DNA from: Hydrolagus affinis
Taxonomy: Eukaryota
Reading direction: 5' to 3'
Length of the DNA stretch: 64,000 bases
NCBI GenBank assembly: GCA_012026655.1
Contig: JAAILG010001242.1
Span: forward strand, 1-64,000
The position numbers and the translations under genes are program-made. Shown piece after piece: positions 1-64,000 of this stretch. The notes beneath the pieces were generated by a model, which saw only the letters and a program-made list of their open reading frames with translations, did not search any database and was not told the DNA's origin. Every line of letters begins with the position of its first letter. Position 1 is the stretch's first letter.

Positions 1-637
1 GTCAGTGTCCGGCGGGGGTTGGGAGGAGCGGGTGACGGGGCTTCGGCCTCGGCCGCAGCAGCAGCGGACTTCAGTGCTGAGCCTGCCGGAACCCTAAGGT
101 ATTTTACAGGCAGGCAGGGAGAGAGAGAGGCAGGCATGGAGGGAGAGCGGCAGGCAGGGAGAGAGAGCGGCAGACAGGCAGGGAGAGAGAACGGCAGGCA
201 GGCAGGGAGAGAGAGAGAGCGGCAGGCAGGCAGGGAGAGAGAGAGGCAGGCAGGGAGAGAGAGTGGCAGGCAGGGAGAGAGAGAGGCAGGCAGGGAGAGA
301 GAGAGAGAGCGGCAGGCAGGGAGAGAGAGAGGCAGGCAGGGAGAGAGAGCGGCAGGGAGGGAGGCAGGCATACTGGGTTAGGCAGAAGGCAGGCAGCAGG
401 CTCAGCACTGAAGTCCGCTGCCGCTGCCCGGGCGGCCGAGGCCGAAGCCCCGTCACCCGCTCCCCCCAACCCCCGCCGGACACTGACCAAGCCCCGGCTG
501 CCAGCGCCGGCCGCCCCTCCTGTTTACTGTATCTCCGCGGCTCGAAATTTCTTGTATCTGCGTATAGGGCGCACCCCCAACTTTCGAGATCTTCCGACGT
601 GAAAAAAAGTGCGCCTTATACGCGGAGATATACGGTA
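1..637. mobile_element. Right part of a palindromic non-autonomous Tc1/mariner-superfamily (Tc2/pogo-like) DNA element; left end lies outside the window
   Basis: Ends in ...GTGCGCCTTATACGCGGAGATATACGG followed by TA (636-637), i.e. a CCGTATA-type TIR plus TA target. Subterminal copy CGTATAGGGCGCAC near 560-575. Internal inverted arms 1-86 and 396-487. Confidence 0.65.
108..370 (+). repeat. Purine-rich minisatellite, ~18-22 nt unit GGCAGGCAGGGAGAGAGAGA
   Basis: Directly visible tandem units; explains the low-complexity ORFs at 19-490. Confidence 0.95.
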
Positions 638-1197
638 ATCGAATACAGCCTTTTTTTCCGGTTTATACGGAAGTTGTGGTTGATCGGGTGCCGGATAAAC
701 AGGTTTTCACTGTACATGCATTCATGGCAATGCAGTGAAAACTCTTTTTTATTGATGTTTCTAATTTGTCAGAAAACAACCTGCAACAGGTCTTTTGACT
801 CAGATCCCACTGGAAAATAAAAAAAAATTCAACTTTCATTCGCTCAGTGCTGTTGAGAGACTGTAAATAAGTTAAATTGTCAATTTGAAAGGAATATTCT
901 ATTGAAAATGATATACTTCTGTCAATCTGAGACTGAGGCAGTCTCTTTGCGTACATATTCTGGCCTCAACAATCTAGGTCTGGAAGAAATTTAATCTGAC
1001 AAGGAACATAATGTTGGTGAGGAGAGATAATACACCACTTTCCAAAGAGGCTAATTGCAAAACTGCCGCAGCTCAGTGAACACAAATTTATATGCAAACC
1101 TGTTGTGTTTTGGCAATCCTCTATTGTTCAGTGCCTCCTGCATTGTTGTACAAGTTGCTGATTTATGTGCTATAAGATTTAAATTGTGGTCATTAAT

Positions 1198-1432
1198 AAC
1201 AACAGCAAAATTACACTTGTAGTGCCTTTCATGTCAGGAGGACATCTCAAGGTGCTGGGCAGTCATTGCTTCAGACCCAAGCTGAGGACAGTGGAGTGGG
1301 GGGGTGGGATTAGGAGTTGCTGATGGGTCCATCGAAGAGAAGAGTCTTGAGGCGAGACTTGAAGGAGGCCAGGGAGGGGGCGAGGCGGAGAGACTGCGGG
1401 ATGGTTAGGCGAGGTTGTGGAGGGCTTTTAAG
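1198..1432 (-). mobile_element. L2-clade LINE 3'-end fragment
   Basis: Reverse complement of the 3' end seen at 10075-10522 and 13357-13845, including the (GTT)n tail and the GCCTTGGGAC...TGAAAGGCAC stem region. Confidence 0.75.
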
Positions 1433-1682
1433 TTTAACCTTTTAATTTAATCATTGTTTTCTATTGTATGCTTGAATATCTCTACCTGGATTTATGATAG
1501 AATAGTTTCACTGAATTAGTGTGTGACATGTTCTTAGTTCTCAGCCAGTCGTGTGATGCACTTTGAGATGTCCTCCAAACATAAAATACATTTGTATAAA
1601 TATAAATTGCTGTTCTTATACTTGCCTTTTCATAAGTTACAAATCCCAAGCACTGTATTAAGATTTTTTTGTTCTATTACAG

Positions 1683-1717
1683 GATGTTTTAATCACCACA
1701 TCATCAAGCCATTCTAG
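1683..1717 (+). CDS. CYB5B: Cytochrome b5 type B, penultimate coding exon (DVLITTSSSHS + AG of Ser)
   Basis: ttacAG acceptor and GTATAG donor; 35 nt; phase 2 joins exon 2644 to give SSWWTNW, the cytochrome b5 linker before the membrane anchor. Confidence 0.85.
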
Positions 1718-2643
1718 GTATAGTATATTTTACATTGATCTTGGGGGGATTTTTGTTTTTCCTTTCTGGAACATTCATGTCAACATCTAATGGATATTAA
1801 TATTGAACTTTCCCTGCATGAAAAGTTATCCATTTACAGATCATCAAGCATTTTGCCAAGGAGAGGGAATATTACCAGATGCTCCATCTCAGTTGATTTA
1901 TGGACAATGAAAACTATTTTTTCAGAGAAACATTTGTGATATCATTCTACTTATAAAAATACAATAACTAAAGTATTCTGTCCAACTTGAGAGTATTTTC
2001 AAATTTGACTTCTGTGGGAAAGTATTTGTGGTTGGATATAGCAGTAATTATTTTTTCCTTGTGATTTAGGAAGACAGGTATTCATTGTCAGTTCTTGTTT
2101 ACAATTCCATTTAAAATAACCTGAAAAAATGTTACTAGTTCTGATAGACATCTGAGGAAGCAGCAGCTCAGGGCCCAACCTCCACACTTTAATTCTATGG
2201 AGACTGTTGTAACACTCTGCAAATCCTATTGATCGTGATTGTGCTTTAAAGTCAACGCCTCTTCAACAACTTTGCCAAGAGATTTGAAGCTAAGCAACTG
2301 TTGTTTTGCAGTAAAGCATATCAGCTAATCTGTGCCAATAACATTCCACAAGCAGCAGATAAGAGACCTTGATGAGATTTTTAGGTAAGGGATAAAGGAA
2401 ACATGATATAGCAGTATAGGCCAAGACAACTTCTCCCCTCCCCAAACCCAACTCCAGCTCTTTCAAGCTTTCAAAATATTCATTTTAAAAACGATCGTTA
2501 AATTATTTCAACAACAAAATTACATTTATAGAGCACCCTTCACATCGGGAGGGTTTCAAACTTGATCTGTACAGACCTGCATGAGTTTAAGACGTATGAC
2601 AAAGCTTAATATTCTTAACCAGAACACTTGTTTTATTTTCCAG

Positions 2644-2737
2644 TTGGTGGACAAACTGGCTGATTCCTGCACTAGCAGCTGCTGTTGTTGGCCTCATGTA
2701 TCGCTTCTATTTAGTGGAGAACAAAACCTCATCCTGA
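2644..2737 (+). CDS. CYB5B: Cytochrome b5 type B, last coding exon: tail anchor (S)[30 protein letters not shown]
   Basis: Polypyrimidine tract + CAG acceptor; cytochrome b5 transmembrane motif; TGA at 2735-2737. Type B call rests on the ...KTSS terminus and the known vertebrate CYB5B-NFAT5 adjacency. Confidence 0.9.
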
Positions 2738-5700
2738 AGCATTTAGTTTCTTGAGGGGAGTGCCTACTCATACATATTCCATTGTTCCCCTTTATCTTCA
2801 AATAATGTTTATTATCAAATATTGGAAGCACAATACCATACAATTACAGTATGTGCTTACTGGTGCACCTGTTGGAACTGCATTGTGATTGTGGTTTTGT
2901 ATTCTGTACACTAAACAGTGTAGTAATATGTCAGTTTTACAGTATAAATATTCAGCAATGTACGTAATATCTTCAGACATATGTAATATTTAGTGCTTCT
3001 TTCCCCCCTCCATTTTTAACTTCCAACAAAAAAGGAAACACATCAAAGTCCATCTCTGAACAAACAGCAGTTTTGCAGTACAGTATTAACAAACTTTGTA
3101 ATACTAGTACTGCATGTTTTTCAAGTTGTATCTCAAGCAAACATTTAGGTTTTGGCTACAGCACAATTGGATATATATTGCAGTCCTATTTGAAGTTCAA
3201 TCTCAAACTTCTTTTCTCCCTCTATCTTTCTCCTTCTCCCCAGCCTATCAAACAAACACAGTAACTGACAACGCTGACAGATTTAAAGAAATCATAGATC
3301 TCAATGAATAAGTAGTTTATGTTGCTGGTGTGAGGCTTCTTGAATAACTAAGACCTTGATTGAGAGTTAAACTTGAGAGTAACTTTTATGCATGTTCCCA
3401 AATAGATTGTTTTCAGAAATAACCCCAGACTAGTGGTGAGTAGCAATATGCTTTCAGAATTCTACCCAAGCAGAGTGCCTTTTAAAAAAAAAATCTCTTT
3501 AAAAAGGTAAATTAACCTACATTTGGATATAATAGGTTAAATAGTTTTAAAATCACATTGATGATACAAGATTATGGTGATCTTGTGGAATTTACAGAAA
3601 CCAAAAATGATTATTAATTAACAGAATAATTTCCATCATGAATATGTAGTTGATGGTGATTTGAAAACTAAATCCCTCCAATTTTACCTTTTTTTTGTCG
3701 CTCCTATTCCTGAAGGTGAAAATGCATTCAGGGCTCTGGTTATCAACATGGGCCAGTCAAACCTTGGATCTTCCTGATGCATATAGATCAGTACAACATT
3801 GTCCATTTATGCACTGAGAATTAATGTAAAGTTGCAAATTAAATTATGCTGCCAGTTGTGCCACAAAACAGTGAAACACCTATAGTTCCTTATATTATTT
3901 ATTGTAGTAGCCTTGCTACTGGCAGAAGGGAAGGTATAGAGACCAATCACTTCCTTACAGGAAGGGAGCAAATAAAGCTGTCTCTTAATTCATAAGATCA
4001 TTTATCTCTTTCCTAATCTTCCATTACCCCATTGCTTGATAAACCCTCAACGGTTCGTTGGTGAAATTAGCACTGAGTCAAATACCTTGTACTGTACCTT
4101 GCTGCCAACATTCATGCAAGTAATTATACACATGTACTATGTGTTAATGCAAAACCATGGTAAAGTACATTTTATAGAGAATACTGTATATTTAATTTAG
4201 ATAACATTTACTTAAATCATGCTCTTGATATCATGTGTATTGTACTGTATGTTTTTATGTGACTATGCCTACCAAGTCTAAGAAAAGCCTCGATTATAAG
4301 ATTGATTTAATACATATACTGTAACTGGATAATTCTACAGCAAGATTTTCTGAACATTTATTTCATACTGATAGATACTTTCTGCATCAGGCACATGAAA
4401 TAAATTGTTTTCCTAAGTCCCACCTACTCCCATCATAATGTTCTTCTAACGACTGTGTTTTGCACCTTGCTACTCTGAGTTGATTTGTCAGTCTATTAAA
4501 CTACAAATAACCTTCTACAGTTGTGCTGCAACACCATTCATACGCCCAGTTTCAGAACTATTTTTCAATTGTTAAACTGACGAGAGGTGCTATCATTAAT
4601 GCAACAGTTCAAATTTTGTTGTAAAATGTATCTAATGTTGGTCAATCATAAATTATGCACATTTTATTTCATATGAAATATCCATTTCTAAAATAACTTT
4701 AAAGAAAATCAAATTCAATTGTGTTATGCATTATGGTCTTTGTAGTAGTTAATTATTCTTTTATTTGTTGCATATGGGGGGCATATTATTTTAGGTAATC
4801 AAAGTTTTGTTCACTGAGAACTTTTAACAACGGTTCCACTTGATTTTCTAATAACCAGCTGCATTCAAATCACGTCCACATCATCTCTTTTATGTAATGC
4901 ATACCATCTGTTAACGATAGGCAAATGTTAAATTCTTCTATTTGCAAATTCCACTTTAAATTTGAATGGCGATAATGCAACCAAATACTGTACTTATCTG
5001 AGCTCTGACACATCACGTATTTTCTCTAAATTATAACACATCCTTGCCAGTTATTAATTTCTTTGAATACAAATACAATATCCTTTTAATATTCGCCTGT
5101 TAGATCTTCTCATTGCTTTCCGTTTTGGTATGTAAATTCAAAGCACTTGGCTAATTTGGGTAATGAAGTACTTGATTGTCTGAAGCTGAGAGGTGTGTGT
5201 TTATGTGCATGTGTTTGAGACCCATTGCCTAAATTTGGTTTACGAGTCTTTTGATGTTCTGCTGTATGGAGCATAGCTCGGTAGGAGATGAAATTATAAA
5301 TAATTTAGCTTGTTCTGCTATAAAACCACTGCCTGATGGCTGATTGCTGGTCGTGATCACTAAGTATCTGATAGTCTAATCTGTTTGTGTTTTTTACAAA
5401 AAAAATCTAAACGTTCTACGAGATAGCATACATGAGACTCCACATTACTTTATTATAGTCATTGATGAATAATGTGGAATTTTTAATCCAAGTGTAACAT
5501 TATCCTGATGGTATGTTACCTCACAAAAAAGTACAGGAATAAAGATTTATTTAGATAGTGCTATAGGGATTTTTAAAATGTCTAAAAAGTGTCTGTAAGC
5601 AATAGAGGAAAACAAATTCTGATTTTAAAAATAAATTTGGATTCCTGTTGTTTGCAGTAGTGAATAAATTTCCAAAGTGTGTTCATACCAATAGTGTTTC

Positions 5701-5829
5701 AATATTAGTCCTGCACGGTTTAGTGAGACCTGTTTAAAAAGAAAATTTGCATGTGTGCATGCGCATATATAAATGTGACTAATTATAATATTCTTGTTAG
5801 CATTTTGCATTAATTGTCAATCTTAAGAC

Positions 5830-5930
5830 AAAAACAGAAGTCGCTGGGAACACTCAGTAGGTCAGGCAGCATCTATGGAAAAAGGAAAAGTGAGTCAACG
5901 TTTCAGATCCACGACCCTTTGTCAAAACTC
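5830..5930. mobile_element. Short interspersed repeat fragment resembling the common shark Penelope-like terminal repeat
   Basis: AAAACAGAAGTCGCTGGGAACACTCAGTAGGTCAGGCAGCATCTATGG...AACGTTTCAG; a diverged copy is at ~36795-36960. Family assignment is from recall. Confidence 0.45.
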
Positions 5931-6323
5931 AGTCTTGTAAGAGTTGAAGTTGCAAACGAATATTATTAAGATTTTTTTTTATCCAACCGACCTATGTAAT
6001 CTAAAAGTGGTGTAATTGGTCTTTTTTCTAAAAAAAAGCTCTTTGTATAGCTTATCCATCTGAGTAAGATTAATATTTTAAATGTACTTTACCAAGTTCC
6101 ATACAGAGATGTTACAGATGACAAATGTGAACTAATGTCTGATGTGCTTTATCAAAAATTTAAATAAGGGCAAATTCAAATGAGTTATTATTCATAATGA
6201 TATCAACAATTGTACTATTTGAATTGACTAACTTTTGATAACTAAAACTGAGTTGGTAATGTTTCAAAAATGCATTTTGTGAAGTTTATTTGTGTTCTTT
6301 TTCCTTTTGCAATTAATGTTCTC

Positions 6324-6329
6324 AATAAA
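6324..6329 (+). promoter_or_regulatory. Candidate distal poly(A) signal of CYB5B (3' UTR ~3.6 kb)
   Basis: AATAAA followed ~25 nt later by a GT-rich element (TGTTTGTGTTGTG). Other AATAAA hexamers occur upstream, so usage is unproven. Confidence 0.45.
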
Positions 6330-6997
6330 TCTGATAATCAAATTATTCCCAAAATGTTTGTGTTGTGCTTATATAGTATAAAACTTTCTGTGCAATACTG
6401 CTGAGTCTTAAAAACAAAAAAAATTAAGTAAATCCTATTTTTTTAAAATAAAATTAACTGGCTGCAATTGACAAAATGTTAGACCTCTAAAAAGTTATTT
6501 CTAATATTATGAAGATGTGATTACAAAAGCTCAGTTGGGTAAGGAGAGAATAAAACTTACAGTTAATACAATCCACTAAATGTATTTTCTATCTTGCTCA
6601 CGCAATTGATTCTGGAGTCCTACAGCAATGCTACTTATAAAATGCCCACTAGGTGGTACATGAGTGGATGATAGAAGCAAATTCCCCATCTCCCTTTGAG
6701 AGACAGTATCCTGCACCATTCCTCTACCACTGAAGTTTTTGGGGACAATTCTGACCAAGTAACCCGGGGAATACTTAATATAAATCATCCTTCCTCGAAG
6801 TCAAGACTGCTGTCATCAGGCCACTTGTTTTAATCACAGTGCATCGAGCAAGTCAGTTGACTTTGTTTTTAAAAAAATATATAATTTACCATTAAGAATG
6901 AGTTCAAATAGGCCAAAGCTTATATTCTTTATTTTGCATCTCTCATGCAAAATAAAGTACTGTAGTACTGAGGCTATTCAGATCAGTAAACACAATC

Positions 6998-7160
6998 AAA
7001 TCAATCCACGATTTTGTGGGGCCACTACTGTGGCTGCTGCGTTTCACCCACAAAATATACAGTCAATTCACTTTACAGTGCACTCCTGTGAAGCGCTTTC
7101 AGATGTGCGTCTCGCAGGCGCGATAAGGCGCAGTATCAAATGCAATCATCACCATTATTA
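6998..7160 (+). mobile_element. Deu-type SINE 3' fragment
   Basis: GGCTGCTGCGTTTCACCCACAAAATATACAGTCAATTCACTTTACAG...AAGCGCTTT...TATCAAATGCAA; matches the 3' half of the full copy at 12493. Confidence 0.8.
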
Positions 7161-7232
7161 ATAAATTTGACTCTGCTTCCGCTCACTATTCACCTTTCCT
7201 TCCTTCCTGTGCATCCATCCATCCATCCATCC

Positions 7233-7541
7233 AATAATAATACTAATCCTTGCATTTGATATTGCGCTCTTCGCGTCCTCTAGACGTCTCAAAGCGCTTT
7301 GCGGGATATACTGTAAAGTGAATTGACCGCGTATTTGTGGGCGAAACGCTGCAGCCAATTGCGCACAGCAGCGTCCCCCATCCCCGACAAACGGTCATGG
7401 ATTGAAATGACCAATGTTATTATTGTGTTTTTCTTTTCGGACGGATTATTATCAGGCGCACGCGCGCGCGTGTGTATGTGTGTGTGGAGTAAGGAAACTT
7501 GTCACGGTTTTTACCCTGACCTGGCTGGATTCGAACTCAGG
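7233..7541 (-). mobile_element. tRNA-headed Deu-type SINE, head truncated near the B box
   Basis: Reverse complement of the full SINE; (AAT)n tail at 7233; GGATTCGAACTC B-box complement near 7527-7538. Confidence 0.9.
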
Positions 7542-7659
7542 AATCAAATCCCTCCCTCGCGACCTCTCCCCTCACCTTCCTACCTGATCACCTACAGATC
7601 AATGCCTCTTCCTGGTTTTTGACTTGAGTGAAGGAAGGAGGGAGGATGACTGGCTGGCT

Positions 7660-8513
7660 GGCCTGGCTGGCTGAGCATGCGCAGAAACCGCGGGGCGTGG
7701 GTGGCGGGGGGGGCGGTAACCGACGCGGCGCGTCGTCTCGAGCGTCAAAGTTGGCGCCTGTGCACATCCACACTGACAGGCAGGCAGTCAGTCAGTCACA
7801 CACTTACACACACACTCACTCCTGTGTGTACACATTACACGCAGCACGGGGGTTGGTTCTCTCACTTCACGCGCAGACACACACGCACCGAGCTGGGGCA
7901 GACGCTTTAAACGCAGGCGTGTGTGTGTATGTGTATGTATTGGCAGCGTGTAACATATAGATATATATATACACACACAAACATACATATTTTAAAATCT
8001 ACAGTATATACATAGAGGGGGATCGACAGATCGACAAGGTGGAAAAGTGAAAGGAAGCGAGTGCCAGGACGAAGACTTATATATATATATATATACACAT
8101 GCAGTATATATAAAACATCCTTTTTTTTTGCTTGTGCGAGAAAGAGAGAGAAAACAGAGAGAATTCATCGGCCGATTAAAAAACAAGAAGAGGAAGAAGA
8201 GGGTTTTTGAAGGGACTCCGCCTCNNNNNNNNNNNNNNNNNNNNNNNNNNNNNNNNNNNNNNNNNNNNNNNNNNNNNNNNNNNNNNNNNNNNNNNNNNNN
8301 NNNNNNNNNNNNNNNNNNNNNNNNAAATCTATAATATGCATATATATATTTCTATATATATATATATTTAGTGTGTGTGTATGAGATATCTATATGTGTG
8401 TGTGTGTGTGTCCCTGCATATTTTTTTTGCTTGTTAAGGCCGTCAGGTTAGGTGAGATGATTCATCGTGTGGATTATTTTTTTCTGTCTCTGTTCTCTTC
8501 CTCCCCCTGTTAG

Positions 8514-8545
<32 letters not shown>

Positions 8546-8600
8546 AAGCAAATTAAAATTGACACAGTCATTATTATTGTTTTTATTTCCACACCCACAC

Positions 8601-8638
<38 letters not shown>

Positions 8639-8835
8639 AAGAAAGGGGAGGCTGTAATTTCTATTTGGATGAATTCAACCATTCCCTTTCCCTCCCTTCC
8701 CTCCCTCCCTCGGGCAACCTAACTTTAGACGTGTAAAAGTACTTTGATTGACGGCCCGATCCACCCTCAGGGAGCCGGCGTGGGGTGAGCCATCACTGGG
8801 GTTTAGAGCACGAGGCACCAATGGCGGGCGTTCAG
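7660..8835 (+). promoter_or_regulatory. CpG-rich putative NFAT5 promoter / first-exon region
   Basis: Dense CpGs and GC boxes (GGGGCGTGG, GGGGGCGG) at 7680-7760, 8160-8224 and 8750-8835 in an otherwise CpG-poor window; lies between CYB5B and the first visible NFAT5 exon. Confidence 0.6.
8225..8324. other. Assembly gap (100 N)
   Basis: Run of exactly 100 N, typical of a placeholder gap of unknown size. Confidence 1.
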
Positions 8836-8888
8836 AGGCAAAGCTTTCCTTTTAAAACGAAAGTTAGGGTTGCCAGGACGTGTTTACG

Positions 8889-9275
8889 TCTGTGTGTGTG
8901 TGAGTGAGAGTGTGTGTGTGTGAGTGAGTGAGAGTGTGTGTGTGTGGGTGAGTGAAGGAGTGAGTGAGAGTGTGTGTGAGTGAGTGAGAGTGTGTGTGTG
9001 GGTGAGTGAGTGAGAGTGTGTGAGTGAGTGTATGTGTGAGTGAAGGAGTGAGTGAGAGTGTGAGTGAGTGAGAGTGTGTGTGTGTGGGTGAGTGTATGTG
9101 TGAGTGAAGGAGTGAGTGAGAGTGTGTGTGAGTGAGAGTGTGCGTGTGTGTGTGGGTGAGTGAGAGTGAGTGTGTGTGTGTGGGTGATTGAGTGAGTGAG
9201 TGAGAGTGTGTGTGAGAGTGAGTGAGTGAGAGTGTGTGTTAGTGTGTGTGTGAGAGTGAGTGAGAGTGTGTGTGT
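8889..9275 (+). repeat. Compound (GT)n/(GAGT)n microsatellite
   Basis: Directly visible; complementary (CACT)n runs follow at 9381-9396 and 9434-9474. Confidence 0.95.
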
Positions 9276-9569
9276 ATGTACATACAAAAAAAAACATGGT
9301 TTGTATTGAGAACACAGCTCGTTTCCCACAATCTGTGTGATTTGATCCCGACCAATATTCCTTCAGATAAATCAAGTCATTCACTCACTCACTCACTTCC
9401 TGGCTGTTTCCCGGACCTTGCAAACATTGCCTAGACACACACACTCACTCACTCACACACTCACTCACTCACTCCCCAGCAATTACGCCTGAAGTACTTT
9501 TGACACCTTTCAATATTACAGGTGCTGCGTAAAAATGCAAGGGTTCTATAACATTTTGTTATTGTTGTT

Positions 9570-9815
9570 GTTAATAATGATAATCTCTCGCCCCCCACCC
9601 CCCCCCAAAAAAAAAACACAATAATAAAATTGGTCATTTCAACTCATGCCTGTTTGGGGGACGCTGCTGTGCGCAACTGGCTTCCACATTTCACCCACAA
9701 AATATACAGTCAATTCACTTTACAGTGTATTCTGTGAAGCGCTTTGAGACGTCTAGAAGACGTGAAAAGCGTAATACAGTACTGTATAACAAATGCAAGA
9801 ATTATTCTTATTATT
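9570..9815 (+). mobile_element. Deu-type SINE, 5'-truncated
   Basis: TGGTCATTTCAACTC...GCTGTGCGCAACTGGC...GAAGCGCTTTGAGACGTCTAGAAGACGTGAAAAGCG...AAATGCAAG + ATT tail. Confidence 0.88.
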
Positions 9816-10074
9816 GTTCATCATGCTCTTGCATGAAAAGGTGAGAGGGAACTTATAGGTGTATTGGATTGCAATCGTTGACTCTGTAAGATTTTGTTGA
9901 TTTGAATATCTGTCCAAACCGGTATTGATTCAACCGTACTATCTTTACTCCACAATCCAACACTGACATATGATAATGAAGTGGCAATCGTCCTGCCACT
10001 CTGAATGAGTGATTAATAGGCTGGCACTAGAGCTGGAGAAGCATCAGCTTCACGCAGGACTCCTAGACACAGGT

Positions 10075-10522
10075 CCACTTCGCTCCCATCACCCAGAGGC
10101 TTCAATTCAAGATCCTGGTCCTCACATTCAAAACCCTCCAATGGAGTCACCCCACCCTACCGCTGTATCCTAACCCACTAACAACCTGCCTGCCTCAACC
10201 GCTCAGCAGGCTCCTTCCTGCCTGCTCTATGTCCCCTGACCCACCTGCCCCACCATTGGCGGGCGAGCCTTCAGCCACTCTGTCTCTAACCTCTGGAATT
10301 CTATCCTGCAGTCCCTCCTCTGCCTTGTCCCCTCGCTTGCCTCCTTCCAAGTCCCACCTCAAGACCCTCCTCTTCAACAGTCCTATCGGTCACCCCAAAT
10401 CCCCCCCCGCCTCCGCTCTCCCCATCCCCGACCCCAGCTCAGGTCTGAAACATTGACTGTCCGGTGCCTTGGGACATCCCCCTGACATGAAAGGGGCTAT
10501 ACAAACGTAATTTGGTTGTTAT
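10075..10522 (+). mobile_element. L2-clade LINE 3' end (degenerate ORF2 C-terminus + 3' UTR)
   Basis: TTCAATTCAAGATCCTGGTCCTCAC encodes the L2 QFKILVLTFK motif; ends GGGACATCC...TGAAAGGGGCTATACAAACGTAATTTGGTTGTT. Confidence 0.85.
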
Positions 10523-10719
10523 TCTGCTTCATATAACTGCTATCAACATAGAAAATAAATCCGAGCTCAGTCATTAAATGTCAAACATGACAAACCAAAA
10601 TATTTCAAGTGATTATTCTCATGGTTTATAATCCTTTGAATTCCTGGTTGAAATTTTAACTTTGAGAACCCACGTGATCCCTTTTTTAAAATTGCGATGC
10701 ATTTTCCCTTTGTAGTCCA

Positions 10720-11025
10720 TGTTGACATGCCAGTGTGATGCTGGGAAGTACTGAATTTTGCAGATCAGATGTTAAATTGAGGTACTGCCTGTTCAGGTGG
10801 ATATTAAAGATAACACAATTAATAAAAGTAATAAATTTCCTATGTTGTACTGGTCAACAATCTCCCCCCGGGTGAAATTGGACATTTACCTGATAGCTGT
10901 TTGTGGGTATTTGAAGTGCACAAATTGGTTACCACATTTGTTTACAAATAAAACTTTACAGTAGCTCACGGGAAGTGATTTTAAAGTATTTCAAACAAAT
11001 TTGAAGCGTTACACCAAATGCAAGT
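10720..11025 (+). mobile_element. Old, diverged Deu-domain SINE relic
   Basis: CAGATGTTAAATTGAGG...TTCAGGTGGATATTAAAGAT...GCTGTTTGTGGG...GCACAAATTGG; similar to 26175-26345 and to the recalled AmnSINE1/SacSINE1 core. Confidence 0.55.
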
Positions 11026-12492
11026 GTTCTCATCGTCTCAGAAGCTTCTGGTAATAATATTTTATTATGTGAAGCGTATGATGGAATCCTTGTGGACACT
11101 GGTCAATGTTGTTAGACCATATCTGGATATTGTTTTCAGAGTCGATTGGATCCTGGATTGAATATTTGATTCAGTGCATTGGAAGACTGGATTGTGACTT
11201 CAGTTTTAAAGCACCGCATTCTAATAATGTTCTATACAGTTGATCGTACCCAATTAGAAGGAAGTACATCAATCGGTAATTGGTAGATGCAAGCCAAATT
11301 CACAAATTGATGCAAAACGCCTGTCTGAGCCTCATGTGGAAGCTTGATGGACTAGATTTTAGTTTCTCTATTTTGTTCTTGAGACATCCAGTCCGTAACC
11401 TTGCAGTTATTCTCCTTTAACATAGCAATATTTCTGCTTCCTGCTTACATGGTACAGTATTTGGTGAAAACATTTGAGAGCATAATTTCCTGGGCACACG
11501 GTAACAAAGGGGAGGAGAAGGTTTCCAAGGAACAAAGACAAAGCTAATGTGTGATAATGTGTGTTTAAAAATAGCTTATGGTACAAGATTAGACTAGTTG
11601 TCACTTTGTTCATAGTAGTAAAATTATTGCTGTATCTGATTTCCAGGACAGACATGTAAGAAGTTGTATGTAATTAGTAGTCAGCTATCTCCTTTTCATT
11701 CATTGCATTATTTAAAACATTAGTAGCAGCCAGTTACACTGGAATTAAATACAAAGATCAAACAAAATTTATCTTCTGTTTTCTGTTGAGAAATGATGTT
11801 TCTCAACATCATGAAGTGATGTTTATTTTATCGAGTAAACCTAAAAGTATAGTGATGCAAAAATATTAGTGTTACCTCATCTGTATTAATGTCCCATTTG
11901 TTCGGGGCATTATACTTGCTATTTAGGGAAACAGAAATATTTCGTACATAAAATATTTGTTTGGAATAAATGGCATTAAAGAAGATTAGTTTAACTTTCT
12001 TTTGAAAATTATGTTCCAGATATTCATGTGCTGTGAAATATGAGTACATATGCATATGTGAGTCTTCCCAAAAAATATGCAGTATGTTACTCTTTTACCC
12101 AGTGTAATGCTACCCACACATCTATGATTCAATATCAACACTCTTCGGTTACAGTAATTTTATATGGTGCTTGTAAAAGTGTAAAAGAAATATTTTACCA
12201 CAACCTCACATTTCAGTAGTTTATTCTGGTATTGACAAGTAGATGTAATGTTAATAATGGTTATTGCAAAAACAGGGTTGGCAATTAAACTTTTGTGAAA
12301 ATTACACTGTTTTTAAAATGCTTTTTTACCCAGCTGGGTAGGTGGTGTAAATAAAGCCTACTTTGGTTCGTTTTTTTTGCAGGTTTGAGTACTGGATGTT
12401 ACTGCAAAAATATAGTTTCTGAATTTGTTGGTTTTGTTCAAGTTTCAATAGGCCCTTGTACCTCTTTTGTAGAGTAGTTGCCAGCATGTAGC

Positions 12493-12796
12493 GTGGAGTT
12501 CTGTAGCTCAGTGATTAGAGCACTCGCCTTACAAGCGAGAGACCTGGGTTCGATTCCTGGCAGTGCGAAAGCTTGGGCGAGTTTCCTTACCCCACACCCA
12601 ATAATAATCCTTAAAAAAAAAATTGGTATTTCAATCCATGACTATTTGTGGGACACTGCTGTGCGCAATTGGCTGCCGCGTTTTGCCCACAAATATAGTC
12701 AGTTCACTTTACAATATATTCTGTGAAGCGATTTGAAACGTCTAAAAGACGTGAAAAGTGCTACAGTATATCAAATGCAAGGATTATTATTATTAT
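12493..12796 (+). mobile_element. Full-length tRNA-derived Deu-type SINE (~300 bp)
   Basis: Pol III A box (TAGCTCAGTGATTAGAGC), B box (GGTTCGATTCC), Deu-like GCTGTGCGCAATTGGCTGCCGCG, L2-like 3' tail ending in (ATT)n. Confidence 0.92.
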
Positions 12797-13356
12797 GTTG
12801 TACAAAACGTGTGCATTAACATAGCTTCTTCAAGTGCTTTACAGTACACCATTGAACTCTTAATGGAAATAGCTGAAGCACAGCCAAGGAGCTTTTTTTT
12901 TTAGTTTGGGCAGGGTTCCAGAAATAGTATGCTGCAGCCACCACCACATGCTGTTGTCAATTGATGTAAAATCCAGCTTCAGAAGGATTAACATCTACAA
13001 TTGAAGTCATAAAAATCTGAAGATTTTTTAAAACAACATAAAAAGCATGTCAATTCTTTAGAGATCTGTAATTTCTAACCCTTGATGCTATTAATTATGT
13101 TATGTTTCTGTTTGTAACCAGCCTGTCTCCTGGGTGTATGTACTTTTTTTATTGGTCAAGTTCGAAGGATTTTTGAAGAACCATATTTTAACCTTTTAAC
13201 ATAAAAATGACAGACACCAAGGGCAACTCTTGCATCCAGACTAGATTAAATACACAATACTAGATTGTTGTTGGTATCAATTTTAGTTTTCTATATCATG
13301 ATATGATCATTACCTGAGATTCACTACTTCCAATTTAGGTTTTGTTGAGAAACAGT

Positions 13357-13845
13357 AACTTGCAGATCATCCAGAACTCTGCAGCCTATGTCCTCTCTTG
13401 TACCATGCTCCGCAACCCCATCTCCCCTATTCTCCCATGGCTACATTGGCTTCCATCATTCAGAGGATTCAATTCAAGATCCTGGTCCTCACCTTTAAAG
13501 CCTGTACCTCTGCGATTCCGAAGCCCCTACCAACCTCCATCCTCTTAGTGGGCTCCGACCTGCTCCATGTCTCCCGACCCCCTGCCCTCATCAGCAGGCA
13601 AACCATCAGCCACTCTGCCCCCAACCTTTGGAATCCCATCCCACAGTTCCTCCATCTCACCCCCTCCCAAGCCTCATTCAAGTCCTGCCTCAAGACCCTC
13701 CCCTTCTACTGTGCAATCGGTCACTCCCCTCCCTTCACCTTCCCTGATCCCGACCCCAGCTCGGATCTGAAACACTGACTGTCCAGCGCTTTGGGACTTC
13801 CTCTTCAAGTGAAAGGTGCTAAACAAATGTAATTTTGTTGTTGTT
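13357..13845 (+). mobile_element. L2-clade LINE 3' end
   Basis: Frameshifted LQIIQNSAA...LHWLP / IQRIQFKILVLTFKA...APNLWN...FKSCLKT, typical L2 ORF2 C-terminus; (GTT)n tail. Confidence 0.9.
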
Positions 13846-16294
13846 ACAATTACATAGCATCCTTCATACATGGCATTTCAGTGTGCTTGATAGAGAGAGA
13901 ATGAGAGCCTGACCAGAGTGAGAGATGGGGCAGGAGGGAGGAAGTGACTGAAGACAATATTTACAATAAAATCATAAATATAAAATCAGGAATTGTAGTA
14001 CAGGTAGTTTGATCAAACCTCTATTTAAACTGTTGCTGTAATTAATTATCTTTCAGATATCCAGAAAGTGGCATAGTTAATGTGCAAAAAGATTTTTCCA
14101 GGTAAAGACGGAATATGCAGAAATTAACCATGGAAAGAAATCATTCAATATTTAAATGAGTGCTTACTTTAGACAGATTTCATTGGAAGTGGTACTTGTG
14201 CTTTTGAGATGTCCTTCCGACATAAATGTATATTTTATTTGCACTAGCATATAGCATAACTTTTTTGTCTGTTTTCAAATGAGCACCTCTAAGCAAGCAG
14301 TAGGGAAAAAGCATCAGTTCACATTCACACTGCAACAGGAATAGAACCTGTATCTTGTAGTTCTGAAGGAAAAGTCTTGACGTAGCATGTATGCAAATGA
14401 TGCATCACCTTTTTTGAGTGCTTTTTTTTAAAAAAAGTACTTTGCTAATGAAGAAGCAGGCAATGCTATTAACATATTCTCAAAATGTACCACTTCATTA
14501 CAGTATATGAAAATAAGTGGCTAGTTTAAAATTGAGTAATTCAATTGAGCAACTTGTATATTGTCTTTCAGACGGGATAACCTCTCATAGCGCTTCTGAG
14601 AGTCGGAGAGGAACCTAAGCAAGATGGGAAATGGGATAGGAGGCAGTTAACTGAAAGTACCGTTGAAAAAATAAGTTTTTAGAAGTGGTTGGAAAATATG
14701 AGGTCAGAGGGAGGAAATCCAGAGAGTACAGGCATCGTGTATAAATGCTTGGCCTCCAATGCATGCCGAATCAGTGATGATTGCTGATTACTTTATTAGC
14801 AAGCTGTTCATATTACCAAATAACTCAAGTTTGCTTGCCTGGAAATTAATGTATGAATCAGCACCTGGTGCGGCATAATAATCAACTATTGAATACATAT
14901 TCAGTCCTACAAATGTGCTTTGCCAGGAATGGCCATCTTTCCTGAGCTACAAGTAGCTTTTTTGTTGCTTTTGAGATCAACACTATTTTAGTCTCTGTCA
15001 CTCTGGATGTTTGCAAGATGTTGGTTGGGCACATGCTATCTCTCGATCAGATCAAGTCTTGCAACATTTCTGTTTTGTAAAATATCAGAGTTAAAACAAC
15101 TGAAAAAAAAGTCTCTAACTCTGTTGTCAAATTCACTAACAAAAACACTCGCAACCTTTGGGTGGGTATTTCTTTTCCATTCACATATTTTACTATTTGA
15201 AGATATGGCAACTAAAGAACCTGTAGTGTTTACAAACTGCGTGTTTACAAACGATGTTTGTATTTGTGCCGCTTGCTTGCATGAATGTCAGCATCTTGCC
15301 GATCAAAGAAGTTTTGGGTGAAGGAACATTATGATGTGGCAGTGCTGGATTAGCGATACAATCATATCAGCTTCTTTATACAGATGTGATTACATTGAAC
15401 CAGCAACAATCACCTGCACTTTGAAACCACTAACAGATTACAGTTTAATAACCATGGACAAACAATTATCAGCACTATACAATATACCGTACTATTGTAT
15501 ATTGCCAGTAATATATTGATTTTCTTTTTCTTAAGATTTGAAAACTGGTCACACCTATCTTTTGTGCAGCTTTCACTCAAAATTTATCCCTAAAATATTC
15601 TTGAGCAGACTAATGGATTGAGTAACAACTAAGTAAGCTTGCAACTTAGCTCAGGTCCTCTTGATGTGAAAGGCACTATAATAAACTATTTTCTGTTGCA
15701 TGATTGGAGGCAGGAAATATAAATTGAGCTTTTAATTTCCAGTCATTCCAGTGTCGAGCAACAATTACATTTACATTTCTATAACTTTTCACATCAGGAG
15801 GACATCCCAAGGCACTGAAAAAACAGAAGCAATACCACTTTGTATTACTGTAATTATTAATGGGTCCCCAAAAAATTAAGATGTGAACTTTTAAAACAAT
15901 ATGGAAAAGAAGATATAATGTAATTTGGTATAAAGTTCAATTGTTTCACAAACCACATATAGTTTATCCTTTTAATAATGATAATCCTTGCTTTTGTGGA
16001 CTCTATGCATTACCTGTTTAATCTCTGGAGGGAAAGTTCTGCATAATTACTTCCTTATCCCCAAATGCAATTGTGCAAAATTATTGAGCATAATAAGAGC
16101 TGGAATATGTACCTGCTTATTTCAAACATCCAGAGAATTGTGACATTGCCCATTGTTTGTAATGCAAGGCATTTTCAGAAACTCGGAAAGTGGGGTGAAA
16201 GTGTAGCAACAAAATGGTCAAAGTCTCCATCACTATTTTGGTCATTATTATTATGGGGGTTCTTCTCAATTGTCAGTCTGGCCTCATGTCAGGA

Positions 16295-16478
16295 AATTGA
16301 ACTTCTAGTCCACACTCCAATTCCATGGTGGAAGGAACACTGTATTATCAGAGGGAACAGCTTTTGGATGAGACATTAAACCAGGCTCCAATCTGTTGGG
16401 TGAAAATTGGCTGGCACGTTTGCATACAAATACACAGTTGTTACACTTTACGGAATATATCCAATGCAAGGATTATTT
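16295..16478 (+). mobile_element. Diverged, internally deleted Deu-domain SINE relic
   Basis: TTTTGGATGAGACATTAAACCAGG...AAATTGGCTG...AATGCAAGGATTATT. Confidence 0.5.
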
Positions 16479-19329
16479 TAAGCTTTAATTTTCTTGCCTC
16501 TCTTTGACTGTAAAAACAAAAACATGGTACTGTATCTGTAAGCTTATATCTTTATAGATATTAGAGTTGGAATTTTTCATTTTCCTTCAGTTATTGAATA
16601 GATAATGGAAATGGACTTGGGAGCTCAAATGAATGGAAATAATGTAGAACTCTTATTATATTTAAATCCATAAAACATGGGCAGTGAGTCTGGTCCATAA
16701 AAAAAAAGTTATTTTGGCTAGCAGTTAAAATCAGATGAAGGACCTTGCTAGAAACGGCTGTAAATAAATAACAGCCTTATTTAGGCAGCAGAATTAAAAA
16801 ATAAATAAATAAAATTACACTTAACAAAAATGTGTATTCCAGCTGAATAGTTATTCAAATTCCTTGCTTTCAAGTTGAGTCACATCGCTCAAGGCAAGGT
16901 CTTAAACTTTATTTCCCCCTTGGTTGGGCACACTGTTAGAGTATGAATGTACAAATGATGCCCTGTCTCAGTGTTGAGCATAAATTTGATGGTGCTTGGC
17001 AGTCAGTTATGTTTGCAGCTAATGAGAATAAATTTGTATTCACATTTGGGCACCATGAGGAGGTAATTTCTGTTGGTCAAGCAGTTAACCTAATGTCTAA
17101 ATACAATACAGTATGTTCAATGCTTCAACAAGATAAAATATGCATTAGCTTGGTATTTAAATAAGACACTGGGTTTACCTTAATTTCAGTCTATTATTTC
17201 ATGTGGACCATGGTTCTTTCTTACACTGCAAGCTTTGGCTTGTGCATTGTTCGTCACCTTCCAAGTTACCATTGAAATAAAAAAGACACTTCCCTGTGAG
17301 AGTGGGATGAAAATAGTGCATTTTCAGGAGTATTGTTGTGACATTTTCAGTCTCTTGACTTTGAAACAAGTCTTTACTCAGCCTTAGCTAGAAATAACAT
17401 GTATTCACTGTACTGTTTTATTGCAAGGTCGTGTGAGACTCGGTTTTCAATCTGATTGGATTTGATCTCAGCAGACAACTATAGTGAGATAAAATACTGG
17501 GCAGTTAAGAGGCATTATGAGTATTAAAGATACAGTTAATTAATCCACATGAGACGTCGATAAGACGTGGAAAGCGCTATAGAAATGTAAGGAGTATTAT
17601 TATTATTTATTATTGTGAGTTTTTAGGATTATACTTTTTTGAGAATGAAAGTAACATATTTAAAGACAACAGCGCACAGCACAGACAATGTAAGTGATTT
17701 GTTTAAATTAGAAATAACTCTTTATTTACATCGTTCCAATGATCACGAATCTGAGCCATAAATAACGTAGGATCTGTTCCCTGTTTTTTTGCTGTCTGAA
17801 CATTTCCAGATTCTGTAATATGTTTACAACTTTTCCTGCAGCATTTTATGTACTTAAGTCCTTGGTTATTGTTTGTGGCAGGGGCCAGGGGTTGAAGTTG
17901 TGTAAGAGACAGTTGGATGTTTTAAAAATATATATTTTTTCAGGTTTAGCAATAATCTAGCAAATGGATTTTGTCGGTAGTCAGTTTTCTATGGTGCTTC
18001 ATGTGTTTTTTTATTGATGTTTGTAAACACATGGGTGTTGTTTAGTAATTTATATATTTAGGTTTGTGGTAACAATGTTAGCAAATGATTTGTACTTTTC
18101 TGTTTAACACCTTGATTCCTAGATTAAATAAAAAGGGATGTTTTTGCGCCATGAAGGAGAATGCATGTTTAGTTTGGATTGCTGGAAGTGAAGCAACTGA
18201 TTTATACTTCCTGAATTGAATTCCTCTTGCATGGTTTGAGGAGAGCCAGTCATTGTTTAATGTTATCAAAAAGCTGAATTTATGCATCAGTGGTATGATT
18301 CCTACTGAATCCCTCAACACATGGTGGTCTTAGCAACCAACTAACCTTCAATACAAATTACTTGAATATCGTTTAGCTCAACCCTGATTTGTAGGCATAA
18401 GGACCATTGTACTTCACACCAATGGAGCAGAGAAAACAAAGCATGGTTAGATAATACCAAGCTTTCAGATTTACAGTTGTATAGATTGTTAAGAGGAACA
18501 GAAAAATGAGGGGGATAATGAGTTACACACCTTGAGGTCCTGGGAAAGAATTAGCCAGAAAGCGTGCAATGACATTGATTACAATGAGTATGATTACAGT
18601 AAGGAGAAATATTGTGTGCAGCTATTTGGAGTTTTGGAGAAATGAGGGGAATGCTTAGTTGCTTACTGGTATAATCTTCTAAAAATTGGGTTCCATTATA
18701 TGTGGGGTGGATAATTTCACCATCCTCATTTGACATCGATGATCTAGATGTAGAAAATCGTGTGTTGAGGATAAAGAAAAAGGAGTGAAAACCGAAAGGG
18801 GAAAAAGTCCCACTTGCACTCTGCAAATAGCTCAGTAGAATGCTCTGTAGATGTGAAGCATTTTCAGAGTCGCTGCAGAGTTTTGTTTGGGGCTTCATAG
18901 CTTTGTATTGCTTCGCCTGATAGTTTGATTTGTATATTTGCTGGGTGACTGCTAGAGTAGAATCTGAACTATGTGCAGTGGATAAAAAAAAATTGTTTTT
19001 CTTTGAAGCTAAAACCAGGCAACTTGGATTCAGCTAAACCCACCAGCTATTTAACAAATATGTTTAAACCCATTCTCACAAATACACAATTGGTTTAGTA
19101 CTGCGGCTCAGAACAATGAAATATTCAGTTACATCATCTCTGATTAATGATTTACAATCTTGCACTGTTTTCAGTATCAGTTATTCAACCAACTAGACCC
19201 TGTATAACTTTGTTTATCTATATACTGTATCTTGCATAAGGATAGGTAGACTCTCTAGAACTAATAGTTGACATTACTTTATTATGAATGTTTTCAAGAT
19301 CTGATTATTTTGTGTAATGGTTAGGAGAA

Positions 19330-19623
19330 TTGTCTCCTGTCCTACCATCGGTGGCCGGGCTTTCAGCCTCTCTGCCCCCACACTTTAGAACTCCATCCCA
19401 CATTACCCTTCGCCTGCTCCCTCATTTTCCTCCTTCAAGCCCGGTCTCAAGACCATCCTTTTCGACCATGTATTCAGCCGCCATCCTATCTCTCTGCCCT
19501 CTCTCATCCCAATATTGCCAACCCCCCCATCCTGCATGCTTGGGTCCTGACCCCTGACTGGTCAGCACCTTGGGACATCTTCCCAACTTAAAAGCGTTCT
19601 ACAAATGTAATTTTATTGCTGTT
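19330..19623 (+). mobile_element. L2-clade LINE 3'-end fragment
   Basis: Similar to the distal part of 13357-13845; ends CCTTGGGACATC...AAATGTAATTTTATTGCTGTT. Confidence 0.75.
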
Positions 19624-21597
19624 AGTGGCTAAACAGGAAGAACTGTCTCTTTTGTCTGATTACTGTAATGTAATAGTATATTGAATTATTTAGCCGTAGG
19701 GATATTTTACTTCCCAACTTAATTAATGGCATTTTGTTTTATTAATCACGCTTTGAGAGATGTAGTGTTTTATGAAATTACGAAGACTGAAACAGGCCAT
19801 CTGGTTCAACTAGTTTGTACCGGAGTTGATACCTCATGACCTCCACCTCTGCTGTTCCCCTCTCGCATTCTCTGTCCCATATCCCTCTACTCCCTTCTCC
19901 CTCATGCATGGGACTTTAGGTTTTATGGCACCCAGAATATATTCACTTGTTATTTCGTGCAAATCTTCTTTTCATTCACATTTTATTTTCTGCAGATTGA
20001 TGAATGGAGTTTTGCTGCTGGCTGTTAATCTGGTGGCAGTTTAAACATTCCTGGTTGATTATTTGCCTTCTGTTTATTATTTAACTTGAAATAGTTGGGC
20101 TGTAGTTTGGTTCATGAACATAATTTATCTTGTAAGCTTGATAAGTAGCATTTGTTTCACTATTAAGGCTTTCCTGTATTTGCTTTTCATGACCTCCTTA
20201 TGGTTATGGTTTTGGGGGAATTTGGGGGCATAAAGTGGCACTGGTTCAAATATGTTTGTTCATTTGTATGGATTTATCTCTTAATGGTTAAGTAAACATT
20301 TAGCAGATCAGTCTTGACCACTATTGACTGAAAAGTTAATGTCACAGTCACAAAGTTCATTTTGTTCTTTGGAGACTGAAGTTGAACCAACTTTGCTGTC
20401 CCCATTTTAGCTTGTAGCTTTTAACCTTGCATATCTGATTCTGATACCTGCTTGACGTCAATAATCAGGTAACAGAGTTCAAATTTTTCAAGTTTATTTG
20501 AAATTGTGTGCTGTGTTTTTAACTCCTCGCTCACTGCCAATTTCTGAATAGCTGTTATATAGCAAAGTCCTAAGAGAGCTGTTAATAAAAGTTTTATTTG
20601 GGTTTTGAAGTTTTTAACATTTAGTTTCAAAGGACTTCTTCTGGAAAAATTGTGTTTTTATAATGGCGTGTACATTATTTATAATGCCTGCAAGTAGCCA
20701 GTTCAAGGATGTATTGATCATTGGATGATAATAAGCCAGTGTTTGTTTTCAAAGTACAGTACAGTACTAGGAAATTTAGTAGAGTGCACCAATATTTCAG
20801 AAATAATAAGACGGTTTTTGATACCTTTGCCATAGATTTCCAGATAAAATCTGGCACTCCAGCCCTGAAAACCTTTGGGGATCACCTTCTTTAGCAACAT
20901 GCAGCTGGGAAGTGAACTCGATATACTTGAGAGTATTTACAACATTTTATCTATCTGTAAGTGTTAGAGTTGAAAATGAAGTTAGCATCATTGATATCAC
21001 ATTGGATTTCAATAACCAATAGCTAGATTAATGAATTGTTTGCAGTCAGTTGAAGAAATTTTTGGAAATGTGCAGAAGGCTCAGGTATTGTACTACCTGC
21101 CATCACCTTTAATTATCTTGGTCACATGCATTGTAACTTTCAGATTATGCTGTTGAGTACCGTGCTTTTGTGCTTCCATGCAATGCCTAGCATTTGTAGA
21201 TCTGAATTAATATATATTGAATCTGAAGAATCTATTCCTCAATTTATTTCACATGCATTTTTTTTAAGGGATAAAGCATCTGGGATAATGCCGACCTAGC
21301 CTGTTCCACAAGGGTCAAATTAATCCTTTCTAACAGGTCATTCGCAAAATTGCTGATCCCCGAACAACTTTTACAAAACACAAAAAATTTGAAGAGTCAG
21401 GAAATTTTCTTGAAGCTCACCTGAGAGCGAATTACCTCAGAAATGTTGTCAGACCTGTATTGGAAGAACAAAGAAAAACTTGATTGTAAATGCTCAAAAC
21501 AGCAGTAAGTCATGGGAATCCTGACTGATTTTTCTTCCTCCTTATTTGGAGTGCATTCTTCATTATTGTTTTCATTGAGAATTTTAGCTGCCTTACC

Positions 21598-22016
21598 GCA
21601 ACAACAACAACAAAATTACACTTGTATAGTGCCTTTCACATCAGGAGGACATCCCAAGGCGCTGGACAAGTTACTCCTTCAGACCCAAGCTCTGGACTGG
21701 GGGGCTGGGCGGGGGAGTAGCCGATGGGACCATCGAAGAGAGTCTTGAGGCGAGTCTTGAAGCAGGCCAGGGAGAATGCAAGGCGGAGGGACTGGGAGAG
21801 CAATTATGAGGAGAGAGCGGGGCAGTGCGATTGAGTTGCTCTTTTCAAGGAGACGGCACAGTCTAGATGGGCCGAATGGCCTCCTTTTGTGCCATAAAAT
21901 TCTATGATTCTATGACTTTGGGATGGAGTTCCAGAGGTTGGGGGCAGGAACACTGAAGGCTCGCCTGCCAATGGTTGGGTGGGTGGCTCAGGGGACATGG
22001 AGCAGGCCAGACAGAT
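21598..22016 (-). mobile_element. L2-clade LINE 3' end, interrupted by a CR1 fragment
   Basis: (CAA)n tail at 21598-21612 and reverse complement of the L2 3' end; continuity resumes after ~21916. Confidence 0.85.
21800..21915 (+). mobile_element. CR1-clade LINE 3' terminus
   Basis: GATGGGCCGAATGGCCTCCT...ATTCTATGATTCTATGA; the ATTCTRTG octamer tail is characteristic of CR1 elements. Confidence 0.8.
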
Positions 22017-22325
22017 CCTGTAGCTCAGTAGTTGGAGCACATGCCTCGCAATTGAGAGACCTGGGTTTGATTTCCAGTAGGGCAAAACCTTGGTCAATTT
22101 TCCTTACTCCACACGCCTGATAATAATCAAGAAAAAAAACAATAATAATTTGGTCTCTTCGATCCACGACTGTTGGTGGGACACTATTGTGCACAATTGG
22201 CTGCTGTGGCCACAGTTGGCCCACAAATACACAGTCAATTCACTTCCAGTTTCGGAAGTGCTTTAAGATGTCTAGAAAATGTTAAAAATCACATTAGCGA
22301 ATGCAAGGATTACTTATTATTATTT
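22017..22325 (+). mobile_element. Near-full-length tRNA-derived Deu-type SINE
   Basis: CCTGTAGCTCAGTAGTTGGAGC head, GACCTGGGTTTGATTTCC B-box region, same body and tail as 12493. Confidence 0.88.
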
Positions 22326-23212
22326 ATTATTTAGATCTGGTACCAGCAGTAAAAGAGTTATAAAAAGATTTGCGCCATTGGGAGAGGAAGGGATGGGGGG
22401 AAAAAAACAAAATCAAATCAATTCCAAGTAAAACCTGAAGCTTTAGGTACAGAGAGTTCAGATACAAAACACTGCTTTTAAGTGAAGAAAGGATTTCTTG
22501 TACTTTCAATTTATTTCAGAACTGATAAAACCTGTTTTTGAACAGGCCAGTTTTAGTACAGTATTTGGGATATAATCAGAACTTGGTTTGTAAATACAAG
22601 AAGAATACTTCTGTTGTTATAATTTGAGTTCATTTCTGATTTTTATCAGTGCATTCTGCTAACGGTAGCTACTGTATTACAATCATTTGAAGAAATATTT
22701 CTGCATTTGCCCTTGTGTGGTTTTCATAGGCTTTCAAGTGCATTAAATACTTTCTGAGTACTTTCACTTGTTGGAAGTAGTTGACAAACTAGTGAGCTAT
22801 TATGGTATGGAAGAATGTTTTGAATCAGAGAAGCCCTGATTTGTAAGATAATCAGTCCTAATTTGTAAGTAAAGGAAGAATTGATTCCTTTCTAACTAGT
22901 GCAAGCACAGTGGCAGAAAGAACTGTTTCCATAGTCTGTGGCACAGAGCCATGCACTGCATTCTTTGTATGCCTCACTGGTCTGAGTTGGAGCGATATGA
23001 TTGACTTTCTGATTTATATTAATAACAAAATATATTGCAGAGGCTTGTAGTTACGGAATGGAATTTAATGGCTATGAAGAACTTTGTTTTTATAAATACC
23101 GATTATAATAGTTTTAATATAAATCTGTTGGTATTGCTAAACTTCAAGCATATTGGTTGTGAGTGTACATCGCCAGTGTACTTTCTACTCCTAAAGGAGA
23201 TGGGTTCAAGGA

Positions 23213-23310
23213 ATAATAATAAATAATAATACTTGCATTTGATATAGTGCTTTTCACGTCTTCTGGATGCCTCAAAGTGCTCCACAGAATATACTGCAAA
23301 GTGAATCAAA
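23213..23310 (-). mobile_element. Deu-type SINE 3'-tail fragment
   Basis: AATAATACTTGCATTTGATATAGTGCTTTTCACGTC...; reverse complement of the SINE tail. Confidence 0.8.
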
Positions 23311-23924
23311 ATAAATAAAGAAATAAAAATAATAAATAAAAGTGAATGACATTTTCCACAAAAATGTTTTTATATGTTTCTTTCTATGGCCAAAACTGGC
23401 GGATGAAGAGATTAAGTTATTTTAGCTTTTTTCAAGCGCTCTGAGACACCATCCAGCGTGGAGGGCACTATATAAATCCAAGTTGTTGTTGTGGTATTGA
23501 TATTCAAGCAGTGACAACAATACGATTATTGGATAGTTGCAATTTAAATAGCAAATGGAGATACAGTAGTTCCAGAGCTGAATAGAGAGCATCCTATAAA
23601 GTAGCATGTTGTCCCACACTGTGCATTCAACAGGTAATTATTCACATAATCTCTTAATGTTTTCAATGTGACTTTCATCTCCTCTCTACTATTTTATCTA
23701 GAACCCTAGAGGCTAATTGTGGCTGCGGGGAAATCCTTGAAAAAATGTGTGTGGATCTCTTTCCAAATCAAACTAGTTCATCATGTTTACAAACCAAAGA
23801 AACAATATCAAATGGCATTTATATAGCTCCCTTCACACAGAGTAACAGTTTAACAATGGCATAATTTCACATCAAACCTCAGGCAGTGGGAAGATGACTA
23901 TAGACAAAGTTGACGACAAAACTG

Positions 23925-24220
23925 TTCAGCTGCGATCTGAAGATGGGCAAAGGGGGAGCAACACAGAGGGATTGTGGCAGGAAGTTCCAGAGGTTCAAAG
24001 AATAGTGGCTGAAAGCATGGCTGTCAATGGTGGAGCGGAGGGGTCAAGGGATGTGCAGAAGACCTGAGCAGGCTGAACCAAGAGGGCAGGCAGAGGATAG
24101 GGTGTGAGCAGGTCAGACTGGTGAGGGGGAATTGTCAGGCCATGAAGTGATTTGCAGGTGAGTGATGGCAGTTGCAGTTTGGTACATGTAAGAATACAGG
24201 CAGTGGAATTCTGAAACAAG
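23925..24220 (-). mobile_element. Diverged L2 fragment
   Basis: Minus-strand translation FQNSTACILT...LTCKSLHGL..PPHQSDLL resembles L2 ORF2; GGAAGTTCCAGAGG shared with other copies. Confidence 0.65.
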
Positions 24221-24900
24221 GAAAAAAGCATTTCTTGAGAGACACTTGTTTTAAATTGTACAGGTAACAGGAAGAGGTGAATTGCAAAACTGATTAAGTT
24301 TTAAAACAGCATTCTTGCCTAAAATACAGTTCAATTGAAGGTTATTTTTAACTGTTAAATTTAAGTTGGCTTCCGCATTTTGTTACTGTAGTTTTTAGAA
24401 AAAATAAGTGAGGCAATAACTTGTAGCACACAATACTATTATGGTTTAGCAAATCAAACTATAGTAAATCAGTACAATATTTAACATTATTATGAATTGT
24501 TTAAGATTAAGACATACAACAGGGTCCATGTTTAGGATACAAAAGCAACCAAACACTTTTAAAATGTACCACCTTTCCTTTTATATTGGTGGCGAGGAGA
24601 AGATTAATCTGGTTGGGTAGATTTCATTATTGTACCCGAGTATTTCATTCTTGTTTATCTAAGTAAATAAGCTTGAAATACGCATGCAGAGAAAGATATC
24701 TGTTTGATTTACCTTCATTTAAAAAAACAACTGGCAGCAATTCAAAGTCCACAATTATTTTGAGGTTACATTAATTGCTTCTGTGATAGACATGTCCTGT
24801 ATCAACATATTGAAAACTTGCCAAGTACTTCATTTCTTCCCCTCAGATCTGTGGATACCATTATCTTGAGGTGAATGAGTATTTCAATTCCAATCAATCA

Positions 24901-25030
24901 AAATAATAATAATAATCCTTGCATTTGATATAATGTTTTTCACACCTTCTGGATGTTTCAAAGCACTTCACAGAATATACTCTAAAGTGAATTGATTGTA
25001 TATTTGTGGGTGAAACGTTGCAGCCAATAA
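24901..25030 (-). mobile_element. Deu-type SINE 3' fragment
   Basis: (AAT)n CCTTGCATTTGATA...GTGAATTGATTGTATATTTGTGGG...CAGCCAAT. Confidence 0.82.
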
Positions 25031-26174
25031 ACTTTCGTGGACTACAAGTTTAGTAACTAAATTGTTATTGTTTTTTGAGGGATTACCTACAGGACTCCAA
25101 TATTTTGGGGGTACAAAATACCCCAATAAGACAACTGTGTATAAATAAGTTAATTTCTTTGCTAACCTTTTTAAACATAATGAAATGTAGTATCTCTTTG
25201 CTCATGACTAATATAATTTTGTATTATGGAAGTGATATGCCGTCATTTCCAGCGGTGGAGCAATTCCGAATAGGGAAACGTATTTATATTTCCCCCACCA
25301 AATTGTCCTTGCCAACGTTGCAATGTGATTCAAGAGGCATAAGTACAATCGGCTCTCCATTATTGTTAAAAGCCAGGACTAATCAGTGAACTAACAATTG
25401 GGTTGTCAGCATTCCTCCATTCCCCAAGGATGTCCTAAAATTAATATATAGCAGACCTGAAGGGCAAGATTCAACCATTTAAAAAAAGAGAGAGAGCAAA
25501 CACTTATGGTCAGCACAACGTGAGTTGAAAGGAAACCCAAAAGATTTGAATCACTTCACTTGTTCCAGCAGGATCATTCAGAACAGGAAGCTGTGTCCAA
25601 TAAAGCAAAGTGATCTAGGCTTCGGAGAATGGCCGAGTGGAAAAAAGGACTGAAAATGAGTGAAGACGAGTCCAGAGCCTTCGGGTATCCCCCCCATTGT
25701 GAAAGGCGCTATACGAATGTAATTTGTTGTTGTTGAAAAAGAGCTGAGAATTGAAACCATCCAACCAAGTCTGAAAGTGAGCAGCCAGGGCTGGGAATGT
25801 AGACCAATTTTCTCTTGACCCCCCCCCACGTGATGTTCTGATTTGTTTGACTGTTTGTACACTATTACTGACACTATTCTAGAATTGTGAATTCGGGACA
25901 GTTACATGATACCATATTTAAAACATTAATGGATATATCCGTCAGGACCCTGGGTAATTTTAGCATTAAAATAATCTTCAAAAACACAATTATGATGTTG
26001 AAAACAATAGAAAATGCAAGGGGTTATTTGCACAGCAACAAAGTCCATGTCAATGTTGGCAAAATGCAAAAAAAAAACCTTCACTGGTGCAGACAACAGT
26101 GAAAGAGAGAAAACAAATTCTTACAAATATTGTGAACAAATAACAACTGACAAGCCCCACACATAGTCTATGAT

Positions 26175-26345
26175 GACACTCCAATGCAGTGCTGGGGGGT
26201 GGGTGTTCCATTGTTGGAGGTGCCATCCTTCGGATGAATTGTTAAATCAAGGTTCCATTTGCCTTTTAGATGGATGTTAAAGATCCCATAGCACTATTCA
26301 AAAAGAGAAGGGCATTTCTCTTGGTGTCCCATTTGTCAATCCCCC
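26175..26345 (+). mobile_element. Ancient Deu-domain core (AmnSINE1/SacSINE1-like)
   Basis: GGAGGTGCCATCCTTCGGATGAATTGTTAAATCAAGG...GATGGATGTTAAAGATCCCATAGCACTATTC matches the recalled Deu core; this segment is missing from the young SINE copies here. Confidence 0.65.
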
Positions 26346-27779
26346 AAATAAATATAGTAATTCAATCCATGACTGTTGGTAGGCCATTGGTAGGCCATTT
26401 TAAGACATCTCAGTGGCATAATAAGGCACAGATAAGCAGGAATGAAAGTTATGGAGCTGAAAGCTTTTACCATTGGAAGTAAACTGCAATAAAATGACGA
26501 AAAACTTACCCTCTTACTGTGCTATTTGAGCAAGCCTCCTGGTTGAATAACTAAGAAGCAACATTTAGAATCTCCATAGAAATGTCTTGATTTGAACCAC
26601 TCAGTCGTCTTAACAGACCAATATTGCTTGAATATTGAATAGGAAAGGAGCATCAAAAAAGATTCTGCACTTTTTTCTTCTCTGGTACCAAAGATTGACT
26701 TCAGTTGAGCCAGCGTATCCACATGCTTTTAAGATTCTGAATCTTCCAAGTAGATCATCCAGAGGTTATAAAGGATTTTTATAGCTGAACATAGCTATTT
26801 TGATGTTCCATTTTTTTTCTTCACACAGGCGTTAAATTGTAATGTTAAATGTCATGTGAAATGTGTCATTTTAAAACTGCCCTTTAAGTAACTGTACAAA
26901 AAGAGAATAATTACGTTTGTAGAGATGTTTAAATTAAATAGGGTTGTAAAAGTTGATTTGCGAATTCAATTGTTACTTGTACTTTATCTTTTAAATAAAG
27001 TAAATTAAATCCAGAAGCTGAGATTTCATTTTTTAAGCAGGTGATGGAAGCTGAAAATTTGCCTCGGATATCCTGTTCATTTCCACTTTAATGACTGAGC
27101 TTTAGTCCATTTCCTTCTTCCAACAACAATATTGATTTACAACAGACTGCTGTGCAGAACTGATCATAAATCCAAACAATCTTACAAATGGAAGGAAAAC
27201 TCAATTTCATAACGGAATAGAATGCTGAAATAATATGAAAAGTTAACAATTGGTTATCAAATTCTCCTCAAGGTGGCAATAATAATAGTGGTCTTTGAAT
27301 TTGATGATAGTTTATTTCCCTCACAGTCACACTCTTTAACTCTTCCCACATTATCGTCATGTACAATCTGTTGGATTCTAACCTATGTCTGCCATCCTGT
27401 GGTATAACATACAATCCACTGCTACTTGCATAAAATGGATTATAAATAAAGCTAATGCACATCACTTTAAAGTTTTCCTTTGGTCTATAAATGCTACTGT
27501 AGCCTTCTACAAAAAATATGTATTTGCAACTACAATGCAAAGAGATTGCCTAGAGGCTATGTTGCTGTGCTGAGGAGACTTCTGGTGACTTTCTTGCGAA
27601 ATACAGGACTACCGCTGCAGTAATTTATTTTTTGGACTGCCTTCACGAGGAATTAATGCACAGACTTCAGCATGCCATGCAAGGAGGGGTTATTTGGCCT
27701 AGACCTAAAAATAAACTAATATTGGGATGCATAAAGTTAATTAATGTATTTCTTTTTCTTGTTTTTGCCTCCTTTGTAG

Positions 27780-27899
27780 AATCCGTCTATGACCTACTAC
27801 CAATACAGCTTCAGCTTCCAGCAAGTAAGACAAGTGTTGAATCGATGAGTCAGAAAAGTGGTGGTGAGGCAGGCTCTCCCTCAGCTGCAGTCGCCGCTG
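27780..27899 (+). CDS. NFAT5: NFAT5 coding exon (first visible): ESVYDLLPIQLQLPASKTSVESMSQKSGGEAGSPSAAVAA
   Basis: Long pyrimidine tract + TAG acceptor, GTATGC donor, 120 nt, phase 1-1; matches recalled human ESVYDLLPKELQLP...SGGEAGSP. Confidence 0.93.
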
Positions 27900-29934
27900 G
27901 TATGCAGGTCTATTCAACTCCTTTTCTTCTTTAACTGTAGATATGATTGCTTGACAGAGGCTCAGGAGTCAAGCAGAATTACTCAGATTCTGACTGAATT
28001 ATTTCATATAATCACTGGTTATTGTAGTTACCAACATTATCGTTCTGGGAACTGGTATAATTAAAGATAATGTGTTGAAAGTAAAAAAAAGTACAGCATC
28101 AAAATTACTCGGTCCTTGGATTATGGAATCCTTCCAATGTTTATAATTATCATACACTGCTATTTTTAAAATTGCTATTTACAGGTACAATTGGTGCAAA
28201 ATTACAAATACAAATATAATTATTCATGGACACTAAACTGAAATTTGTTTCAATATTTGAAAATATTGAAAAAGAATTCTTGGTAAATATTTTTGTACTC
28301 TGCTTTTATTTATTCTTAATAACAAATTAATAATAAATAAATTACTCTTAATAACAAATAACATTTCCAGGGAACTTGAATGTCTCTTAAAAATGAAATG
28401 TTTGTGTTATGTTAACATGCCTTGTTCCCTAGGCACGAGAAAAATAGTGGATTGATAACTCCCAGATGAATAGAATCAATCATTTTATAGTAAAGCCTGA
28501 CTTGAAAGATCTATTAAAAAAAAACATTTCCAAATGAATTGTTTATTTCATTCATTAATTAAGTTTGAGATTTGTTTTCAGCACATACTTGTCCAGAATT
28601 TACAAATGTGTTCAGGTTTCGGGCAAACATATACAGATCCACATTATCCTGTGGTGTGGTCATTTTCCATTTACTTTAATGCTACTAGATTGCTGAAATG
28701 AGCAATTATAATTTGTAAATATTCATGCAGCAAAATAATAAATACTGCAGTGGGGAAATTCTATAATAGTCCTGTAATCCTATCTCAGAGAGTGATTCAA
28801 GTTCTAATAGGTGGGTTTTGAGCAAAAGGTCAAATGCAGTAAGAAATAACAATGCCCACAAGTTTTTTACTTCCGTCATTTTTGTTAATGTAATTTTATT
28901 GCAGAAATATTTTTTGAAAAATGTAAATTGCAAATGCAAAGAGGTTGTGAAGTAATTGCATAACCTTTTCAGCATTGAATAGCAAGTGGCATGTTTTCTG
29001 AGCCGCTTTTTAACTATCTTTATCTGTATAATCCATCAGATAGGGCAGCAAAACCGTTGTGCATGTAGAGTGCACTGTAGAGTGCAGACATTTCAACTTT
29101 GAAACAGTCATTAAAGTACATTTAAATGCTTAGTTCACTAAATGAGCAGCTTTTGATTGAATGCAGGATAACAGATCAGAGAGAAGTTAATGATCTGGAT
29201 CCATTGACCTAGCTCTGCAGTCCAAGCGAAACAGAGGTGATTTATTATCACCTGTCCTCCTGTGCCCCATTTATATTGGACTTTTAGCATTGATTCAGCA
29301 TGAAAATGGCCGTTGAATTTCTGCTACAAATGCAGCGTAAAAGTGTTTCAGACACACAATCTTAAATTGATTTACATTTCACAACAGCTGATTAAATGAC
29401 TTTGGAATTTTCAATTAGTGTCGAAAACAACTTACTCCAGTTCAAAGATTGCCTTGGATTAAGATAACATTTTATTAGGAACCATTCCAGTAACATGCAC
29501 ACCAATATCCCAATATGTTTTACACTCAGCAATCCAAAGCCTCACACTGGATGTATTTTCATGAATATAGGTGCAAGTAGCCACGATAAAACTGTTCTGT
29601 ATGCTCTTAATCAATCTGAAACTAGAAACACCATTGCATCACTTCCAGCAATACAAATAGGACAGTGGTAATGTAACTAGCGTGAAGAGATGCTGTAGAT
29701 ACCACCTTAAAGTTGACTCCGACTGAGGTGGCAAATGGCACCAGGAAGAATGTATGACTGCCTCCAAAATATCCAAGAATCAAGGCGGTTTTGAACCTTT
29801 CATCTGATTTTTACAAGTACAGTACTGTATTTAGGGAATTCAAGAACCATGGGCAAAGTCATAATATAATTGGCTCCAATGGATGTTAACATATCAATCT
29901 ACAAGCAATAACAGTTTTTAAAGATTTACAAAAA

Positions 29935-30150
29935 ATGTACAGAACAGAAACGGCCCACTTGGTCCAATCTGTCTATGCCTGCCGGTGTTTATACACCACA
30001 TAAATCTCCACCCAGCCCTTACTCCGTCGCGTACCTTTCTGTTCCCATTTCCCTCATGTGAAGGTGTAACTTCCTCTTGAATGCATATTATCTGATTCAA
30101 CCACTACTTCGGGAACATGTTCTACAATCTCACTATCCTCTGTCTAAAAG
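29935..30150 (-). mobile_element. Diverged CR1-like LINE 3' fragment
   Basis: ACAGAAACGGCCCACTTGGTCC resembles the reverse complement of the CR1 end at 21870; AACCACTACTTCGGG...TTCTACAATCTCACTATCCTCTG also CR1-like. Confidence 0.5.
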
Positions 30151-32089
30151 TACTATCTCCTAAATTATTTTCAAAAGCCTCCAGGTGCTATCAATTATTT
30201 TGATCCCCAGTTCTGTCCAGAAAGTCCAATTTTTTTTAGGATAGTTTAAAAACAAATACATTTCTGCTGTCACAAGGAAGCCGAACAAGTAATCACGCCT
30301 TGATCCTGATGGGAAAAGTTGGCATTGATTACCTATTTGCTGTTGCCTAGGCAAGATGTTCTCTAACTGTCACATTTCTACACGAGAAATACAAGTTAAT
30401 ATATTCAGGTTGACCCTCTTCAGAACTACATTATAGCCGAAGATAGACAAAAATATGTGGGGGCTGTCTAGGGGGAACATGGTGATCTGGATATGTTTTA
30501 TGAGTGACTGTTCTCTCTCCTTAAGAGTAGGTGATCTGAGCCTCGTAATGGCCAGGGAAGAGAACTGCTGAGAGCAGTCATGTCCTTGTCCTGGGAACCT
30601 TCATCACCAGAGTTACCTACTCGGAAATGGCATTAATTGAAGTGGAATTCCGGTGGGGCTAGGATTCCAGTGTCAAAAGAAAAAATGGCTGCTTGGAGGG
30701 AGAAGGGTTCAAATTGTGAAAAGGGAGCTGTAAAAAGTCAAAAATGTTTTTAAAATAAAAAATCCGATAAAAGGCAGCTAAACTGTGAATGACTAACTGG
30801 TATGGAGACTTCCAATTGGAATTTTAATAACTAGATTAATGAATAACCTGCTAATGAGCACTAATGTGAGGTGGGCATAAAAAAAATTGAGCAATGAACA
30901 AATATAGAAATGCAACATGCATACATGATGAACAAAACTCAAAATACCAATCCTTGAAGGTCAGATATTATATTTTCTCATCTTCTCTCATTCCTCTTCT
31001 TCCCCCCACCCTACCAAAAACAGTTTAGGTATGGATCTGATGCATTGCTATTTTACTCCAGACCTAAACATCATTTGACTTAGAATGTATCTGGATTAAA
31101 ACTCAACTGTACATTACAAAGCTGTGTGTGGTCATGAGCGAGACATATTCCTGCATGTTATTAATGTGTTTAGCTGGATCAATTAATAGAACTTGGCTAT
31201 TGCTGTTCACATATAAGATTTTCTGTATATCTGAAAACAATCAATTGATAACTGACTTCTGGATTTGATTGCAAGTGCTTTTTAATTTTTTAATGAACCT
31301 TTGGTAAGTTATTTCAATGGATCAATTATTGTTAGTGTTCTGTGATTGCTTAATCATGCAGAGGGCCATAAATACCTATTTTCTATTGAGAATATTAAGT
31401 GAAGAAACTTAGTAACAAATGAAGTCCTGTTAGAAGATGCACAAATACATTGAGTCATTGTGCAGAGTTTATTGTGCTGTCCTCTTCACTTCTAGTTCCT
31501 AAATCTGTGACCAACAGGAACGAGGGGAACGTCTGTGTGTCAGTACCCCTATACAACTGCACAACAAGTCTCAATCCTTTTGTTAAAAACAAAACAAATG
31601 TATGGATTGATTCAAATGTAACTTTAAATAAAATAAAGATAAAGTTCACAAAGCAGTATGTATGAAGAAGGAGCTCCTGGAGCTCATTCAATCTTATCCC
31701 TCCAGAATAAGAACCCTGTCATATTCCCATTTATAGCATTAATCTGTTATATAATTTATAATATTGTGTAGCACTACAATTTTATGTGTGCTAAGAATAC
31801 TTATTTTGAAATTGCAGGCACAATTTCAGAATTTTGTGCGCATTGTATTTTTCCAATAGTAAGACAAACCCTCAAATTATTATGGTTATATCTGGAGGAA
31901 ATTGTAAAAATTCTCATTACCCATTTCTAACTGTTCATTATTAATACCTACCTTTGTGCAAGTGGCTGGAAAAAAGAACAATTGTGTGCATGTGTAAGAA
32001 TGGCAAAATTGCATGCATGTGCCAATGTTACCAAGCCCACAATTAAACTGTACTTTTCAGCAAAATCTCATCTCTACGAACCTTATGTG

Positions 32090-32296
32090 TAATAATAATC
32101 CCTCCCCAAAAAACAACAATAATAAAAATTGGTCATTTCAATCCACAACTGTTTGTGGGACACTGTTGTGCTCAATTGGCTGCCGCATTTCACCCACAAA
32201 TATACAGCCAATTCACTTTACAGTATATTCTATGAAGTGCTTTGAGACTTCGATAAGAAGTGAAAAGCGCTAGATCAAATTCAAGGATTATTATTA
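32090..32296 (+). mobile_element. Deu-type SINE, 5'-truncated
   Basis: Same body and tail as 12493 from AATAATAATCCCTCCCC onward. Confidence 0.88.
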
Positions 32297-34452
32297 TATA
32301 AGCACATGTGCACATCTAGCCTTTTTTGTTTGTTTTTCTTACATTCTTTGCTTAGTCTGGGAATATTAGGTAAGTAACAAATTTGCAGAAACTCAGAAAA
32401 ACTTTCTTTAGCTATTCTGACATTTAAAACTTTCTAGTTTTTTCCTAAGCAAAAGAATGAATCAAGACTGTTTGTACAATCATAAAGTTGGTTTGCAGCC
32501 ACGTTTATCTTCTTGACTGTACTCAATAGATGTCTGTTAGGTAAACGTAATTTCAAACGTAATTTTCTATTAGATGGTAGTTTCATAATAATATTTCTGA
32601 AAATATATCATTCATTCTATTTTTGCTAAGGTTAGGTCATTTTTTCAATAAATATTTAATCAAAGAATGTCACTTTAGGTCACTTTTAAGAACCTTTTTA
32701 AAAAATTGTTCTTTTAATCAATCAAACCTATTGATGAAGTGGTTCAGGAATTTTACCCCAAGCGGCCTACTAGAATTTATTCCCATTTGTATTCACCCCC
32801 AAAACATTACTCCCTATGTTTTATACATCTCCTTTCCAGTAGTGGAGTGTGTTGAGTCCCGGCTCCATTGTGTAGATTTCTGTAGAGTTTTCTATGTAGA
32901 ATACAGAATCCCTTCATCAATGTGACTTTTATTTTATGTGCTTTGAAAGTCCTCAACAGTGTCCTTCAACAACAGTGAAGTCCACATCCCTCAGCAGTAA
33001 AAAGTCTTAAACTTCAAACAAGGGACACTCAATTTGTCTTATTTGTTGTATCTCTGAAGGGGTCCATTGAGAACATGTTATGTGGAACAGCCAACACCTA
33101 TTTGGGGAGTCTGTTCTCTTACAAGGCTCTCTCATTTTCTTAATGTGAGTGCTTTCTTTACCTCCAGCAGTGCACAAAAGGTGCTTTATACGCTGAAGAA
33201 AGAATGATCATCTACTTTGGAATGTCTTCATTCTTTGAATAGAGGGTATTCTTCACACAGTGTGAAACCAGCCATCTATTTCTTCATGTCCTTGGATGGA
33301 GTGAGTTTTAGGGTCCTTTTTTTTTTCTTTCCAGGCATCTGCAGGAAACATCGGCAATTGTTCCTTGTGTTTCTACTTATAAAATACTTTCTTTCTCGTG
33401 TCAGTACCCATCATGTGTGGAGGAAACCTTCCATTCAAATAATGAAGAAGACCCATCGAGGTTCATAATCTTTCTTAACAAGAAATCTATCCTTCAAATC
33501 TTATCAAAAACGTCACTGCAAATAAACTAAGAATACCCAAGTATACATTCTGCATTTAACAAATGCAGACCTCCGAAAATGCAATTGAACTGGCTCAAAA
33601 TTGCTACTTTTTAAATATTTAATGTGAAACATTGATTGTTGTTAAAATTTGGGGCTAATTTTATAATGAATCCTATTCAATTGATCAATCAGTTTCCTCG
33701 AGTAGATTGATTCCTGATGATATGAAACCTGTGTTTATAAGCATAAGTTTGGGTCTAACAATTAATCATTTATGAATATACTATCATATCAACAATCTTA
33801 CTTCAAAACAGGTAAAAATTAATTGCCTGGAGAATACAGATTTGCAGATTAAATGCTACGTTTCCTTTGACAATTTAAATAAAGTGCTTAAATGACTACT
33901 AATATAATATTGTACTACAAACACAAAAGATAATATTTACAGATAATTGAACAAAAATGTTTTTTCAATGTAATAGTCATTTCATTTACAATCCTTTGCA
34001 GATGTAGCAGGTAACCTTGCACAATCAGTAAAGAATAATCTTTAGGGATCTTTTCAGTTGAAGAATGATTTGGTCTCAGCATCGTCTGTGACGATGAGAT
34101 ATCAGATGCCCTATTGATGTTGTGGCCAATTCAAAATTGAGAAAGAACGGTTTCGACATGAATGCATATTATCACAGCAATAAATTGCATTGAAATCCCC
34201 TTTCACGTCACGATGAACTTCTTATTAGGAACCTGTTACAATCAATTAATTAATTTAAAATGAAGACAACATAATTTTTATTTTACAACTTAATTTTATT
34301 AATAAAATAAAATTATGTTTCATAATATGCATTCTGTGATCTCACCCAAGTTTACCCCAACCCCCTCTCATATATGCAGTGAGCAAGCATGCCAAACAGT
34401 GGCATACATTCCACTGTTTGAAATTGAGGGGTGTGGAAGGTTGGTCTAATTT

Positions 34453-34761
34453 GTGGGGTTCTGTAGCTCAGTGGTTAGAGCACTCGTCTTGCAAGCGAGA
34501 GACCTGGGTTCAATTCCAGGCAGGGTGAAACACTGGGCAAGTTTCCTTACTCCACACACCTAATAATAATAACAATAATCCATAAAAAAAATCAATTTGT
34601 CACTTCAATCCATGACTGATTGTGGGACTGCTGTGTGCAACTGGCTGCCGCTTACGCCAGCAATAAACAGTCAATTCACTTTACAGCATATTCTGTGAAG
34701 CGCTTTGAGACGTCTAGAAAACGGGAAAAGCACTATATCAAATGCAAGGATTATTATTATT
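34453..34761 (+). mobile_element. Full-length tRNA-derived Deu-type SINE
   Basis: A box TAGCTCAGTGGTTAGAGC, B box GGTTCAATTCC, tail AAATGCAAGG(ATT)n. Confidence 0.92.
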
Positions 34762-35734
34762 AATTTACATTGACATTAATCAACCATCGTTTGTCAAGGA
34801 ATTGCTGAACAGTTTGCTATTTTTAGTGATCAGTATATGAGATTTTAATTTTCTTGAAGTTCACAGGGTTAATTAGTTTTTTTTTAAAATAGAGTTTTTT
34901 TAGCTATAATTTGGGGAGATTGGGGTAACGGAAAGTCAAAAAACAAATTTGGTACCAGTGTTTCATAATATGCGTTCTGTGATCTCACCCAAGTCCACCC
35001 CAACCCCTCTCATACATGCAGTGAGCAAGCATTTTCAGAATAACAATTTGCAACTGTTTTAAAGGTTTATATCAAATAGGAATGGAATTATGACTTGGTG
35101 CATTCTCCTTCCAGTGCACTGTACAAGGTCATTTCTTAGTCTTTTCTCATCTTTCTTGACCAATTACCTATGGATACTGCATCTCAAGGATGTGTCCCCA
35201 AAGGAATTAACACCTCTGGCTTTTTTTAGCAACAGTCGAGAATGGATCACTGCTTGCTGGAGAAAAAAGAGATGAGAATTTAATGAGGCACTGGTACCAT
35301 TTCTGTTTATTTATCCATTCAGACTTCAAAAGCTTCTTGATTATAGTTTTGAAGTCCATCTTCTCAATTTATTTTAACTCTAAGATTTTACCTCTGAAGT
35401 TTGGCAACACAGTTTGCTGTTGATTGCTTCAAACTTCAGAATTTTTGGCTTTGGCTTTTGCAGATCCAGTTACTATGAACTACAATTTTTTTCATATTTT
35501 TAAAAATCTGATTATTACCTTGCAGGGTATCTTTTCAGTCTTTTTTCTTCCCTCCTTCCCTCGTAGAAAAGCATCCGACAATCTGTGACCCCTTTTCACT
35601 TTTTGGGACTTGGTTAAGCCTTGGAATAAAAAAAAATTAGAAACCTTATAAAACAATAAAAGGGAACACAATTGGACAATGCTAGCCAGCTCACATTGAA
35701 ATGTGTATTTACATTTGGATTGTACATACTACAG

Positions 35735-36278
35735 ATGCCTCCTCCAGCGGTGGTCAAAGCAGCACCTTCACCACATCTTCCAATCCTAGCATGCATTCTA
35801 CCTCAGTAACTGACAGCACATCTATGCAAGTAGATAGCTGCACTCCAGAACAGGGGGTAAGTAGCCAAGGGGTAAGTGAATTACTGAACTATGAAAATCA
35901 GTTAAGTAATGCCCCACAGCTGCAGTCTACACCCAAAAGGAGAACAGTCCTCAACATCTCACCACCCCCCGAAGACTTGCTGGATGACAGCAGGATGTCT
36001 TGTCAGAATGAGGCAGGTGACTCTGAGCAAAGCAGTAATATCTGGATGGATGACTCTGGCTCCAACTTCAGCATCATGAGTTCCAGTTCTTACAATGACA
36101 ATACAACAGTGCCCCGAAAATCGCGGAAACGCTCACCCAAACAACGCCCTGGCTTTGTGCCCGAGGGTGACGAAGATACAAATATGGATGTATTTGATGC
36201 AGACAGTGCAAAAGGACCCCATTATGTACTTTCTCAACTCGGCTCAGAAGGCAAAAGCAGCTCAAAGGGAAGCAATGG
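35735..36278 (+). CDS. NFAT5: NFAT5 coding exon: N-terminal regulatory region with auxiliary export domain and NLS ([27 protein letters not shown]...[13 protein letters not shown])
   Basis: CAG acceptor; 544 nt; GG|GTTGGT donor gives the phase 2 required by the next exon; strong match to NFAT5. Confidence 0.95.
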
Positions 36279-38579
36279 GTTGGTATAGCTTCATTTTTTT
36301 AATTTCATGTAAACAGTTAAGCAAATTTCATCTCAGCTAAACACACAGAATGAGCATTTTCCTTTAAAGATTAAATCAGTGTAGCTTTTCTTGTTTTATG
36401 TCTTGCCTATTTTATTTTATTATTTATCTATTTATTTATGGGAAGCAATATGCTTTGTAATAAACTAGGCAAAATTTTGCAATATATTAGGAAGACTAAT
36501 ATGAGAAGGATTTTTCATTCATGATATAAACATTCTGTAGAAAGCCTGTCCTGTTTTTTTATATATATATATATTTTTAGGGGAAATAATGCACCCTAAA
36601 CTCCTGTCTTAAGTTTGTCTGTTGTGTAGAGTATTCCACAAATTATCTTTTTATCAGTTGTAAGCCAGAGACATTAACATTTCTGTTATGATAAACTTTT
36701 TCTTCCGCATATAAAATACCATTCTTAGGTCAAAGTTCTGTTTTTCTCAAGACTAAATTTTGAGAAAATAGCTTGCTTCTATACCGGACATAACAAAAAC
36801 AGAACTGCTGGAAATCCACAGCAGATCATTTAGCATCCAAAAGAGAAGTTTAAAGATAGGTTAAAGTTTCAAGCAAAGCTCTATCAAAACTGAAATAGTG
36901 GGCTGTAAAGTACTTATATTTGGAAGCTCAGATTTCCAGCATCCACTATTTTTGCTATTTATGCTACAGAACCATACTTTAGAGATAACATAAATTAGCA
37001 TGATTGTTGGCAGTACGGGAATTGTTTGTTTTTCCATTATCCACATGATTATTGGTGTTATTATCAGTGCCTTGGGACATCCTTCGGACATGAAAGGGGC
37101 TCTACACATGTAATTTTGTTGTTGTTGATTATCTGGATCTAGATAGTTTTCTTCAACTTGATGCTGCAAAAAATCCTTACAATTGATCATGTTGTATTCA
37201 GTTGTGCTTTTGAAAATAGTGGATTTGCTTCTGTCTTAAGAAGGGTGAATAATATACTCCATGTATTATACTTTCTCTAAACCTCAGATCATTAAAAAAA
37301 ATTATTTCCTACACTTACCAGTAACCCTTATTTGAGGGTTATTCTTGATAAAGTCTGGGAAATAATTGACAAAGGCAGAAATGAACAGCAGTTTCCATTG
37401 TGTGATGAAGCACATCCTTGTGAACCTAGTTGCTAACCACCAACATTTCAGAGTATTTGTTCACAGACTGATTGGAGGGATGACACTGATTTTTTTTAAC
37501 ATAGTCCGCTGCTTCAACTATGCTTGTTGAAAATGTTGTAGGAATGGTATCAATTAATATTTCAATTTGAACTGTAAATGGACCAACGATCATAACAGTC
37601 CTTAAAGCGAGAGAACATGGCATGAGTATACTATAATTACTTCTCTCTTGTGTTAACTTTCCCACTTTTGAAAATGACTGCTTAACTCCAGAAACTTGCT
37701 AATGCTTCATATTTTACTGTTACATCCTCTTGCCTTGCCAAAGATTATGTCTCATTTTTGACATGGTCAAGAAATTATCATCTATTCATTCTACCAGCTT
37801 TACCCACAAATCCAAGATGTCATTTTCATTGGATATATTCATTGGTTCACTATGACTTACAAAATCTTTGCAACAATCTAGCATTTGTTTACCTAATTTA
37901 CCCGAGTCAAAATCTAAAGGTAATGTCATTACTAATTGTAATAGCTTAATGGCTTTTGTGTTACATTACTTCCAGTGCTTTGGCAACAAACTCAATGGCT
38001 CTATCTGAGGCCACCTTGTGCTCATTGTTGTGTAAAGATTCTGTTGACAATTGTAAAGCTACTACTTAAGCTATCCTCCTTTGGCAAAACCCATTTTGGA
38101 TTTGGCAGCCGTGAGTGACTGCGCTTAGGAGCTTTGTCTTACTACAATATGGCTTCTTGCATTAACGACATTTTGTATGTTTCCTGTGTAACATACAGTG
38201 ACTGTGACTTAATTAAACTGCAGGAGCTTGTTTTTGTGTGCCATGATACCCACCTCCCCCCCCGCCTGCCCCATCACCACCACCACATGCGCATGTGCAC
38301 ACACACACATACTCACACACAGGGAGGAATAAATAAGTAAATGCCACCAAAATATTTTACATTACACAAACTAATGTGTTTCAGGAACATAATTCATCTA
38401 AATTTTCAGAGAATATTAATAAATCACTTAAACGTTTGCTCTTGTGATTTATATCATCTGCACATTAATATATGTAACATACTTTTCATACTTTTGTAAT
38501 TATTTACTGACCTGATTATATCTGCTAGATAACAAAACTCTTATGCTTAGCCACTCTGTTCTATTTTACTGCCAGCATA

Positions 38580-38807
38580 TAATAATTATCCTTGCATTTG
38601 ATATAGCACTTTATCATGTCTTCGAGACATCTCAAAGTGTTTCACAGAATAAACTGTAAAGTGCATTGGCTTTCCAGCAATCGACTAACAACTGGGTTCC
38701 GACTTAATGCGAGGTAAACAGAGGGTTGTGGAGTAAGGAAACTTGCCCAAAGTTTCGCCCTCCCAGGGAATCAAACATTTACGAGGCACGAAGTTACAGG
38801 ACTCCAC
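38580..38807 (-). mobile_element. Deu-type SINE, internally rearranged/deleted
   Basis: Tail complement at 38580-38670 and head complement GTGGAGTAAGGAAACTTGCCC...TACAGGACTCCAC at 38728-38807. Confidence 0.8.
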
Positions 38808-40242
38808 ATATATACTGTATAAAGCCATACTAGTTACAAATGTAAATGGTGTTGAATTCAAAATAATTATAGAAAACTCTGTCTTTGGGGGTGGAGGGAA
38901 GTAAGGTGGGTTTCTCTAGATCTGAACTGGCTCCAAGTTGACATGTTTGGCATGTACTTTCCTGAATTCGGTAAGCAGGAAGCATCTCTGCAGATATGTA
39001 CATTTATGGAATATCCAAGAATACATGGAGCTTTTTAGATACTCGTAAACATGGGTTATGTGTCAGACACCTGGCTTACCAAAAATAATTGTGCATATTA
39101 ATTTGTTTTCTGGGTATTTGGTGTTTAAAATGCTGCTGTAAATTTAAAGCAGTTTCAATCCAAGGTGTATTTATAGAAAACTTTATAAATGAAGATGTGT
39201 ATAAGGTTGGAAACTAGGCCATCTATCCCTCGAGTAGCAATAATACCTGTAAAAGATTTTCCGCTGGGAACTTGTATGTCAATACATAATAAATGTGAGA
39301 CCAGGTAGTATTTGTTTGTGAAAACAGTGACTATAAAGAAGCAAAACTGCAGCAGAGCTTCATTACGCGGTGTCAAAGAATGGTGGAATGCAGGTATGTG
39401 TCTAGGCTTTCCCACGTTGACACCATCTCAATCTCAGCCAAGGTTAAGAGGAGGCACTGAGGCAAGGTCAGGAACTCTTGAGAGGAGGAAGACGAGGAGG
39501 GTGAATACCCATGTACGTTCTTCTGAGTTTCCCACAAATTGAACCAAGGATGGTATTGGTTGGTAATAGCCAATGGCGTAAAATGATGTAGAGAGACTCA
39601 AAGCAGTGAGAGATAGAATTTTTTTTTTAATTCACTGTAAATTTTCATACACATTGGGTATAAACCTCACTGAATCCAAACAGTGTATTTCTCATGGACC
39701 AATTTGTAAATATATCTGCCTCCTCAAGAGACTTCTACTTGAGCATATCTGATGCCCTGGGCCAGACGTTTGAATTCCAGGGATGGGATACACTGATTCT
39801 TCAATCCCTACTGGTGTTTCTCTTTCCATGGTAATGCAATTAAAGTTAGTGGGTGTTTGGATGTGCAACCGACACAGGTTGTGCACAGGTTCCCAATGTG
39901 CCCATGTTACTATGCCTGTCAATGTTTTGTCCTTTTGTGTAGGTGTCTCCGTGAAGTTACATGTATAGAGTTGTGGAATGGCCCTTAATTTATCTTGTGG
40001 GCTTCCCTGCCATTGGTACTTTGTAACTGAGATCGACTGTTTAGAAAATGACTGTGTGTATTGACGTGGGTTTGGGAGATGATGGAATTAATGAGAGATA
40101 ATTCTTAAAAGTGCTAGTCACAGGATTTCTAACGAATTCTGCTTTGTACACCAGATTAAACACTAAAAGAAAGTGAAATCAAAAGTTGTATTATTAAAGC
40201 AATTTCATTGATAAATATCTTGTTTCTCTTAACGTTTCATAG

Positions 40243-40432
40243 ACCAGAAGAAAAACAGAAAGCAGTTTCAAAGAAGAATCCAGCGCTGAGTGGCCACTAT
40301 CCTGGTAAAAATGAAGGCAAAGAGTTGAAAGTACTGGTGCAGCCAGAGACTCAGCACAGAGCGCGATACTTGACTGAGGGCAGCCGTGGCTCCGTCAAGG
40401 ACCGGACACAGCAAGGCTTTCCAACAGTAAAG
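40243..40432 (+). CDS. NFAT5: NFAT5 coding exon, start of Rel homology domain ([37 protein letters not shown])
   Basis: TAG acceptor, AG|GTATTT donor, 190 nt; NFAT DNA-recognition loop RARYLTEG. Confidence 0.97.
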
Positions 40433-41122
40433 GTATTTTTTTTTACTTAAACTTTTAATGTTTGGCTTTAGGTTTCGAGAGCCTGCGTTAAGGTGGGACT
40501 CTCTTCAGAATCTACCTCCAGTAGCCAATTGTCCCAACAGGTGTTCACGATCTCCAGGTAATACTTTACAGCAGCTGTCACCCAAAGCCTCAGAGAGAGG
40601 ACCCTGCCATAAACTGATATGACATTAATAATAATATTACTATTACTAAGCACCCTAGCAGCAAATTTGGCTTCACGGTGGACACACCTATTTGCCAAGG
40701 GCCCTCACATAAAGACCTGAATTAAGCGATCGGTGATCAGTTAATCTGGTGTCTAGTATTGGACTTGTATCTTGAGAATATCAAGGTCATAAACTGTCTT
40801 GTAAAAGAACAAGCCTTTCAACTATGTGAAAGACATAGTCTGCCAGATAGCTGATGAGGAAATACGAACACTTTGACCTCAGGGTCATGGAGGAAATAGC
40901 TTAAAACAAAGCCTAAGATTTGCTGCTTCTGTTTAACTCTGTATTGTTGTAAGGAAACTATCCATTCTTAGGGGAACAAGTTAATGTTAAAATTGGGATT
41001 TTAAAACTTGAAAGTATTTGTGGTAAAGTGAGGATTTGTTTATTTGTTATGTTTGCTTATGAATTTTGTTGTGATCCCAACAAAGATTTTAGTTCACAAA
41101 CGTTTCTATTATTTTTTCATAG

Positions 41123-41313
41123 TTGGAAGGTCACAATGAGCCAGTGATATTACAAATTTTTGTTGGCAATGACTCTGGTCGTGTCAAACCCCATGGCTTT
41201 TATCAGGCCTGCAGAGTCACTGGGCGAAATACCACTCCTTGCAAGGAGGTAGATATTGAAGGAACAACTGTGATAGAGGTCAGCCTGGAGCCTGGGAATA
41301 ACATGACACTGGC
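41123..41313 (+). CDS. NFAT5: NFAT5 coding exon, RHD (LEGHNEPV...[19 protein letters not shown]...NNMTLA)
   Basis: TAG acceptor, GC|GTAAGT donor, 191 nt. Confidence 0.97.
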
Positions 41314-41642
41314 GTAAGTATCTGCTCATGCCGAGATCAACTGTCAAATGTATATGTATCATCTGGTATATTAATAGTACTCTTGAATCTTACCTGTATT
41401 GGGTTATCACATCTTAAATTGATTAATTCCCAGTTAATTGATTCTCCCATATGTCCTTAGAATGTCTCTGTCATTTTTTTCACCCTTTATTCCTTTTAAT
41501 ATATTGAATTTGGCTTCCTGGACAAGTGCAAAGTACACACACGATATAAAATCACAGTTGGCTATAGGCAATGGGTGTGTCAAAATTCCTATGTTGTCAA
41601 GTGTGTGCACACATTAAAGTGCAGTTCATTTAATTTTCCTAC

Positions 41643-41960
41643 AATAATAATAATCCTTGTATTTGATATAGCACTTTCAGGTCTTCTAGATGTCTCAAAG
41701 TGCTTCACAGAATATACTGTAAAGTTAATTGACTGTATACTTGTGAGCGAAATGCGGCAGCCAATTGCACACAGCAGTATCCCACAAACAGTCGTGGATT
41801 GAAATGACCAATTTTTAAAAAACATTTGGGGGGGGATTATTATATTAGGTGTGTGGAATAAGGAAACCCAATCACCCCAAGTAAAGAAATTTCCCCACAG
41901 TTTTGCTCTGCTGGAAATCAAACCCAAGTCTCTCGCTTGTGAAGCGAGTGCTCTAACACT
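41643..41960 (-). mobile_element. Near-full-length Deu-type SINE, head fused to an L2 fragment (41957-42025, + strand)
   Basis: Reverse complement of the SINE up to GCGAGTGCTCTAACACT, then CTGGAACTCCATCCCACAGTCCC...CCTCCTTCAAGAC as in the L2 copies. Confidence 0.88.
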
Positions 41961-42872
41961 CTGGAACTCCATCCCACAGTCCCTTCTCCTCGTTTCTTCC
42001 CTCGCCTCCTTCAAGACTCCCCTCTGTGTATTGGTGAAGCATATGAGAAAGGGATAGTGGTTCATTTGCATACAAACATTTGCAAAGTTAGCTTTGCTGA
42101 TAAAAATTAGATTTTTAAAAATAAAATGTTGAAGAAGTATATCTTAAGATTAGTGTGTCTCACCAGAAAGTTGGAAACAAATGAAATTTCCCTTGACATG
42201 ATTCCCTACGATTTAATACTTTTTTCTGAAAAAGCATCTCCTTTCTCTGAGCTTTCTCAGTGTGTCCCTGACAAGATCAATTTGGAAGTTACTGTCATGA
42301 AGCATTCTCACCATCCTACATCACTGCATATTTGGACATCAAAATTAATTATGTAATTTAGAAAGAAATTAAATAGGTGTTGTCTAGGTGAAAAGTGAAT
42401 GAAAAAGGGAAGAAATTGAGTTGCAAAAAAACAGTCCAGAAGTTTAGCCAACAACTGCGCCATTAGCATAGGTGAAACAACATGGTGCAGGTTGAAAAAT
42501 ATTGAAATGTGAATAAGCTGAATGAAGTCAATAGTCTGCAGTACAAACAGACAAATTATTTATAACACTGCCCAGTGAATCCCTAGACAGTCAAAGATAA
42601 CATTGGAATTTGTGTGATTTAGTGCTTGTGGGCACAATCATAATTTTGGATTTGATACACTGACCCAAAGACACCTGCCAAACGTACATTTTGTCAGCCA
42701 TAACTATACATTGTCCAACAACCGCACTGTAAATGGAGTGGTTATATTGTAAAGGCAGGGATACAACCCGACATCTGAAGTTTAGGCATCAAGTTTTCCA
42801 TTATTATTTGTAATAGTACAGTATAATGAATACCTGTTACAATTCCACGCCTGTTGCTTTCTCACCCTGTAG

Positions 42873-43045
42873 GGTTGACTGTGTGGGGATTTTAAAACTG
42901 AGAAATGCTGACGTTGAAGCACGAATAGGCATTGTGGGATCAAAGAAGAAAAGCACTCGTGCACGATTAGTTTTTCGAGTGAATATTGTCCGTGCCGATG
43001 GGTCTACTTTAACTTTGCAGATGCCCTCATCACCCATTCTGTGTA
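42873..43045 (+). CDS. NFAT5: NFAT5 coding exon, RHD ([19 protein letters not shown]...SPILC)
   Basis: TAG acceptor, A|GTAAGT donor, 173 nt. Confidence 0.97.
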
Positions 43046-43132
43046 GTAAGTGATATCTTTCATTAAAACAATTTGGATATAATTTATACCATTTTAATGT
43101 GCTAATGCACCATTTTGCTGTGGAGTGCTTAA

Positions 43133-43452
43133 CAATAATAATAATCCTTGCATTTGATATAGAGCTTTTCACATCTTGTAGACATCTCAAAGCACTTCAC
43201 TGAATATATGTAAAGTGAATTGACTGTTTATATTTGTGGGCGAATCGCGGCAGCCAAATGCACTCAGCAGTGTCCCACAAACAGTCGTGGATTGAAATGA
43301 CCGATTTTATTATTGTGTTTTTTGGGGAGGGATTATTATTAGGCGTGTGGAGTAAGGAAACTTGTCCAAGGTTTCGCCCTGACCTGCCTGGATTCAAACA
43401 CAGGTCTCACGCTTGTGAGGCGAGTGCTCTAACCACTGAGCTACAGGACTCC
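43133..43452 (-). mobile_element. Full-length tRNA-derived Deu-type SINE
   Basis: Complete reverse complement from the (AAT)n tail to ...CTCTAACCACTGAGCTACAGGACTCC. Confidence 0.92.
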
Positions 43453-45479
43453 TTAGTCCATTCTCATTTAAGCAATTAAGACCAAACATTCTATCTATAT
43501 GTTTACCTCTTAGCATCACACAAAAGTAGCAACTTGAATTAGCAGTGATTAGAAAATTCAAATGGTACAACATTATCTGTTAAATGTTGACTAGACATTA
43601 ATTGAACCACTGCATTATACATGGGCCAATAACCATATCTTACATTCATGTGAAGTTTAAACAATCGAATTGGTTCTTGCATGCATTGCAGCGCAAAAAA
43701 ATGTGTTAAGTTGTTTCCATTTATTACTTACAACTGGTTTGTTTAAAGACCAGCAATGGAAATTACACTTGCTTAGGTAGTTCTTTACAGTGCCAACTAT
43801 TCATGTGCTTGGTATAATTTTGACAATAAATGCTTTATTACTGGAAAAGCAAAGTAACATCTTACCTTTGATAGATCTGAGTACCGATCTCGAACAGTGT
43901 TAAATTGCATTTCCAGTCTTTTTCAAAATTGGTAGCTATATTAAGAATAGGTTCAAATGAAAGTTAGGAGTGCTTTAAAAATTTTGATTTGTTTACACCT
44001 ATTCTATTCATCTGGAAGAAAAGCCTCAAACATGAGAGTTTTACTGGTTGTTTTTGTATTCAATTATTACTCTTACTAGTATTTCTACTATTTGTGGCAA
44101 TTCACGTCTTGCATTTAGGAGGGGGAAATGGCACAATAAGTTATATCAATCCATCTATTTTGTAATTAATTTGATCTATTCTGCGTTGACATTTACACAC
44201 ATGTACACCATTGGCCTTGTTAAACTATATGTACCCAGTCTTCCTCACTTCCCCTTGTTTACACATTGACTCATAATGACCTATTTACACTTATTCACAC
44301 AGAGGTATTCCTGTTAACTGCAGAAAAACATGTAGTTGGCCAGACTACTCGTATAAAAGCACAAATAAAGCTCACAAGCCTTGTTTGTACAAAACACGTT
44401 TCAGCCATTTCCTACCTCGGCATGAGTCTTCGGGAGAAAACGGGCAGCAATTTGGGGAAAAGGAATAAAATGTAATCTTTTCATTGGCAGTTAATGATAT
44501 AAATGAGAATTAGCTGTAATGAATCTGCAATTCCCTCTCGACACAAGTTTATACTGAAATTGGGAGTTGTTCACGTGGACAATGTTGCTGCAATGATGTG
44601 ATGTTTGATTGTAATGGTCCTCCGGATGTGAAAGGCGCTCTATAAATGTAATTTTGCTGTTGTTAGATTTGGTTCGTGTGTCTGAAGAAAGATTATAATA
44701 TTAGTTTAGTCCAACAGCTGCTGAGAATAGAAATGTAATTAATCTCTTACAGAATTAATTGAGCAAACACAGAATGAGTTTTGATATTTATCAAGGAAAC
44801 CTGGTGATAAAAAAAAGTGATAAAACTAGAAGTAGTTACATTTAATATCAATTGCCAATAGGAGAAATTATTTTGTAAAAAGATTTTTAGTCCGACAGAG
44901 TATTTTACCCTTAAACACTGAGTATTCTTTTAAAAAGCCAGTTTCACATTGCTCTGGGCACTGCTTGTTTGGCCTCTCCCTACAACATGGTTGGAATTTG
45001 GAGATTAGCAAAATAGAAAATGACACTCTGTGTCTTCACTGTGCTCTGTTGATTTGAGTGATTACCACTTTGGTACATTTGGTACATTCTTGACCTCTTA
45101 CAGAGCAGTTTCCTCAACATCGATGACTTGATTTAAACACTAATCATTTTGACTTGTGTATTTTGATTTCTTGGTGACTGTAAACAAAGTTAAGAAAGAA
45201 TAACCAAAAGTCTATTAATACTAAAGCGATCACCGGATAAATCTCTTAACACTATGATGATCTCCCATGATGCCCATATGATATATATATATATTGCTTA
45301 AAAAACATATGGAATTCCATATGATTTTTAACATTCTTGTAGTGTTTTGTTATTCTAGTTCATTTTTTCACAAGTACGTATGAAAATACAGGTGATAGAT
45401 ACCATTATATGCAATGCACAATTCCAATTAGCCATATATGTGGTTAATAAAGTAAATTTGTTTTACATTGAAATTGTAG

Positions 45480-45614
45480 CTCAGCCGGCGGGAGTACCAG
45501 AGATCTTGAAGAAAAGCCTACACACCTGCACAGTGACCGGGGGAGAAGATTTATTTCTGATAGGAAAGAACTTTCTAAAAGGCACAAAAGTTATTTTTCA
45601 AGAGAACGGTTCGG
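45480..45614 (+). CDS. NFAT5: NFAT5 coding exon, IPT/RHD-C ([15 protein letters not shown]...[12 protein letters not shown])
   Basis: TAG acceptor, G|GTGAGT donor, 135 nt. Confidence 0.96.
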
Positions 45615-46683
45615 GTGAGTAATTGGTTTTATCCGAGTCTAAAACAAGAAAGCCAAACAGTAGGAAGCAATCTCTGCAGATTCTTCGCTCAGTGTTGCTT
45701 CATTGGGGAATTCTTTACAGTGTCTTTCCCAGATAATCAATTTTGTTCTGTCTCAGGATGCTTCCTTGCTTTTTCCTCTCCCATCTGAACCACACCTACA
45801 TACACAATAATACTTCCATACACTTCAAGTGTCTGCATTTTGCAAGGATAAACTGTCACAGAAAAAATACTGCAAAGTAAAATGCGCTGCAAAGTCTTGA
45901 GTCTTGAGTTGCAATGATTGAGTATGAGCTTATTTACTATCTTGATACTTCAATAATATATGTGCAGCCATAAATATGCAAGTCAAAATAACTATTTTTA
46001 ATGAAACACCTGGTGAGTTAAGTCTATAACTAATCACTTATTGTGACGTTTGTAGGCCATTGTTATTTCTTGATGTTGCGTGGTTTATTTTTCCATGATC
46101 CACAACACTATCCGGTCCCACAGATGTGTGATATGATGGATAATGTAATAAGTCTTTTAAGGATGGAGCAGTTCCTGTCCATCTGTGTGATATTTTCAGT
46201 GTTCACACCCAACATATATTTATGCTGTTTCTTTAGGAAAGATCCAGATGTTGATCAATGCTGGATATGCCTTAGTTGCCTCTTTTCCTCTCTATTAAGT
46301 ACAATGGTTGTAATTTCTGAAATTGTCAGATTCAAGTGCTGCAAAACACAATGGAATCAGGACTTTTGCTCTTTTTAAACGTACAGGGCATTTAGTATTC
46401 TGCTAACTATTTTCAAAAATAATGCATTTGTTATGCAGTAACGTCCTCTAAGCTGTAACATATCATGTACTCTATTTCTTGGTAGAGAAATTCTGTTTTG
46501 CATCCAAAGAACAGATTAGTTATAGAAAACTGTACACTTTTCTTTTAAAAAATCCTTCTGTGATAAAATATCTGTATTCATATTAGCAATCACTAAATGT
46601 GCATAACAGAATCAAAGTTTTTTTTCAATAAATGTCACTGGCAGAGCCATGATAAATGTGTTCAATCTTATAATCCTCATCAG

Positions 46684-46739
46684 ATGAGACCTGTTCTTGG
46701 AAATCAGAAGCCGAAATCGACATGGAGCTCTTTCATCAA
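46684..46739 (+). CDS. NFAT5: NFAT5 coding exon (DETCSWKSEAEIDMELFHQ)
   Basis: Read by hand (below ORF-track cutoff); CAG acceptor, GTGAGT donor, 56 nt, phase 1-0. Confidence 0.95.
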
Positions 46740-47227
46740 GTGAGTTTAAAGGATCTCATTTTCAAGGTTTTATTTAAACGGAGGAGTGAATTAGAAGGGA
46801 AAGCCATCTTTATGTATTCACTTCAAGTAAATCTTTTTATGTTCCCTCACCAGTAATGAACATAGACTGGATTTTATACATGTATATAATTATATATGTT
46901 ATATACATGTACATACCTGTACACATATGATGTAACTTGCACAATTCAGAACACTAATAGAACATCATTTAAAGAGATTATGTTCGGTGCACTGGCTCTG
47001 CTGAATAAGGAACTTCTTTTGATTATTTCATATTATTAGCAGAGATTAGAAAAAAAGGGGAAACTGTCTGGAATAGTCACTATGAGATCTGTAAACCCAA
47101 ATGATTGCTTGTCTGGCCGCAGTTTGTGTGTGGGCTAGTGATACCAGGGAAGATCAAGAAAATGAACTTGAAAAATATATGCAAAAAGTCTTTGTTGCTC
47201 TTCATAATGTTTCTTTTGTTTTTGTAG

Positions 47228-47360
47228 AATCACCTTATTGTTAAAGTTCCGCCATATCATAATCAACAAATAACATCACCAGTTTCAGTTGGAATATATG
47301 TAGTGACTAATGCTGGAAGATCGCATGAGGTGCAGCCTTTTACCTTCACACCAGATCCAA
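47228..47360 (+). CDS. NFAT5: NFAT5 coding exon ([44 protein letters not shown])
   Basis: Read by hand; TAG acceptor, A|GTGAGT donor, 133 nt. Confidence 0.96.
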
Positions 47361-47721
47361 GTGAGTTCATTGCTATATTCCTTTTTGTATTCTTTATCTG
47401 GTTAAATCTTTCAACTCTGAAAAACAAATGTGTACAGATGATGCTCAAGACTATCCTTTAGGCTGTGTCAAGAGTTTGTTTCTGTTTCTGATACTGGAGG
47501 AACGCTGTTATAACTGCTTCTCCCTCATAATATAATAATAAAATTAGATATTATATATATAATTATTATTATAAGTTAAGTCAGTCATTTTTCTTGAGGT
47601 TTTGCTTATTATAATGTGTGTGGCCTCTGAAATATTGGACTGCTACCACTGTATCTGATAAGAACTGAGCAAACAAAAATTTGTGTTTTACATTTATGGT
47701 ATATGTTCTACTGTGCTTCAG

Positions 47722-47793
47722 AAAACTCATCAGATGTCATTGTGAAGAAAGAAGGAGTTGCCCAACCATGTTCCTTTGAGGAAGTTATCAAAG
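47722..47793 (+). CDS. NFAT5: NFAT5 coding exon (KNSSDVIVKKEGVAQPCSFEEVIK)
   Basis: CAG acceptor, AG|GTAAAA donor, 72 nt, phase 1-1; matches recalled human VKKE...PCSFEEAMK. Confidence 0.9.
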
Positions 47794-49372
47794 GTAAAAG
47801 TCATACTTCCCTATTTTTTTTAAATGCATCCAAAGAAAAATAGCCTGCTGGCAGGTTCAGGGGTTTAAATTGCTTTTTAAGTAGCGTACGTATTGCTGAA
47901 CTTGAGTGTCCTGTCGAATGCAACGCCAAAAAGTGGGGTCGAGGGGCTCAGTGGGAAAGAAGAGAGAAATTTTATACGGTTTCAACATTGAGCTGTAATA
48001 TAGCCCCAGCAGCTAGCCATAGAGGTACATAACGGGTACAATTCTCCACCTATCCAGAATGCATTCCCTGGGAGGCCAAAGAAGAATTATCTATAGTATA
48101 TACACACACACTTTCACACAAAAAATCCTAAATAGAGTGTGGCCATATTTCAACGTACTTTGTTTAGAACTGAATTTGGTTAGAAAATAGTTGGAATATG
48201 GACCTGGTTCACTGTGCATGCAATATTGCCATTCAATGAACGAACCTTGAAAACAACTGCATTATAATGGAGCTCAACATTTAACTCATGTTTTCCGTCT
48301 GGGAGAGGGATCAGATTATCAAGTCATGAAGGGCTTGTCCAAGTTCTAGTCAGTCAGTGCACGAGAGCATTAATGTTGCAGGATATGCATGTAAATGGTG
48401 TAATTACAGCTCCTGATGTTTAAGGAAGTCAATCGAATTCTAAGAAGTACGTGAAGGTCACGCTTTATGCACTGTTATATTGTGTGATGTGCACCCATTT
48501 GTAAAATGCTCCAAAGACCTAGATCAAATCTTCACTATCGTTTTGCTGGTCCTTGTTTTGCAGCCGTAACACTTTCATTCCTGTATACTGATTACTATTT
48601 TATGATGTCTAGCACAGTAAGGTTTTGGAAACACTGTTTTCTTTGTACCTCCATGGAACAAATGAATCCTGTATAAGTCCACTGATCTAATGTGAGCAGG
48701 ATCAGCCGGAGAAGGTCAGACCAGTTACCCTGGCTGCTGGGAGACTGTTCAGAGCTGCATGCACACGTGCCATATATGTTGACATATGCACACACACAAA
48801 AAAAAATCACTTCAGCTGTTGATTACTATCTAAAGAAATACTTCCTGTTGTTAATCTTAAATTTGCCCTTCACAAAAGCTGAACCTTGTGTCCTCTAGTC
48901 CTATTGACTTGGCGTATCTGGAAGTATCAATCAAGGTTTATTTTCTCTATCCTGTTTACAAATGTTTATTTTAAGATGGCTACATTATAAATTTTAATCA
49001 AGCACTGAAGAATGATTATTTTGAAATGATTTATTTATACTGTAATAATTAGCTTCACTGGCAAGCTGGTGGAAGGAATGTGTTAAAAAGTATCCAAACT
49101 AGATTGAGAATATGTTGTCCCAGCTACTCTAGCCAGAAAGACAGTTGTTGGTTTGGTGCTATGGGTAACAGTTTGTACATTCAGAGAATGCAGATGAAAT
49201 TAAAATAATTTGGTGTCAATTAATTACACTGTACTTACATAGGTATATCTCTTTATAAAAGTATTTTTTGATATCCTATCTGAAATGGCGTTTATAGAAT
49301 CCGATCGTCGGTTTTATTTTTATTTGTGAAACGGCTGAGAGGTGTGACTGGATTTTTGCTTCTTTATCACAG

Positions 49373-49524
49373 CTGCAGCAATGAAAGCCACAAGCCACCT
49401 GGAGAAAGCGAATCTTCTTCCCAGTGCCTTGATATCACCCCTTCTGCCACCTGCTTTGGTTAAGAATGAGGAATTGAATCCAATGGAAATAACATCAAAT
49501 CAGTCAACATCTGCAGTCTTTAAG
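49373..49524 (+). CDS. NFAT5: NFAT5 coding exon (AAAMKATSHLEKANLLPSALISPLL...SAVFK)
   Basis: CAG acceptor (alternative in-frame CAG at 49376-49378), AG|GTATTA donor, 152 nt. Confidence 0.92.
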
Positions 49525-49679
49525 GTATTAAGTTATTTTTTGTCAAGAATCTGGAGCACACTTTTGTTTAGGACTTTTAATAGCGTCAGAAAAAGAAACC
49601 TACTTGCATTGAGCAGTTAGCATTTTTTTTCCAAAATAAATGTAGGAAATTCAGCTCAAAGCAAATATAACTTTGAAAT

Positions 49680-49832
49680 ATTATTATGGTTTTTTTTTTA
49701 ATGTGATTTTTTTTGTGATTTCGTCCACAAAATATACGGTCAACCAGTTCACAGTATATTCTGTGAAGTGCTTTGAGACGCCTTGAATACATGATAAGAT
49801 ACTATATCAAATGTAATGATTATTATTATATT
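49680..49832 (+). mobile_element. Deu-type SINE 3' fragment just upstream of the large exon
   Basis: CCACAAAATATACGGTCAA...TGTGAAGTGCTTTGAGACG...TATATCAAATGTAATGATTATT. Confidence 0.75.
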
Positions 49833-49903
49833 ATGAAAGTGCAGGGTAGTTCAATTGACTACGTGTAATTTTTTTGTTTAAATTAGTCTTTTTTCTGTTA
49901 AAG

Positions 49904-52442
49904 AGTCAAGAAATGGGACTGGGACAGCCATCTCTGGAAACCACTGCGAATATTTCAGGAGGGCCTCCTTTCTCTGCATCCATTTCCCATCAAGGAGGGG
50001 ACGTTGAACAACACCAGCAAATTCAACCAAATGCCTATCCAAGCACAGAATCTCTGGCCACTGTCCAGAAACAACAGGACATTTCTCAGACTTGTGCATT
50101 TCAATCCACAAATTCTACCAGTCAGCTTCAGAACAATGAAGCTTTACTTCAGCAACCAGCGCAGTTTCACAAAACTGGCATTTTGTTGGATTCAAACGAA
50201 GTGCAACCGAGAGACATTTTGCAGTCTGGTGAAACTATGGTGTCATTGTCTCGGTTGTCTCAGCCTGGCCTGCAGCAGCATCAACAGCAGCAACAACAAC
50301 AACAACAACAACAGCAGCAACAACAACACCAGTCACAGGCACTGCAGGAGCATTCTTCTAACATATTTCAAACCAGCAGTAATGTTTCACAGTTGCAAAA
50401 TGCAATGCAATCTCTGCAACCGGGAAACTTTCAAACCAACAGTAACAGTGGGAGGAGTGATAACGTTAGTCTTGTTCAACAGGCTTTGGAGGCTGCTCAG
50501 CAGCAATTGTCCGCAGTTTTATTTACTGGCCCACCCGACACCATGCAACAGTCTGTGGAACAGGTGCAAGAGCAAATTAATGCGGAGATGTTCCAACAAG
50601 TAAATAATATGCAGAGTAACATGGCTCAAGGTTTATTCTCGACTTCAGACAGCTCATCCCTCTCCAGATCTGACAATGTTCTCTCTGGGCATGAAAGTTC
50701 ACTGTCAAATCAGCAACATCAAGTGTTAGAATCTTCCCCCGGTATGGTGATGGCAATGCAACAGAACATTTGCGCCAGGACTGGGCAGCTACAATCGGAT
50801 TTGTACCAGTCGTCAAAAGTAATAAATGTCCAAGGGTCTTTGAATGGAGGCCTTCAACAATCTGATGTTTTTCAGCAACCTTCTCATGTCATGTCTGGCC
50901 TGCAGGCCACTGATGCAAACCAACATCAGATGTCGCACGGCGGACTGTTTTCACCGACTGCAAACGTCGGAGGAAATGAGAACATGGGGAATTCTCAGCA
51001 ACAAACTGCTTCCTCAAGTCTCTTTCAGTCTTCAAACCCCATGGTCTCCGTTGAAGAAGCGGCAGCCCAGTCAAAGCAAAAACAAAACAATGTGTTCCAG
51101 TCTATCGTACAAATGAAACATGGCGGAGACAATCAACCTCAAGTCAATTTGTTTTCGACGACAAATGGAATCATGCACGGAATTAAAGCTGGTGGACCAT
51201 CACAGCAAACTGGACTTTTTCAGCAGAGTGGAGAGATGATGTCCATTCAACAAGGAAACTTCTTGCAGCAGTCTGCGCACTCTGCTCACCCGTCATCTGA
51301 ATTGTTCCATCCCCAAAACCCCATTAATCAAGCTCAGAATACCCAAGAACCACAGTCTGGCCTTTTTCATTGCCAGAACACTGTCCTCCAGCATCAGAAC
51401 CCTGCCGCTTCTCAGGAGCAAGTACAGTCAGCGATGTTTCATTCTCAAAACTCAATGGCAGTCCTTCAGAACTCATCACATCCCCAAGATCAGCAGCAAG
51501 CCAATCTTTTCCTCCCTCAAAACTCCTTGTCTTCGCTTCAGAATAGTAACATGTCACAAGAAAAGCAACAGATCAGCTATTATTCTCCGCAAGGTTCAAT
51601 GCCTACACTCCAGAGCTCAGCATCTCCTGAGCAACAATCTGTGAATGTCTTTCAGCCCCAGTCGCAATTGTCTTGCATACAAAACACCATGATTTCTCAA
51701 GAGCAGCAGCAGCAGAGTCATTTTCAACACCAGGTCACTTTATCGTCGTCACAGGCTAACCCTTCTCCCCCAAACCAGCAAGGATCACTTTTCCAGACCC
51801 AACACTCACTAGTTACACTTCAGAACAGCGCACTGTCCCAAGACCAACAACAGAATGTTCTGTTTAATTCCCAGAACACCATTTCCCCGATAAACAACAG
51901 CATGACTTCCCAGGAGCAACAACACAACATCCTTTTCAACTCTCAGAATGGCATGGCTTCAATGAATACAAACATGGCTTCCCAAGAGCAGCAGAACCAA
52001 ACTCTTTTCCACACTCAGGCCAATATGGTGTCGGTCAATCAGGAGCAACAGTCGTCCATGCAGTTCCAAAATCAGGCCACGGTTTCTTCACTCGCCAACA
52101 GTGGGACGTCTCAAGCAGACCAGCAGCAGTCAGCGGTTTTTCACAACCAACCCCAAATGCAGTTAGTTCAAAATTCAGGTGGCTCTGAAGACCAACAGGT
52201 CACATTGTTCATTTCCCAGGCGTCAATGTCTGCGTTGCAGAGCAATATGAATCAGCAGGAGCTTCAGCAATCCAACATTTATAATTCTCAAAATAACATG
52301 CCTGTTCTTCAGGCCAACACTGCGGCACCAGGTCAGCAGCAAAACACACTGTTTCACCCACAAAGTGCTATGAATCAGCTGCAGAACCCACCGCCACCAT
52401 CTCAACAGCCGCCTGACTTATTCCTCTTTGGAATTCAAAATG
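49904..52442 (+). CDS. NFAT5: NFAT5 large coding exon: glutamine-rich transactivation / prion-like domain (846 codons)
   Basis: AAG acceptor after a T-rich tract, G|GTAAGC donor, 2539 nt open frame; motifs such as GDNQPQVNLFS and FLFGIQN match NFAT5. Confidence 0.96.
50282..50326 (+). repeat. Coding CAA/CAG repeat, 15 consecutive Gln
   Basis: CAA CAG CAG (CAA)7 CAG CAG (CAA)3 between two His codons. Confidence 0.95.
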
Positions 52443-53713
52443 GTAAGCAATAATAAAGGACATAGAATTTGTTGATATGCTTAATGGTGTCGGGTTGGTG
52501 CTTCTGAACAGTACCCATTGAATCACATATTTGGTACGAAAGCCAGCTGTAAAGGATCAGGCTGAAATTAATTAGTGTACTCTCAACACAGTTTCCAATT
52601 AGATACAACTGCACAGCAAACAACTAGTTTCGCAGAATCAATAAAGTCACAAGCATCGGTGGTAACGTGGGAGTTGGAAATGTCAATGAGCAGAGTAAGA
52701 AGTGCTCGTCTAAAGTCTGAATTGAGGGCCGTATTTAAAATAAGCTACGCAATTTTGAGTACCTCAATGCGATGTGTATGTCTGTACATAAAAGAGGCAG
52801 TAGAAGAAGTTTAAAAAAGAATATTTATAGCACTTGGATTGTTAATTGAAGAAAATATACTGAGAGTGGGCAGCTTTTTAAATTGTCAACAACACCAGAT
52901 AACTCAAAACAGGTTTACATTACAGTAAACAGTATCCTGGTTTACAATCATCGTTTGATTCAATACAGAATCAGGTTAGACTGGGATAATTGTGAATTAT
53001 GGTCTAGTAAAAAAAACAGCACTGCTAGTTGAAGTTAAAATGTTTTGCAGTATATTCCTGACCTTTCAGCAACTATTTTTGTTATCTCTGGTTTGTTATC
53101 TCTGCTTTGCGAGAAGCATAGTTAAAATGATCTGTGACCCTTTAATTCATGCAACTGATAATAAGTGGATCCGCTTTAAATGGAGCAACAAAACTAAGAG
53201 AATCTAATTTATTTTGGGGTCACATACTCATGTTTATATTCAAATTAACCGTTTTTTGTAATCAAAGTATCCCTTTCCCAGTAAACGATATTGTTGGAAA
53301 AAAAAGCCAGGATTACAGACATTTCCTTCTCAGTGGGAAAAAATTTAATTTCGTCAAAATCATCACTCTTTTTAAAAGGAATTCTTGCTGGATTCTAATG
53401 GGAAACTCACCCCTGGAGTCCAGTGTGGAATAGAAAGGTTTAGCCAAATTGTGGCCTTGGTTTGTTGAAGCAGACCACACAAGTTATGGCTTTAATGATT
53501 TCTTCTTCAGATAGTAGAAGATTATGTTGGATGTAATTTATACAAGGATGAACTGACTGCCAAAAGCAATAAATATGAATATTTGTTAAATATCTGGTTT
53601 CTTTTAGATCTCAATCAGCAATTTCTATATTGAGACATATACCATACTGTTGGAAATGTATTAAAAACTAACCTTAATTACCAAAAAAATCTTCAAATTC
53701 TTATTTCATACAG

Positions 53714-53976
53714 ATTGTGGACGATTAATGAGTTTGAACGATGTATCGCGGTCATGTTCTTCTGGACAATCTACCTTATCTGATCAACTGCTAGCAATAA
53801 GCCAGTCTGGCCAGGCACAGAATGAAGGTCAAGCAGTCTCTTCGCTCCTTCCACAGCAATTGACTGACACGAGGCAGCTATCATCCAACATTACCGCAGA
53901 ACAGAACGTGGAAAAGATTGACGACATCCTTGTCACTTTACAGAACCAAGGAAATAACATCAACAGGTCATTTTAA
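53714..53976 (+). CDS. NFAT5: NFAT5 last coding exon (DCGRLMSLNDV...EKIDDILVTLQNQGNNINRSF*)
   Basis: CAG acceptor, phase 1; TAA at 53974-53976; matches the recalled NFAT5 C-terminus LQNQGNNLTGSF. Confidence 0.95.
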
Positions 53977-56900
53977 TCCCGAGGTAAAATTAAATGGAAT
54001 GGATTACAAGCTGCCTTATTTTACCTATTCAAGGTGCACTATACATAGTCTAGTCTAACAATTGCACCCCAGTCCATACAGATCAAACTATTACATTGCA
54101 ATAGTACAGTTAATTAAAAATAGTTTTAAACCATAAGAAATTAAGTATATATATTATATAAATCCTGTTTTATACATATAAAATATGTATATAAAACCTG
54201 GTTTATACATTTATCACTTGTAATTCACAGAATAATTTATATCTCTGCTTCCAGGGATATCAATTATTCTATGAATTACAAGTGATTAAAAGTATCATTT
54301 CTGAATCTTGAAGGAATTACATGAATCTTTAAAAAAAAATGTTCATTTTAGCGAGTCTTAATGACCATAATCCCTTATGGAACTGATAGTGATCTGTTCT
54401 TAAACATAACATTTTTTTATTTTTAGAGTGTTCATATAGCACAAAGAAGAATGAAGAACCTTCGCACCTTGTGAAACTGGAACACCCGTCAATCAGGCGA
54501 GACAACTGATTACATTGCTGTACCATGAAGAGAAAGTCTATGTTAAAGTCGCTAAAAAGATATTGTTAATATCCATTTCAGTTTTTAAGCAAGTCCTTGT
54601 TTGCTACTTGTAAATTGCCATATTTCAGAAAGCTTAAGATTTTTTATGTTCATTATCATTGAACAAATGTAATTTTTTTCTAAAATAACTTGTTATATTT
54701 CAATTTGCATTCCACCATAGAAAGCGAGTCATGACAAGATTTCAACCGTTTTATCCATTGGGTTATTTGCCAGCCATGCAAATCATGCAGCCTTAAAAGA
54801 CTGTGTATTCTTCATCATAGCATCAGATAACAACAACTTGCATTTACATTGCGCCCTTCATGGGCGGAAGCATCTCGGACCACTTGACAGATAAGCAGAT
54901 CCAAAAGCCTTCTCACTAGGGGAGGGGGTGAAGTAATACCTTCACAGGCAACTTAATGGACACTAATAGACTAATACATTGTGCTCCATGCCTTTATACC
55001 TTTCTAGTTTGTTAGCAAAACTCTAGGAACTACCTAAATATACACAGAATTAATGTAGATATCACATTTTTAGAATATTGCTTAAAAATCATACCATTAT
55101 CAGTCAGTACAAACGTATGAGGAAAAGATTATTTACCTGTTGTACTCAAACCAGCCAAAAACCAGCAAAACCCTCACCCAATGGTGATGTTAGAGTAAAA
55201 TGCCAGTTAACACTGGTTTATCCTGGGATCCCAGCATTCTACTGTTACACATACTGAGGACACAATAGACGTGTATTTTGCTTTGCCTAGTACTGGTTGT
55301 CAAAATGGCTTTCATATTTTCTTCTATCATTTTTTAATCATGGACTGCAATCATGCTGCATTCATAAAATGTCATACCAGCTATACAGCAACCTTTTCAC
55401 TCCAATTATCTGGAAATGCATGCAGAAATGTGTAGGGTATGTTTTGTAATCATAGGGGGAAGTGGGTGACAAGTCTGGAAACAATATTCTGTCGACGAGT
55501 GTGGAGAATTGCAGAAACAAAAAGCCCCACTATGAACTTTACGTATTTCGAAAAACACGACTGTGCCCCGACACTTAACACTAAGGAATGAACATTTTTC
55601 AATTGAGCCTAAATCATACAGTACAAGTACAGTAATTGTTATTATTGAAAATTACTTGGGTCCAAAGTGGAACTCGTTGATTGAAAGGAGAAAACTTGAT
55701 TTTTATAGCATCTTGTCATATTACTGTGTCAAATCACAAGTAATTACTGTCAAATGTCGTGACTTTTGCTCCATCAGGACACCCCCCCCTCCCTCCCCCC
55801 CCAAAAAAAAATGATGAATTAATCTAGAAGATTATTTCCCAGTAGAGATTTCTGATTTTTGTATAGTGCTATGGGATGTTCAAGCATTTTAATAGATCAT
55901 GGCAGATCTTTTAATCTCATTTTCCTTTTATTTTACATATTCTTTAATACTCTACTTCCCAACTATCTCTGTTTTCAGAGGACTAATGTTTAATGATCAT
56001 CTGAAAATAAGCAGATGGGAGCTCAGTTTAATGTCTGATGCAAACAACTGCAACTCTGACAATGCAGCACTTCCCCAGTACTGCACTGGAGTGTCAGTCA
56101 GGACAAACATATCCATCTATCTTAAAAGCAGAAATGAATGTAAAACAATTCCTGAGGCCTGTATATTAACCAAAAAATGGCCTTGCTTTTCATTTTTATT
56201 TTGCTGCACTCTATTAGCACATCTACTGGGATGAGATGTATTTAAAATCGTTATTCTTCCTTTGGAAAGACGATGTTTTTGGAAGAAATCTTGGCGAGTA
56301 CTTTAAACTTGGAATTTCCAGCACTTTATTCAGCTAATATTGTGATCAGTGATTCCCATTAATGTGTTATGTGATTTTTTTTTCTGTCAAACTGTCCACA
56401 GCACTTCTGAAAGTATTTATGTTTTTAAAGAAGTCATTTAATTGTATGATTTTTTTTCTTTCTGTTTACTGTAAATATTTAAACTATTTTCTTACTGTGC
56501 ACGTTTTGAAACACGCAAAACTTTTAAGCAGCCACTTCTAAGAGACACTGAAGTGTTTTTGGTGGTACAAGCTTTAGTCATATGAAGGGAACTTCAGCTG
56601 CCGACCAGCTTTTAGGTCAGTCATTTTAAATACAGAATTTTTATTGTTCAAATTTGGATGGTTTATATCTAATGTGTGTTTCATTTTTGGAAAGTTACAT
56701 TTTATATATATAATATATATGAAATGATATAATATTTTGTTATTTGTACTAAGTGAGTACAATCAAATTATAAATCTTTTACCACATGGTTTTGTGGTAG
56801 CTTTGTGAGACTTTGTTAATGTTAGCACCTAGTGGCACTTTTGCTACCATGTTTTGAGTGTGTTTAAATACTTATTTTGAATGAAAATCAAATATTTATG

Positions 56901-59900
56901 GGGCATTCTGTGAAGTAGTACAGCTAAGTATCTTTTGGAAATGTTTGCATTACAATCAATATAATTGCATAACAATGGAGTCTGATTTGGATGTTTGTTT
57001 GTGAACTGGAATCGTTGCATCAATTGCAACTTTCATTTTACAACAGTTGGTGGCGAAATTTGAAGCCAATGAATCCCCAATCTTAAATCAGTAATGTCTT
57101 CACGAAGGCCAGCGAGCAACACACTGAGAAACAGCCGGCTGCTGTGCTCATTGACCTTTGTTCAGACTTTGTCAGCTTCGGGTTTGTGATGTTCCAGCCA
57201 CAAATGTTGTTACCTGTAAATAGCGAATACCAAAACTAATCCAGTTTATGAATATTCAGTCTCGGTGAATGAGAGGATTGCTTGTGCTTATTGATGGCAT
57301 TCAATGCACAGGGTCCTATTTATGCTGAGACAATGCTGACTCTTTAAAATACACGTCGATGAGTTAAAACATGGATAAATAGATGGCATTTAAGTTCATT
57401 ATTGCACTAGATTGTGTTTTGGTGTATAATGATTCCATTATTGCTGTGGTGGTCCTGACTTCAGCCTCGATGCAAAGTAATGAAACGCCATCTGTGGTCT
57501 GTAATACTGTTTTCATTCATTTGGAGTTCTACATGATGGCTACCTGGAATTCTACTTATATTTTTCAATATCCAGTACAGTTCATATTGATTATAGTGAG
57601 GATTCTCATGTAGTTAAGAACTTCTTGAATTCTTATACACAAATCAAATTTGAATGTACACTTATGTACAAAATGTAAATCAAATCGAATTTAATTATAT
57701 TTGAGATGAATATATTTAACTTAACAGTAGAATGAGGAAACAACTCCTTTCTATCCATTATATATATTTTTTCTTGAGTCAATAAAGCTTTGACAAGATT
57801 GGATGTTTAGAATTGGTTTATTTTTCCGACCCCTGACTGTTCAGCGCCTTGTGAGACGCCCTCCCGACGTGAAAGGCGCTCTATAAATGTCATTTTGTTG
57901 TTATTTTTGGAGAAAAAGAAGTGCGCCCTTTTCCTAAAATGTGAGTGTTGTTCTTTTGTATTTTGAATCCTGTATATGTGATCTAATTAATGATGCTCTA
58001 GTAATGGAGACTCTTATTAGTGAAAAGGTTTACTAAAGAAAAACTGCACTAAGCGTTTTGCTCTGAGTTGCTGCCCGACTGCTCCAATGCACGTTCTTGA
58101 CTTTGCCACAAAAGTATTCGGTTCCCCTCCCTCCCACAGGAATAGTGTATGGTATTTTCAACAATGCTTCTTTCTAATTGTTAGAGCAGTGCAGCCATCA
58201 GATGCGTTTGAGCAGGCCGCAGTTTGGCTAATATTTGCATGTATGTAATCCCAATGAGTCGGAAAAGTGGAATGATCCTAACACTGGCATTTGTGGAAAT
58301 AAAATCTCCTACCTCCATGCTCGCTATGTCTTTGGTAACCTGACTACCCTCTTCAGTGATTGAAGAGGTGCACAACTGCTCCCAGCCTCTCTTCAGATAT
58401 ATCTGTCAGCAGGTTCGCAGTAGTACTTATTCGCCTGTAATTGAAACTGTAAGAATTGCTCTTGTGCCTGTACATTGACTGATGATGAATTTAGAAAGAT
58501 GCCCCAAAAATCTTGAAGAATCCATGCGTGTGCTTACACCTGTTGAGGAAATCAATAGTATCCAGTGCCAAAATATCGTATTTTTTTAATGCAACTTTGG
58601 TAAAAACTGCACAAAAATTGTTTGAATTATGAGACCATCTGAGCATTACTAATAGAAAATTCTATAATACTGTAGCTGTTAAATGCTTATTTTGATTCAT
58701 AAAATAGATGGCAGGTCATCCACCACTGTGCTCATGAGTTGGTCATGCCCCCAAAGTATATTTCCCTACTTAGAATAGTTATCATGGGATGCTTTCTTTA
58801 TTTAACTGTATGTTCATTGATTACTGCTGATATTGTATACTAGTGAATGATCAGGATGGTTCAGTTGAAAAGCATGAACAATCTAGCCAGTATTGATACG
58901 ATTTTGCTTCAGTGAGTCTTTGTGCACTGTTCGTCAAAATTCACTGTATAAATGCAAGATACACTTAGTATTTTATGCTCAGTTTTATAGAAATTAAATA
59001 GAAATTCTTGATGATCCAGTATATAAGACATTGCCCGGTGTAGAAACAAACCATTTACAGTACTGTAAATAGATTGTAGGTTCAGTCTCTGATAAATTGG
59101 TGAATGTAACATGGAGCAAGAGATGGGATTGGGCTTGAAAGTTCTTGCCAATTGCTGACTGTCTCACATAGGTTGGTTATAGAACTTCAAAAATTGCCAT
59201 CAGTACTGCAAACAGTCATGAAGAAACAATTTGTGCACAGTATCAGTATTTCCCCATATTTTGGCAGAATTAACCAAAGTCAAGACTTGGGCTTGAGTGC
59301 CAGACAACCTTGAATTCAAACGTCCCACGCTGTGGTCAGGAATCAACCTGCCCTTTCCTTTCTGTGTTATTTTAAACTATTAACATAGTTCTTCTCACAA
59401 AAGTAATTGATATTTCGGGGCAGGAAAATGTATCTGCTCTCAGCGGAAAGAAAAATACAATATGTTAAATTAATAATTCAAACTCCCTTCATTATATATT
59501 ATCTACATGAAAGATTAGAAAGAGTATCGATGATGTTTGTATGCTTTAATGATTTATAGTTTTACATTGTTTAAGTGCAGGGTGACATACATATTGAGTG
59601 TTTCAAAAGTGGTTTACACTGTGGTGACATAGTCAATGAAGCTTTGACATTCTGGATGAGCAGAGCAGCATTACCCAGCCTTAAGTGGTAATTCCATGTG
59701 TAATGTGTAAGCGTGGAAAGACTAGAAGAGACATACTAGACGTGTATATATATTTAGAATTTATGACTTGAGAATTGATTCAGCAGCAGGTGAGATAAGG
59801 GCAGTAAGATTACCTGTGCTCACAGTAGTTTTCATTGATTTCCCATGAACTCATCCGATGGTTCATTTTTCTTAAACTGCCCCTACCATTAAATATCCTC

Positions 59901-62297
59901 TGTACATTTCTCATTGATATTTAATATTTTTATAATGCAAAGTCTTATTTGCCATCTCACAAATACTATTCCAAATGGATGAAAACAGTATGCATTCATT
60001 TTTGTATGTACAGCGATAGATGTAATCGAAATGCCTCATTAATGTTTGATTTCATTTCAGAATGTTAAAGGGATGGCTCAGTGGTTATTTGTGTTTTTAA
60101 GATGTTTGTTTCACAGTTCTTAATTAACTGAAGGAAAGGTATCTCAGTACATGTGAAATCGAATTGTGTATAAATGGAGCAGAAGAAAAGACGCAAGAAT
60201 GGTTTCTACTTGTGATATTCCGCAAGAAATTTAGAATAAAGATATTTATGCAATATAAGCTGCAAAGTTTTACATTCAAATGTGTTGTTTTAGCCTTTAT
60301 TATGCATCAATTAAAGACGATCAGCAGGCACACAATATGTCATTTGAAGCAATGACGGTTAGTCACCAATGGTGCAGTGGATGGAGCTGCGGTTTCCTGA
60401 CCAGAAGCTCAATGGTCACTCTGCTGGTCTTGGCCAGAGCTGCATGGGGAAGCTACAGTGGGCCCTGGCCGTAACAGAGTGAAGAGAAGGAAAGCTATGT
60501 AGGATCTGATCCCTCTAACACAGCACCCTGACTAGTCACACCAGTCAGTGGGTGTGTGGCAGCCCAGTGAGGAGAGGTCAAGCTCAGATGTGCTGCCCTC
60601 GGCATTTGAGTGGCTGTCAACACCACCAAGGTTCACACACGAGCAGATACCGGAGGAATAGCACCCCATCACTCAGAGACTGGACACCAGCGACAGAAAC
60701 CTGTGCTAATGGGGAGAACATTAGAAAATCATTGGACATTTAAGGTAAAAAAAAATTTAAAAAAATTCTGTTGTTTGCCTAGCGATGTTAATATTTTGCT
60801 TTTTTTAAAACAGAAAACTAAAATCCTTTTATCTTCACTGTAAAGAAAATGAAATGTAGGGAGGGAAACAAAAAGCACACACATTCATATTTGCAGAGAA
60901 CATAACTGCCAGATCAAAGAGAAACTGTCCGAGGATTGCTGTTAAACAAAATTATTTTGTCTTTTCACTGCACAAGATTTTTTTTTTAAAAAAAGGGCTG
61001 CATTGCCTCCATAAATAGCGAGAAGATTGTATCAATTAATAAGAAAATAAATATCAGTTGTAGGTTGGTGCTGCTCTGCAGAATCACACATAAACCATGA
61101 ATAATGTGCGTTTTGGTATCAATGTTGCTTTACAATTCTCAAGTCGACCTCTAGTTTCCTGCATCAAATAATATCAAGTCATTTTTTTATAATTTGCAAA
61201 AAGAGCATTTATTAAAAAAAATTGCCAGATGTTTAGTGCTTCAGAGCAAGCAACTGGGTTACTCAATTTCTTATTTAATTTTAATTATTTTGTATGTAAT
61301 GCACCATACTCAAGATTCGCAGGCCAACTGATTGGGTGTCAAGCCTCTGAAATTGTGAATGGGAAACCAGCACCAAGCTATTTGTCCATCAAACCTCTCT
61401 CTGCACCTCCACTTGTCAGCAATTTGTTGATTTTAAATGATTAATGATGGAAATGTCATCCATTCTTTTCCTCTAGTTAGAGCCCAGTTACAAATACACA
61501 ATCACTATATTTTAATGACATGCTTCTGAGAGGTTTGAAGGACAGATAGCACTGGTATAATTGCAAAGACTAAAACTCAAACGGTCTCTGCGCTATTTGT
61601 AAGTTAGTACAGTAAAATAATACAGTACAGTGGAAGTTAGGTACAGTATTGAAGATTCCTCTCATTGTTTCAAAACGAAATTCCTTACTCTGCCATGTTG
61701 CTGAAATATAGAACGAACGATCTTTTTTAAAAAAAAAATATAAAGTGTTGACGCTTGTCATATTTTCACAAAGCATGATATTGAGATCATCCCAGATTTG
61801 AGGAATTTTTTGTTTGAAACCCAGGCTCGGCTGACATTTGTATCTTTGCTGCCCTGTTCCAAACAGTGATCTGCTGATTTCAGCTGACTTGTTCAGTGGA
61901 GCAGTGAATAGAAAATGACCAAGCTAACCAGAGTCGAAACAACATCATGTCAGCAAGGACTCTCCTCTCCAGCTCGGGCCAGAGTCTGTTTAAAGCCGGT
62001 TGCTAAGGACAGAGGTTGTGCAGATGCCTTTGGTCTTTTGCCATTACTCTAACGAGAGTTGAAGGCGTACGGCCAAGGAAAGAAAGTTAGGATAAGCACC
62101 ATTTTTTTTAAAAAAAAAGGAAAGGAAAGTGGCTAACATAAGCTGAGTTTAAAATTGGAAGAAATGATTAGTTTTGCACAATCTGAGCCTTCCTTAACCT
62201 CCTGCTGTGATGTGAAGACTGCGTTGGATTTTGTTACTGATCTGCTTCAGTAGCACTGTATAGTTTACTAAGAGCAATGACTTTGGGTGGTTTAGGG

Positions 62298-62586
62298 CAG
62301 TGGTTCTCAACCTTTTTCAGTAATGTACCCCTTGTTAATTTTCAACATTATCGTGTACTCCTAGCCAACCACATACACACACACACACACCCCGCCCCTC
62401 ATTCCACTTGCATTTTATGACCAAGCTTTTCTTATATAACAAAATAACTAGCGCATTCAAAACAAGGGGAATAACAATATACAATTTGGAAGGCTATAAA
62501 ACGCTAAATAAGAGAGCTAATTAAATCAATGTACCACCACCTGAACCCCCTGGAAGTGATTTTGTACCCGGGGTTGAGAACCACAG
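62298..62586. mobile_element. hAT (Charlie-like) MITE, 289 bp
   Basis: TIRs CAGTGGTTCTCAACC / GGTTGAGAACCACAG (1 mismatch); perfect 8-bp TSD GTTTAGGG at 62290-62297 and 62587-62594. Confidence 0.92.
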
Positions 62587-62736
62587 GTTTAGGGGACATT
62601 ATTTGTGTAGGTGTTTAAACTGTTCAGTAAAACTGTTGACTTTTTTTTAAAATTAAACAAAAAGGCTATTTTGCTTTCATTGGGGCATTTGTATATTTTG
62701 GCAATTATGTTTCTGTAAACTACTGCTATCTATACA

Positions 62737-62742
62737 AATAAA
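62737..62742 (+). promoter_or_regulatory. Candidate distal poly(A) signal of NFAT5
   Basis: AATAAA preceded by TGTA elements and followed by T-rich sequence. Confidence 0.55.
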
Positions 62743-62844
62743 AAGTTTAATGTTTTAAGTCTCAAGTTTTTATCTTCATGTGGAGTTAACATCTATGCGT
62801 AGGCTTGTCGAGAGTTCTGACAAAATTCTTCTGTAACATTGATC

Positions 62845-63008
62845 TAAATATGTGTGGCAAATAGTGGATCACCCAAAATAAAAATTGGGTTTAAACAGTA
62901 TTTTGGGCGCATTCACCCACATAGTCACTTCACTTTACAGTGTATCCTGAGAAGCATTTTGAGACCTTCTCTCAACATGAAAGATGCTGAATCAAATCAT
63001 ATTATTAT
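62845..63008 (+). mobile_element. Diverged Deu-type SINE 3' fragment
   Basis: TTCACCCAC...TTCACTTTACAGTGTATCCTGAGAAGCATTTTGAGAC...TGAAAG...ATTATT. Confidence 0.6.
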
Positions 63009-64000
63009 AAAGACTTCCTAGTGATTTATTCTCTTTCTCTCTCCTCTCTGTAGCTTTCCAGTACTTTATACTGCAACTTTATTTTTAAAATTTGAGCATC
63101 AATAACATGTCATTTTGTAAAAATTGCGATTATTTTTTCCATTCAAAACATTCTATACACGTGTAACATCTTCTCAGCTAACAAAAGCTTCATGACTATT
63201 TAAAAATATATATAATTGCTGAATTGACCGTTCAGATTTATCTCATGAGGTCAACTCAACCGCACGCATTGAAAAGGCAGCAAGACATTACATTACAGGG
63301 TGACACCAATCCAGGGGAATAGGATGGTTGAAAATATAGAAAAATATAGAAGAACACAAATCACTTCCCTGTTAAGTAACGAGTTGTCATTAAAACTAAT
63401 CAAAAACAAGAGATAACCTAGTATTCAATTGTTCAATGAATAAAATGGTTTTAAAAACACATTCCTGCAAATGAACATCAACGAGAATAATAATAGGAAA
63501 CGGATCATCGCTAATATAAGGTTAAGAACAAGGTTTGGTCCACGGCCACAGGTTCCTAACCTTTAATTATGGCCACACATGTCTGGTAGTGGCACATAAA
63601 ATGATGACACAGATTCATTAAATGTTTTATCAGGTCCTTTCTCCTATTGTTTATCTACACTTTCTATGGTAACCATCAGCAGCCCTGCTGTCGTTGCTTG
63701 TAGTCATGGAAATCATGGCTAGCCAATCTGACAACTTGCTAATCATGTGCACTTTTAATATCTGCAGAGCCCGTCTCGATCACTCTTGTGGTTTTTCACA
63801 GTTGGTCTTTCTCTTTGTTATCAGTAGTAAAGCTGCCGAAAAAAGCATCGAGTTTCAGTTGTCACTCATTTTATATAATTGATCGAGCTTAATAGTTTTC
63901 CCAAATCCTGGGATTATTGTAACCGAATGCGATGTTTGGAAGCTTGAATGGAATTTATTGGTGTGAAGAGAAAATAACACATCTGTATTTTGTTTTGTTT

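Follow-up and report, generated by a model that had tools for sequence, protein, structure and literature searches.

A 24-residue repeat array in the glutamine-rich tail of NFAT5 from a chimaera-like fish

The tail of human NFAT5 condenses and activates transcription as ionic strength rises, and the purified domain condenses over a narrow NaCl window, salt alone being sufficient (PMC11838016). In mini-NFAT5, exchange of seven histidines for lysine weakened condensation and activity and exchange for phenylalanine strengthened both, while Gln-to-Ala substitution abolished both and Ser-to-Ala substitution had no effect (PMC11838016). The human domain recruits BRD4 and Mediator, and labile cross-beta contacts have been proposed for it (PMC11838016). 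Activation in response to tonicity was observed for human NFAT5 as well as in chimeras carrying a fish, frog, bird or fly tail, and the chimera with the Drosophila tail retained salt-induced puncta (PMC11838016, PMC10602047). Within the human tail, the activation domain regulated by tonicity is AD2 (aa 1039-1245/1249), which also serves as the sensor of mini-NFAT5 (PMC10602047, PMC3655004). How ionic strength acts on the domain is named as an open question by the sensor's authors, who treat this Gln/Ser-rich, charge-poor, histidine-tuned prion-like domain as defined by composition (PMC11838016); in contrast, the orthologous tail described here, from Hydrolagus affinis, has repeat units.

Even aromatic spacing is likewise documented for NFAT5: the 30 aromatics of the human protein were more evenly placed than in 1000 of 1000 random sequences, its IDR was called ‘highly periodic' and used as a showcase example, and the activity of an NFAT5 GAL4 reporter, 4.2-9.2 with the aromatics in place, was 0.19-0.41 after their removal (PMC11321997, source data). 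Aromatic periodicity, the need of aromatics for activity and salt-triggered condensation are already known (PMC11321997, PMC11838016). An earlier note, made from the letters of the present DNA, had left open whether the periodicity had been described; the aromatic spacing has been, whereas the full unit was not found. Removal of the aromatics is likewise among the checks that the note had proposed. PMC11321997 measures aromatic spacing alone and reports no motif in pooled periodic blocks; its accessible part showed no repeat unit, unit orthology, acid phasing or Phe-His pairing. The available text of PMC11838016 contains none of the words periodic, aromatic and spacing, its ‘repeat' concerning other things. 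No test of the acids was found in the available text of PMC11838016 or of its preprint PMC10602047, from which ‘acidic' is absent, and a literature search confined largely to the text of non-subscription papers turned up no account of the unit, of the orthology between units or of the newt expansion. The unit code, the frozen unit number, the phased acids with the Phe-His pairs and the newt expansion appear to be new.

The prion-like domains of FUS, hnRNPA1 and TDP-43 resemble the array in placing aromatic stickers evenly in polar spacers (PMC11321997). The NFAT5 array differs from them in its sparse stickers (one per 24 aa), nearly all of them Phe, in having 8 Gly and no Arg, and in a spacer with a conserved order of its own. 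GLFG nucleoporins carry repeated Leu-Phe sites, with the Phe-Gly dipeptide, in cohesive, uncharged spacers rich in Gln, Asn and Ser; the array shares the Leu-Phe sites and such spacers, but none of its 16 units has the Phe-Gly dipeptide (Gly at +1, 0/16), and each adds an acid and aliphatic positions.

The NFAT5 gene and its large exon

The window is the whole stretch of 64,000 nucleotides analysed, and all features below lie on its + strand. The NFAT5 protein of Callorhinchus milii (P0001) is 93% identical to the region, and tblastn placed it in 11 collinear exon blocks at 35791-53973 (75-99% identity per block), giving an NFAT5 (TonEBP) coding region at 35791..53976 with the stop at 53976. 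The Rel-homology DNA-binding and dimerisation domains precede a long Gln-rich tail in the same gene, their part corresponding to the blocks from about 40244 to 47792, and homologues carry PF00554 and PF16179. Among the matches listed (the best 120 of 197), every named homologue is NFAT5 by name or by one source's name. Given the 93% identity and the collinear blocks, the gene, which the earlier note had already named as NFAT5, is identified by sequence comparison as the NFAT5 of a chimaera-like fish. A search of the species' own genome returned only the exon with the array (10 of 10 candidates scored), consistent with a single locus. The possibility of an assembly artefact was ruled out by the 93% identity and same register in Callorhinchus and by a single contig of a close relative that spans the array.

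The whole glutamine-rich tail, including the array, lies in a single coding exon of 2539 nt (49904..52442) within an open frame at 49859-52453 (864 codons). Evidence for splicing comes from relatives: the 5' joint was seen as GT..AG in one contig of relative X3, from a run presumed to be RNA, and the 3' joint as GT..AG in four RNA reads of relative X11; no splice joint within the array was listed for any of the relatives. The intron preceding the exon, 379 nt long, carries at 49745-49835 a short interspersed repeat of very high copy number, its summed contig depth exceeding 1e6 in relative X10.

Upstream of the array, the exon (49904..51277) holds 17 irregularly spaced aromatic sites and a separate CAA/CAG polyglutamine tract (50272..50332). 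The sites share a weak common context (z 5.6; spacing CV 0.51), with a hydrophobic residue at +6 in 11 of 17 and Gln at +3 in 1 of 17, and the 461 aa that precede the array in this frame showed no autocorrelation period (best lag reached by 1579 of 2000 shuffles). These sites are possibly an older, decayed layer. After the last unit, the exon closes with the motif L-F-L-F-G-I-Q-N (52418..52442), which alignment showed to be near-invariant across jawed vertebrates, with a trace in lamprey; it was the sole stretch predicted with a pLDDT above 70 and is a candidate binding motif in AD3.

Sixteen units of about 24 residues

The array comprises 16 imperfect units of about 24 aa at approximately 51278..52396, with the consensus S-Q-(E/D)-Q-Q-Q-x-x-L-F-(H/Q/N)-x-Q-N-x-(M/L/I/V)-x-x-L-Q-N-S. 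The anchor codons are at 51305, 51365, 51437, 51509, 51581, 51650, 51722 and 51791 for units 1-8 and at 51863, 51935, 52007, 52064, 52139, 52208, 52280 and 52352 for units 9-16, giving successive gaps of 20, 24, 24, 24, 23, 24, 23, 24, 24, 24, 19, 25, 23, 24 and 24 aa, of which 13 of 15 fall within 23-25. Fifteen units contain one aromatic, and unit 5 has Tyr-Tyr. The earlier note had described about 16 units with one aromatic anchor each; those it listed were recovered letter for letter in the open frame, the count and the single anchor holding apart from unit 5. Its limits, 51288..52442, required adjustment: the codon frame starts one base earlier, at 51287, and the end, although a true exon end, takes in the terminal motif, which is not a unit. 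In unit 1, a 9-nt in-frame indel at 51341 relative to X3, X5 and Callorhinchus P0001 leaves 20 aa here instead of 23.

Autocorrelation scored with BLOSUM62 was strongest at lag 24 (z 11.7), a value that none of 2000 composition shuffles reached, and showed harmonics at 47/48 and 71, bearing out the period predicted in the note; the non-aromatic residues retained the signal at lag 24 (z 9.6). When aromatics were held fixed and all other residues shuffled, the columns around the anchors agreed with z 33.7, and those more than two residues from an anchor with z 28.5, indicating a repeat unit beyond evenly spread stickers alone. The most regular columns are Gln at +3 and Met/Leu/Ile/Val at +6 (each 16/16), followed by Gln at -5 (13/16), Glu/Asp at -7 (12/16) and Gln at +10 (12/16). 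Mean identity between units is 32%, and the two halves of the array align with each other (E 2.3e-9, 46% identity). With a significant period and a consensus extending over more than one residue type, the array is a tandem repeat; Tandem Repeats Finder did not detect it because the units are too worn, and no Pfam match above cut-off was obtained within it.

The composition of the 386-aa stretch (90 Gln, 58 Ser, 44 Asn, 16 Asp/Glu, 1 Lys and no Arg) agrees with the near absence of basic residues pointed out earlier and is polar-rich and charge-depleted, as in periodic-block IDRs. The standard deviation of the aromatic gaps was smaller than in all 10000 random placements, both for the array and for the whole exon; with at least four aromatics spaced more evenly than chance, the array qualifies as a periodic block as defined in PMC11321997. 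The lack of a Pfam match and the low confidence of the AlphaFold2 model (mean pLDDT 47) are compatible with intrinsic disorder, short of proving it.

Conservation, distribution and origin of the units

The number of units is nearly frozen from sharks, which retain urea, to mammals. In a first homologue set of sharks, coelacanth and tetrapods (the best 120 of 197, of which 115 were parsed and 5 were not), 112 of 115 proteins had 16 anchors, one had 15 and the two others were newts; since more than half of the set are birds, the 112 proteins do not represent 112 independent cases. The count of 16 held for every one of the 10 cartilaginous fishes listed and for coelacanth, caecilians, frog, reptiles, birds and 5 of the 6 mammals shown, the protein with 15 (P0101, a Bos mutus prediction) being without unit 9 and its polyGln, which may be a prediction gap. 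A ray-finned fish set (the best 120 of 375, with 114 parsed by alignment-based count and 6 unparsed) gave 14 anchors in 59 proteins, 15 in 40 and 13 in 11 (14-15 in 99 of 114), and 8, 11, 12 and 17 in four others. By presumed habitat and clade, 18 of the 19 marine spiny-rayed fishes and 8 of the 9 freshwater ones had 14 anchors, a count also seen in euryhaline species.

Individual units can be followed between lineages, the best-matching window unit standing at the same position for 15 of 16 units in a shark, 13 of 16 in the coelacanth and 10-12 of 16 in five tetrapods. The register is unusually legible in the chimaera, as the note had remarked: its self-consistency reached z 33.7, against z values of 29-32 for a further three cartilaginous fishes, of 13-19 for nine 16-anchor proteins of coelacanth and tetrapods and of 5-10 for four ray-finned fish proteins. 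Spacing CV is 0.06-0.08 in cartilaginous fishes versus 0.12-0.26 in tetrapods. Lamprey has a recurrent hydrophobic-Phe-Gln context (z 9.3) with irregular spacing and Gln at +3 in 0 of 14; the column test gave no array signal in two hagfish proteins, one mussel protein and three of four distant relatives, and the fourth (P0157) gave a weak one (z 5.2) with irregular spacing. From this distribution, the 24-aa array was likely complete in the jawed-vertebrate ancestor, before the split of cartilaginous and bony fishes, and has been best kept in the former. That ancestor lived more than 400 million years ago. The coelacanth (P0066) and tetrapods have a hot spot of polyGln inserts between units 8 and 9, where the gap measures 81 aa in the coelacanth and 18-42 in mammals; no inserts were seen there in chimaeras and sharks, and the hot spot coincides with the inferred end of AD2.

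Conservation is unevenly distributed within the unit. Anchors are fully kept while spacers shorten or acquire polyGln, and, taken as a class, the hydrophobic residues at -1, 0, +6 and +9 show 82-100% conservation. Of the 16 acids here, 14 precede an anchor by 5-9 residues, and so do 11 of 14 acids each in alligator, duck, pangolin, bat and shrew, where a fraction of about 0.22 would be expected (p near 1e-5 or lower). Among the 17 proteins tested, only the expanded newt protein departs from this phasing. Six Phe-His pairs (units 1, 2, 3, 11, 13 and 16; 51305..52357) are kept in 109, 106, 110, 112, 112 and 110, respectively, of 112 sixteen-anchor homologues, and His at +1 is 94-96% conserved versus 25-47% for other His. 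Gln at +3, in contrast, is no better kept than Gln elsewhere (67% versus mostly 82-100%, in 14 lobe-finned proteins). Motif columns were 77% identical versus 71% for other columns in 9 elasmobranchs, and 66% versus 47% in lobe-finned vertebrates. The result for Gln at +3 and the narrow margin in elasmobranchs speak against a strict code. We infer from these comparisons that selection keeps anchors, acids and Phe-His pairs while spacers drift, the chimaera retaining the old register best.

The note had also proposed that the domain arose by duplication of a ~72-nt module within the exon. DNA identity peaks at lag 72 (z 9.2 versus codon shuffles), as expected; however, 59 of 1000 synonymous shuffles, which keep the protein, reached the same value, so that the 72-nt signal mostly reflects the protein repeat. 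Adjacent units resemble each other more than randomly paired ones do (p 0.004), and the codon family of aligned serines agrees in 104 of 119 cases (reached by 8 of 5000 shuffles), while identical codons between units (396 of 887) gave a marginal result (105 of 2000 shuffles). With adjacency and serine codons in its favour and the overall silent-site and lag-72 tests marginal, an old intra-exon duplication is the likely origin, short of proof at the level of DNA.

A direct precedent for duplication in NFAT5 is found in newts, where copy number has changed: 33 anchors in Pleurodeles (P0117), 31 in Lissotriton (P0287) and 30 in P0114, the three differing among themselves. The insert, at units 7-8, is a young 11-aa tandem module of Gln, Asp and hydrophobic-Phe with one acid per hydrophobic-Phe site (35 acids, 33 anchors). 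The 24-aa array itself suggests that old tandem duplication can yield a showcase case of evenly spaced stickers.

Readings of the array in salt sensing

The array overlaps the region implicated in condensation under ionic stress, as the note had stated. Human residue numbers (PMC10602047, PMC3655004) placed on the bat (1533 aa) and shrew (1532 aa) homologues suggest that two upstream anchors and units 1-8 form the counterpart of AD2 (51218..51830, limits approximate); the last units map to AD3. Residues 1039-1245 of the bat, shrew and cattle homologues contain seven His, of which three occupy position +1 in units 1-3. They match by number, and may match by position, the seven mutated in mini-NFAT5.

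We lean towards the reading that the 16-module array in the prion-like tail, a product of old intra-exon duplication, works as a salt-gated multivalent sticker chain. Each unit would supply a single Leu-Phe(-His) sticker, a single acid placed 5-9 residues ahead of the anchor, a pair of aliphatic helpers (+6, +9) and a Gln run and, with almost no basic residues, the chain would be weakly and evenly negative. At resting ionic strength the acids would hold the chain apart and dispersed; as ionic strength rises, ions would screen the acids, hydrophobic contacts would strengthen and the freed stickers would let the chain associate with itself and with coactivators. Against screening stands the small net charge, about -0.02 to -0.04 per residue in the tested arrays (1-5 basic residues each). 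Furthermore, pure charge screening does not predict the His-to-Lys outcome (PMC11838016): the exchange lowers net negative charge yet weakened condensation, so the strength of the stickers counts independently of net charge. Sensing does not require the array, which is one way of achieving it, given that the fly tail responds and that no such array was found in seven tails, five of invertebrate-type or distant proteins and two of hagfish (the fly tail being judged from distant relatives).

The array might instead be a duplication relic whose function depends on composition only (many Gln, few charges, evenly spread aromatics), the order within the unit being unneeded. Chimaera proteins evolve slowly, and a relic would leave its clearest trace in a slow lineage; the register does decay from chimaeras to amniotes and teleosts, and the identity of the array to its orthologues is just 0-10 points above that of the upstream exon part. 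In the human protein, all serines are dispensable and the fly tail is still salt-responsive (PMC11838016, PMC10602047), and even spacing alone alters the activity of other factors (PMC11321997). Composition alone, however, would leave unexplained the acids in phase with anchors in amniotes, the excess conservation of His at +1 and of the motif columns in lobe-finned vertebrates, and the survival of anchors where spacers are deleted, and we give the relic account a real but limited chance. That each unit docks as a short linear motif, or as a transient amphipathic helix, on the surface of a coactivator such as Mediator or BRD4, which would make the array a multivalent activation domain and condensation secondary, would suit the placement of units on AD2 and AD3, the conserved hydrophobic class and the recruitment of both coactivators by the human domain (PMC11838016); we consider it unlikely, as salt alone acts on the purified domain (PMC11838016), periodic blocks rarely overlap minimal activation domains (PMC11321997), and AlphaFold2 gave no confident secondary structure. 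A regular solenoid or ordered cross-beta stack, for which the sharp 24-aa register, the Gln/Asn-rich columns and the labile cross-beta contacts proposed for the human domain (PMC11838016) would speak, is very improbable: AlphaFold2 returned a mean pLDDT of 47 and a pTM of 0.19 from a 40-row alignment, shallow enough to miss a fold, and the spacers between tetrapod anchors accommodate losses of 5-10 residues as well as long polyGln insertions, so that the array shows neither a regular predicted fold nor intolerance of indels. Labile cross-beta contacts may nevertheless occur.

The suggestion in the note that unit number or spacing tunes the osmosensor set point can be extended to an evolutionary dial for each lineage's salt threshold. 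Consistent with such a dial are the 30, 31 and 33 anchors of newts against mostly 13-15, with one 17, in ray-finned fishes, the rise in spacing CV from cartilaginous fishes to tetrapods, and a marine-freshwater anchor difference (p 0.02 uncorrected). The last was rejected as clade confounding, counts following clade, and the constancy of 16 anchors from cartilaginous fishes through mammals and of 14 in spiny-rayed fishes of either habitat makes the dial decidedly improbable. Unit number is thus not supported as a general set-point dial, because the count is nearly frozen and follows clade; unit spacing or number may have a local tuning role, since spacing drifts in bony vertebrates and newts have doubled their anchors.

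Returning to the sticker chain, a more specific version, which we put forward tentatively, is that the sensor has a readable unit code of one acid and one Leu-Phe(-His) sticker per 24 residues; with the same reserve, this code would have been multiplied to 16 copies when jawed vertebrates arose and would have evolved anew as the 11-residue newt module. If true, the pairing of acid to sticker would set salt gating, synthetic units could rebuild that gating, and newts would have a shifted or steeper salt response. The consensus reduces a 450-residue ‘disordered' domain to a few columns (the acid, Phe, His at +1, the +6/+9 aliphatics and Gln) open to simultaneous mutation in every unit, and there are two natural experiments, one in the regular array of the chimaera and one in the doubled array of newts.

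Several other repeats were encountered among the homologues. The sturgeon protein P0132 contains, at about aa 280-490, a near-perfect 11-aa Gln-rich repeat; its lag-11 signal (z 29) was considered as a parallel to the newt module and set aside, this repeat being separate, aromatic-free and upstream of the array. P0123 has its last units and tail present twice, perhaps an assembly effect. The distant Rel-domain proteins P0184, P0200, P0204, P0208 and P0247 have strongly periodic C-terminal tails, with periods of 12, 21, 26, 9 and 17, respectively (z 12-23).
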